NCBI GenBank assembly: GCA_951406725.2
Contig: OX597842.1
Coordinates: 13,764,001 to 13,828,000, forward strand
From: Octopus vulgaris
Lineage: Eukaryota
Direction of reading: 5' to 3'
DNA: 64,000 bases
Both the position numbers and the translations under genes were made by a program. Below the pieces are notes generated by a model. It had not been told where the DNA came from and did no database searches. It saw nothing but the letters and a program-made list of their open reading frames with translations. Of this stretch, positions 1 to 64,000 are shown piece by piece (the stretch's first letter is position 1; each line of letters begins with the position of its first letter).

Positions 1-520
1 CGTGCTTGTTGTCTGTGTGTGTGTCTGTTGTCTGTTGTCTGTGTATGTGTGTGCTTGTTCTTGTCTACACACACACACTTTATTGCTTCTATTTAACTTC
101 TGACCTTCAAGCCGGCTAGCCATCCACATGCTAGAAATAACAGCCAAATCTCACAAAACTGCGATATCACGAAATTTATGTTCGTCAAATCGCAACGATC
201 TCTTTAAGGTATCCCCCAATCCGTTTATTCATATCTATATATATAAATTATAATTAAACGTATCTGAGAGATACTACCATGCTAGAGATAGCAGTCAAAA
301 CTTACACATCTGTATGCTTACTGAATTTACGTGAAACAAATTCTTTTCACTTTATTGTTTATTTAATTTCGATTTGCATATCTTCGTCAATTCGTTACGA
401 TCTCTTTAAGGTAAACAAAATCAAATTGGAGGGAGAACGGGTGAAATTCGAAAATGTAGATTGTTTTCGCATATTCGTAATCTCTGACATCTAAAACGTA
501 GGAATAAGAAAAATAATTTT

Positions 521-805
521 GGTACTACTGGCGAACAGTGGTACCGGTGCGCGCACTCGCGCAAGCTAGTCGATCCTACGACTTTTTAACCCTAACCTTA
601 GTTTGTTTATAAAAATAATTTATTTACTTAGTTTACAAAATTATTTACTTTTCGTTTTATTTACTTTGTTCAGAAAATATTTAATTTTCTTTGATATATA
701 TTCAGCCTTGAAATACGAACATACGCGCAAGTCGTTGTAGGATCGACTACTTACGACTGGCTAGCGCGGGTGCGCGCACGGGGACCACTGTTCGCTAGTA
801 GTACC
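521..805. mobile_element. Non-autonomous TIR element (Merlin-like MITE)
   Basis: Long TIRs GGTACTACTGGCGAACAGTGG.../...CCACTGTTCGCTAGTAGTACC. 9-bp flanking duplication AATAATTTT/AATGATTTT (1 mismatch). GGNRM ends with an 8-9 bp TSD fit the Merlin superfamily (inference). Confidence 0.75.
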
Positions 806-1009
806 AATGATTTTTTTAAAAATGCATTTATGAAGGTACGATATTAAAAAAAATGTCCAGTGTACACAAAGTAATTTTGGAAATATATTTCGAGGCCCTG
901 GAAAGGGCTAAGCGGTTTCATTACTTTTATTTAGGCCCTCACCACGAATGACTAAGGACTATTATGTTCCAAAATGAAAGATCAGTCCTCCAAAAAATTG
1001 AATTTTTAA

Positions 1010-1358
1010 CCCTTTCATTACCAACCCGGCTCTGGCTCTGAGTACAAATGTCATGTTTTCATAGGTTTTGAATTAAACTCTTCCACCAAACCTTAGTCAC
1101 AATTTATGTTCCTAACACTAGCTTAATGATAACTAAATTATTTAACTAAATCCTTTTTTATATTTAACCCTTTTGATACCACCTCTGGCTCTGAGTACAA
1201 ATGTCTTTGATTTCATAAGTTTTGAATTAAAATCTTCCGCTAAGCCTTAGTCGCAATTTATGTTCCTAACACTAGCTGAATGATAACTAAATTCTTTGTT
1301 ATATTTAAAGTAATTGAAAGAAACAGAGCATCTCAATAGTAATATGGTAATGAAAGGG
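1010..1358. mobile_element. piggyBac-like MITE (internally dimeric)
   Basis: TTAA|CCCTTTCATTACC ... GGTAATGAAAGGG|TTAA: perfect 13-bp TIR with TTAA TSD. A second left end occurs internally at ~1168. Confidence 0.8.
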
Positions 1359-1389
1359 TTAAAATATATAATAGAGAAACAATTCTTAA

Positions 1390-2781
1390 CCCTTTTGATA
1401 CTAACCTGGCTGAAACCAACTCTGGTTCTGTAGTACAAATGTCTTGTTTTCATAAGTTTTGAATTAAAATCTTCCATCAAACCTTAGTCACAATTTATGT
1501 TCCTAACACTAGCTTAATGATAACTAAGTTATTTTACTAAATTCTTTGTTATATTTAACCCTTTTGATACCAACCTGGCTGAAACCGGCTCTGGCTCTTT
1601 AGTACAAATGTTTTGTTTTCATAAGTTTTGAATTAAAATCTTCCACCAAACTTTAGTCACAATCTATGTTCCTAACACTAGCTTAATGATAACTAAGTTA
1701 TTTTACTAAATTCTTTGTTATATTTAACCCTTTTGATACTAACCTGGCTGAAACCGGCTCTGGCTCTTTAGTACAAATGTTTTGTTTTCATAAGTTTTGA
1801 ATTAAAATCTTCCACCAAACCTTAGTCACAATTTATGTTCCTAACACTAGCTTAATGATAACTAAGTTATTTTACTAAATTCTTTGTTATATTTAACCCT
1901 TTTGATACCAACCTGGCTGAAACCGGCTCTGGCTCTTTAGTACAAATGTCTTGGTTACATAAGTTTTGAATTAAAATCTTCCACCAAACCTTAGTCACAA
2001 TTTATGTTCCTAACACTAGCTTAATGATAACTAAGTTATTTTACTAAATTCTTTGTTATATTTAACCCTTTTGATACCAACCTGGCTGAAACCACCTCTG
2101 GCTCTTTAGTACAAATGTCTTGTTTACATAAGTTTTGAATTAAAATCTTCCACCAAACCTTAGTCACAATTTATGTTCCTAACACTAGCTGAATGATAAC
2201 TAAGTTATTTTACTAAATTCTTTGTTATATTTAACCCTTTTGATACCAACCTGGCTGAAACCACCTCTGGCTCTTTAGTACAAATGTCTTGTTTACATAA
2301 GTTTTGAATTAAAATCTTCCACCAAACCTTAGTCACAATTTATGTTCCTAACACTAGCTGAATGATAACTAAGTTATTTTACTAAATTCTTTGTTATATT
2401 TAACCCTTTTGATACCAACCTGGCTGAAACCAGCTCTGGCTCTGTAGTACAAATGTCTTGTTTTCATAAGTTTTGAATTAAAATCTTCCACCAAACCTTA
2501 GTCACAATTTATGTTCCTAACACTAGCTTAATGATAACTAAGTTATTTTACTAAATTCTTTGTTATATTTAACCCTTTTGATACCAACCTGGCTGAAACC
2601 AGCTCTGGCTCTGTAGTACAAATGTTTTGTTTTCATAAGTTTTGAATTAAAATCTTCCACCAAACCTTAGTCACAATTTATGTTCCTAACACTAGCTTAA
2701 TGATAACTAAATCCTTTTTTATATTTAAAGTAATTGAAAGAAACACAGAGCATCTAAAAACAAAATACAGTAAAGAAAGGG
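1390..2781. repeat. 169-bp tandem array (8 units) built from the same piggyBac-like MITE
   Basis: Units start TTAA-CCCTTTTGATAC at 1390, 1559, 1728, 1897, 2066, 2235, 2404 and 2573. A single degenerate right end (AGTAAAGAAAGGG) ends at ~2781. Confidence 0.9.
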
Positions 2782-3096
2782 TAATAAGTGTTCTACAAAT
2801 GAAAACCTTTCAGATCGGATGCGGCAGCGCACACATCACAATTTAGTTTATTTCGTAGATGTCATGTGCCAGTATGAAATGTGGGTGCACCATTCAACGT
2901 TTGTCTCCTTTAAACTTTAAACTAAAAAGAAATGGAATCTCTGACAATTCGTTCCGATTCATTCGCAACTAAAGCTTCGAAATTCACTAAATATCACAAA
3001 ACTGTGATCGTTGTGGTTTATTTGTGCTGCAAAACTGACGGACACATTTTCAAATCTTTCTATGTAGATGTAAGTTTGTGAAATTGCAGAGACCCA

Positions 3097-3483
3097 TCTA
3101 TATATATAAAGCTGGAGTTGTCTATGTATGGCAGGTTTGGTAGCCTTCCACTAACACTATCTCCTCCGAGACCCTGCGATGCAAGTTGATAAAAATTGAG
3201 AGTATGATAGAAGGCTTGCTCTTCATTCTGTAGAAGATAGAAATAAAATCGGACCATGTTAAGACCAAAAGTTATTTACATCAAAAAGGTGCTTTTTTTC
3301 TATGAAAATGCCTATTTTTTACGATTTCTTGACTGCTGTGTCGGCATTTTTCGGTGTATTTCAACCAGAAAAATGTTCACTTAAAGAGAATAACAAGCTA
3401 CATAATGCTAAATTTTTACTTTTCAAAAATTCCAATTGTAAAGGGTCGAAATAAACCCGAGCAATGCCGGGCGATACTACTAG
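3097..3483 (+). mobile_element. Non-autonomous Helitron
   Basis: A|TCTATATATATAAAG 5' end; subterminal hairpin CCCGAGCAATGCCGGG; ends CTAG. Confidence 0.8.
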
Positions 3484-3695
3484 TCTATATATATATATAT
3501 AAAGGTGAAGTTGTCTGTGTATGGCAGGTTTGGTAGCCTTCAACTAACACTATCTTCTCAGAGACCCTTGCGGCGCAAGTTGATCAAAATTGAGAGTATG
3601 ATAGAAGAAGGCTTGCTCTTCCTTCCGTAGAAAGAAAAATTCAAATCAGATCATGTTAACACCAAAAATTATTTACATCAAAAAGGTGCTTATTT
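3484..3695 (+). mobile_element. Second, 3'-truncated copy of the same Helitron, head-to-tail
   Basis: TCTATATA begins immediately after the CTAG of the first copy; sequence parallels 3097-3295. Confidence 0.75.
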
Positions 3696-3696
3696 A

Positions 3697-4016
3697 TCAT
3701 CGTTTAACGTCCGTTTTCCGTGCTAGCACGGGTTGGACAGTCCGACCGGGGTCTGGGAAGCCAGGAGGCTGCACCAGGCTCCAGTCTGATCTGGCAGTGT
3801 TTCTACAGCTGGATGCCTTTCCTAAAGCCAACCACTCCATGAGTGTAGTGGGTGCTTTTTACGTGCCAGGGGAGGCTGGCAGCGGCCACGGTCGGTTGGT
3901 GCATTTTATGTGCCACCGGCACAGGTGCCAAGGGAGGCTGGCAACGGCCACAATCGGTTGGTACTTTTTACGTGCCACCAGCACAGAAGCAAGGCGGCGC
4001 TGGCATCGGCCACGTT
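3697..4016. repeat. Dispersed repeat (probable retroposon 3' part, reverse orientation) with GC-rich internal subrepeats
   Basis: CATCGTTTAACGTCCG...GACCGGGGTCTGGGAAGCCAGG...CTGCACCAGGCTCCAGTCTGATCTGGCAG; a second copy is at 63167-63620. Confidence 0.6.
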
Positions 4017-4236
4017 CCTATATAATATTTGATTGACCAGAATGACTGGTACTAAATGAGCATTGAAGACTGGAGGTGAAGACTGTACACACTTCTGCAT
4101 GTATGTATGTGTTTATGCATATAAGCACCCTGATCTGTTTAAAGGACATTAACACAAAATAAGTGCTAATTCAGGCTGAGGCAAATCAACAAACATGCAA
4201 CATGATACATACGTTGTGTTTGCATGTGTATTCATA

Positions 4237-4654
4237 TACTCTTTTACTTGTTTCAGTCATTTGATTGCGGCCATGCTGGAGCACCGCTTTTTTTTTTTTT
4301 TTAGTCGAGCAAATCGACCCCAGGACTTATTCTTTGTAAGCCTAGTACTTATTCTATCGGTTTCTTTTACCGAACCGTTAAGTTACAGGGACGTAAACAC
4401 ACCAGTATCGGTTGTCAAACGATGTTGGGGAGACAAACACAGATACACACACACACATACTTACATACATATATACGACGGGCTTCTTTCAGTTCCATCT
4501 ACCAAATCCACTCACAAGGCTTTGGTCGGCCTGAGGCTATAGTAGAACACACTTGCCCAAGATGCCACGCAGTGGGACTGAACCCATAACCATGTGGTTG
4601 GTAAACAAGCTACTTACCACACAGCCACTCCTGTGCCTATATACATACATACAT

Positions 4655-4703
<49 letters not shown>

Positions 4704-4872
4704 CATACATACACGACGGGCTTTCAGTTTCCGTCTACCAAATCCACTCACAAGGCTTTGGTCAGTCAAGGCTATAGTAGAAGACACTTGCCCAAGGTGC
4801 CACGCAGTGGGACTGAACCCAGAACCATGTGGTTGGTAAGCAAGCTACTTACCACACAGCCACTCCTGTGCC
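4237..4872 (-). mobile_element. tRNA-derived SINE family A (duplicated head)
   Basis: Head GGCACAGGAGTGGCTGTGTGGTAAG...GGTTCAGTCCC (Pol III A/B-box-like), central TA/CA tract, tail (AGTAAAAG). Many copies in the window. Confidence 0.8.
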
Positions 4873-5097
4873 TATATTAATCTTTCTATTTCCTTTCCCT
4901 CTCTTCTCACCCCGGCATCTTCCTTACTCTTTCCCACTCCTCCGCTTTCTTCCTCTTAACATATTTGACAGTGGCATGATAAAAAGCAGGCAGAAAAGTA
5001 TAAATTAGGAATGGCATCCAGTTGTAGAATCCTTACCAAAGCTGAGAACGGACCTCAATGTGGCTTGCCAGATCCTTGTCAAACTGTCCAACTCATA

Positions 5098-5318
5098 CCT
5101 ATTTCTTTACTACCCACAAGGGGCTAAACACAGAGAGGACAAACGGATTAAGTCGATTATATTGACCCCAGTGCATAACTGGTACTTATTTAATCGACCC
5201 CGAAAGGATGAAAGGCAAAGTCGACCTCGGCGGAATTTGAACTCAGAACGTAACGACAGATGAAATGCAGCTAAGCATTTCGCCCAGCGTGCTAACCACT
5301 CTGCCGGCTCACCGCCTT
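5098..5318 (-). mobile_element. tRNA-derived SINE family B (Meta/MESC-like core)
   Basis: GAGTTCAAATTCCGCCGAGGTCGACTTTGCCTTTCATCCTTTCGGGGTCGAT...AAGTACC core, repeated many times in the window. Confidence 0.75.
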
Positions 5319-5689
5319 CCATAAATTCTGCAATATTTTCAAACTTAACTGCAAGGCAGTAAATTTCAACAGAGCAACGAAAGTATTACAGAAACTTAAT
5401 ACATCAAATATATTTCAACCAAACTCATATTTATTTCTCTTTACCATGGTTACATAATGAAATCCAAATTCCTTATTTACAATTGTAGACGTTAGAGTGT
5501 TTGTGTTTGTCAATGAATGAGGAACAGAGAAAATTATCTTCCATACAATGGCAACAAGATTACCCAGAACACGAGACAAGATTTCCAACAATTTCCCTCA
5601 TTCATAAAACTTTAAATACCTTTTACTCACCTTGTGGTGTCAGATTATTAGTTCTAGGCACCATAAATAATACTCTATCACACAGGTAA

Positions 5690-6195
5690 ATGTTTTGTGA
5701 GCAGATAAGTTACAACCTTGAGAGAATGATTTACCACAGATCTGGCAGCGATCTCTCGCATGAATGCATTTCTATCTCGTTACAGTATTTGTGAGGGTGA
5801 ATGGCTTCGTACCCAGGGTGTCACATCCACAATCTTTTGACTGTGGTTTCAATTCCTGGGCTTGTCATTGGGTTCTTGAGCAAGACACTTCATAGCTGAT
5901 GAGTGACACACTGACACACCTTGCATCTGTCCAAGCAATATTGATTTGATGGAGGAAGTGAGCTGATGTACAGCACAAACATTTGATCACAATAAACAGA
6001 TCATCTGTGCAGTCTGTTCAGCAAGGAACTGCAGAGCCCTTGCCTGTCGTTTACAACAGGGGAACCCACAAGTTATGGTATATTTCTAAGAGAATGATTT
6101 ACCAGATATCACAGAGACATGGTCTTCTCTTCTGTAAGAATTCATCTGTGTTTAGTTAATCACCTTTTCGTATCAATGATTTACCACACTAATCT
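5690..6195 (-). pseudogene. Degenerate C2H2 finger relics downstream of the ZNF stop codon
   Basis: 5697-5726 is identical to 6743-6772 (finger 9). Further GAGAATGATTTACCA...GATATCACAG finger remnants at 6088-6190. A SINE-like insert sits at ~5800-6070. Confidence 0.65.
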
Positions 6196-6259
6196 ACTGT
6201 TGTGTCTTGGGAGAGTCATTTTCATTTTCTGCCTCATAATGTAACACACTCACCGGTAG

Positions 6260-6462
6260 CACACCGGGCAAAATGCTTAACGGTATTTCGTCTGTCGTTA
6301 CGTTCTGAGTTCAAATTCCGCCAAGGTCGACTTTGCCTTTCATCCTTTTGGGGTCGATAAATAAAGTACCAGTTTCGCACTGGGGTCGATATAATCGACT
6401 TAATCCCTTCGTCTGTCCTTGTTTGTCCCCTCTGTGTGTAGCCCCTTGTGGGCAGTAAAGAA
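6260..6462 (+). mobile_element. SINE family B copy
   Basis: Same core and tail as 5098-5318. Confidence 0.75.
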
Positions 6463-6625
6463 ATATATATTTTCCTAAAATTTTCATTGCGTCTTGCAAC
6501 CTTTTCAATAGTCATGAATCATAAGGCACAAAAAGAAAATGACTCTCCCCAGACACAACAGAATATGCTTCAACACACAAACTCATATAAAGAATCTTGC
6601 AAACCAAATCCAAAAACGAGACACA

Positions 6626-7495
6626 CTAATGTAGTTTTTCTCCTGTATGAATACGATTGTGTTTAGTTAAGCTATCAAATCGAGAGAATGATTTACCACA
6701 GACATCACAGTGATGTGGTTTCTCACCTGTATGAGTACGCAGGTGAGCAGATAAGTTACAACCTTGAGAGAACGCCTTACCACAGATATCACAGTGATAT
6801 GGTTTCTCTCCTGTGTGAATACGTTTGTGTTTAATCAAGTCGTTACTCCCAGCAAATGATTTGTCACAGATATCACACCTGTATGGTTTCTCACCTGAAT
6901 GGATACGTTGATGTCTAGTCATGTGATGTTTCTGAGAAAACGACTTGTCACAGATATGACAGCAGTACAGTTTCTCTCCTGTATGACTACGTTCATGAGA
7001 CGTTAAGCTACAACTTTGAGAGAATGATTTACCACAGATGTCACAGTGATATGGCTTTTCTCCAGTATGAGAACGTTTGTGAGAAGCTAAACAATTTGTC
7101 GCAGAAAATGATTTACCACAGATATCACACTGATATGGTTTCTCACCTGTATGAATACGTTTATGCCTAGTTATGCTATGTCTATGAGAGAATGGCTTAC
7201 CACAGATATCACAGCAATGATGTTTCTCTCCTGTATGACTACGCTTGTGAGAAGTTAAGCCACTACTTTGAGAGAATGATTTATCACAGATATCACAGTG
7301 ATATGGTTTCTCTCCTGTATGAGTACGTTTGTGTTTAATCAAGTCTGTTCTTCTAGCAAAAGATTTACCACAGATATCACAATGATATGGTTTCTCTTCT
7401 GTATGACTACGTTTGTGTATAGTTAAGACAGCACTTTGAGAAAACAATCTACCACAGATATCACAGTGATATGATTTCCTTATTTTCCTTGACAT
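6626..7495 (-). CDS. C2H2 zinc-finger protein, 10 tandem fingers (289 aa from the first ATG)
   Basis: Intact ORF with ten CxxC-x12-HxxxH fingers and TGEKP-type linkers. The track start at 7528 is TTG; the first ATG is at 7495 in the context AAAACAATG. Confidence 0.92.
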
Positions 7496-7852
7496 TGTTT
7501 TAGCAAAAATCAAATATTGAAATATCAAACACCATTCCTTTTCCTTCTTTCACAAAAATATGGTTCCAACTTTTTTAGTTCATTTCTTACAAACATCTTC
7601 GTCGTCTTCGTTGATGCTTGGGGATTCAGCAAGTTTCTTTTGTAAATCCAACCAACTTTAATTTGTAAGCAAAATCCATTTATAGAAACTCCGGACTGTG
7701 GTAGAGGAATGTTGCTATTAATTTCAGTTAAGAAGCAATATTTCACAGGAATTCCTCATCGATTTATTCCAACATCTTGCTTTGGAATTTAAAAGATGAT
7801 CGATTCTGATGATGATGCAAACAATTCTTTGGTGCCAGTGTCTTCGGATGAT

Positions 7853-7875
7853 CTGAGATAATAGAGAAACAACAG
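7853..7875 (-). promoter_or_regulatory. Probable 3' splice acceptor for the ZNF coding exon
   Basis: The minus strand reads TGTTGTTTCTCTATTATCTCAG|ATC (polypyrimidine tract + CAG); the exon would start at 7852. Confidence 0.55.
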
Positions 7876-8220
7876 CATAAGATGGAGAGGATGACGAAGA
7901 TATCAAGATAGAACAGAAGACATTTTACTACACTTTTATAAAGATTGGTGCAGACATGGCTGTGTGCTTAAGAAATTTCCTTCACACCAAATGGTTTCAG
8001 GTTCAGTCCCACTGTGAGAGACCTTGGGTCTGCCAATTCAGCTCTGGGTTAACCAAAGCCTTTTCAGTGGATTTGGTAGACAGAAAGTGAGAAAAGGCCC
8101 AAGTGTGGGTCTATATTATATTGGAAAAGATTTTTGTAAAAATTATTTATTATTTAAAAAATCTTAAAAAAACAAAACTACACAAAACGTTCAAGTCATT
8201 CAGTGTTTCTAAAATGTTTA

Positions 8221-9463
8221 TTGGGTTGTCCGGAAAGTTCTTGCCGATTTTTAAAGGAAAGAAACAGGTCAATAAATACTTGCCATTACACTTTTAATCA
8301 ACCAAATATGAACCATTTTGTTGCAATATGCATCTCCATCTTTCCTTTAACTTGAAAATACCCTCTTCCCAGAGTTGAGGGGGTTTCATGGCAAAGAATT
8401 CATCAAGGTATCTTTTTACGTCATCCAAGGAATTGAAATTTTTACCATTAAGACTATTCTGCAGAGACCTGAATAAGTGGAAATCCGAAGGAGCAATATC
8501 TGGTGAATATGGAGGGTGGGGTAACACATCCCAGCCGAGCTGCAGCAATTTTTGTCTGGTTCCCAAAGAAACGTGCGGTCTTGCATTATCATGTTGGAAA
8601 ACAACACCCTTCCTGTTGGCCAATTCTGGACGTTTCTCTTGAATTGCTACTTTTAACTCATCTAGTTGTGTGCAGTATTTCTCAGAATTAATTCTCTGGT
8701 TACTTGCTCATAGTACAGAATTCCTTTCCAATCCCACCAGACACAAAGCAAGTCTTTTTTAGGGTGAAGACCCACTTTTGGGGTGGCTCATGTTGCTTAC
8801 TCCAGGATCGCTTTCTCTGAACATTTCGGTAGATAATCCATTTCTCATCACCTGTCACAATTTGCTTTAAAAAAAGGTGCATTTTCATTCCTTTTATAAA
8901 GCGAATCACAGATGGAAATGCGATCCAAAAGGTTCTTCTCACTCAACACATGTGGTACCCAAACAATGTAGCAATTTGTGTATGCAAGCTTTACCAGGTG
9001 CTCATGAACAACAGATTTTGATAGGTTGTGCAATGAAGGTCATTCTCAATTAATGACTTGATTTGGTCATCATCTGTAGTGGATGGTCTGCCTGATCGAT
9101 CTTTATCAATAAGGCTACAATCTCCAGCTCAGAATCTTGCAAACCACTTCCGTATAGTTCTTTCGGATAAAGAAACATCACCGTAAACTGCGCATATTTC
9201 TTTGGTTGCTTGTGAAGCATTTTTCCCTTTATGGAAAAAGAAAAGCATCAAGTGCCGAAAATGAACTTTCTTATCTTCCATTTTAAAGGGTTACAGAATT
9301 AACACAGGTTATAGGAACATAAACCTTCTTCCACGAAAAGATAGCTTAAACTGTGCTCTAAATGGAGGTGTAGTCAAATCCTATTTTATGGACTCAACCA
9401 TGTTCTAAAATAAGTCAAAATGTAAGCTAATATAAATCGGCACAAACTTTCTGGACAACCCAA
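8221..9463 (-). mobile_element. mariner transposon with decayed transposase (8294-9281), mellifera-like
   Basis: TIR TTGGGTTGTCCGGAAAGTT.../...AACTTTCTGGACAACCCAA with TA TSD. Motifs WVPHVL, TGDEKW, HDNARPH, HPPYSPDIAPSD are split across frames. Confidence 0.93.
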
Positions 9464-9599
9464 TAGAATAATTTTAAAGAAAATCTGTCTTCAAATATTG
9501 TGATTGCATCAAGTACAAGTTTTGCAAAATACTTTTAAAGATTTACATTACAAAAAGTCGGGACTCTTCTGGTTACGTAACTAAAGTTTAACCGTGATT

Positions 9600-10530
9600 G
9601 CTCCAGTTTTCTTTGTGTTAAAGAGTAAAGATCGCTGTGCTGCTGGCAGTGTGTACCAAGGAATAACAAAGATCAATGATCTGATTTCTGTGGTCTGAAG
9701 GGATGTCAGGTGATGAAATTCATTTTTACAATATGGGCCCAGCACCCCACCATGTAGAAGTATGTATGAGAAGATCAAGAAGTTTAAAAAGGGCTGGACA
9801 AGCATCATGGAGTGGGAACAAGGGGTCCCTCAACCTCCACCACTAACATAGAGATTCAACAAGTTTGAGAGACTGTTTTTTTTTTTTGTTCCTTCTCGAG
9901 CCATTCCTGGCTCATAAGGGCCGGTTTCCCGGTTTCTTTGGTGTATAAGTTCCCCACCTGGACGGGACACTGGTCCATCACAGGTAAGCTGCAAGATGCA
10001 GGAGGAAGTTCACCATTACCTTCTGCCAGAGCCACGTGGAGCTTAGGTGTTTCGCTCATAAACACACACATCGCCCGGTCTGAGATTTGAACCTGTGATC
10101 CCTCGACTGCGAGTCTGCTGCTCTAACCAATAGGCCATGTGCCTCCACATACTGTTTTGTTTTTGAGAGCGACCATCCATGAAGTGGCATGTTCTTTGCG
10201 AATTAGTCATGGTTCTGCATATGAAATCATCCATGACAAGCTTCACATTCATAAACCCTGTGTGAAACGGGGGCCAAAAGACCTTACCAAATGCAATCAT
10301 GTGGAAATCTGTCAACCCTTACTTGACTGCTACAGCGATGAGGGCAAAGCATTTTTTGGTGAGAGGAGATGAAACCTGGGTCCATTACTTTGAGCCAGAG
10401 TATGGAGGGGAAACACTGGTAATCACCAGTGAAGGAGAAATTCAAGACTGAACCTTCTGCAGAAAATAGTGATGATAGACATTTCTTGGGAAGCAAAAGG
10501 GAACATTACCTGGAAAAGGGGTCTACAGTC
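9600..10530 (+). pseudogene. Highly decayed mariner transposase relic interrupted by a SINE
   Basis: Fragments CTKE*QRSMI*FLWSEG, ISHGSAYEIIHDKL, GDETWVHY; boundaries approximate. Confidence 0.65.
9885..10148 (-). mobile_element. tRNA-derived SINE (family C-like head)
   Basis: Minus strand GGAGGCACATGGCCTATTGGTTAGAGCAGC...GGTTCAAATCTCAGACC; A-rich tail; head resembles 28768 and 41747. Confidence 0.65.
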
Positions 10531-10540
10531 ACCAGTTTAA

Positions 10541-10747
10541 CCCTTTAGTGTTCAGATTACTCTGTTAAATGTAATACTTTTTCACTCAAATTGTTTTGAA
10601 TTAATCAAGCATTATTTTATAGCTTTGGGGTTTCAATGATGTGATTGTTTATTTTTAGACTATCAATGTAGGTTAGGTGTGAGAGGCTGGATCTGGCCAG
10701 TTTGTAGAATATTTGAGCCAGATATGGCCGGTTTAAACACTAAAGGG
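10541..10747. mobile_element. piggyBac-like MITE
   Basis: TTAA|CCCTTTAGTGTT ... AACACTAAAGGG|TTAA. Confidence 0.8.
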
Positions 10748-11011
10748 TTAAGCTAAACTGAAAGCAGTGAAAACTGAGTTTGGAGTTGCTGGGATAGCCT
10801 GCATATAATCCAGATGCCAACCCTTCTCTCAATCACCTGGTGAAAATTCTAATTATAGCAGAATTTGTGAAAAATATTTTCTGGAACTGGAGAGAGGAGT
10901 TTCAGAAAATTCACATGAACCTACTTTGTTTCTTCATATCTTTTAGAAAAATGGGTCTTCATCAGATACTGTTAAGTAAGAGTCTCAATAAAACCTCAAA
11001 TCCACTTATAA

Positions 11012-11425
11012 GGTGCAGGAGTGGCTGTGTGGTAAGTAGCTTGCTTACCAACGACATGGTTCCGGGTTCAGTCCCACTCACCTTGGGCAAGTGTTTTTTG
11101 CTATAGCCTTGGGCCAACCAAAGCCTTGTGAGTGGATTTGGTAGACGGAAACTGAAAGAAGCCCGTTGTATAAATGTATATATATATATAAGTGTGTGTG
11201 TATATGTTTGTGTGTCTGTGTTTGTCACACTAGCATTGCTTGACAACTGATGCTGGTGTGTTTATGTCCCCGTCACTTAGCGGTTCGGCAAAAGAGACCG
11301 ATAGAATAAGTACTGGACTTACAAAAGAATAAGTCCCGGGGTCGATTTGCTCGACTAAAAGACGGTGCTCCAGTATGGCCGCAGTCAACTGACTGAAACA
11401 AGTAAAAGAGAGTAAAGAGTAAGAG
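11012..11425 (+). mobile_element. SINE family A
   Basis: Full head-body-tail match to the other copies. Confidence 0.8.
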
Positions 11426-11567
11426 TATAAGTCTTCAGTCGGTCTGAGGCTATAGAAAAGACACTTGCCTGAGGTACCTCCCAGTAGGACTGAACCCAGA
11501 ATCATGTGGTTCGGAAGAACACACTGCTATGCCTGTGAAACAAAAATAAAGGCCATACACACGTACG

Positions 11568-12012
11568 TTAGTTAGTTAGTTAGTTAATTTTTTGGCTCAA
11601 AAAGCAAAAAGCAAGGCCATGTAGGGGGACATGGAGTTATGTACAGGGGGGGTGTTCATGTAAAGAGTTCAGGCCATTTCTGGTCAAGAGAGACTTTGAA
11701 CCGAGCGGTCGTCGGCATCTTCACCATCTCGTCCGGCAGCTTATTCCACGGATCCGCAACCCGGATGGAGAAAGCCCCCTCTCCTTCAATTGAGATGAAA
11801 TCGTCGCAGATAGAGCTTTTCGGAGTGACCCCGCAGCCGACGCTCTGGAGCAGGAGTGAAGAACAGCTCTTTCGAGAGGTTACACTTTCCGCTTATGATG
11901 TTATGAGCAAGAATGAGCAGTGGCGTTTTTCTAGAGAATAAAGGTCAAGCGTCTTCGGCCTTTCTTCATAAGACAAATTCTTGAGACCAAGAACCATGCG
12001 GGTAGCCAGCTA
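11568..12012 (-). mobile_element. CR1-group LINE 3' end with (TAAC)n tail
   Basis: The minus strand encodes LSYEERPKTLDLYSLEKR and RVADPWNKLP; plus-strand (GTTA)n at 11568-11586. Confidence 0.65.
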
Positions 12013-12308
12013 TGGACTAACAGACATCACAAATTTTTTCACAATATCAAGTTTCATTTTGTAGATATACATATGATGTGTGTGCGTCCCCGCGAACATT
12101 TTTTTCATTATAAATTCTGAGCAAATCGACCCCGGGATTTATTCTTTGTAAGCCCAGTACTTATTCTATCGGTCTCTTTTGCCGAACCGCTAAGTGACGG
12201 GGACGTAAACACACCAGCATCGGTTGTCAAGCAATGCTAGGGGGACAAACACAGACACACAAACATACACACACACACATATATATATACACATTTACAC
12301 AACGGGCT

Positions 12309-12852
12309 TATTTCTTTACTACCCACAAGGGGCTAAACACAGAGGGGACAAACAAGGACACACAAAGGGATTAAGTTGATTATATCGACTCCAGTGTGTA
12401 ACTGGTACTTAATTTATCAACCCCGAAAGGATGAAAGGCAAAGTCGACCTCGGCGGAATTTGAACTCAGAACGTAACGACAGACGAAATACCTATTTCTT
12501 TACTACCCACAAGGGGCTAAACACAGAGGGGACAAACAAGGACAAATGGATTAAGCCGATTATATCGACCCCAGTGTGTAACTGGTACTTAATTTATCGA
12601 CCCCGAAAGGATGAAAGGCAAAGTCAACTTCAGCGGAATTTGAACTCAGAACGTAATGGCAGAGGAAATACCTATTTCTTTACTACCCACAAGGGGCTAA
12701 ACACAGAGGGGACAAACAAGGACAAATGGATTAAGCCGATTATATCGACCCCAGTGTGTAACTGGTACTTAATTTATCGACCCCGAAAGGATGAAAGGCA
12801 AAGTCGACCACGGCGGAATTTGAACCCAGAACGTAATGGCAGAGGAAATACC
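12309..12852 (-). repeat. Tandem trimer of 5'-truncated SINE family B (~180-bp units)
   Basis: TATTTCTTTACTACCCACAAGGGGC recurs at ~12309, ~12493 and ~12673. Confidence 0.85.
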
Positions 12853-13044
12853 GAAAAAAATAATGAAAAACGTCTTTGAATGTGAGAGGGACAATGAAAC
12901 GACGAAGGTGGTCATGTGATGTGCTGGAAACAACAGCTAAATCTTCCTTGGCCAATGGTGATTAGTAATAACATCGCAGCACTTGTATCAGAGATAAAAA
13001 CACAGGGCCACACTTAAGGGTGTTGCATGCGATCATTCGAAGAG

Positions 13045-13324
13045 GGTACTACAAGCGAACAGTGGTCCCGGTGCGCGCACACGCGCAAGCTAGTCGTAAG
13101 TAGTCGATCCTGCAACGACTTGCGCGAATGTTTGTATTTCAAGGCTGAATACATATCAAAGGAAATTAAATAATTTTTAAAACTAAGTTAATAAATTATT
13201 TTTATAAACAAACTAAGGTTAGGGTTAGGTTTAGGCTTAGGGTTAAAAAGTCGTTGTAGGATCGACTACTTACGACTAGCTAGCGCGGATGCGCGCCCCG
13301 AGACAACTATTCGCTAGTAGTACC
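13045..13324. mobile_element. Merlin-like MITE with internal TTAGGG-like tract
   Basis: GGTACTAC...GTAGTACC TIRs; same family as 521-805. Confidence 0.75.
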
Positions 13325-13375
13325 GATAAAAACACAAGGCCACACTTAAGGGTGTTGCATGCGATCATTCGAATG

Positions 13376-13573
13376 GGTACTACTAGCGAACAGTGGTCCC
13401 GGTGCGCGCACTCGCGCTAGCTAGTCGTAAGTAGTCGATTCTACAACTATCTAGCAAAGTAAATAAAACACAAAATAAATAATTTTTTAAACAAAGTAAG
13501 GATCGACTAGTCATGACTAGCTAGCGCGGATGCGTGAGTGCGCGCACCGGGACCACTGTTCGCTAGTAGTACC
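13376..13573. mobile_element. Merlin-like MITE (shorter variant)
   Basis: GGTACTACTAGCGAACAGTGGTCCCGG...CCGGGACCACTGTTCGCTAGTAGTACC; near-perfect TIR. Confidence 0.8.
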
Positions 13574-13984
13574 GGGCCACACTTAAGGGTGTTGCATGCG
13601 ATCATTCGAAGCGTAGAGTGTCCGTCTTACTAATTAATGACCACGATGGTAATTGTGGGGCCTGAATTTACCCCCGTGGGTCTCTACGATATCGTTTCCT
13701 TTAATCTGTACAAAGACGGTCAACACATCTTCATCATAACACAAATATCTTTTAAATACTTTCTAGAACAATTTCGAAATAAACTTTGTGGTTCATTGCT
13801 GAGATCCGTCGAATACTAACGAGAATTATTTTTACTTTTATCTAATTAAAGCGAAGATCGCCCTAATTATTAATTAAAGATAATTAGTTATAGTAAATAG
13901 AAATATCGATCAGAAACATTTAAAGGTTTCCAATTATCAATTTCCACCTTAAGTTTAGTAAATAATATATAATAGTGTATATAT

Positions 13985-14092
13985 CTTACCTTTTATTTGT
14001 ATATAAACCCGTATTTACAGCGATTCTATCCAAAATCTTTCCTTGATCAACAAAAGTCACGGATTTTATGGCGCGAACAACCCGGAAGTGAT
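13985..14092 (-). promoter_or_regulatory. Candidate ZNF promoter / non-coding first exon with 5' splice donor
   Basis: ETS-type CCGGAAGT at ~14082-14089 in apparently non-repetitive DNA containing CpGs; minus-strand donor AAAAG|GTAAG at 13990/13989. Confidence 0.4.
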
Positions 14093-14275
14093 ATTTGACA
14101 ACAGAAATTATAAAACCCGACTCGGAAACACAAAAAAACGAAATGGCTTTAATTTCTGCAGAGAAGCTGTTACACAAATAACAAAACATTATTTCTGAAA
14201 ACTTAGACTTAAAATACACGTTGTTTAAATATACTGTAATTAAAAAAAAATTTCTAGCAATATATAATCAATGAA

Positions 14276-14430
14276 GGTACTATTTAAGAAGAGTGGTCCC
14301 GATGCGCGCACTCGCGTACACACGCAAGCTAGTCGTGACTAGTCGATCCTTACTTTGTGGTTTTGCTTTATTTACTTCGTTAAAAAAAAACTGTTTACTT
14401 CGTGTTTTATTTACTTTGTTTAAAAAAAAT
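14276..14430. mobile_element. Truncated Merlin-like MITE (left end only)
   Basis: GGTACTATTTAAGAAGAGTGGTCCCG..., same subfamily as 16157-16402. Confidence 0.6.
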
Positions 14431-14432
14431 TA

Positions 14433-15405
14433 GGATCTTTCGGTTTGAACGGCAGTTTTTTCTAGCGGTGTCATATGAAATTGTCACCCATAATTATGAC
14501 CCTAGTATCGATCTATTGCATTTCAATCTGTTTTAGGGTTAGGGGGAAGGGTATCTTTTTTGGGATCTTTTCGGTTTGAACGGCAGTTTTTTCTAGTGTG
14601 TCATATGAAATTGTCACCCATAATTATGACCCTAGGATCGATCTATTTCATTTCAATCTGTTTTAGGGTTAGGGGTGGGGGAAGGGTATCTTTTTTTTGA
14701 TCTTTTCGGTTTGAACGGCAGTTTTTTCTAGTGTGTCATATGAAATTGTCACCCATAATTATGACCCTAGTATCGATCTATTGCATTTCAATCTGTTTTA
14801 GGGTTAGGGGTGGGGGGAAGGGTATCTTTTTTTATCTTTTCGGTTTGAACGGCAGTTTTTTCGTAGCGGTGTCAAATGAAAATGTCACCCATAATTATGA
14901 CCCTAGTATCTATCTATTGCATTTCAATCTGTTTTAGGGTTAGGGTTAGGGGTGGAGGGAAGGGTATCTTTGTAACATAATTTCTAGGTAACTAAAAAAT
15001 TTTAAACTTTGTATACTGGTAGAATGTGTTTATAAAACATCATTTTCTCTTGGCTTTATTGAGAAAATTCTATAGTTTGTAAGATATTTCGTCTTTAATT
15101 TCTTGCATTTCGGCACTTTTAACCAATCGCTGACCGTTCATTGAGGTGAAAGCATTCTGTGCGTCATTAATATGTCCCTCGTTTAAGAACCAGATTGGGT
15201 TTATTTACATTTGTGAAGGAAAAAAGATACCCTTCCCCCACCCGTAACCCTAACCCTAAATCTTAAAATAGATTGAAATGCAATAGATCGATACTAGGAT
15301 CATAATTATGGGTGACATTTTCATTTGACACCGCTACGAAAAACTCCCATTTTCCCTAGCGGTGTCGTATGAAATTGTCACCCATAATTATAACCCTAGT
15401 ATCTA
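14433..15405. mobile_element. Unclassified TIR element whose ~132-bp terminal arm is repeated 4x in tandem; arms contain TTAGGG
   Basis: GGATCTTTTCGGTTTGAACGGCAGTTTTT units at 14433, 14563, 14699 and ~14834; inverted arm at ~15219-15348. Confidence 0.7.
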
Positions 15406-15589
15406 TAACTGTGGCAAACTCCTCCGTGATAAAATTTCAAGTAGAGTTCAAAATTGTCTTGTATACATTTCTGCCAGTGAAAAAGAGATATTTTACGGTT
15501 AATTTCAGTTCAGAAAAAATATTTCACAGTTATTCTATTATAGATTTATAAAAAAACAATATAACACCTGTTCTGTATAAACCATTTCA

Positions 15590-16158
15590 TGCTGTGTGGT
15601 AAGTAGCTTGCTAACCAGCCACATGGTTCCGGGTTCAGTCCCACTGCGTGGCATCTTGGGCAAGTGTCTTCTGCTATAGCCCCGGGCCGACCAAAACCTT
15701 GTGAGTGGGTTTGGTAGACGGAAACTGAAAGAAGCCTGTCGTATATATGTATATATAGGCGCAGGAGTGGCTGTGTGGTAAGTAGCTTGCTAACCAGCCA
15801 CATGGTTCCGGGTTCAGTCCCACTGCGTGGCATCTTGGGCAAGCGTCTTCTGCTATAGCCTCGGGCCGACCAATGCCTTGTGAGTGGCTTTGGTAGACGG
15901 AAACTGAAAGAAGCCTGTCGTATATATGTATATATATATATATATACATGTATGTGCCTGTGTTTGTGTGTTTGTCCCCCTAGCATTGCTTGACAACCGA
16001 CGCTGGTGTGTTTACGTCCCCGTCACTTAGCGGTTTGGCAAAAGAGATCGATAGAATAAGTACTGGTCTTACAAAGAATAAGTCCCGGGGTCGATTTGCT
16101 CGACGAAAGGCGGTGCTCCAGCATGGCCACAGTCAAATGACTGAAACAAGTAAAAGAG
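15590..16158 (+). mobile_element. SINE family A (duplicated head)
   Basis: Two heads (~15590 and 15758) followed by body and tail. Confidence 0.8.
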
Positions 16159-16402
16159 TACAATTTAAGAAGAGTGGTCCCGGTGCGCGCACTCGTGTAC
16201 TCGCGCATCCGCGATAGCTAGTCGTGACTAGTCGATCCTACAACGACTACCTAGCGAAGTAAATAAAACACAAAATAAATAATTTTTTTACACAAAGTAA
16301 ATAAAACAAATACAGAGTACGGATCGACTAGTCACGACTAGCTAGCGCGGATGCGCATGTACGCGAGTGCACGCACCAGGACCACTCTTCTTAAGTAGTA
16401 CC
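16157..16402. mobile_element. Merlin-like MITE
   Basis: GTACAATTTAAGAAGAGTGGTCC...GGACCACTCTTCTTAAGTAGTACC inverted ends. Confidence 0.7.
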
Positions 16403-16443
16403 ACCATTTCATTTAATCTTTCGAAGTCGATAAAATTAACGAT

Positions 16444-16846
16444 AGGCGCAGGAGTGGCTGTGTGGTAAGTAGCTTGCTTACCAACCACATGGTTCCGGGT
16501 TCAGTCCCACTGCGTGGCATCTTGGGCAAGCGTCTTCTGCTATAGCCTCGGGCCGACCAAAGCCTTGTGAGTGGATTTAGTAGACGGAAACTGAAAGAAG
16601 CCCGTCGTATATATGTATATGTATGCGTGCGTATGTTTGTGTGTCTGTGTTTGTCCCCCTAGCATTGCTTGACTATCGATGCTGGTGTGTTTATGTCCCC
16701 GTCACTTAGCGGTTCAGCAAAAGATACCGATAGAATAAGTACTGGGCTTACAAGGAATAAGTCCCGGGGTCGAGTTGCTCGATTAAAGGCAGTGCTCCAG
16801 CATGGCCGCAGTCAAATGACTGAAACAAGTAAAAGAGTAAAAGAGA
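16444..16846 (+). mobile_element. SINE family A
   Basis: Full-length copy. Confidence 0.8.
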
Positions 16847-16985
16847 GAGTCGAGGTAAAAGAGAAAGTGTTAATATCATCCGATATCCAGCAATAACAGA
16901 GAAACTGTATAAGCTAGAGAAGAGAGTCAAACAATTGAAATTTAGCTGGGGAAATTTCAATACATTTCTCTACTGATTGTGTGTA

Positions 16986-17473
16986 CCGTAAATCCTCGAG
17001 TATAATCCGCATTTTCCCCCCAAAATTTAAAGGTCAAAATCCCTAGTGCGTACTATATACGAGGTTAAAAATGAAGATTATTTTCTAAGCAATGTCCGAG
17101 TCTCTATTTGCTGTCCGGCAATGCTTATTCAGACGCAATTTGTGATGTCGGGCGTGAAAATACCTTAAGCTAAGCCTGAAAGCAATGAAGTCATAAAAGA
17201 ATCATCCATAACTTGCAGTAAGCAACATTTATTAAACGTTATTACTGTTATTACTGTTATTTCTTTATTTTCTGCAAACAAAATGCACAAAAAAAGCTAC
17301 ACGTTTGCATTATGATATATATACAATACTAATAAAGGACGTTACCGTATACATTTTATATAGACCTCCTTGACTCAAGTTAGAGAAGGGGTGCGTATTA
17401 TACACAAGGTTTAGGTTTTTCAGAGGTACAGCCCGTTAAAAATCCCCTACGTATTATACTCGAGGATTTACGG
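16986..17473. mobile_element. Tc1/mariner-superfamily (pogo-like) MITE
   Basis: TA|CCGTAAATCCTCGAGTATAA ... TTATACTCGAGGATTTACGG, perfect 20-bp TIR; the right-hand TA is degenerate. Confidence 0.75.
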
Positions 17474-18021
17474 AGGTTACAAACATTAATGTGAACAACT
17501 GGAATTTATCTTGAAAACTACGCGCCTTCACTAGTCAGTAAAGGTGAGACAGTGTCACGTGACAACTTGCTGGGCCTGCCTGCTGGAGACTAGCGGCAGG
17601 TATTTAAAGGGTAAAATTTGACAAGTCAAACAGTCACCGGCTGACACTCGCTGACGATACATCGAAGAGGCCAGGGAACAGAAGGAAGAAGACATGCACC
17701 CAACACCAGAGCTGAACACACACCCGGAAGATGGGGGGTCACGCCACGTCAAAACGGTAGAGGGGTAGGGGCCGAAACCGGACGTGGTTCTTCCTGATGA
17801 TGTCTTGAGCTAACTGGATCCTATAAAGGAGCTGTTGTGGTAGCAGACCACGAAACACGGTTGTATCATGTGTTGTCTACATATTTACAGACCTCAGCTA
17901 CACCTCTATAATGTCTAAAACCTTTCGTGTAAAACTACAAAGAAATTGACGATAACACTTTTACAATACAGTAAAGTGTGAGTGTAAATCTATCTCTAGC
18001 AGACGGAGCAACTTTCTAAAG

Positions 18022-18594
18022 CAGTGATTTTCAAACTTTTTGCTGGAGCGGAACCCAAAAGGAAACATTCCACTGGCTCGAGGAACCCCTGTGCAATAAT
18101 TTAATAGTCTTATGCACACATATCTGCACAGGAGAATTAAAAATTACTGCCGATTTTAACAGTTTTGTAACTTCTTGCGGAACCCTAAGGTTCCGCGGAA
18201 CCCTGGTTGAAAACCACTGATCTTATGTATAATATTGTAGATAGTATTACTGGCTGTTGTTGCTGTTCAGCCCCGGGTCAGTCTAGATCTAACAGATGTA
18301 TGCCCAGATATTCCAGCTGTGACCATTCCATCTTTTATTCAGGCATAGTGTATCTAGGAGTACATTATCTAATGCAGTGCTTTTCAAACTTTTTGCTGGA
18401 GCGGAACCCAAAAGGAAACATTCCACTGGCTCGAGGAACCCCTGTGCAATAATTTAATAGTCTTATGCACACATATCTGCACAGGAGAATTAAAAATTAC
18501 TGCCGATTTTAGCAGTTTTGTAACTTCTTGCGGAACCCCTGCACTGTACTGGCGGAACCCTAAGGTTCCGCGGAACCCTGGTTGAAAACCATTG
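18022..18594. mobile_element. Two hAT-like MITEs (18022-18219, 18375-18594) flanking a 155-bp segment
   Basis: CAGTG...TTTTCAAAC / GTTGAAAACCA(C/T)TG ends; outer 8-bp TSD TTCTAAAG at 18014-18021 and 18595-18602. Confidence 0.85.
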
Positions 18595-18976
18595 TTCTAA
18601 AGGGTTTCTCGGTGGCTTAATACTCCTGTTTAGCCGTAGCTCAGCTGTGACTGACCAGGTCAACAGTCAGAGACAGCAAAGGAAGTAAAGAAGAGAGTCG
18701 AATGAAAAATAAAGTCTCAATTCAATGATTGTACATCAGATGAGAGGGTCATAAATGGATTACGATGTAAATTATAGAAAACTAGGAGTGTTTAGATATG
18801 AAAGAATTCAGACACCACAAAAAACGTGTTAATGAACACTTACAAGGGATTTATTTTATGAAAGGCTCCAAAAGGGAAAGCTGATACTTTATAATTTGCT
18901 ACAGTTTTGTGGTTTATTTCGTCACCATAGTGACGGTCCAGGTAATAATTCCGCAGTAAATAAATCTCATTTGTGT

Positions 18977-19568
18977 TGGCGGAACTGGCAGGGATGTTAG
19001 CACGCCGGGCGAAGTGCTTCGCAGTATTTCGACCGTCGCTAATTTCTGAGTTCAAATTCCGCCGAGGTCGAGCCTTTCATCCTTTCGGGGTCAATAAATT
19101 AAGTACCAGTTACGCCCTGGGGTCAATGTAATCGACTTAATCCGTTTGTCTGTCCTTGTTTGTCCTCTCTGTGATTAGCCCCTTGTGGGTAGTAAAGAAA
19201 TAGGTATTTCGTCTGCCGTTACGTTGTGAGTTCAAATTCCGCCAAGGTCGACTTTGCCTTTCATCCTTTCGGGGTCGATTAAATAAGTATCAGTTACGCA
19301 CTGGGGTCGATGTAATCGACTTAATCCGTTTGTCTGTCCTTGTTTTCCCCTCTGTTTTTAGTCCCTCGTGGGTAATGAAGAAATAGGTATTTCGTCCGCT
19401 GCTACGTTCTGAGTTCAAATTTCGCCGAGGTCGACTTAGCCTTTCATCTTTTCGGGGTCGATAAATTAAGTAGCAGTTACGCACTGGGGTCGATGTAATC
19501 GACTTAATCCGTTTGTCTCTCCTTGTTTGTCTCCTCTATGTTTAGCCCTTTGTGGGTAGTAAAGAAAC
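18977..19568 (+). repeat. Tandem trimer of SINE family B
   Basis: One head followed by three ~181-bp body/tail units joined at GTATTTCG. Confidence 0.85.
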
Positions 19569-20126
19569 AGATACTCGAACGAGAATTCAATAAAATTAAC
19601 ATACACACACACACACACACACATACACACACACACCTATACACAGAGAGAGGGAGCGAAAGAGATCGTTTTGAATCATGGCGCAATTGAACCGGAATCT
19701 AAATAAAAAAAAAGGTATTTTCAAACACAAACTCGGAAAGGCAAATGACTAAATGTACTAAGGCTCCGAATATTTGCTGATAAAAGAAATGAATGGATTA
19801 TTTTTTTTTCATTTATAATAATATTGAGAGTTTCGTACAAAGCACATATCTTTACAGGTTTCAATTTATGCGATCAGACTTTAGCTTCGGTTAATTCGCG
19901 ACCGAAAGAAATAGATTGACTACACTTTATAAAGCAAAATATTATGAGTTTCCGAATGTCGAAGAACGAAAATAACGGAGAAACAAAATAAAGCAAAATG
20001 AAAGGGAACTATAAACAGAACTAGTGCGCATGCGTTCACCAGAAAAAAAACCCCAAAAAAAAACACGGACAGTAACTCTTATTACATCCCTTTATTCGTA
20101 AATAATTTTATTGTCTGTTGGTAACC

Positions 20127-20600
20127 GCGAGCTGGCAGAAACGTTAGCACGCCGGGCGAAATGCCTAGCCGTATTTCGTCTGCCGTTAAGTGTTCTGGGT
20201 TCAAATTCCGCCGAGGTCGACTTTGCCTTTCATCCTTTCGGGGTCGATTAAATTAAGTACCTATTTCTTTACTACCCACAAGGGGCTAAACACAGAGGAG
20301 ACAAACAAGGACAGACAAAGGGATTAAGTCGATTCCATCGACCCCAGTGCGTAACTGGTACTTAATTTATCGACCCCGAAAGGATGAAAGGCAAAGTCGA
20401 CCTTGGCGGATTTGAACTCAGAACGTAACGGCAGACGAAATACGGCCACGCATTTCGCCCAGGGTGCTAACGGTTATGCCAGCTCACGGCCGATTAAATT
20501 AAGTACCAGTTACGCACTGGGGTCGATGTAATCGACTTAATCCCTTTGCCTGTCCTTGTTTGTCCCCTCTGTGTTCAGCCCATTGTGGGTAGTAAAGAAA
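20127..20600. mobile_element. Nested SINE family B (minus copy inside a plus copy)
   Basis: The plus copy is split around a minus copy (~20261-20490); CGATTAAATTAAGTACC is duplicated on both sides. Confidence 0.75.
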
Positions 20601-21599
20601 TTTATATACACAGAATCTCAGACAGTGTTTCAGGGAGAAAAAACAACAAAGTATTCTCTTTTATCTCGAACTTGTTTCAGGCAATACACTGCGGCCATGC
20701 TGTGGCACCGCCTGAAGAATTTTTAGTCGAATAAATCTACCGCCGTACTTGTTTGTTTTTCTTTTTTGTCCTTTCTTAGTAAGGCTGATACTTAATCTCT
20801 TTGCTCAATCGCGATACGATGGGGGCGTAAACACACCGACAGCTGCTGTCAAGCGGTGGCATGTTGCAAACACTGAAACGCACACACGCATACACACACA
20901 AACAAACATACACATATAAAGATACACATCCATACATACACACATGGTACATAGTTACATAACACGCATACACACAGACATGCACACACAAGGAGACGGA
21001 GGTGCATACACATACAAATACATGCTCACACACACACATACATAGAAAATACACAAACACACACATGCAAGCACATAAATATGCAGGATACGTACATACA
21101 GATGCACACACACACACATAAATACGTACGTGCATGCATGTATAGGCACACACACATTCTGACCCACTGACCCCCACACATGCGCACAAACAAGCAAAAG
21201 GGAGCGCAGTGTAAATAACGGACAGAGTCAAAAACTATTGAAACGGTTGCAAGACGCAACGAAAATTTTAGGAAAATAAAAATAAGGACAACAACGCGAG
21301 GACGTGGAACAAATACAGTATTATTGGACGCTCAGGAAAGAAGGAAAGAAGGAGGGTTTAATGTTTCGAGCGGAGCTCTTCGTCGGAAACATAGGAACAG
21401 GAAAGATCCAGAGAAGGGAAGACAGAGGAAAAAAAATCGCCAACGGTACACACGCGGTCACATTAATGAGGGTTCAGCAAAGATTTGCTGAACCCTTATT
21501 AATAAGTATTACTTAAGTTTACCGTGAAATGGTCCTTTTTTTCATACCGAATTCTACTTGGTGAAATTATTGATTACTTCTTAATTAATTAATTTTACC

Positions 21600-22096
21600 C
21601 TTTGTAAGGGTTTGTAAGGGAAATAACTATATAAGCATTTTTAGAGAGTTACTTCCCTTATAGATGCCAATTCGGGCTTTCTTAGCCATTTCTGTTTTGG
21701 TGTCTTCAAGCCATGAAGTCGTTGTTCTAAAAGAACGCTGGTCTCCTTGACAACGCTTTACGACGTTGATTTCCTTACACTCCCTTCCCCACAGCTTCAC
21801 GAGGGAGGGAAGAAGGGAGAAAAGCAACACAGGTGCAGGTGTGACCATGGACGCCAACTCCACCGCCATCGACACACGAAAAATTATGCATTAAAATGGA
21901 ATAAAAAATGATGTTAAATTATTTTTAAAATCGTAGACTCATCGTAGATGCGCGCTAATACTCAGACGGGCTCGATATGAATCACGACTATAAGATACCC
22001 GAATTTGGTTAAACTGCACCGCAAAATGTAAGAGTAGTTAGGAATCTAAATCGAAGGGGACAGACACTCACACAACTACAGTTTTATATATATAGA
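21600..22096 (-). mobile_element. Non-autonomous Helitron-like 5' portion
   Basis: The minus strand begins A|TCTATATATATAAAACTGTAGTTGTGTG, like 3097. The 3' end was not identified and the left boundary is approximate. Confidence 0.5.
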
Positions 22097-22733
22097 TATG
22101 TATATATACATACTGTCGCAATGATTATGATGATTATGATATATAATCCTTTTGCATTCACGCCTCAACTCCTACTGCAACACTCGTTGCTCAATAGAAT
22201 ATATGCTTGGGTATTTCGATAGGTTTGAGACGTAATTCATTGCACAATTGTGAATATCTTTTGTATTTTATCAATATGGTGACCATCCCACATATAGACA
22301 CATAGAAACGCACACACATTCACAAATATGTGCGTGTGCGTGTGTGTTCGTACATACATATGCGTAGGCATTATATAATTGTATAAAAATCATAAACCTT
22401 TGTCAACTTTATTGCATTTGAGAACAAATGAAATTAGAGACTTTTCTGCTTAACATCCCAAGAAATCTCCGCCTAACACTTACTCGCACACAAACACACA
22501 CATGCACACAGATGTATGTGTGCGTATGTATCTGTGTGCGTACAGTTTTATTCTCTCATATTTTGTCTTTGGTCAGTGACCTAGAGGTTTGTTATCGCAG
22601 CAAATCGAAGTGTTTTACTCAAACTGAATACTGTATGTGATTGAAGCCTTCTGTTTATTGTTTCTTTACCTTTTGCCTAACTGCTAACTTACATGTACAC
22701 ACACACACACATACATACACACGTACACACACG

Positions 22734-22795
<62 letters not shown>

Positions 22796-23093
22796 TCCTA
22801 AATCTAATTTTTCCCTGTAAGTTTGGATTTATTCCCTATTATATATATGGTGCTATTAAGTTAGACATGGCCTGGGCCAATAATGGCCGAAACCTATCAA
22901 AGTATCAAAGTATATATATATATACAATACATATAAAGGGTGAAATATAATTAATTTAATAAAATCAATAAATTTCACCTCGTAGTCTTTCGGTATGGAA
23001 AGGACCATATTCGGTAAAAAATATATATAATTATAATAAAGGGTTATTTGCAACAAGTTGGTGGTTTAAGCAACTTGTTGTAAATAACCCTTT

Positions 23094-23144
<51 letters not shown>

Positions 23145-23255
23145 CACACACGCACATGTATATATACATCTACATACATACACATACCTACAAAACATAC
23201 ATACATACATACATAAATATATATGTATACATATATGTATATACACACACAGACA

Positions 23256-23302
<47 letters not shown>

Positions 23303-23531
23303 GCGGCGAGCTGGCAGAAACGTTACCACGCCGGGCGAAATGCGTAGCCGTATTTCGCCTGTCGTTACGTTCCGAGTTCAAATTCCGCCGAGGTAAACTT
23401 TGCCTTTCATCCTTTCGGGATCGATAAATTAAGTACCAGTTACGCACTGGGGTCGATGTAATCGACTTAATCCCCTTTGTCTGTCCTTGTTTGTTCCCTC
23501 TGTGTTTAGCCCCTTGTGGGTAGTAAAGAAA
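23303..23531 (+). mobile_element. SINE family B
   Basis: Full head GCGGCGAGCTGGCAGAAACG plus core. Confidence 0.8.
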
Positions 23532-23769
23532 TATATATATATAAAGACATATCTTCACATCAGGTTAAATATATACATCGTAACGTATATACACAAACAT
23601 TAAAAAAAAAACTGTCCGATTTACATAATATTAAAAATGTTAAAATGAGGAAATTACACAATAATTTAATATGTGTGTATGTATATGTGTATATATGTGT
23701 ATATATGTATGTATGTATGAATGTATGTATTATGAATGTATGTGTATGTGTGTGATTTACTGAGTCATC

Positions 23770-24405
23770 ACAAGCTTAAATTTGTAAATCAGTCAAAGGC
23801 TTTTTTTAAACTGAAGTCGAAATAAACAATAGCATTCTTTGGGAGAAAGCAATCAGATTCTTCCAATGTTTTTCTAACTTACGGCCGTTTCACTTATGGA
23901 TGACTATAATACCGTCATCAATGTATAATCCTACTTCTATTAAAGGGCATTTTAGATGCAGGTTATGCACAATATCAGTTCCTATAACCATACACAACTC
24001 CGCCGCATCATATTTCCCCATCGGCACCTCGAACAGAGAATCCTCACTCTTTTTGACACAGGTGGAAACATCGTAAAGAAGGGATTTCCTTGATTGCAGG
24101 AGAATATTTTCTAGCTACCGATATTGACATACTGCTTGTCAAAGTCTATGCTTTAGAAGCAAAGGCCTAGATTTTGACAGGTAAATAGCGACTATATCGA
24201 ACTGCGTAAGTCTACCATTATGATTATGGCTAATTCCATTGGACCAAGGTATCACTGACTTGCCATTTTTCCAAATCTGTAAGTTTAATTCCGAATTTAA
24301 CTTGCTTAAAATACGATAAAAAATGTATTTGCTAATAATGTCTATATCAGTTTTAGCTGGGTTATATAGTCTACATTAAGAGTTTCTATATGTGTATATT
24401 TCAAA
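23770..24405 (-). pseudogene. Penelope-like RT fragment, Naiad/Chlamys-type
   Basis: Hand translation across stops and frameshifts: [72 protein letters not shown]. Not in the ORF track. Confidence 0.75.
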
Positions 24406-24428
24406 ACAGATATATATATATATATACA

Positions 24429-24477
<49 letters not shown>

Positions 24478-24481
<4 letters not shown>

Positions 24482-24700
24482 AAATATTAGAGAGTCAACT
24501 TTGAATATGTTAACTCTAGTGCTAGAAATAGGTCCGATCGACCTATTTCTAGCACTAGAGTTAACATATTCAAAGTTGACTCTCTAATATTTACGGATAA
24601 ATATGAATTTGTGTCCCCGGTTTTTTGTGCTAGGTCGCTTGGTGTTAAAATAAGGGTATTATTGAATTAATATCTATAATTTTATTCACCCTCATTATTG

Positions 24701-24705
<5 letters not shown>
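24478..24705 (+). repeat. (TA)n-embedded foldback element (59-bp perfect hairpin arms plus terminal motif)
   Basis: CCGTAAATATTAG...ATAGGTC cgatc GACCTAT...CTAATATTTACGG, followed by ...CTTGGTG...TTCACCCTC(TA)n. Confidence 0.7.
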
Positions 24706-24771
<66 letters not shown>

Positions 24772-24823
24772 ATATATATGCGTGTATATATATATCTGTT
24801 TTGAAATATACACACACACATAC

Positions 24824-24882
<59 letters not shown>

Positions 24883-24896
24883 TGTATATATATATA

Positions 24897-25087
24897 TCTG
24901 TTTTGAAATATACACATATAGAAACTCTTAATGTAGACTATATAACCCAGCTAAAACTGATATAGACATTATTAGCAAATACATTTTTTATCGTATTTTA
25001 AGCAAGTTAAATTCGGAATTAAACTTACAGATTTAGAAAAATGGCAAGTCAGTGATACCTTGGTTCAAAGGAATTAGCCATAATCAT
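24897..25087 (+). pseudogene. Inverted duplicate of the 5' part of the Naiad-type RT fragment
   Basis: Reverse complement of ~24219-24410. Confidence 0.75.
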
Positions 25088-25102
25088 ATATATATATATA
25101 TA

Positions 25103-25513
25103 GGCGCAGGAGTGGCTGTGTGGTAAGTAGCTTGTTTACCAGCCACATGGTTCCGGGTTCAGTGCCGCTGCGTGGCACCTTGGGCAAGTGTTTTCTACTA
25201 TAGCCTCGGGCCGACCAAAGCCTTGTGAGTGGATTTGGTAGACAGAAACTGAAAGAAGCCCGTCGTATATATGTATATATTTATGTATGTGTGTGTGTAT
25301 GTTTGTGTGTCTGTGTTTGTCCCCCTAGCATTGCTTGACAATCGATGCTGATGTGTTTATGTCCCCGTGGCTTAGCGGTTCGGCAAAAGAGACCGATAGA
25401 ATAAGTACTGGGCTTACATAAGAATAAGTCCCGGGGTCGAGTTGCTCGATTAAAGTTTGTGCTCCAGCATGACCGCAGTCAAATGACTGAAACAAGTAAA
25501 AGAGTAAAAGAGT
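25103..25513 (+). mobile_element. SINE family A
   Basis: Full-length copy. Confidence 0.8.
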
Positions 25514-25597
25514 AATATATTTACACATAATCTCAAATGCAGATAGATACGTATGTACACATAAATACGTAGATACATATATAAATGTTTATATATA

Positions 25598-26874
25598 CGA
25601 GGGGCATTCAATAAGTAATGCCCCTGACCCACTTCCCATAGCAGTAGAGCAACGACACTTGGCACAGTTATTGGTCTTCTTTTACATAGGAACCACCCAG
25701 AGTTACGCATTTCTCCCATCGTTTGATGCAGCTCTGGAGACCGTTTTTGTAGAAGACCCCAGCTTGGTCCTCCAGCCACGACGTGACTTCAGAAATCAAG
25801 GCTGCATCATCTGGGAAACGCTTTCCTTTCAAAAACAACTTCATGACTGGGAAGAGGTGAAAATCCGAGGGTGCAAGGTCAGGAGAGAAGGGTGTTGGGG
25901 GAGGAGTTCATAGCCGCACGCCTGTACTTCTGATCTGGCGACCATCGAGTTGTGGACCGGAGCGTTGTCCTGCAGGAGGAGGATGCCTTTGCTGATCTTG
26001 CCCCGCCTCTTGATTTTGATAGTTTCTCTTAATTTCCTCAAAAGTGAAGCATAATAGGCTCCTGTAATTGTGGTACCCTTTGCCAGGAAATCTGTCATCA
26101 CTACTCCGTCCTGTTCCCAGATGACTGTGAGCATGACCTTGCCAGCGGAGGGCTGCACCCTTGCCTTCTTTGGAGGAGGTGAGTCACGGTGTTTCCACTG
26201 CATTGACTGGGCTTTGGTCTCTGGATCATAGTGATGGACCCAGGTTTTATCCTGTGTAATCAGTCTTTTGAAAAATTTTGACTCATCTTCATGGCACATC
26301 TCCAAATTCATCCTCGAGCACTCGACGCGTTCTTGCTTCTGGAAAGGTGTGAGCAACATGGGAATCCATCTGGCAGACACCTTTTGCATATGCAAATGGT
26401 CATGAATGATAGTTTCCACAGACCCGGTACTAATCTTGACCTCATGGGCTATTTGGCGAATAGTTATGCGTCGATGTTCCAAAATGGCAGCCTCAACTTG
26501 ACGGACAGATGCCTCATCAATGGCAGAAGGAGGGTGACCAGATCTGGGGCTGTTTCCACAGAGTTCCGACCATGTTTGAATTCCCGATGCCAGCGTTTTA
26601 CAAGGTCATATGATGGGGCATCATTACCATAAGTTACTTTCCTTTCATCAAAAATCTCCCGTGGTGTGCATCCTTTCAAATACAAAACCTGGATCACTGC
26701 TCGACACTCAACAGGCTCCATTTCACACTTGACTCAGTTCAAACACCTGTAAATCAGAAACCACAATTAGTTTGCCACGTAATCTATAGAGATATAAATA
26801 ATTGCACATGCAAAATTTCAGCAAGATCAAACAACTACAAATGGGTCAGGGGCATTACTTACTGAACGTCCCTC

Positions 26875-26875
<1 letters not shown>
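25598..26875 (-). mobile_element. mariner transposon (irritans-like ends) with frameshifted transposase 25668-26721
   Basis: TA|CGAGGGGCATTCAATAAGTAATGCCCCTGACCC ... GGGTCAGGGGCATTACTTACTGAACGTCCCTCG|TA; motifs ARWIP, TQDKTWVHHYDPE, QDNAPVH. Confidence 0.93.
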
Positions 26876-26924
<49 letters not shown>

Positions 26925-27087
26925 GATAGGCTTCTTTCAGACTCCGTCTTCCAAACCCTCTGACAAGTCTTTGGTCGGCCTGAGGCTAGAGCAGAAGTCA
27001 CATGCACAAGTTGCCACGCAGTGGGACCGAACCTGGAACACTGGGGTTCGTTAGCAAGCTAAATTATCACACAGCCACTATATATAT

Positions 27088-27122
<35 letters not shown>

Positions 27123-28320
27123 CACATTCTTACAACACTGTGACTGGTTGCTGAAACAGCTCCTCAACCACTCAAATGTGGAAGTGTTATATCTCGGCGT
27201 TGCACAGGCCGTTGATAAAGTTTTATCACGGAATGATATGTCACAATGTGCGTCATTTTGGCATGGTTGGAAAATTGGTAGAATGGCTTCATGAATTTCT
27301 GAAGGATAGAAATCAGGTAGCAGTAGCCAATGGGGCCACCTCAAATGACTCGCAAATAGTGAGCACTATTTCGCAAAGCATTATTTTCGGACAACTACTG
27401 TTCATAATTGCCCTCTCAGACATGCCCTCGGCCACACAGAGAGCCACGATCACAAGTTATACAGATGATACAAAAGTTTCACAAGTAATACAGAACCCTA
27501 AAGACGCTATGCACCTACAATGTGCGCTGGATGAAATATACCAAATGGGCCGAAAAGAATAGCATACTGTTCAATACTGAAAAATTTAAAGCTTTGTTCT
27601 ATCAGCATACAAAACTAAATGCAATACCCAGTAAATACACTGGACCTGGAGGGATTGCAATCAGTGCGAGACCTGGGCATTTACATCCGTAATGATGCAA
27701 TCTTCAATGTGCATGTTGCTAAATTCGCAATGGAATGTAGGCAGGTGACCGGATGGATTCTTAGAACGTTTAGAACAAGAGACCAGGAAACCATGATGGT
27801 CCTCTGGAGGACACTTGTCCTAAGCCACCTTGACAATTTCTCTCAGCTATGGTCACCAACCAGTGTCAAATTAATCGCAGAACGTGAGACAATACAACGA
27901 AGCTACGCGAAGAAGATAGCCTCTATGCAGTATATAAGCTATGCAGTATATGGCCTAATATACACCTGGAAGATCCTGGAAGGACTTGTCAAAAACTTTG
28001 TCATCCAGAGATACACAAGTACCAGAACTGGGCGTCACTGCATAGTGTCAATGACTCCAAATTTGCCATCAAGATGTAGAAAAAAATACTGCGGTAGCCT
28101 GGGCTTTAGAGATGCACAGCTCTTCAATATCCTCCCGATGAACCTGAGAGACCTGCATGGTGTGGATGCAGGTGCGTTGAAAATAATGCTGGACCTCTTC
28201 CTGTCAGGTGTCCCAGATGAACCAACTTCGCAGCAGGAGGTGCTGATGAGGGCAGCTGCATGAAACTCTCTCATGCACCAAATGTCAATTGCTAAAAAGC
28301 CTTCGTGAAGTAGAATTATG
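27123..28320 (+). mobile_element. CR1-group LINE RT/3' fragment (decayed)
   Basis: Motifs FGQLLFII, YTDDTK, VRDLGIY, SQLWSP, LFNILP. Confidence 0.8.
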
Positions 28321-28767
28321 TATTAACACCAAATGTCAGAACCCCAGCATGACCACATCTGAGCTGAAACTAGATGAAATAAAAAAATAAAAAAACACAT
28401 ATAATCATGTATAAACACTTCTAAATTGCTTATAATCATGTTCATCATTTCCTTGAATGTCATCCTCAACAGGGTAAATAACATCATCGTCATTGTCATC
28501 ATCATCTAACATCCATGTTCCTTTCTGGCTTGGACTGGACAGCATCCAAGGACTGCACTGCGCTCAAATGTCTGCTTTGGTCTCCTATTTCTGGTTAGAT
28601 GCCCTTCCAAATATCAACCAAATTACAACATGGATCAGTGCTTTTTATCATACTACCCGACATTTGAGGTTGCCATGCAGGTCGCAGAACTACAAATCCC
28701 GCTGGAGGGGTGTAAATAAATATATATATATAAATAAATTAATATATATATATATGTATATATACAT

Positions 28768-29075
28768 GGAGGTGATAAGGCCTAGTGGTTCGGGCAGCGA
28801 ACACGCGGTCGTAGTATAGCGGTTTCGATTCCCAGACCGAGCGTTGTGAGTGTATATTGAGCGAAAACACCTATATCTCCAATAGGCTCCGATAGGGGCT
28901 GGTGGTGATCCCTGCTGTACTCTTTCGCCACAGCTTTCTCGCACTCTTTCGTCTGTTGGCCTGCTTGCTTAGCCAGCGGGGTGGCGTCATTTGAAGGCTA
29001 AAACAATGCGAAGCGCATTGTGACCAGAGATGTGCAGCAACATCTGATAGCCTGGTCGGTCACGTGATCACGTGA
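28768..29075 (+). mobile_element. tRNA-derived SINE family C
   Basis: GGAGGTGATAAGGCCTAGTGGTT...GGTTTCGATTCCC head; ends GGTCACGTGAT(A) before a TA tract. Copies at 41747-42055; minus-strand partials at 35517-35670 and 61941-62060. Confidence 0.7.
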
Positions 29076-29846
29076 TATATATATATTTATACCTTCACCA
29101 CCTGACATCCGCTGTTTGTTTACATCCATGTAACGTAGTTGTTATATGAAGAGAGACCAAACACATAAGCAGCAATCTGAAGAAAGAGAAGCACTACTCG
29201 CTGTGTGGTCGACTAAACACTTCTATGCAGTGCTCCAGCATGACAGCCTTCCAATGTTTAAGAAATAGAAACGATCGGCCGTAAAAAATAGTTTATAAGT
29301 AACGCATTTAAAAAGAATTATAAAATAGTGTTAAGGGAGGTAATTCACAATTATAGGTCATATAATAGAGAGTAGTCTCCCTTGACGTGAAATATGCCTG
29401 TTAATATTAAGTGTATATTTATGCGGGTGTGCTTTTATTGTGTGTGCCTGTGCCCGTTCGTGTATGGGTTTGTGTGTGTGTGTGTGGTGGTGGTGGTGGG
29501 GGGGGGGTAGGTGTGGGTGTGTGTGTTTGTGAGAGAGGGAGAGGGAGAGAGAGAGTAAAGCATGGGAGGTTGGAGTTATGCAGTAATAAGCTCTATAGAA
29601 CATCCTAAAATCAAAGGTTTTAGCAGTTTGCTCTTTACCTTGGATTTCTTTTATCCATTGGAAAGTGGCCATGCTGGAGCACTGCCTTAAAGTGTTTCTA
29701 ACGGATTAACTGGACATGTTTATTTATTAATTTCTAATTTTTCCTTTTTCTTTCGTCCTGGATCGCTCAACGTTGCTTTATAGAGACATAAATAAAGCAA
29801 CACCGTGTCAGGCTGCAATCGTAGGATGAGAACACACATTAACGTG

Positions 29847-29945
<99 letters not shown>

Positions 29946-30001
29946 AGAGACTTCACAAGCTCTGAAATAAATGGAACGTTAGGTTTTAAATTTATTCTCC
30001 A

Positions 30002-30700
30002 TGTTTACTCTCAACGTTGAGTCTTTCAATGTTTGCATTCTGTCATCGAATTGGAAATAAGGGCTTTTCCTCAATGACCTCGTGTCGCTTAATTTGGATG
30101 TGCTAGTACTTAGAGACGCCCGGCTGAGTGGACAGACAAGCATTTCTAAATTGCTACGACAAATTTATTTCTCCTGGTCACCCAGAATGTGAGGAGGGGC
30201 TGTCTAAGTTCTGCTCAAGAAAAACTAGATTTAGAGACAAGAGTAATCTTTATTGATCCGGGGGTGGGAGTAGCCTGGTCGTATTTGATGTAATCCTCAT
30301 CATTGATAAGTCTTTCAGGCTGGTGGCTGTTTATGAACTCCGACGGCCGGACAGTTAGACAATTTTCTAGGCTAGAGAATTTTCTAGGAACGTCACACTC
30401 CTTAGTGGATTGCGTTTGCTCGAATACGGATAGGAGGAGAAACACGTATCTCTTCGATCTGCTTAAGCGTTTTTTGCTGGCAAATCTGTATATACTGGAA
30501 CACCCAGACGCTCCACTGTGGACATGGATGAATAGCGATGGATCTTATGGATCTTATATGAACAGGCTATTTCTTAGATGTATAGATAAAGATGTATTTG
30601 TGGGTGCACAATTTCACTACGTCAACTACAGTGATCAGAAGCCTGTGACCAGTAAGTTTGACCTCGAAAGGTTACATAGGCAAGGTCCCGGCTTCTAGAA
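30002..30700 (+). pseudogene. L1/Tx1-type APE endonuclease fragment
   Basis: MFTLNV...LNDL.SLNLDV.V.R(E/D), then WTWMNSDGS..SY..R, SDQKPV, GPGF*K. Copies at 42975-43674 (+) and 46956-47669 (-); N-terminal pieces at 34123, 49643 and 55206. Confidence 0.7.
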
Positions 30701-30977
30701 GCTCCTTAGTTACCTTGGATTTCTTTCATTCATTGGATTGTGGCCATGCTGGGGCTCCGCCTTGAAGAATTTTCGTCGCTTTAACTGGACCTATATATTT
30801 ATTTATTTATTTGTAATCTGTTCTTATGCTTCCGACCTGTAACGCTAAACGTTGCTTTATAGTGACATAAACAAAGTAACAACGTGTCAGGTTGCGATCA
30901 GAGGACAAGCATACACACAAAATATCTCAGGAATACATGCACACGCACACACACACACACACACTCATATACACACA

Positions 30978-31016
<39 letters not shown>

Positions 31017-31536
31017 AAAAACAGCCACACAAACACACATACACACACCCTTAATACATATACGTATTCAGATATGCATGTACATGCAAATATTCACCGA
31101 TGCTTGCGTATATTCATACATACATGTATACATACATACACACATATATATACGTATATATACATAAATTTATATATAATCACATATATACATACATACA
31201 TGTATGCATGCATACATACACATATACATACATACACACATGCATATATGCATAAATACATACATACATACATACATAGATACATACACGCATACATATA
31301 TGCATGCATACATATATGCATGCAAACATACATACTTACAGGCATTCTTGCATGCATACATACATAGATGCGTAGATACATACATGCATATATACATACA
31401 TTCATGCATGCAAATATACATATATGCTTGCATACATACACATATACATACATGCATACACGCATACATACATACATACATATATATATGTATGTATGTG
31501 TATGTATGTATGTATAAGTATATATATATATATATA

Positions 31537-32166
31537 TTATTATTTTCAGGTATAGGTAGAATTTTAATTTAAATAGTAGTGAGCATATATCTCCCTATGT
31601 GTTAGTTTTTAGAACTATTAGCCAAATATGTAAAATAACTGTGCTTATTAATATTAATATATACACTGATATATATTTTATATTTTGTTTTTTTTTATAT
31701 ATTTTGTTTTATTTTGTTTTGTTTACCTTGCATTAGTGTATCAATGAGTATTGTTTATGTGTAGCAAGATGGAGTTTATGCACAAGATTTTATATATTAC
31801 ATGTTTATATTTTTATATTTATATGTATATGGAAAAATAATTTTTTCATAATTTTTTCACTATTATAACAAATTAAATTCTCTGAAGAGGCCGTGGGGCA
31901 TCCTTATTAATGCCTCATTTATACCTGCCTTAATGGCTTATAGGTTAAATGAGGTATGACTGCCCTTACTGCCGAAACAGCTGTCAGATATGATATAATT
32001 ACATATTATATTTTATATTTTATATTTCTATTTCCTTGTCTATTTATATTTACTATATATGTTGTATAATGCCTTTACTGATATGTAATGGTGTAATAAA
32101 GTATTGATTGGGTATCAGATGGTTGATGTTTTATTGATTTAAGTATGTTTCTCCATTTTCTAATTT

Positions 32167-32168
<2 letters not shown>
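31537..32168 (+). mobile_element. Non-coding hammerhead-bearing insertion in (TA)n
   Basis: Bounded by (TA)n on both sides; absent from the paralogous site at 46107-46141. Confidence 0.8.
31879..31988 (+). ncRNA. Type I hammerhead ribozyme with long extended stem II
   Basis: TCT-CTGAAGA-GGC...(~80-nt hairpin including ATGCCTCATTTA/TAAATGAGGTAT)...GCC-GAAA-CAGCTG-TC^AGA; predicted cleavage after 31985. Confidence 0.75.
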
Positions 32169-32233
<65 letters not shown>

Positions 32234-32559
32234 CAGATTACCGCCCAGTTTCGCCCGTTTTGTATGCGATCCTATATCATACTGGAAATAAGAGCCAATT
32301 GCACAGAAATTTGAATTATTTTTCGGACAAAATTGAAGGACATTCTTTGTGGAAAGTGAACGAAAAATTCCCTTTTGTGTTAATTCTTCCTCCTAGAAAT
32401 GAAAAGACATAACCTGAAATGCCTACTACGAAACCCCGCTTTGAAATACATACTACAATCAGTCCCTGGTACTGACTAAACGTCTCCCCTTATCCACCAG
32501 TTCCAACAAATTTTAACGGAAAAGCAGACGAATTACTCAACTAGATTTGACTACAAAAG

Positions 32560-33300
32560 CAGCAGAATGAGACCAATTGTGGCCGGTCCCTCGTGTGAGA
32601 CCCACAGACCTAGTAACTTTATTGATGTCCTCCTCATACGTATTCTGCAACATATACCGAGCTTTATAAGGGATGATCTGGAATTGTTAAACTATCTCCC
32701 GAACAAAACTAGTAAGGACTCCTTTCTGTTTTCATTCGATATAATAAACCTCTACACATCGATTCCTCACGATTTCGGAATAATAGACGTAGAATACTGG
32801 CAGGAAAATTTCCCAAATGACCGAATAGGAAAGGAATTCATTGTTGAAGGAACAAAATCCATCCTACAGAACAACTTCTTCAACTTTAACGAGAACAATT
32901 ATAGACTGAAATAGGGCACGGTGATAGGGATGAGGGTAGCCCTACTTTTGCGAACATTCTCGAGGTATATTTCGAAGTCTAAATATACAAGCACGCTAGA
33001 CTGAAATTTGGATACAACTTCCAAAAATACTTCCTCGCCAACTAGAAATGCTACCTGGTTGGCTGTTTCATTCTGTGGCCACATAACCTTGAACAACTCT
33101 CAAAATGAAAAAAAAAACCTAATCAACAGCAAGAATCACAGCATCCAGTTCACAATGGAAAACAACCACAAACAACTTCCCCTCCTGGAAATCTTAATCA
33201 TAAAAAAATAATAATTACATTGAAACTGACATCTTCTTCACACCAACGGACTCAAAACAAATATATTTCTTTCCCTCTTGCCACCCGAAACATACTAAAA
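32560..33300 (+). pseudogene. Penelope-like RT fragment (Penelope/Neptune-type)
   Basis: RPIVAG, FDIINLYTSIP, ILQNNFFNF, *GTVIG, IQFTME, TDIFFTPTD, SCHPKHTK. Confidence 0.85.
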
Positions 33301-33316
33301 TAAATGTCTTTCGCTT

Positions 33317-33412
<96 letters not shown>

Positions 33413-33532
33413 ACTACACTAAATGTCACCAACTGAGTAACTAAAATCAATGTCTTTCGCTTTTTCTTTTGTGTGTGTGTGTGATTTAGTACATTAAATC
33501 TCAATCAAGCAAGTAACTAGAGACGGCACGTG

Positions 33533-33582
<50 letters not shown>

Positions 33583-34765
33583 CACGTGCCGTCAGTAGTT
33601 ACATGCGAGTGTGTTTGTGTGCGTGTGTCTGAGATAGATAGAGAGAAAGAGAGAGAGTGGGAGGGAAAAAGGAAGGCATGGGAGGGTGTAAGAAGCCAGA
33701 AATAAGCTCTATAGCACATTCTTAAATCGAAGGTTTTAGTGCTTTGCTGTTTTCCTTGAATTTCTTTCATTAATTGGATTGTGGCCATGCTGGAGCACCG
33801 CCTTGAAGCGTTCCCATCGGGTCAGCTGGACCTGTTTATTTATTTATTTGTAATCTGTCCTTATTCTTTCGTCCTGTATCACTGAACGTTGCTTTATAGA
33901 GACATAAACAAAGCAACACCGTGCTAGGCTGCGATCATAGGATAAGGACACACATAAACATGAACACATACACACAAGCACACACACACACCTGCGCGCG
34001 CGCGCACACAGACTCACACACACACAGACACACACACGTAGGGACCTCACAAGCTCCTAAATAAATGGAACGGGATGGGTTAACGCCCATCTCCAACCTA
34101 AGGTAGACCAAATTCTTTCTTCATGTTTACACTCAACGTAGGATTTCTAAATGTCTGCAGCCTGGCGTCGAATTGGAAACAAGGGCTTTTCCTCAATGAC
34201 CTCAGGTCGCTTAATTTGGATGTGTTAGTAGTTAGAGAAACCCGGCTGAGAGGAAAGACAACCATTTCCCCCCTCCTAAACTGCTGCGAGAAATATATTT
34301 CTCCTGGTCACCCTGGAGGTGAGGTGAGGTACACATGGTGGAGAAGTAACCCACCACTAACAGGTTTTTGTATTTTTTACGGAGAACAATGTTTTCGTTT
34401 ATGAAGATACCGATTCCAAAATCGACCAAAAATTCGCCAAAATCGCACCCTCCTTCTTCATTTATAACTTTGTTTCAGAAAAAGTTTTGCGCAAAATAGG
34501 TGATAAAATACGGAGATTATGATTCTGAATAATAATCCTGTGTAAAATGGAAGTTTTTCGACAAAAAAACAAAAAATAGAAAATCTACCCCTACCCTCTA
34601 CCCTCCCGATTCTATGGGCTTCAAACATGCTAGAAAAAGCAGCCAAATCTCACACAAATTGTGTTTGGAACATACGTATAAACTCTGTATCGAATGCCTA
34701 TGGGGTATTCCTACACAATTGTGCCCCTCGATTTTGCTTCACACACACACAAGCATATATACATA

Positions 34766-34930
34766 CTAGCAGCTAAGCCCAGTTTCACCCGGTCTGTTTG
34801 GATGATGTGGCTGTGATCGGGTTTGGTTAGGCATAATCTATAACAGCGTTTCTCAAACTTATTATTTCTGGTTCCCTGTTTCGATTGGAGCCTCCAGATG
34901 TATGAACATGTCCTGACTTCCCCCCCCCCC
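34766..34930 (-). mobile_element. Helitron-like 3' end fragment
   Basis: Plus strand ACTAGCAGCTAAGCCCAGTTTCACCCGG = minus-strand imperfect hairpin + CTAG|T. Confidence 0.5.
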
Positions 34931-35469
34931 ACCCTTGTAAGCACACCAGCATCGGTTATAAAGCGATGTTGTGGGGAAAAACACTGACAAGCAAATATAT
35001 ACACACACACACATACACACACACACACACACGCATATATATATATATATACATACATACGATGGGCTTTTTTCAGTTTCCGTCTACCGAATCCACTCAC
35101 AAGGAGATAGTTGGCCTGAGGCTATAGTAGAAGACACATGCCCAAGGTGCCACGCAGTGGGACCGGACCCAGAGCCATGTGGCTTGTTAGCATGCTAATT
35201 AACACTATATATATATGCTAATTAGCACACACACATAATACATACATACATGCATACATACATATATATATATATATGTTTTTTTATTACCGACAAGGGG
35301 CTAAACATAGAGGGGACAGACAAACGGATTAAGTCGATTACATCGACGCCAGTGCGAAACTGGTACTTAATTTATCGATCCCGAAAGGATGAAAGGCGAA
35401 GTCGACCTCGGCAGAATTTGAACTCAGAACGTAACGGCAGGCAAAATACGGGTACGCATTTCGCCCGGC

Positions 35470-35520
<51 letters not shown>

Positions 35521-35684
35521 CGTGACCGACCAGGCTATCAGGTGTTGCTACACATCGCTGGTCACCATGCGCCTCGCATTGTTTTAGCCTTTAAATGACG
35601 CAACCTCGCTGGCTAAGCGAGCAGGCCAACAGAAAAAAGAGTGCGAGAAGGTTGTGGCGAAAGAGTACACCCCACCCCCATACA

Positions 35685-35818
<134 letters not shown>

Positions 35819-35879
35819 GTTTATATATATATATATACATATGTTTATATATATATGATTGATTGATTGATTGATTGAT

Positions 35880-36420
35880 TCTAGTTTCAGCTTATGAGCT
35901 GTGGCCATGCTGGGGCACCGCCATTTGGTGTTGCTACTTGGTTTCACTTCATGGAGGCTTTCTAGCGACTGCTATTTGGTGCATGAGAGAGTTCGATGCA
36001 GCTGCCCTCATCTGCCCCTCCTGCCGTGAAGTTGGTTCATCTGGGACACCTGACAGGAAGAGATCCAGCTTCATTTTAAAGACATCTGTATCCACCCCAT
36101 GCAGGTCTCTCAGGTTCTTCGGGAGGATATTGAAGAGCTGTGGGCCTCGGAAGCCCAGGCTATCACAGAATCTTGTCCTACATCTTGATGGCAGGTTTGG
36201 AGTCCTAGGCACCACGCAGTGGCGCCCAGTTCTGGCATTTGCGTAACTCTCGATGCCAAAGTTCAGGACACTTCCCTCCAGGATCTTCCAGATGTATATT
36301 ATGGCATATCTTTCCCGCCTACGCTCCAGGGAATATAATTTTAATCTCTTGAGTCTTTCCCAGTAGCTTACATTCTGCATAGAGGCTATCTTCTTTGTGT
36401 AGCTTCGTTGATCGCCTCAA
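35880..36420 (-). mobile_element. CR1-group LINE 3' end
   Basis: [30 protein letters not shown]...LFNILP; (ATCA)n tail next to a TA tract. Confidence 0.85.
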
Positions 36421-36421
36421 G

Positions 36422-36503
<82 letters not shown>

Positions 36504-36622
36504 GTTTATATATATATATATGTTTATATATATATATATATATACTTATATATGTACATATATATATATATATATATACTTATATATGTACACATATATA
36601 TATATATACATATATATATGTA

Positions 36623-36678
<56 letters not shown>

Positions 36679-36694
36679 TATATGTACTTATATA

Positions 36695-36739
<45 letters not shown>

Positions 36740-36743
<4 letters not shown>

Positions 36744-37420
36744 CAACAATTGAGGGTAAAATTAATTAATTAATCAATTTCACCAAGTATTCAGTATGCA
36801 AAGGGACCATTTAAGGCGAATTCAAATTATTACATTATATAAAAGGGCTTAGTAAAATAAATTACTTTGCCGCATACTAAAATTAATTAATTAATCAATT
36901 TCACCAAGTATTCAGTATGCAAAGGGACCATTTTACCCTCAATTGTTGAAATTATAATTCATCTTTCTCTATTTAATGCCTCGGATTTTACCGAAAAAAA
37001 GCATGTTGTTTGTTGATTTTAACCCACGCTGGTGGAAGGGGGAGAGCAGAAATTCTTCGCTTGCATATTTGAATTTGCTGGCACTGTTAGTTGCGAGTAG
37101 ATCTTTGGAGGCGATGGGAAGCCGAATAGGTATGCTCCTGCTTTCAGTGTTTTCAAATCCAAACCAGGGAGTTCTGAGCTGATGATAGAAGTGTCGAGTT
37201 TGACTAATCTTGAAACGTACGTTCTCAAATAACCTTTGCATTTGATTTTTTAATGTTTCTACCCTCATACTTTCGTGAGTTGAATTGAACAAACACTATA
37301 TGAGAGAGATTTTCTTTAAGTATTGGAAATAGTTTTAAAAAAGTTTTTTTTAGCTGCTATTTCTAATGAGTTCAGTATGCGGCAAAGTAATTTATTTTAC
37401 TAAGCCCTTTTATATAATAT
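36740..37420 (-). mobile_element. (TA)n-embedded element with inverted terminal segments
   Basis: 36833-36878 is inverted at 37374-37419; internal ~120-bp-spaced duplication; terminal motif ...CTTGGTG...TTTTACCCTC on the minus strand. Confidence 0.55.
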
Positions 37421-37422
37421 AT

Positions 37423-37485
<63 letters not shown>

Positions 37486-37497
37486 TAAATATATATA

Positions 37498-37553
<56 letters not shown>

Positions 37554-37599
37554 TAATATATATATATATATATATAATATATATAAATATATATATATA

Positions 37600-37680
<81 letters not shown>

Positions 37681-37716
37681 ATCAAAATAAAATAAAAACA
37701 TGATGCGAAGGATTCA

Positions 37717-37794
37717 GCGGTACATATGTTTCGGGCCTTTATTAGACAGATTTATAACAATGCATAATGTATGTCTGTGGCCTTCTTCAGCCGC
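37717..37794 (-). ncRNA. Type I hammerhead ribozyme (mirror copy)
   Basis: GCGG-CTGAAGA-A-GGCC...GGCC-C-GAAA-CATATG-TA^CCGC on the minus strand; palindromic stem III ACATATGT. Confidence 0.7.
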
Positions 37795-38070
37795 GCACAA
37801 CAGCTTCCACAAGGACATGTTTTACATCAAAATTTCTTGGTTGGGGATGCAGATCCTCTCATTCACGTACGACATAATGCGGCAGCAGCATAGAATTGAA
37901 GCGTCCATCTCTTTCTTCTCTCTTTCTTCTCTTTTCTTCATTGAGAGAAGAAAGAGATGGACGCCTCAATTCTATGCTGCTGCCGCATTATGTCGTACGT
38001 GAATGAGAGGATCTGCATCCCCAACCAAGAATTTTTGATGTAAAACATGTCCTTGTGGAAGCTGTTGTGC

Positions 38071-38148
38071 GCGGCTGAAGAAGGCCACAGACATACATTA
38101 TGCATTGTTATAAATCTGTCTAATAAAGGCCCGAAACATACGTACCGC
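38071..38148 (+). ncRNA. Type I hammerhead ribozyme
   Basis: GCGG-CTGAAGA-AGGCC...GGCCC-GAAA-CATACG-TA^CCGC; stem I GCGG/CCGC; predicted cleavage after 38144. Confidence 0.7.
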
Positions 38149-38258
38149 TGAATCCTTCGCATCATGTTTTTATTTTATTTTGATCAATTTACTCCACCAC
38201 CTACACCACCAAACGGTATACACAGGTGCTTATAATTATCAAGTACTCATCCCGAATT

Positions 38259-38412
<154 letters not shown>

Positions 38413-38577
38413 GCTGCATTTATTTCTAAATGCTGTATTTTGTTTTCCGTGAGAGTTTGGCGCGTTGTTGGTTGGGGCATTTGAATTATAACGTCCGATG
38501 TAATCAATTGAACCGCACGCGTAATTATCGTTATGGTAAAATCTGGCGTGTGATTGAGTGGATTTCATCAAGATAGC

Positions 38578-38655
38578 CTTGGCTGAAGAGCTACAAATGG
38601 ATTGCTGTAAGTAATATTACATTTAATTCATTAATAGCGAAACAATTGTCCCAAG
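38578..38655 (+). ncRNA. Type I hammerhead ribozyme
   Basis: CTTGG-CTGAAGA-GCTA...TAGC-GAAA-CAATTG-TC^CCAAG; all core nucleotides present; predicted cleavage after 38650. Confidence 0.85.
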
Positions 38656-39112
38656 ATAATCTGTATTTTTGTTATTTTTTATTTGCCCTGTCCGTGTGAG
38701 CTAACAGTCGTACCGGCTTTCATGGGAAACATGTATTTTTCGTGGTTGAAACCTCTTGGATTAACTGGTGCTAGAGTGATCAATATAGTGAACACTCTCT
38801 TATATTTATTTTGTGAAAATATTATAATATGTTATAAAATATTATAATAATCCAGGTTTCTCGTAGCACTAGGCCACTTGGTGTGGAATAAATATACTAT
38901 TAAATTAGTATCTAATTCTCTCACCCTTATTAATTAATTATAATTATGCTGCATTTATTTCTAAATGCTGTATTTTGTTTTCCGTGAGAGTTTGGCGCGT
39001 TGTTGGTTGGGGCATTTGAATTATAACGTCCGATGTAATCAATTGAACCGCACGCGTAATTATCGTTATGGTAAAATCTGGCGTGTGATTGAGTGGATTT
39101 CATCAAGATAGC

Positions 39113-39190
39113 CTTGGCTGAAGAGCTACAAATGGATTGCTGTAAGTAATATTACATTTAATTCATTAATAGCGAAACAATTGTCCCAAG
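39113..39190 (+). ncRNA. Type I hammerhead ribozyme (second unit)
   Basis: Identical to 38578-38655; predicted cleavage after 39185. Confidence 0.85.
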
Positions 39191-39469
39191 ATAATCTGTA
39201 TTTTTGTTATTTTTTTATTTGCCCTGTCCGTGTGAGCTAACAGTCGTACCGGCTTTCATGGGAAACATGTATTTTTCGTGGTTGAAACCTCTTGGATTAA
39301 CTGGTGCTAGAGTGATCAATATAGTGAACACTCTCTTATATTTATTTTGTGAAAATATTATAATATGTTATAAAATATTATAATAATCCAGGTTTCTCGT
39401 AGCACTAGGCCACTTGGTGTGGAATAAATATACTATTAAATTAGTATCTAATTCTCTCACCCTTATTAA

Positions 39470-39515
<46 letters not shown>

Positions 39516-39519
<4 letters not shown>

Positions 39520-40069
39520 CGTATTTTTTGCCATTTCAATAAGGCTAACCCCTAAGGGTGGATGCTACTGTAGTTTTTAGCCCCAGGAGGACACACTCCT
39601 CCAGCTGGCCATAGACACACTATCTGTGTCCTGTCAGTATTTGCAAAGGGAAGTCATCCTTCCCGTCTTCAACTTATGATACACACGGACTCGAGTTTCG
39701 AGGTATTGACCTCTCGTCATTGTTGGATTTCACTTTTCAATATCAGCGACAGTGGACGCTGGAAAAAGTATAAGTATTTGTGAAGGAAATCTAATTCTCG
39801 GCGACAACTATGATTGTCACACGCTGACGAGAGGTCAATACCTCGAAACTCGAGTCCGTGTGTATCATAAGTTGAAGACGGGAAGGATGACTTCCTTTGC
39901 AAATACTGACAGGACACAGAAAGTGTGTCTATGGCCAGCTGGAGGAGTGTGTCCTCCTGGGGCTAAAAACTACAGTAGCATCCACCCTTAGGGGTTAGCC
40001 ATATTGAAATGGCAAAAATACGTCACGATGTGTTACCGCTACTGTATATAACTCACTTTGATATTTATC

Positions 40070-40070
<1 letters not shown>
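39516..40070. mobile_element. Foldback element in (TA)n: ~203-bp inverted arms, 105-bp spacer
   Basis: 39516-39719 is the reverse complement of 39825-40026. Confidence 0.85.
39818..39862 (+). ncRNA. Compact type I hammerhead ribozyme
   Basis: CACACG-CTGACGA-GAGGT(CAAT)ACCTC-GAAA-CTCGAG-TC^CGTGTG; 6-bp stem I, 5-bp stem II; predicted cleavage after 39856. Confidence 0.9.
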
Positions 40071-40100
<30 letters not shown>

Positions 40101-40106
<6 letters not shown>

Positions 40107-41310
40107 TCTTACAACATTATGATTGGGTGCTGAAACAGCTGCTCAACCTCTCAAATGTGGAAGTGACGTATCTCGACTTTGCAAAGGCCTTCGATAATAT
40201 CGACCATGGAATATGTGTAATCTTGGCATAGTTGGAAAATTGGGAGAATGCTTTCATGACTTTCTGAAGGATAGAAGTTAGGTGGTGGTAGCCAATGGAG
40301 CCACCTCCAATGACATGCAAATAGTGCCCGGTATTTTGCAAGGCACTCTTTTGTGACCACTACTGTTCATAATGGCACCCTCAGGCATGCCCTGAGCTAC
40401 ACAGAGGCCCAAGATCACAAGTTATGCAGATCATACAAAAGCTTCACAGATAATACATAACCCTGACGACGTTATGCACCTGCAATATGACCTGGACAAA
40501 ATATACAAGTGGGCTGAAAAGAATAGCATGCAGTTCAATGCTGAAAAGTTTCAAGCTTTGTGCTATCACCATGCAAAACTAAATGCAATACCCAATAAAT
40601 ATACTGGACTGGAGAGATTGCAATTCCAGAGGCACAATCAGTGCGAGACCTGGGCATTTACATCAGTAATGATGCAACCGTTCATGTGCTTGTTGCTAAA
40701 TTGGCAATGAAATGTAGGCGGCTAACTGGATGCATGAAACCATGATGGTCCTCTGGAGGACACTTGTCCGAAGCCACTTTGACAATTGCTCTCAGCTATG
40801 GTCACCAACCAGTGTCAAATTTATCTCAGAACTGGTGACACTACAACGAAGCTACACGAAGACGATAGCCTCTATGCAACATATAATCTATTGGGAAAGA
40901 CTCAAGAGATTAAGACTCTATTCTGTAGAGCATAGGTGAGAAAGATAAGCCACAATATACATGTGGAAGATCCTGGAAGGACTTGACCCAAACTTTGGAA
41001 TCCAGAGTTACACAAATGCTAGAACTGGGCGCCACTGCATAGTGTCAATGACTCCAAACTAGCCATCAAGATGTAGGAAAAACTACTGCAGTAGCCTAGG
41101 CTTTGGAGATCCACAGCTCTTCAATATCCTCCCGAAGGACCTGAGACACCTGCATGGGGTGGATGCAGGTGTTTTAAAATAATGCTGGACCTCTTCCTCT
41201 CAGATGTCCCAGATGAACCAAATTCACGGCAGTTGGTGCAGATGAGGGCAGCTGCATGAAACTCTCTCATGCACCAAATGTCAATTGCTAAAAAGCCTTC
41301 GTGAAGTAGA
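40101..41310 (+). mobile_element. CR1-group LINE RT/3' fragment
   Basis: YLDFAKAFD, YADHTK, SHFDNCSQLWSP. Confidence 0.8.
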
Positions 41311-42047
41311 ATTATGTATTAACACCAAATGTCAGAACCCCAGCATGACCACATCTCCTGAGCTGAAACTAGATGAAATAAAAAAATAAAAAAACACATA
41401 TAATCATGTATAAACACTTCTAAATTGCTTATAATCATGCTCATCATTTCCTTGAATGTCATCATCAACAGAGTAAATAACATCATTATCATTGTCATCA
41501 TCACCTAACATCCATGTTCCTTCCTGGCATGGGCTGGACAGGATGCAAGGACTGCACTCCGCTCAAATGTCTGTTTTGGTCTCCTATTTCTGGTTAGATG
41601 CCCTTCCAAATATCAACCAAATTACAACATGGATCAGTGCTTTTTATCATACTACCCGACATTTGAGGTTGCCATGCAGGTCGCAGAACTACAAATCCTG
41701 TTGGAGGGATGTAAATAAATATATATATATATATGTATATATACATGGAGGCGATAAGGCCCAGTGGTTCGGGCAGCGAACGCGCGGTCGTAGTATAGCG
41801 GTTTCGATTCCCAGACCGAGCGTTGTGAGTGTATATTGAGCGAAAACACCTATATCTCCAATAGGCTCCGATAGGGGCTGGTGGTGATCCCTGCTGTACT
41901 CTTTCGCCACAGCTTTCTCCCACTCTTTCGTCTGTTGGCCTGCTTGCTTAGCCATCGGGGTGGCGTCATTTGAAGGCTAAAACAATGCGAAGCGCATTGT
42001 GACCAGTGATGTGCAGCAACATCTGATAGCCTGGTCGGTCACGTGAT

Positions 42048-42095
<48 letters not shown>

Positions 42096-42825
42096 TTATA
42101 CCTTCACCACCCGACATCCGCTGTTTGTTTACATCCATGTAACGTAGCTGTTATATGAAGAGAGACCAAACACATAAGCAGCAATCTGAAGAAAGAGAAG
42201 CACTACTCGCTGTGTGGTCGACTAAACACTTCTATGCAGTGCTCCAGCACGACAGCCTTCCAATGTTGAAGAAATAGAAACGATCGGCCGTAAAAAATAG
42301 TTTATATTTAACGCATTTAAAAAGAATTATAAAATAGTGTTAAGGGAGATAATTCACAATTATAGGTCATATAATAGAGAGTAGTCTCCCTTGACGTGAA
42401 ATATGCCTGTTAATAAGTGTATTTTTATGCGGGTGTGCTTTTATTGTGTGTGCCTGTGCCCGTTCGTGTATGGTTTTGTGTGTGTGTGTGTGTGTGGGGG
42501 GGTGTTTGTGAGAGAGGGAGAGGGAGGGAGAGAGGAAAGCATGGGAGGTTGGAGTTATGCAGTAATAATATCTATAGAACATCCTTAAATCAAAGGTTTT
42601 AGCAGTTTGCTCTTTACCTTGGATTTCTTTTATTCATTGGATAGTGGCCATGCTGGAGCACCGCCTTCAAGAGTTTCTGACGGATTAACTGGACATGTTT
42701 ATTTATTAATTTCTAATTTTTCCTTTTTCTTTCGTCCTGGATCGCTCAACGTTGCTTTATAGAGACATAAACAAAACAACACCGTGTCAGGCTGCAATCG
42801 TAGGATAAGGACACGCATAAACATG

Positions 42826-42872
<47 letters not shown>

Positions 42873-44065
42873 ACACACACACACACACACCCAGAGACTT
42901 CACAAGCTCTGAAATAAATGGAACGGGAGGGTGAACGCCCATCTTAACCTGAGGTAGACCAAATTATTTTTTTCATGTTTACTCTCAACGTTGAGTCTTT
43001 CAATGTTTGCATTCTGTCATCGAATTGGAAATAAGGGCTTTTCCTCAATGACCTCGTGTCGCTTAATTTGGATGTGGTAGCACTTAGAGACGCCCGGCTG
43101 AGTGGACAGACAAGCATTTCTAAATTGCTACGAGAAATCTATTTCTCCTGGTCACCCAGAATGTGAGGAGGGGCTGTCTAAGTTCTGCTCAAGAGAAATT
43201 AGATTTAGAGACAAGAGTAATCTTTATTGATCCGGGGGTGGGAGTAGCCTGGTCGTATTTGATGTAATCCTCATCATTGATAAGTCTTTCAGGCTGGGGG
43301 ATGTTTATGAACTCCGACGGCCGGACAGTTAGACAATTTTCTAGGCTAGAGAATTTTCTAGGTACGTCACACTCCTTAGTGGATTGTGTTTGCTCGAATA
43401 TGGATAGGAGGAGAAACACGTATCTCTTCGATCTGCTTAAGCGTTTTTTGCTGGCAAATCTGTATATACTAGAACACCCAGACGCTCCACTGTGGACATG
43501 GATGAATAGCGATGGATCTTATGGATCTTATATGAACAGGCTATTTCTTAGATGTATAGATAAAGATGTATTTGTGGGTGCACAATTTCACTACGTCAAC
43601 TACAGTGATCAGAAGCCTGTGACCAGTAAGTTTGACCTCGAAAGGTTACATAGGCAAGGTCCCGGCTTCTAGAAGCTCCTTAGTTACCTTGGATTTCTTT
43701 CATTCATTGGATTGTGGCCATGCTGGGGCTCCGCCTTGAAGAATATTCGTCGCTTTAACTGGACCTATATAGTTATTTATTTATTTGTAATCTGTTCTTA
43801 TGCTTCCGACCTGTAACGGTAAAAGTTTCTTTATAGTGACATAAACAAAGTAACAACGTGTCAGGTTGCGATCAGAGGACAAGCATACACACAAAATATC
43901 TCACTAACGCATGCACACACACACACACACACACACACATACATACACACAAAAACTCAAAACAGCCACACAAACACACATACACACACCCTTAATACAT
44001 ATAAGAATTCAGATATGAATGCACTTGCAAATATTCATCCATGCTTGCGTATATTCATATATACA
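41255..44065 (+). repeat. Direct segmental duplication of ~28260-31120
   Basis: Colinear LINE end, SINE C, CA tracts and Tx1 APE fragment at an offset of ~13 kb. Confidence 0.85.
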
Positions 44066-44427
44066 TTTATACTTATAAATGGATATGCTGTTATGCATGG
44101 GTCACCGCCGGACATCCATGAACAAATTTGCCCGGATACGTACCTTGTTGGGGAACCTTCTAGGTGTCATCTCTTGGTCATTCATTACCAAACAGGATCC
44201 ACAAAAACATGCACTACCCTACCTCTTTCTCTTAAATCATTCCCCTATCCACTGGCATGAACTGACCCCACCCCTCCAACAGGATTTTCAGTTATGCGAC
44301 CTGCATGGCAACCTGAATTGTCGGGGAGTATGATAAAAAGCACCGAGCCCATGCTGTAAATTGGTTGATGTTTGGAAGGGCATCTAACCAGAAATAGGTG
44401 ACAAAAACAGACATTTATATATATATG

Positions 44428-44471
<44 letters not shown>

Positions 44472-44473
44472 AT

Positions 44474-44555
<82 letters not shown>

Positions 44556-44564
44556 TGAGTGTGT

Positions 44565-44926
44565 GGTCACAATCCAATTAATGAAAGAAATCCAAGGAAA
44601 AGAGCAAAGTACTAAAACCTTCGATTTAAGAATGTGCTATAGGGCTTCTTACTGGCTTACTCCACCCACCCATGCCTTCCTCTTTCCCTCCCACTCTCTC
44701 TCTCTCTCTCTCTTTCTCTCTATCTATCTCAGTCATACGCACACAAACACACTCGCATGTAATTACTGACGGCACGTGCGATATATATATATATGTATAT
44801 ATATCGCACGTGCCGTCTCTAGTTACTTGCTTGATTGAGATTTAATGTACTAAATCACACACACACACACAAAAAAAAGCGAAAGACATTGATTTTAGTT
44901 ACTCAGTTGGTGACATTTAGTGTAGT

Positions 44927-44967
<41 letters not shown>

Positions 44968-46104
44968 ACACATACACACACATACACACACACACACACA
45001 CATACACACACATACACACACACAAAGCGAAAGACATTTATTTTAGTATGTTTCGGGTGGCAGGAGGGAAAGAAATATATTGTGTTGAGTCCGTTGGTGT
45101 GAAGAAGATGTCAGTTTCAATGTAATTATTATTTTTTTATGATTAAGATGTCCAGGAGGGGAAGTTGTTTGTGGTTGTTTTCCATTGTGAACTGGATGCT
45201 GTGATTCTTGCTGTTGATTAGGTTTTTTTTTCATTTTGAGAGTTGTTCAAGGTTATGTGGCCACAGAATGAAACAGCCAACCAGGTAGCATTTCTAGTTG
45301 GCGACGAAGTATTTTGGAAGTTGTATCCAAATTTCAGTCTAGCGTGCTTGTATATTTAGACTTCGAAATATACCTCGAGAATGTTCGCAAAAGTAGGGGC
45401 TACCCTCATCCCTATCACCGTGCCCTATTTCAGTCTATAATTGTTCTCGTTAAAGTTGAAGAAATTGTTCTGTAGGATGGATTTTGTTCCTTCAACAATG
45501 AATTCCTTTCCTATTCGGTCATTTGGGAAATTTTCCTGCCAGGATTCTACGTCTATTATTCCGAATTCGTGAGGAATCGATGTGTAGAGGTTTATTATAT
45601 CGAATGAAAACAGAAAGGAGTCCTTACTAGTTTTGTTCGGGAGATGGTTTAAAAAGTCCAGATCATCCATTATAAAGCTCGGTATATGTTGCAGAATACG
45701 TATAAAAAGGACGTCAATAAAGTTATGGGTCTGTAGGTCTCACACGAGGGACCGGCCACAATTGGTCTCATTTTGCTGGTTTTGTAGTCAAATCTAGTTG
45801 AGTAATTCGTCTCCTTTTCCGTTAAACTTTGTTGGAACTGGTGGATAAGGGGAGACGTTTAGTCAGTACCAGGGACTGATTGTAGTATGTATTTCAAAGC
45901 GGGGTTTCGTAGTAGGCATTTCATGTTAAGTCTTTTCTTTTCTAGGATGAAGAATTAACACAAAAGGGAATTTTTCGTTCACATTCCACAAAGAATGTCC
46001 TTCAATTTTGTTCGAAAAATAATTCAAATTTCTGTGCAATTGGCTCTTATTTCCAGTATGATATAGGATCGCATACAAAACGGGCGAAACTGGGCGGTAA
46101 TCTG

Positions 46105-46142
<38 letters not shown>

Positions 46143-47670
46143 TCATACATACATACATACATACACATACATACATATATATATGTATGTATGTATGTAT
46201 GTATGCGTGTATGCATGTATGTATATGTGTATGTATGCAAGCATATATGTATACATGTACGTATATTTGCATGCATGCATGAATGTATGTATATATGCAT
46301 GTATGTATCTACGCATCAATGTATGTATGCATACGAGAATGCCTGTAAGTATGTATGTTTGCATACATATATGTATGCATGCATATATGTATGCGTGTAT
46401 GTATATATGTATGTATGTATGCATATATGCATGTGTGTATGTATGTATATGTGTATGTATGCATGCATACATGTATGTATGTATATATGTGATTATATAT
46501 AAATTTATGTATATATACGTATATATATATGTGTATGTATGTATGTATACATGTATGTATGAATATACGCAAGCATCGGTGAATATTTGCATGTACATGC
46601 ATATCTGAATGCGTATATGTATTAAGGGTGTGTGTATGTGTGTTTGTGTGGCTGTTTTTGAGTGTGTGTGTGTATGTGTGTGTATATGAGTGTGTGTGTG
46701 TGTGTGTGTGCGTGTGCATGTATCCCTGAGATATTTTGTGTGTATGCTTGTCCTCTGATCGCAACCTGACACGTTGTTACTTTGTTTATGTCACTATAAA
46801 GCAACGTTTAGCGTTACAGGTCGGAAGCATAAGAACAGATTACAAATAAATAAATAAATATATAGGTGCAGTTAAACCGAAGAAAAGTCTTCAAGGCGGT
46901 GCCCCAGCATGGTCACAATCCAATGAATGAAAGAAATCCAAGGTAACTAAGGAGCTTCTAGAAGCCGGGACCTTGCCTATGTAACCTTTCGAGGTCAAAC
47001 TTACTGGTCACAGGCTTCTGATCACTGTAGTTGACGTAGTGAAATTGTGCACCCACAAATACATCTTTAACTATACATCTAAGAAGTAGCCTGTCCATAT
47101 AAGATCTAGTAGACCCATCGCTATTCATCCATGTCCACAGTGGAGCGTCTGGGTGTTCTAGTATATACAGATTTGCCAGCAAAAAACGCTTAAGCAGATC
47201 GAAGAGGTACGAGTTTCTCCTCCTATCCGTATTCGAGCAAACACAATCCACTAAGGAGTGTGACGTACCTAGAAAATTCTCTAGCCTAGAAAATTGTCTA
47301 ACTGTCCGGCCGTCGGAGTTCATAAACAGCCCCCAGCCTGAAAGACTTATCAATGATGAGGATTACATCAAAGACGACCAGGCTACTCCCACCCCCGGAT
47401 CAATAAAGATTACTCTTGTCTCTAAATACAGTTTTTCTTGAGCAGAACTACGACCGCCCGTCTTCACATTCTGGGTGACCAGGAGAAATAAATTTCTCGT
47501 AGCAGTTTAGGGGGGGGGGGGGAGAAATGCTTGTCAGTCCACTCAGCCAGGTTTCTCTAACTACTAGCACATCCAAATTAAGTGACACGAGGTTATTGAG
47601 GAAAAGCCCTTATTTCCAATTCGATGACAGGATGTAAACATTTAAACTCCCTACATCGAGTGTAAACATG
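44565..47670 (-). repeat. Inverted segmental duplication of ~30000-33790 (includes Penelope RT 45040-45780 and Tx1 APE)
   Basis: Reverse-complement colinearity throughout, except that the 31537-32168 insertion is missing. Confidence 0.88.
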
Positions 47671-48544
47671 AAGAAAAAACTTAGGTTGGAGTTGGGCGTT
47701 AAAACATACAGTTCTATTTATTTAGGAGCTTGTGAAGTCTCTAGGTGTGTGTGTGTTCATGTTTATGCGTGTCCTTATCCTACGATTGCAGCCTGACACG
47801 GTGTTGCTTTGTTTGTGTCTCTATGAAGCAACGTTGAGCCATACAAGACGGAAGAATAAGTAGAAATTACAAATAAATAAATAAATAGGTCCAGTTAACC
47901 CGTCAGAAATCTTGAAGGCGGTGCCCCAGCATGGCCACAATCCAATGAATGAAGGAAATCCAGAGTAAAGAGCAAACTGTTAAAAGATTCGATGTAAGGA
48001 TGTTCTATAGAGCTTATTACTGCATTACTCCAACCTCCCATGCTTTCCTCTCTCCCTCCCTCTCCCTCTCTCGCAAACACACACACCCACCCCCACACAC
48101 ACATACATATACACATACACACATAGAAACCCGCATATACAAACAGATTCAAGGATAGAAGCGTTTGAACACACCGAACAAAAAAGCACACACGCAAAAA
48201 AATATACACTAACTTAAACAGGGATATTTTACGTCAATAATATGACTTATATTTGAGAGTTACCTCCCTTAACAGTATTTTATAATTTATTTTATCTGCC
48301 TTAAATATAAATTAATTTTGACGGCCTATCGTTTGCATTACTTAAACGTTGGACGGTTTGTGTGTGTGTGTGTATGTATGAGTGTGTGTGTATATATGTC
48401 TGTGTGTATGTGTGTATGTGTGTGTGTGTGTGTGTGCGTGTGTGTGTGCGTGTGTGTGTGCGTGTGTGTTCATGTTTATGTGTGTCCTTATCCTTCGATT
48501 GCAGCCTGACATGGTGTTGCTTTGTTTATGTCTCTATAAGGCAA

Positions 48545-49000
48545 ATTTTAGTAATGAACTGCATGCTATTCTTTTCAGCCCCCTTGTATATTTTGTCCAG
48601 CTCACATTGCAGGTACATAGCGTCTTCAGGGTTCTGTATTACCTGTGAAACTTTTGTATCATCTGCATAACTTGTGATCGTGGCGTTCTGAGGGCATTCT
48701 GAGAGGGCCATTATGAGCAGAAGTGGTCCCAAAACAGAGCCTTGCGGGACACCGGTCCCTATTTGCGTATAATTGGAGGTGGCCCCATTGGCTACTACCA
48801 CCTGACTTCTATACTTCTGATAGTCATGAAGCCATTCTCACAATTTTCCAACTATGCCAAGATCACGCAGTTTGTGACGTTTCGTTCCATGATAAAACTT
48901 TATCAACCTTTATCGGCCTTTGCAAAGTCAAGATATAACACTTCCACATTTGAGTGGCTGAGCAGCTGTTTCAGCAACCAGTCACAGTATATTGTAAGAA
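48545..49000 (-). mobile_element. CR1-group LINE RT fragment
   Basis: GVPQGSVLGPLLL, YADDTK. Confidence 0.8.
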
Positions 49001-49181
49001 TGTATATATATATATATATACACATATAGTGGGTGTGTGTTTATTAGCTTACTAATGAACCACATTGTTCCAGTTTCAGTCCCACTGCTTTGCAAATTGC
49101 GCATGTGTCTTCTACTACAGCCTCGGGCCGACCAAAGTCTTGTCAGTGGATTTGGAAGCCGGAGTCTGAAAGAAGCTTATC

Positions 49182-49247
<66 letters not shown>

Positions 49248-50234
49248 AACATTCTATTTCTCTTCTCTCTCTCGGAAACCTGGAGTAATGCAGTAATAAG
49301 CTCTAAATTACATCCTTACATCGAAGGTTTTAGTAATTTGCTCTTTTCCTTGGATTTCTTTCATTCATTGGACTGTGGAGTTAGCTTTACCTGTTTATTT
49401 ATGTATTTGTAATCTGTCCTTATTCTTCCGTCCTGTCTCGCTGAACGTTGCTTTATAGAGACATAAACAAAGCAACACCGTGCTAGGCTGCGATCCTAGG
49501 ATAAGGACACTCATAAAAAATGAACACATACACACACGCACACACATACACCCACACATAGAGACTTCACTAGCTCCTAAATAAATGAAACGTGAGTGGT
49601 TAAGGCCCATCTCTAACCTAAGGTAGACCAAAATTTTTCTTCATGTTTACACTCAACGTAATGTACTTAAATGTTTGCCGCCAGGGGACGAATTGGAAAC
49701 AACGGATATTCCTCAATGACCTCAGGTCGCAAAATTTGGATGTGGTAGTAGTGAGAGAAACCTGGCTGAGTGCAATTTCAAGCATTTCTCCCCTCCTAAA
49801 CTGCTACGAGAATTGTTTTCTCCTGGTCACCTTGGTGGTAAGGTGAGGTACACATTGTGGAGACGTAACCCACCCTAACACGCTTTTGTATTTTTTACGG
49901 AGAACCATGTTTACGGTTATGGAGATACCGATTCAACATTCCAATTGCACCCTCCTCTCTTCATTTTTCGCTTTCCAAAATTTTTTGGGGCAAAATAGGT
50001 CATAAAAAAAAAAACGAGATCATGATTCTGGAACTTTTCGAAAATAAAATAAAAAAATCTGCATCAACCCTCTCCCCTCCCGATTCTATGGGCTTCAAAC
50101 AGGATATCCACATGCAAGAAAAAGCAGCAAATCGCACACAAACTACTTTTGGAACATACGTGTGTACTCTGTATCGAACGCCTATGGGATATTCCTACAC
50201 AATTGTACCCTTCAATTTTGCTTCACACACATAC

Positions 50235-50297
<63 letters not shown>

Positions 50298-50531
50298 GTT
50301 CTTTACTGTTTTGTTCTTTATCGCATTTGGACAGGCAAACCGGCCGTAGGAGATATTTTTTTGTAAGCCTTTTATTTATTTAATCACTCTCATTTTGCCG
50401 AACCGCTGAGTAACGGGGTCGTAAAAACACAAGCATCTGTAATCAAGCGATGTTGCGGGGACACACACAGACACACAGACATACATACACACATACACAC
50501 ACACACAAACACACACACAAACACACACACG

Positions 50532-50581
<50 letters not shown>

Positions 50582-51244
50582 TACGATGGCCTTTTTTTCA
50601 GTTTCCGTCTACCAAATCCACTCACAAAGTCTTGGTCGTCCTGAGGCTATAGTAGAAGACACATACACAAGGTAACACGCAGTGGGACTGAAGCAGGAAC
50701 CATGTCGTTCGTTAGCAAGCTAATTAACACACACCCAATATATATATATACATCAATAATCATTTACAAAACAATTCTAAATTGCTTATAATCATGTTCA
50801 TCATTTCCTTGATTGTCATCATCAACAAAGTAAATAACATCATCATCATTGTCATCATCATCTAACATCCATGTTCCTTTCTGGCTTGGACTGGACAGGA
50901 TCCAAGGACTGCACTCCGCTCAAATGTCTGTTTTGGCCTCCTATTTTTGGTTAGATGCCTTTCCTAACATCAACCAATTTACAGCATGGGCTCGGTGATT
51001 TTATCTTACTACCCGAATATTGAGGTTGCCATCTCAATCTGCTTCAACCCCCAACCCTCCCGATTCTACGGGCTTCAAACAGGATATCCACATGCTAGAA
51101 AAAGCAGCCAAATCTCACACATGCATGTATGTATACATTAGCATCTGTTGTCAATCGATGTTGTGGGGAGAAACACAGGCACACAAACGTATACACATTA
51201 ATATCTATCTACCTATCTATCTATCTGTCTATCTACCTATCTAC

Positions 51245-51355
<111 letters not shown>

Positions 51356-51364
51356 ACTGACTAA

Positions 51365-51428
<64 letters not shown>

Positions 51429-51445
51429 TTATCTCTCTCTCTCTT

Positions 51446-51493
<48 letters not shown>

Positions 51494-51529
51494 GTTATAT
51501 ATATATATAACTATATATATATATATACA

Positions 51530-52595
51530 TTCTTAGAACACTCTGACTGGGTACTGAAACAGCTGCTCAACCACTCAGATGTTGAAGTGATATATCTCGA
51601 CTTTGCCAAGGCCTTTGATAAAGTCAATCATGGAACGATACGTCACAAACTGCGTGATCTTGGCATAGTTGGAAAATTGTGAGAATGGCTTCATGACTTT
51701 CTGAAGGATAGAAGTCAGGTGGTAGTAGCCAATGTAGCCGCCTCCAATGATACGCAAATAGGGACCGGTCTTCCGCAAGGCTCTGTTTTGGGAACACTCC
51801 TGCTCATAATGGCCCTCTCAGAATGCCCTCAGCCACACAGAAGGCTACGATCAAAAGTTATGCAGATGATACAAAAGTTTCACAGGTAATACAGAACCCT
51901 GAAGACACTATGCACCTGCATTGTGAGCTGGACGAAATATACAAGTTGGCTGAAAAGAATAGCATGCTGTTTAATGCTGAAAAGTTTCAAGCTTTATGCT
52001 ATCAACATGCAAAACTAAATGCAATAAATACACTGGATTTGGAGGGATTGCAATCCCAGAGACACAATCAGTGCAAGACCTGGGTATTTACATCAGTAAT
52101 GATGCAACCGTTCATGTGCTTGTTGCTAAATTGGCAATGAAATGTAGGCGGCTGACCGGATGGGTTCTGAGAACGTTTAGAACAAGAGACCAGGAAACCA
52201 TGATGGTCCTCTAGAGTTCACTTGTTCTAAGCCACTTTGAAAATTGCTCCCAGCTATGGTCACCAACCAGTGTCAAATTAATCGCAGAACTTGAGGCAAT
52301 CCAACGAAGCTACACGAAAAAGATAGCCACTATGCAGCATATAGCCTATTGAGAAAGATTCAAGAGATTAAGACTCTATTCCTTAGAGCGTAGGCGAGAA
52401 AGATATGCCATAATATACATGTGGAAGGTCCTGGAAGGACTTGTCCAAAGCTTTAGCATCCAGAGATACACAAGTACTAGAACTGGGCGCCACTTTATAG
52501 TGCCAAGGATTCCAAATTTGCCATCAAGATGTAGGACAAGGTACTGTAATAGCCCGGGCTTCAGATGTGCAAATCTCTTCAATATACTCCTGGAG
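51530..52595 (+). mobile_element. CR1-group LINE RT/3' fragment
   Basis: YLDFAKAFDKV, YADDTK, VQDLGIY. Confidence 0.8.
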
Positions 52596-53038
52596 GTGAA
52601 GTGAGGTACCCATGGTAGAGACGTAACCCACCTCTACCACGTATTTGTATTTTTTAACGGAGAACAATGTTTTCGGTTATGGAGATAGCGAAAATAATCG
52701 CAAAACTCTCAATTTCAAAATTTCAATTGCGCTCTCGGTTCTTCATTTTTCACTTTTTCTTGTAACTTTTTTGACAAATTATGTGATTAAAACAACCGAC
52801 ATTATGATTCTGAAAAATAAATATTCATGAAACTGAAATCCGCCCCCCCCCCCACCAAATCCACATAAACCCTCTCCCCTTCCGATTCTACAGGGCTTCA
52901 AACAAGATATCTACGTGCTTAAAAAAGCAGCAAAATTTCATACAAACTGTTTTGGGGCACATACGTATATAGTCTGTATCGAATGCCTATGGGGTATTGC
53001 TACACATGTGTGCCCCTCGATTTTGCTTCACACACACT

Positions 53039-53076
<38 letters not shown>

Positions 53077-53319
53077 TTTCTCTTTACTGTTTTACTTCTT
53101 TCAGTCATTTCACTGTGACCATGCTGGAGCACCGCCTTTAGACAGGTCGATCGATCGACCCCAGGACATATTTTTTGTAAGCCTATTACTTATTCAATCG
53201 CTTTCATTTTGCCGAACCGCTGGGTTACGGGGTCGTAAACACACTAGCATCGGTTGTCAAGCGATGGTGTGGGGACAAAGGCAGACACACAAACATACAT
53301 ACACATACATACACACATA

Positions 53320-53379
<60 letters not shown>

Positions 53380-53399
53380 AATGTATATATTATATATAT

Positions 53400-54251
53400 A
53401 AACGTCTGCTTTGGTCTGCTATTTCTGGTTAGATGCCCTTCCAAACATCAACCAATTTACAGCATGGGCTCAGTGCTTTTATCATACTTACCGACTATTC
53501 GTTGCGTGGTGGGGGGTGGGGGGGTCAGTTTCAAGTTAGTGGATAAGAGAATGAGGTAGGGAAGTGCATATGTTTGATCCTCTTTGGTAATGAATGACCA
53601 GGAGATTCCACCTAGAAAGTTCCCCACCAAGGTACGTATCCGGACAAGTTTGTTTATGGATGACCAGCAGACACCCATGCATAACAGAATACCCTCTCCA
53701 TGACAACAAAGTTATCCAATGGCAATTCAAAGACTGATACAGCTTCGCCCCAGGGATGTCACAACTCATTTCAACAACTCAGTGAACTGTAGTAACGTGA
53801 AATAAAGTGTCTTGCTCAAGAACTTCAACACACAGCCCGTTCAATGAATCGATCTCTCTATCTCCTGATTGTGAGCCTGGCGATCTTACCATTGAGTCAC
53901 GTACTTTCACAAAGCGGAAGGAGAGAGAAAGAGAAAACGAATAGTAGGGACTACAAGAGATAGATGATGGTAACGAAGTGACTCGGTGGCCCCATGGGGT
54001 AAAATGCAAAGCATTCGATACAGAAGCTGTAATTATGTGCCAAATAAAGTTTGCTCGAGGTATGGCTTTTATTTCTAGCATGTAGATAGCCCGATTGAAA
54101 ACCGTAGAATCGGGAGGTGAGGTTTATTTTTTTCCTTTTGAATAAATGGCATTTTACAAACAATGACTTTTTCAGAATCATCATCTCCAAACTTTTCTAC
54201 GTCTTTCACAAAAAAGGGAGAGGGGCGAGCTAAATCCGTGCCATATACGCC

Positions 54252-54310
<59 letters not shown>

Positions 54311-55058
54311 ATACATATATAGCCATATATGCTTCTGTTTGTCCAATATTCACCACTTGACATCCGCTGTTTTTGTTTACATCCATGTAACGTAGCTGTT
54401 ATATGAAGAGAGAACAAACAAATAAGCAGCAATTTGCATAAAGAGAAGCACTACTCGCTGTGTGGTTGACTAAACACTTCAATGCAGTGCTCCAGCATGG
54501 CTGCGTTCCGATGTTTAAAAATGGAGACGATAGGCCGTAAAAAGTACTTTAAATATAAAGCACGTAAAAAATTGACGAAATAGTGTTAAGGGAGGTAACT
54601 CACAATTATTGGTCATTTATTTGACATAAAATATGCCTGTTAATATTAGAGTATATTTCTGCGTGTGTGCTTTTATGCTGTGTGTACCTGTAATTCTTTG
54701 CCTGTGTCTGTTTGTGTATGGGATTGTGTGTGTGTGTGTGTGTGTGGGGGTGTTTGTGAGAGAGGGAGGGGGATGGGGAGTGTAAAGCATGGAAGGTTGG
54801 AATTATGCAGTAATAAGCTCTATAGAACAACCTTACATCGAAGGTTTTAGCAGTTTGCTCTTTACCTTGGATTTCTTTTATCCATTGGATTGTGGCCATG
54901 CTGGAGCACTGCCTTCAAGTGTTTCTGACAGGTTAACTGGACCTGGTTATATATTTGTACACTGTCCTTATTCTTCCGTCCTGTATCGCTGAACAAAGCA
55001 ACACCGTGTTCGGCTGCGGTCGTAGGATAAGCACACACATAAACGTGAACACACACAT

Positions 55059-55125
<67 letters not shown>

Positions 55126-56590
55126 GACTTCACAAGCTCCGAAATAAATGGAATGTTAGGGGTTAACGCCCATCTCTAACCTAAGGTAGACCAAATTTTT
55201 TGTTCATATTTACACTCAACGTAGGGTGTTTAAAAGTTCGCAGCCTGACGTCGAATTGGAAACAAGGGATTTTCCTCAAAGACTCAGGTCCCATAATTTG
55301 GATGTGGTATTAGTTAGAGAAACCTGGCTGAGAGAAAATACAGGCATTTCTCCCCTCCTAAACTGCCAAATCTCACACAAACTGTTTTTTTGTAACATGC
55401 ATATATACTCTGTATCGAATACCTATGGGGTATTCGTACACAATTGTGCCCCTCAATTTTGCTTCACATACATGCATATATATATATATACATATATATT
55501 GCTTTACTTGTTTCAGTCATTTGACTGTTGCCATGCTGGAGTACCGCATTTGGACAGGCCAACCGACCGCATTTTTTGTAAGCCTATTACTTATTCAATC
55601 GCTCTTATTTTGCCGAAACGCTAAGTAACGGGGTCGTAAACACACCAGCATCGGTTATCAAGCGATGTTGTGGGGACAAACACAGGCGCACAAACACACA
55701 GACACACACACACACACACACTCACACACATATGCCCTTCCAAACATCAACCATTTTGCAGCATGGGCTCGGTGCTTTTTATCATACTCCCCGACAATTC
55801 AGGTTGCCATGCGGATCGCATAACTGAAAATCCTGTTGGAGGGGTGGGGTCAGTTTCATGCTCGTGGATAAAGGAATGATTTAAGAGGTAGGGTTGTGCA
55901 TCTTTTTGTAGATCCTGTTTGGTAATGAGTGACCAAGAGATGACACCTAGAAGGTTCCCAACAAGGTACATATCCGGGCAAATTTGTTTATGGATGTCCG
56001 GCGGTCACCCATGCATAACAGAATACACTCTCCATGCCCACAAAGTTATCCAATGGCAAGTCAAAGACTGATACAGCTTCGGCGCAGTGATGTTGCAACT
56101 CATTTCAACAGCTGAGTGAAATGGAGTAACATGAAATAAAGTGTCTTGCTCAATTACTTCAACACACAGTCCATTCCATGAATCGAACTCATTATCTCGC
56201 CATTGTGATACTGACGATATCACCACTGAGCCATGCACTTTCACAGAACGGAAGGAGAAAGAAAGGGAAAATGAAAAGAAAGAACTACAAGAGATAGATG
56301 ATGGTAACGAAGTGACTCGGTGGCCCCATGGGGTAAAATGCAAAACATTCGATACAGCGTCTGTAATTATGTGCCCCAAAAAGTTTGCGTGAGGTATGGC
56401 TTTTATTTCTAGCATGTAGATAGCCTGGTTGAAAACCGTAGACTCGGGAGGCGAGGGCTTCTTTTTCTTTTGAATAAATGGCATTTTACAAACAATGACT
56501 TTTTTTAGAATCATTATCTCCAAACTTTTCTACGTATTTTACAAAAAAGTGGGAAGGGTGAGTTAAATCTGCGCCATATACGCCTATACA
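53400..56590 (+). repeat. Diverged direct duplication (53400-54250 vs 55730-56590) containing a minus-strand SINE-like element
   Basis: Shared GAGATAGATGATGGTAACGAAGTGACTCGGTGGCCCCATGGGGTAAAATGC and GTGTCTTGCTCAA at an offset of ~2.3 kb. Confidence 0.7.
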
Positions 56591-56598
56591 TACATACA

Positions 56599-56676
<78 letters not shown>

Positions 56677-57554
56677 TATACATTTATAGTCTTGATTGTC
56701 ATCATCAACAGAGTAAATAACATCATCATCATTGTCATCATCATCTAACATCCATGTTCCTTTCTGGCATGGGCTGGACACGATCCAAGGACTGCACTGC
56801 GCTCAAATGTCTGCTTTGGTCTCCTAATTCTGGTTAGATTCCCTTCCTAACATCAACCAATTCACAGCATGGGCTCGGTGCTTTTATCATACTACCCGCT
56901 ATTGAGGTTGCCATCACAATCTGCTTCAACCCCCACCCCTCCCGATTCTACGGGCTTCAAACAGGATATCCACATGCTAGAAAAAGCACCCAAATCACAC
57001 CCAAACTGTATTTTGGCTCATACGTACACAATCTGTATCGAATGCCTATGGGTTATTCCTACACAAATATGACCCTCGATTTTGCCTCCTTTTAGCTGGA
57101 AGAAAGGTTCATATCTTTAGTAAAATTTTTGATATATGGTGTACATGCTGATTATAATGGAATTCTTTTAGAAAACGTTTTTCCTAGAGGTGGGGAGAAT
57201 TTCAAAAAATTCCAATATCGGCATTTTTTGGACGAAGAAAGCTTTGATGAAATAATGAAAGAAATATGCAATCAATCTACTAATCTACTGCCACACCCAC
57301 CCATCCACACACATGCATATATACTCTTCACTCTGTACTGTTTTACTTGTTTTAGGGCATTTGATTGTGGCCATGCTGGAACACCGCCTTTAGGCAGGCA
57401 AATCGATCCAGGGCTTATTTTTTTGTAAGCCTATTACTTATTCAATCATCCTCATTTTCCCGAACCGCTAGGTTACGGGGTCGTAAAGACACCAGCATCG
57501 TTTGTCAAGCGATGTTGTGGGGACAAACAGAGACACACAAACATATACACACAC

Positions 57555-57585
<31 letters not shown>

Positions 57586-57670
57586 TGTATGTATGTATGT
57601 ATGTATGTATGTATGTATGTATGTATCTATGTATGCATTCATGTAAGTATGTATGTATGTATGTATATAT

Positions 57671-60600
57671 GTAGGAAGGAGGAACTCTTGAGAGTCAACA
57701 GCCATCCAATAAATGTTTAATCTCTTTTTTTTCTGTGTTTCTTTTTTTTTCTTAATGCTTAAGGCTGTATCATACGCGGGGACGTAGAAATAACCGGACT
57801 GAATATCCGATCGCGCGGTTAAACCATTGGGAGTGAAGGACTCCTAGTCTTTGTTAGGGCATCCTTCTAGGAGAAGGTAACTCAGGTAAATGGGATAACT
57901 CCGACATAAAACCTGCGGCTCAGTGGTTACCGATGATGTTGAATTGTTCTTCTTTTCGGATTATGGCTTCTGTTGCTTAGTGTGTGGGATTGCCTCAGTG
58001 CACAGTCTTTCCTCACTTTGAAAATATCTTCGTGCACAGGAATTGTACGATAACAACATTGGATTTATTAAAGTGATTAACTAATTCATGATTGTTGATA
58101 GTGCTGTGAGTCTCAACTGAATGGCTGGCTGTAGCCTTAAAAAGCAAAAATCAATGATGTACCAAAACAGTATAAAAATAAATGGCAGTAAGGACTCTGG
58201 AACCACATCAGCTGAAGGAGTCTGGCCCGGCAGGGGTTCCGGAGCATCACAGCCTGAACCCGGCCGTCATCATGCTACTCTGATAGAACCAAAGAAAATA
58301 ATGGATATTGGTTGTTGGAATGTACGGACACTGCTTGACCATAAGTCCTCTGAATGTCCTGAAAGAAGGACTGCGCTTGTTGCGAAGGAGGTTCAACGCT
58401 ATGATCTTGACATCGTTGCTTTATCTGAGACGAGATTACCTGGAGATGGTCATCTTACAGAATCTTGTGGAAAATATGCATTCTCTTGGAAAGGGAGAGA
58501 TGAAAAGTTTAGAGGAGAAGCTGGAGAGGCATTTGCTGTTAAGACTACTCTTGTGGTCAAGTTGGAAGAATTCCCAATCGAAATTAACGAGCGTTTTATG
58601 TCCATGAGAATCCCTTTGGCTAAAGAAAATTATATGACATTGGTGAGTTTGTAAGCTCCAACTATGTGCTATACAGATGACGAAAAACTTTCTTTCTACC
58701 ATGCTTTGAAGGGCATTATAAGAAATATCCCTCGGGCAGACAAAGTCATCGTACTGGGTGACTTTAATGCTAGAGTGGGTAGGGATTTTAATACATTGAG
58801 TGTAATTGCAAAGCATGGGGTGGGGAAGTGCAATAGTAATGGCATTCTTTTGCTGCAGATGTGTGAGGAGCTGAGTCTGTGTGTTACCAATACCATGTTT
58901 TGACCAAAGAATAAGCTTAGACTACATGGATGCACCCTGCATCTAAAGAATATTCTGGATTACATCCTAGTTAGGGTGCGTGACAGACAGGATGTGCAGT
59001 GTGATCGTGTTCTTCGTGGAGCTGAGTGTTGGACTGACCACCGCCTAGTACGTGCAACAGTGAAATTAGTCATAAAACATAAAATCCGAGCTGCAGGGAT
59101 GACCCTTCCTAAAAGACTGAATGTTGGTATAATAGTGTGAAGAGAACTTTACGAGAGGAAATGAATGCTGCAGATATTGGGGAGGATTGGCCGAACCTTA
59201 AAAAGTCAGTTTATGATATAGGCAGGAAAGGTCTGGGATTGATACAAAGAAAGCATCAAGATTGGTTCAAAGAAAATGATGAACATATAGATGATTTATT
59301 GGCTGATAAAAGACGTACTTTGTCACGCTATTTGTCAGCAAAGTCACAGGAAGGGAAGTGTTGCATAGGGAACTCAAGGACGTAAAATCACGTGTGAGGC
59401 AAAGGCTCTCTCAGATGAGGGATACGTGGTGGAGTAAGAAGGCTGACGAGATACAGGCGGCATCAGATTCCAATAACACAAAGCTGTGGTATGGTCTCTT
59501 GCGAGAAGTTTATGGACCGGCGTCTTCCCTGATGACACCAATTCGAAGCAGGGATGGTAAAGAACTTCTTCGTGATTCACAAGGAATTCTGCGAAGGTGG
59601 CAAGAACACTTTGATGAACTTTTGAATCAGCAGTCTGTAGTTAGTGAGGATGTTCTCAATCTCATCCCTGGATTGCCTGTGAAGGCAGCACTCGCAGAAC
59701 CACCAAAGTTGGAAGAAGTTGCAATGGCTGTCTCAAGGTTGAATAATGGGAACTCTTCGGTTATGGATGGCATACATGCGGAGTTGTTACAGCATGGTGG
59801 TGAGAAAATTTTGCAGAAACTTCACTCTTTGTTTGGTAAGGTATGGACTAGTGAATTTGTACCTGAGGACCGGAGAGATGCAGTGATGGTGGTCCTGTAT
59901 AAGTGAAAGGGCAACAGGAATGATTGTGGTAATTATAGGGGAGTATCATTGCTGTCTGCTGTAGGAAAGGTTTTATGCAGGATACTTCTGGATCGTCTGC
60001 TGAAATACATTGCAGATTGTGTTCTTGCAGAAAGTCAATCTGGCTTTCGTATGGGACGTGGCACTGCTGGTATGATCTTTTCAGCTAGACAGCTTCAGGA
60101 AAAGTGTGTGGAACAGGGTCTGGATTTGTATCAGGTTTTTGTCGATCTGATAAAAGCCTTTGATACCGTCAATAGAAAAGCATTGTGGAAAGTCCTCCAG
60201 AAACTTGGGTGTCCTGAAAAGTTCCTTGCTTTGGTTAGGTCTTTTCATGAAGATATGAATGGTAGGGTGAATGTTAGAGGGAAGATGTCGGAGCCCATTT
60301 CAATACAAAATGGAGTGAAACTGGGGAATATTCTGGCATTGACCCTATTTTCCATATATTTCGCGATGGTGTTCTGTATTGCATTCAGAAACTGCAGATA
60401 CGGTGTTTACGTCTATTATCGAAACTCTGGCAGCATGTTTAGTATCAGGCGCCTTGCTGCAAAGACAAAGATATTTACCTCTGTCATAAGAGACATTTTG
60501 TATGCTGATGATTGTGAGCTGGTAGCACACACAGAGATTGATATGCAACACATTTTGAATGCATTCTCTGATGCTTGCACTGCCTTAGGATTGACAGTCA

Positions 60601-61742
60601 ATCTCAAGAAAACTGTTGTCATGCATCAACCTGCCCCTGGTAAGCAGTATAGTGTACCAAATATCTATGTGAATGGTAAACGACTTGATGTAGTCGATCA
60701 GTTTGTCTACCTGAGAAGCACTATTAATAGATATTGCAATGTGGATGATGAAATTCAATATAGAATTAGGAAAGCAAGTGTTGCTTTCGGAAGGCTAGAA
60801 AAGCGCCCCTGGAGTCCGCGATACATATGCAGAAAGACAAAGATAAAGGTGTACAAGGCATGTGTCCTTCTTTCTCTTCTCTATGCCTGCGAGACGTGGG
60901 TCATATATGGAGACCACCTTAAACAACTGGAACGTTTCCATCAGATGTGCCTCAGACAGATCTATGGCATTAAGTGGAAGAACCGCATCAGTGATCTTGA
61001 ACTATTGGAAGTATAGAAGTATAGAAGCTCTTGTGTTAAAGCAAAGGCTGAGATGGAGTGGTCATCTGGTCAGAATGAAGGATTCAAGGATGCCAAAACA
61101 ACTCTTTTATGGAGAGTTAGCTAAAGGAGAACGACCTCCACATAAACCAAAAAAGAGGTATAAGTACTTGCTGAAGGCTTCCTTAAGAGATGCTTGCATC
61201 TGTCCTGACACATGGGAAGGCATAGCTATTGATCGTAGCAGGTGGAGAAGGATTGTGCATGAGAGGGCAGCCACATTTGAGAAATCTCGAGTTGCACATG
61301 AGAAAGTAAGGAGGGATGTCAGGAAGGGCATTGCTGTTACACTTCCATAAGGGAAGGATCTTCCTTTGATTCTGACATGCAATGTCTGAGCAAGACCCTG
61401 CCTCAGTAAAGCTGGACTCATGAGTCATCTTCGTAGTCATAAAACGAGACAGATAAGTGACAACCTGGCCACCGGTGGTGTTGTAACACACCATAATAAT
61501 CATATCTGTCGGGCATGTGGAAGAGGGTGTAATTCGGCAGGAGTGCTTAAACGAGATGCAAAGGTACATGAAGCCCAGTTACAACTACAGCCGGCTATTA
61601 CCAGTAAAGGTTTTAGTTGCCAATTTTGTACAATACATTGTAGATCTTTAGCTGGGCTAAAAAGTCACATTCGATCACAGCACCAGTAACAGTTAAGATT
61701 CGTGCAATAGCCAAAATCGATAACGAGGGGGTAGCCATAATA
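57671..61742 (+). mobile_element. Near full-length RTE-clade LINE with decayed ORF 58121-61689 (APE + RT + C-terminal C2H2-like fingers)
   Basis: IGCWNVRTL, IVALSETRL, GDFNARVG, QSGFR, FVDLIKAFDTV, LYADD, LLYACETW, RLRWSGHLVRM, PKQLFYGEL; several stops and frameshifts; flanked by (TATG)n. Confidence 0.92.
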
Positions 61743-61770
61743 ATGTATGTATGTATGTATATATGTATGC

Positions 61771-61937
<167 letters not shown>

Positions 61938-62085
61938 GATATCACCGTGATCACCGCGACCGACCTGGCTATCAGATGTTGCTACACATCGCTGGTCACA
62001 ACGCGCTTCGCATTGTTTTAGCCTTCAAATGACGCCACCCCGCTGGCTACGCGAGCAGGCCATATATATATATATATATATATAT

Positions 62086-63165
62086 ACATTCTTACAATAC
62101 TGTGACTGGTTGCTGAAACAGCTGCTCAACCACTCAAATGTGGAAGTGTTATATCTCGACGTTGCAAAGGCCGTTGATAAAATTTTATCATGGAATGATA
62201 TGTCACAATGTGCGTCATTTTGGCATGGTTGGAAAATTGGGAGAATGGCTTCATGAATTTCTGAAGGATAGAAATCAGGTAGCCAATGGGGCCACCTCAA
62301 ATGACTCGCAAATAGTGAGCGCTATTTCGCAAAGCACTATTTTCGGACAACTACTGTTCATAATTGCCCTCTGAGACATGCCCTCAGCCACACAGAGAGC
62401 CACGATCACAAATTATGCAGATGATGCAAAAGTTTCACATGTAATACAGAACCCTAAAGACGCTATGCACCTACAATGTGCGCTGGATGAAATATAGCAA
62501 ATGGGCCGAAAAGAATAGCATACTGTTTAATGCTGAAAAATTTAAAGCTTTGTTCTATCAGCATGCAAATCTAAATGCAGTACCCAGTAAATACACTGGA
62601 CCTGGAGGGATTGCAATCCCAGAGGCACAATCAGTGTGAGTCCTGGGCATTTACATGAGTAATGATGCAACCTTTCATGTGCATGTTGCTAAATTGGCAA
62701 TGGAATGTAGGCGGCTGACCGGATGCATTCTTAGAACGTTTAGAACAAGAGACCAGGAAACCATGATGGTCCTCTAGAGGACACTTGTCCTAACCCACTT
62801 TGACAATTTCTCTCACCTATGTTCACCAACCAGTGTCAAATTAATCGCAGAACGTGAGACAATACAACGAAGCTACACGAAGAAAATAGCCTCTATGCAG
62901 TATATAAGCTATTGGAAAAGACTCAAGAGATTAAGACTCTATTCTGTAGAGCGTATGCGAGAAAGATATGCCCTAATATACATCTGGAAGATCCTGGAAA
63001 GACTTGTCAAAAGCTTTGGCATCCAGAGTTAAACAAATACTAGAACTGGGCGCCACTGCATAGTGTCAATGACTCCAAACTTGCCATCAAGATGTAGGAA
63101 AATATACTGCAGTAGCCTGGGCTTTAGAGATCCACAGGTCTTCAATATCCTCCCGATGGACCTGA
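62086..63165 (+). mobile_element. CR1-group LINE fragment, close paralog of 27123-28150
   Basis: Shares diagnostic variants with the 27.1-kb copy (e.g. ATGATATGTCACAATGTGCGTCATTTTGGCATGG). Confidence 0.8.
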
Positions 63166-63166
63166 G

Positions 63167-63620
63167 GATTGGACGGTTCGACCGGGGTCTGGGAAGCCAG
63201 GGACTGCACCAGGCTCCAGTCTGATCTGGCAGTGTTTCTACAGCTGGATGCCCTTCCTAACGCCAACCACTCCGCGAGTGTAGTGGGTGCTTTTTAAGTG
63301 CCACCTGCACAGGTGCCAGGGGAGTGCGGCATCGGCCACGATCGGTCGGTGCTTTTAACGTTCCACCGGCACGGAAGCCAGCCAAGGTGGTGCTGGCATC
63401 GGCCACGTTCGGATGGTGCTGTTTATGTGCCACCGGCACAGAAGCCAGTCGAGGTGGTGCTGGCAACGGCCACGTTCGGATGGTGCTTTTTATGTGCCAC
63501 CGGCACAGGTATCACAACTACTATTTCCATTGATATTTATTTCAATGTTCATGTACTTCACTCAACAGGTCTCCTCAAGCACAGCGGGATGTTCTGGAAT
63601 CCAAGGTACTTTGAATGGGC
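63167..63620. repeat. Dispersed repeat, same family as 3697-4016
   Basis: GACCGGGGTCTGGGAAGCCAGG... with GC-rich ~60-bp subrepeats. Confidence 0.6.
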
Positions 63621-63848
63621 AGGGGCTATGCGTAACTGGTGCAGGAAGCATCCCGGGTTTTTATTCTTTACTGTTTTACTTATTTCTGTGATTTGACTGT
63701 GGCCATGCTGGAGTACCGCGTTTGGACACATGAGTTACTTATTCAATCGCTCTCATTTTGCCGAAACGCTAAGTAACAGGGTCGTAAACACACCAGCATC
63801 GGTTATCAAGCGATGTTGTGGGGACAGACATAGACACACAAACACATA

Positions 63849-63984
<136 letters not shown>

Positions 63985-64000
63985 CATATACAAAACAATT

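Follow-up and report, generated by a model that had tools for sequence, protein, structure and literature searches.

A 631-nt segment of the Octopus vulgaris genome that carries a hammerhead ribozyme motif is very probably a 5ʹ-truncated copy of a Hydra-clade Penelope-like retrotransposon (PLE), residing in a (TA)n tract where the predicted reverse transcriptase (RT)/GIY-YIG protein of its own family probably copied it after the surrounding DNA had been duplicated. The segment would represent the 3ʹ end (part of the pLTR) of such an element and occupies positions 31538-32168 on the plus strand of the window, by which we mean the entire 64,000-nt stretch of DNA that was analysed. As judged from its sequence, the family would be a new one within a described clade, located at the target described for that clade, and it may already be catalogued in repeat libraries (Repbase/Dfam).

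Filled and empty sites within an inverted duplication

The insert has a G+C content of 24% and splits a TA tract into parts of 19 and 63 nt. Read along the plus strand, the filled site consists of TGTATAAGT, a 19-nt AT tract (31519-31537), the insert, a 63-nt TA tract (32169-32231) and GACAGATTACC. On the minus strand, the empty paralog reads TGTATGAGT, followed by a single 35-nt tract (46107-46141) and then by GACAGATTACC. The first-pass annotation had proposed these two places as a filled/empty pair, and the flanks that adjoin the sites bear this out, being identical in 211 of 215 and 297 of 304 aligned columns. Both sites lie within a multi-kilobase inverted duplication, in which 29916-31537 pairs with 47772-46123 at 90% and 32167-33787 with 46171-44564 at 94%. 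Counted up to the tracts, the duplicated block comprises a left flank at 29916-31518 (paralog 47772-46123) and a right flank at 32232-33787 (paralog at about 46106-44564), both listed on the plus strand and both represented in the third paralog described below. The left junction of the insert is ambiguous by a few TAT letters that insert and target have in common, and a target-site duplication is unreadable within the TA tract.

In four public runs, the flank contig at 32240-32680 (low depth) matches the empty paralog at some positions, and the letters at 32355 and 32400 do so in all four runs, as read by eye. These letters could reflect either ancestral states or samples that do not carry the filled copy. 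The contigs from these runs end without bridging the TA tracts of the site.

Gain or loss of the insert

When the genome was searched with the right flank, the matches comprised the two copies in the window, one more distant paralog (L062, at 15.27 Mb of C29) and otherwise only repeat portions of the query. L062 has both flanks (left 84%, right 89%) without the hammerhead insert, and carries a different SINE-like insert of its own near the site. Gain is better supported than loss because this third, more distant paralog is also empty, and the earlier proposal that insertion followed the duplication is upheld in this respect.

The TA tracts on both sides of the insert make a clean deletion mechanically possible, such that the insert could be older than the duplication and have been removed from the 46-kb paralog by recombination between the two tracts. 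Such a history also gains some room from L062, which at 11-16% divergence and with its own SINE-like insert may predate the insertion; loss therefore keeps a small share of the probability, and L062 alone cannot order the insertion relative to the younger duplication. However, a loss would require one extra event, two of the three paralogs are empty, and the divergence values point the other way, which makes this alternative improbable. With microsatellites excluded, the insert differs in 8 of 630 columns (1.27%) from its nearest copy (L002, 565 kb away on the same contig), whereas the flanks of the filled and empty sites differ in 27 of 1060 columns on the right (2.55%) and in 56 of 963 on the left (5.82%). 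The insert is nearer to a dispersed copy than one paralogous flank is to the other, which makes an insertion that postdates the duplication the simplest reading. The mobility that was initially called recent is so in relative terms only, with the nearest copy at 1.3% and the paralog flanks at 2.6-5.8%.

The insert is the truncated end of a longer element

A search for dispersed copies of the insert had been suggested, and at least 49 matches to a 629-nt query were found, with 40 of 1969 candidates scored. In addition, one 28-nt half of the hammerhead has 190 exact matches in the 2.8-Gb genome, and a control has none. The filled/empty pair had furthermore been taken to define the boundaries of the element, which proved to be correct for one side only. 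All 29 of the other top copies extend upstream of the left boundary, and the family unit measures 5.4-5.6 kb (5443-5595 nt, twice the length of described Hydra elements), so that a genuine terminus, one that recurs among the copies, is found at the right boundary only. This terminus, which we call end A (...CTAATTTTG then TA; 32149-32168, plus strand), is the main 3ʹ terminus of the family and corresponds to positions 5266-5273 of the unit and position 32168 of the window. A second terminus, end B, is located about 175 nt further on, at unit positions 5436-5443.

Among the first 30 of the 190 places with the hammerhead half, 23 have their 3ʹ end at A and 7 at B. Every one of the 30 sampled copies runs into a TA-rich tract (imperfect in two cases), which substantiates the earlier claim that (TA)n is the target. 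Genome-wide, A followed by TA is present at 734 forward-strand places (the reverse-strand count of 2500 is inflated by overlapping matches), whereas 616 places read through past A and 329 have B followed by TA. Across 30 loci, the aligned blocks have 5ʹ ends scattered between positions 3667 and 5036 of the unit, some of them being alignment breaks. Given the prevalence of A ends with TA and these scattered 5ʹ ends, the insert in the window terminates on the right at the main end of the family and on the left at a truncation point.

A self-contained, non-autonomous element of the retrozyme or SINE type, with fixed ends of its own, would likewise display a hammerhead, no ORF and at least the one fixed end seen in the 631-nt unit. 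However, this interpretation is scarcely credible when the best matches go on upstream in 29 of 29 cases and the 5ʹ ends of the sampled copies scatter as described, when the sequence of the insert is the 3ʹ UTR of ORF-bearing elements, and when the insert is not part of a tandem array at this site. The insert is thus treated below as a truncated PLE copy. A non-LTR retrozyme, which is a short non-coding tandem unit with no coding parent, was ruled out separately, as the copies extend upstream to an ORF. At L002, the copy nearest to the insert is directly followed, within one and the same TA tract, by a fold-back from another hammerhead family (2347-2640, with a 55-nt stem II).

The closest full-length copy to the insert, hereafter C31, begins with (TA)n, an inverted 5ʹ-truncated copy, a 42-nt fragment of the 3ʹ end, a leader and an ORF (unit 132-2803, with a frameshift near its start), and continues through a 2.6-kb 3ʹ UTR with the hammerhead at 4976 into (TA)n. 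End B is found at both ends of this element. In loci chosen by their ORF start, end B is joined head-to-tail to the leader in 30 of 30 cases, and a direct-orientation hammerhead is located upstream in 22 of the 30. This head-to-tail arrangement is the partial-tandem pLTR of Penelope-like elements. The inverted pairs among the 30 places sampled with the hammerhead half have one arm ending at A and the other at B in all four instances. A pLTR built from partial tandems, inverted 5ʹ-truncated copies and an optional tail, all of which are PLE traits, are therefore present in this family.

Encoded protein and clade assignment

Among the 12 loci that were extended, L141 (4271-7114, minus strand) contains an unbroken 947-aa ORF, and the ORF of L142, 949 aa long, has a shifted end. 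The subfamily that carries the unbroken ORF is a sister one, at about 78-82% to the insert, and 2 of the 30 loci chosen by ORF start stay open to the edge of the locus. Many ORF breaks in L111-L140 fall in homopolymer runs, such as a C-run that gives a common stop at codon 460. These breaks may be assembly errors, and intact copies may consequently be undercounted. The stop at codon 460 was also considered as a selenocysteine codon, a possibility that was rejected as its TAG is reached after the C-run frameshift.

Most relatives are about 700 aa in length, and the closest protein match with a named source came from Argonauta. Residues 505-628 and 718-805 of the L141 protein are Asn-rich (26% and 23%), low-confidence inserts that lengthen the ORF to 947 aa. 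The fold of an AlphaFold model of the protein (pTM 0.76) resembles RTs, and telomerase RTs take 7 of the first 8 ranks; a GIY-YIG nuclease is absent among the fold matches listed for the whole protein. The single ORF with a telomerase-like RT that is expected of a PLE is evident, with YRDD at residue 376, and a GIY-YIG-like motif (VVYQC...VYIG) is located near the C-terminus. Pfam gives no match in the 947-aa protein itself, and its RVT_1 and GIY-YIG models each match 1 of 50 aligned relatives. Neither Pfam searches with individual ORFs nor an HMM search against PDB sequences returned anything informative.

Assignment to the Hydra clade is made on protein motifs. The clade description of Craig et al. 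2021 (PMC8557442) lists RWK, DKT, a CxCX5C linker, and CxxC and CxH towards the end of the protein, together with the lack of CCHH, the presence of a hammerhead and insertion into (TA)n. In the 947-aa protein, RWK appears with one conservative change as RWR at residue 37, DKG is replaced by DKT at 138 and is otherwise absent, and the CxCX5C linker before the putative endonuclease reads CNCRNKNKC at 809. CCHH is lacking, as the GIY- and YIG-like motifs have only a single Cys between them, and the CxxC and CxH motifs around a conserved E and N are represented by CSLCINE at 907 and CIH at 935. Among 86 relatives, DK(T/S) is found in 82 and the CxCX5C linker in 62. Insertion into (TA)n, as described for the clade, is likewise observed. 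A length of ‘generally <3 kb’, which is a descriptive rather than a diagnostic trait, does not hold for these units of 5443-5595 nt. Naiad and Chlamys elements, which have an N-terminal endonuclease and no canonical hammerhead, were considered and set aside, as the endonuclease motif here is C-terminal and the hammerhead canonical.

Proposed route of insertion

By analogy with known PLE biology, the endonuclease of the family would nick (TA)n. The RT would then start inside the RNA at site A, or less often at B, downstream of the hammerhead, and at the site studied here it would have stopped after about 630 nt, with the cDNA end probably joined through the short TAT microhomology. As ends A and B both fall downstream of the predicted cut, the template would have been RNA that was either uncut or re-ligated, two forms between which the data do not distinguish. 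The hammerhead itself would act in dimeric form, joined by its palindromic stem III.

A hammerhead with an exceptionally long stem II

The type I hammerhead motif, recognized from the order of its core and its fold, spans 31879-31988 on the plus strand, with a predicted cut after C31985. It is composed of a 3-bp inner stem I, CUGAAGA at 31882-31888, stem II, GAAA at 31974 and a palindromic stem III (ACAGCUGU). Its folding z-score is -5.3, and 0 of 200 shuffles are as stable. Our own descriptor recovers 7 hammerhead motifs in the window versus 0-1 per shuffle (10 shuffles). Rfam, in both gathering and E-value modes, did not detect the hammerhead and returned only microsatellite-driven miRNA matches. 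By motif and predicted fold, therefore, the PLE trait of a type I hammerhead in the pLTR is present.

Stem II is a hairpin at 31889-31973 (plus strand) with 32 predicted pairs. It had been noted as unusually long, which is correct, although its length is 85 nt rather than the ~80 nt first given. Other hammerhead families have a stem II of 12-60 nt by our own descriptor, versus 85-86 nt in the family of the insert, in a survey of the window plus 794 kb of fetched loci that overlap and are enriched for the latter family. The stem II of this family therefore stands at the upper end of a continuum within the genome, and lengths of 12-86 nt may mean that length-limited descriptors missed many such motifs. 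Our literature search found no paper on hammerhead ribozymes with an extended stem II in retrotransposons, the available portions of PMC3088659, PMC6765202 and PMC13282606 contain no long PLE stem II, and only Craig et al. was found on Penelope hammerheads of octopus genomes.

Conservation of stem II

Only 2-3 of the 85 bases of stem II differ between the C31 unit and five sister-subfamily loci. In the same comparison, the ORF is 10%, the UTR on either side 16-18% and the tail 7% divergent, and about 15 changes would be expected in stem II at the rate of the flanking UTR. The five loci were picked by ORF similarity rather than by hammerhead, and they are close kin that represent one subfamily pair. 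Our preferred reading is that the low divergence of stem II would reflect selection on the RNA.

The same pattern might have arisen if the two subfamilies had exchanged this segment by template switching or gene conversion, which is a possible but rather doubtful explanation and one that concerns this peculiarity of stem II rather than the identity of the element. Exchange is consistent with the comparison of a single subfamily pair whose five loci are close kin, and with the lack of two-sided covariation in 32 distinct rows, where the observed score was reached by 404 of 500 shuffles. However, the conserved block of 104 nt coincides with the predicted ribozyme, diverging by 2-3% where both sides diverge by 16-18%. 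Moreover, the three commonest variants in stem II are one-sided changes that retain the pair, namely G-U to G-C (in 6 and 7 rows) and C-G to U-G (7 rows), of 32, although two nearby pairs are broken in 5 and 3 of the 32 rows. Both features argue for selection on the RNA over exchange.

An arm of the ribozyme that has changed less than the ORF is an indication of a further function. We suggest, tentatively, that stem II could be a dedicated RNA domain, serving as a docking site for the RT/endonuclease or in the control of cleavage, whose sequence is held more tightly than the RT gene. According to PMC8557442, it is unclear what hammerheads do in PLEs. If the docking or control function were real, this family, with its two presumed RT starts about 175 nt apart and an unbroken ORF, would offer a ready test system for PLE hammerheads. 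The filled/empty pair itself only confirms published traits of Hydra PLEs, these being (TA)n targeting and 5ʹ truncation, and the features of note lie in the family, namely its conserved stem II of unusual length and its long tail.

Other repeats in the window

At 36740-40070, at least four further repeats with hammerheads are stacked, each of them bounded by TA tracts, and these are likely to be other PLE ends. One motif is located at 37179, and an inverted pair with a 51-nt stem II is formed by hammerheads at 37790 (minus) and 38075 (plus). A tandem dimer of ~536 nt (38403-39479, 99% identical) has hammerheads at 38583 and 39118 with a stem II of 49 nt, and may represent either a retrozyme or a partial tandem. 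A near-palindrome at 39513-40029 carries a hammerhead motif at 39824. Elsewhere, a 169-nt tandem array (1386-2710) comprises 7.8 copies at 97% identity. An array with an 84-nt period (6622-7478) reads HTGEK-type linkers on its minus strand, and is likely a C2H2 zinc-finger array.

Comparison with known systems

The octopus family resembles the Hydra clade, as presented in the clade description of PMC8557442, in its RT followed by a putative C-terminal GIY-YIG domain, in the RW(K/R), DKT, CxCX5C, CxxC and CxH motifs without CCHH, in a hammerhead near the 3ʹ end with a palindromic stem III, and in its (TA)n target. The two also share 5ʹ truncation, partial tandems, inverted 5ʹ copies and a tail on one end. 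In contrast to the ‘generally <3 kb’ units given in that description, the octopus family is 5.4-5.6 kb long with a 3ʹ UTR of about 2.6 kb, and its 947-aa ORF with two Asn-rich inserts is unlike the proteins described there. Stem II with its loop is 85 nt here, whereas no Hydra entry of File S2 exceeds about 25 nt (obtained with length-limited descriptors), and the tail is about 175 nt versus the 30-40 bp described. Hydra-1_Obim of Octopus bimaculoides, listed in the same source at 2507 bp with a stem II plus loop of 22 nt, appears to be a different family when judged by eye against the printed supplement.

The minimal PLE hammerheads characterized by Cervera and de la Pena 2014 (PMC4209133) are, in the account given there, also type I motifs in the pLTR with a short helix I, a larger-than-usual helix II and a palindromic helix III that suggests dimer activity, and occur mostly as truncated single copies or opposite-strand pairs. 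However, their helix II has 6-8 bp, compared with 32 predicted pairs here, and that account stresses high variability of the motif, whereas in the octopus family the motif is the most conserved part.

The Poseidon element PAc of Anolis, as described in Frangieh et al. 2024 (PMC11167929), has two RT starts downstream of the hammerhead that define an optional tail, and ends A and B suggest a similar organization here. In both systems insertion would proceed from RNA that was not cut by the ribozyme, a step that for the octopus family is deduced from sequence, and the same source describes cleavage as dispensable for in vitro insertion by one Poseidon element. PAc belongs to a different clade, and its starts are adjacent and inside the ORF, whereas about 175 nt separate the two ends described here, which lie upstream of the ATG.

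Metazoan non-LTR retrozymes, as portrayed in the relevant parts of PMC7229834 and bioRxiv 10.64898/2026.07.22.740005, likewise have a type I hammerhead, are non-coding and are related to PLE pLTRs. Retrozymes are nevertheless short tandem units, whereas the insert described here is most probably the solo, truncated end of a coding element.
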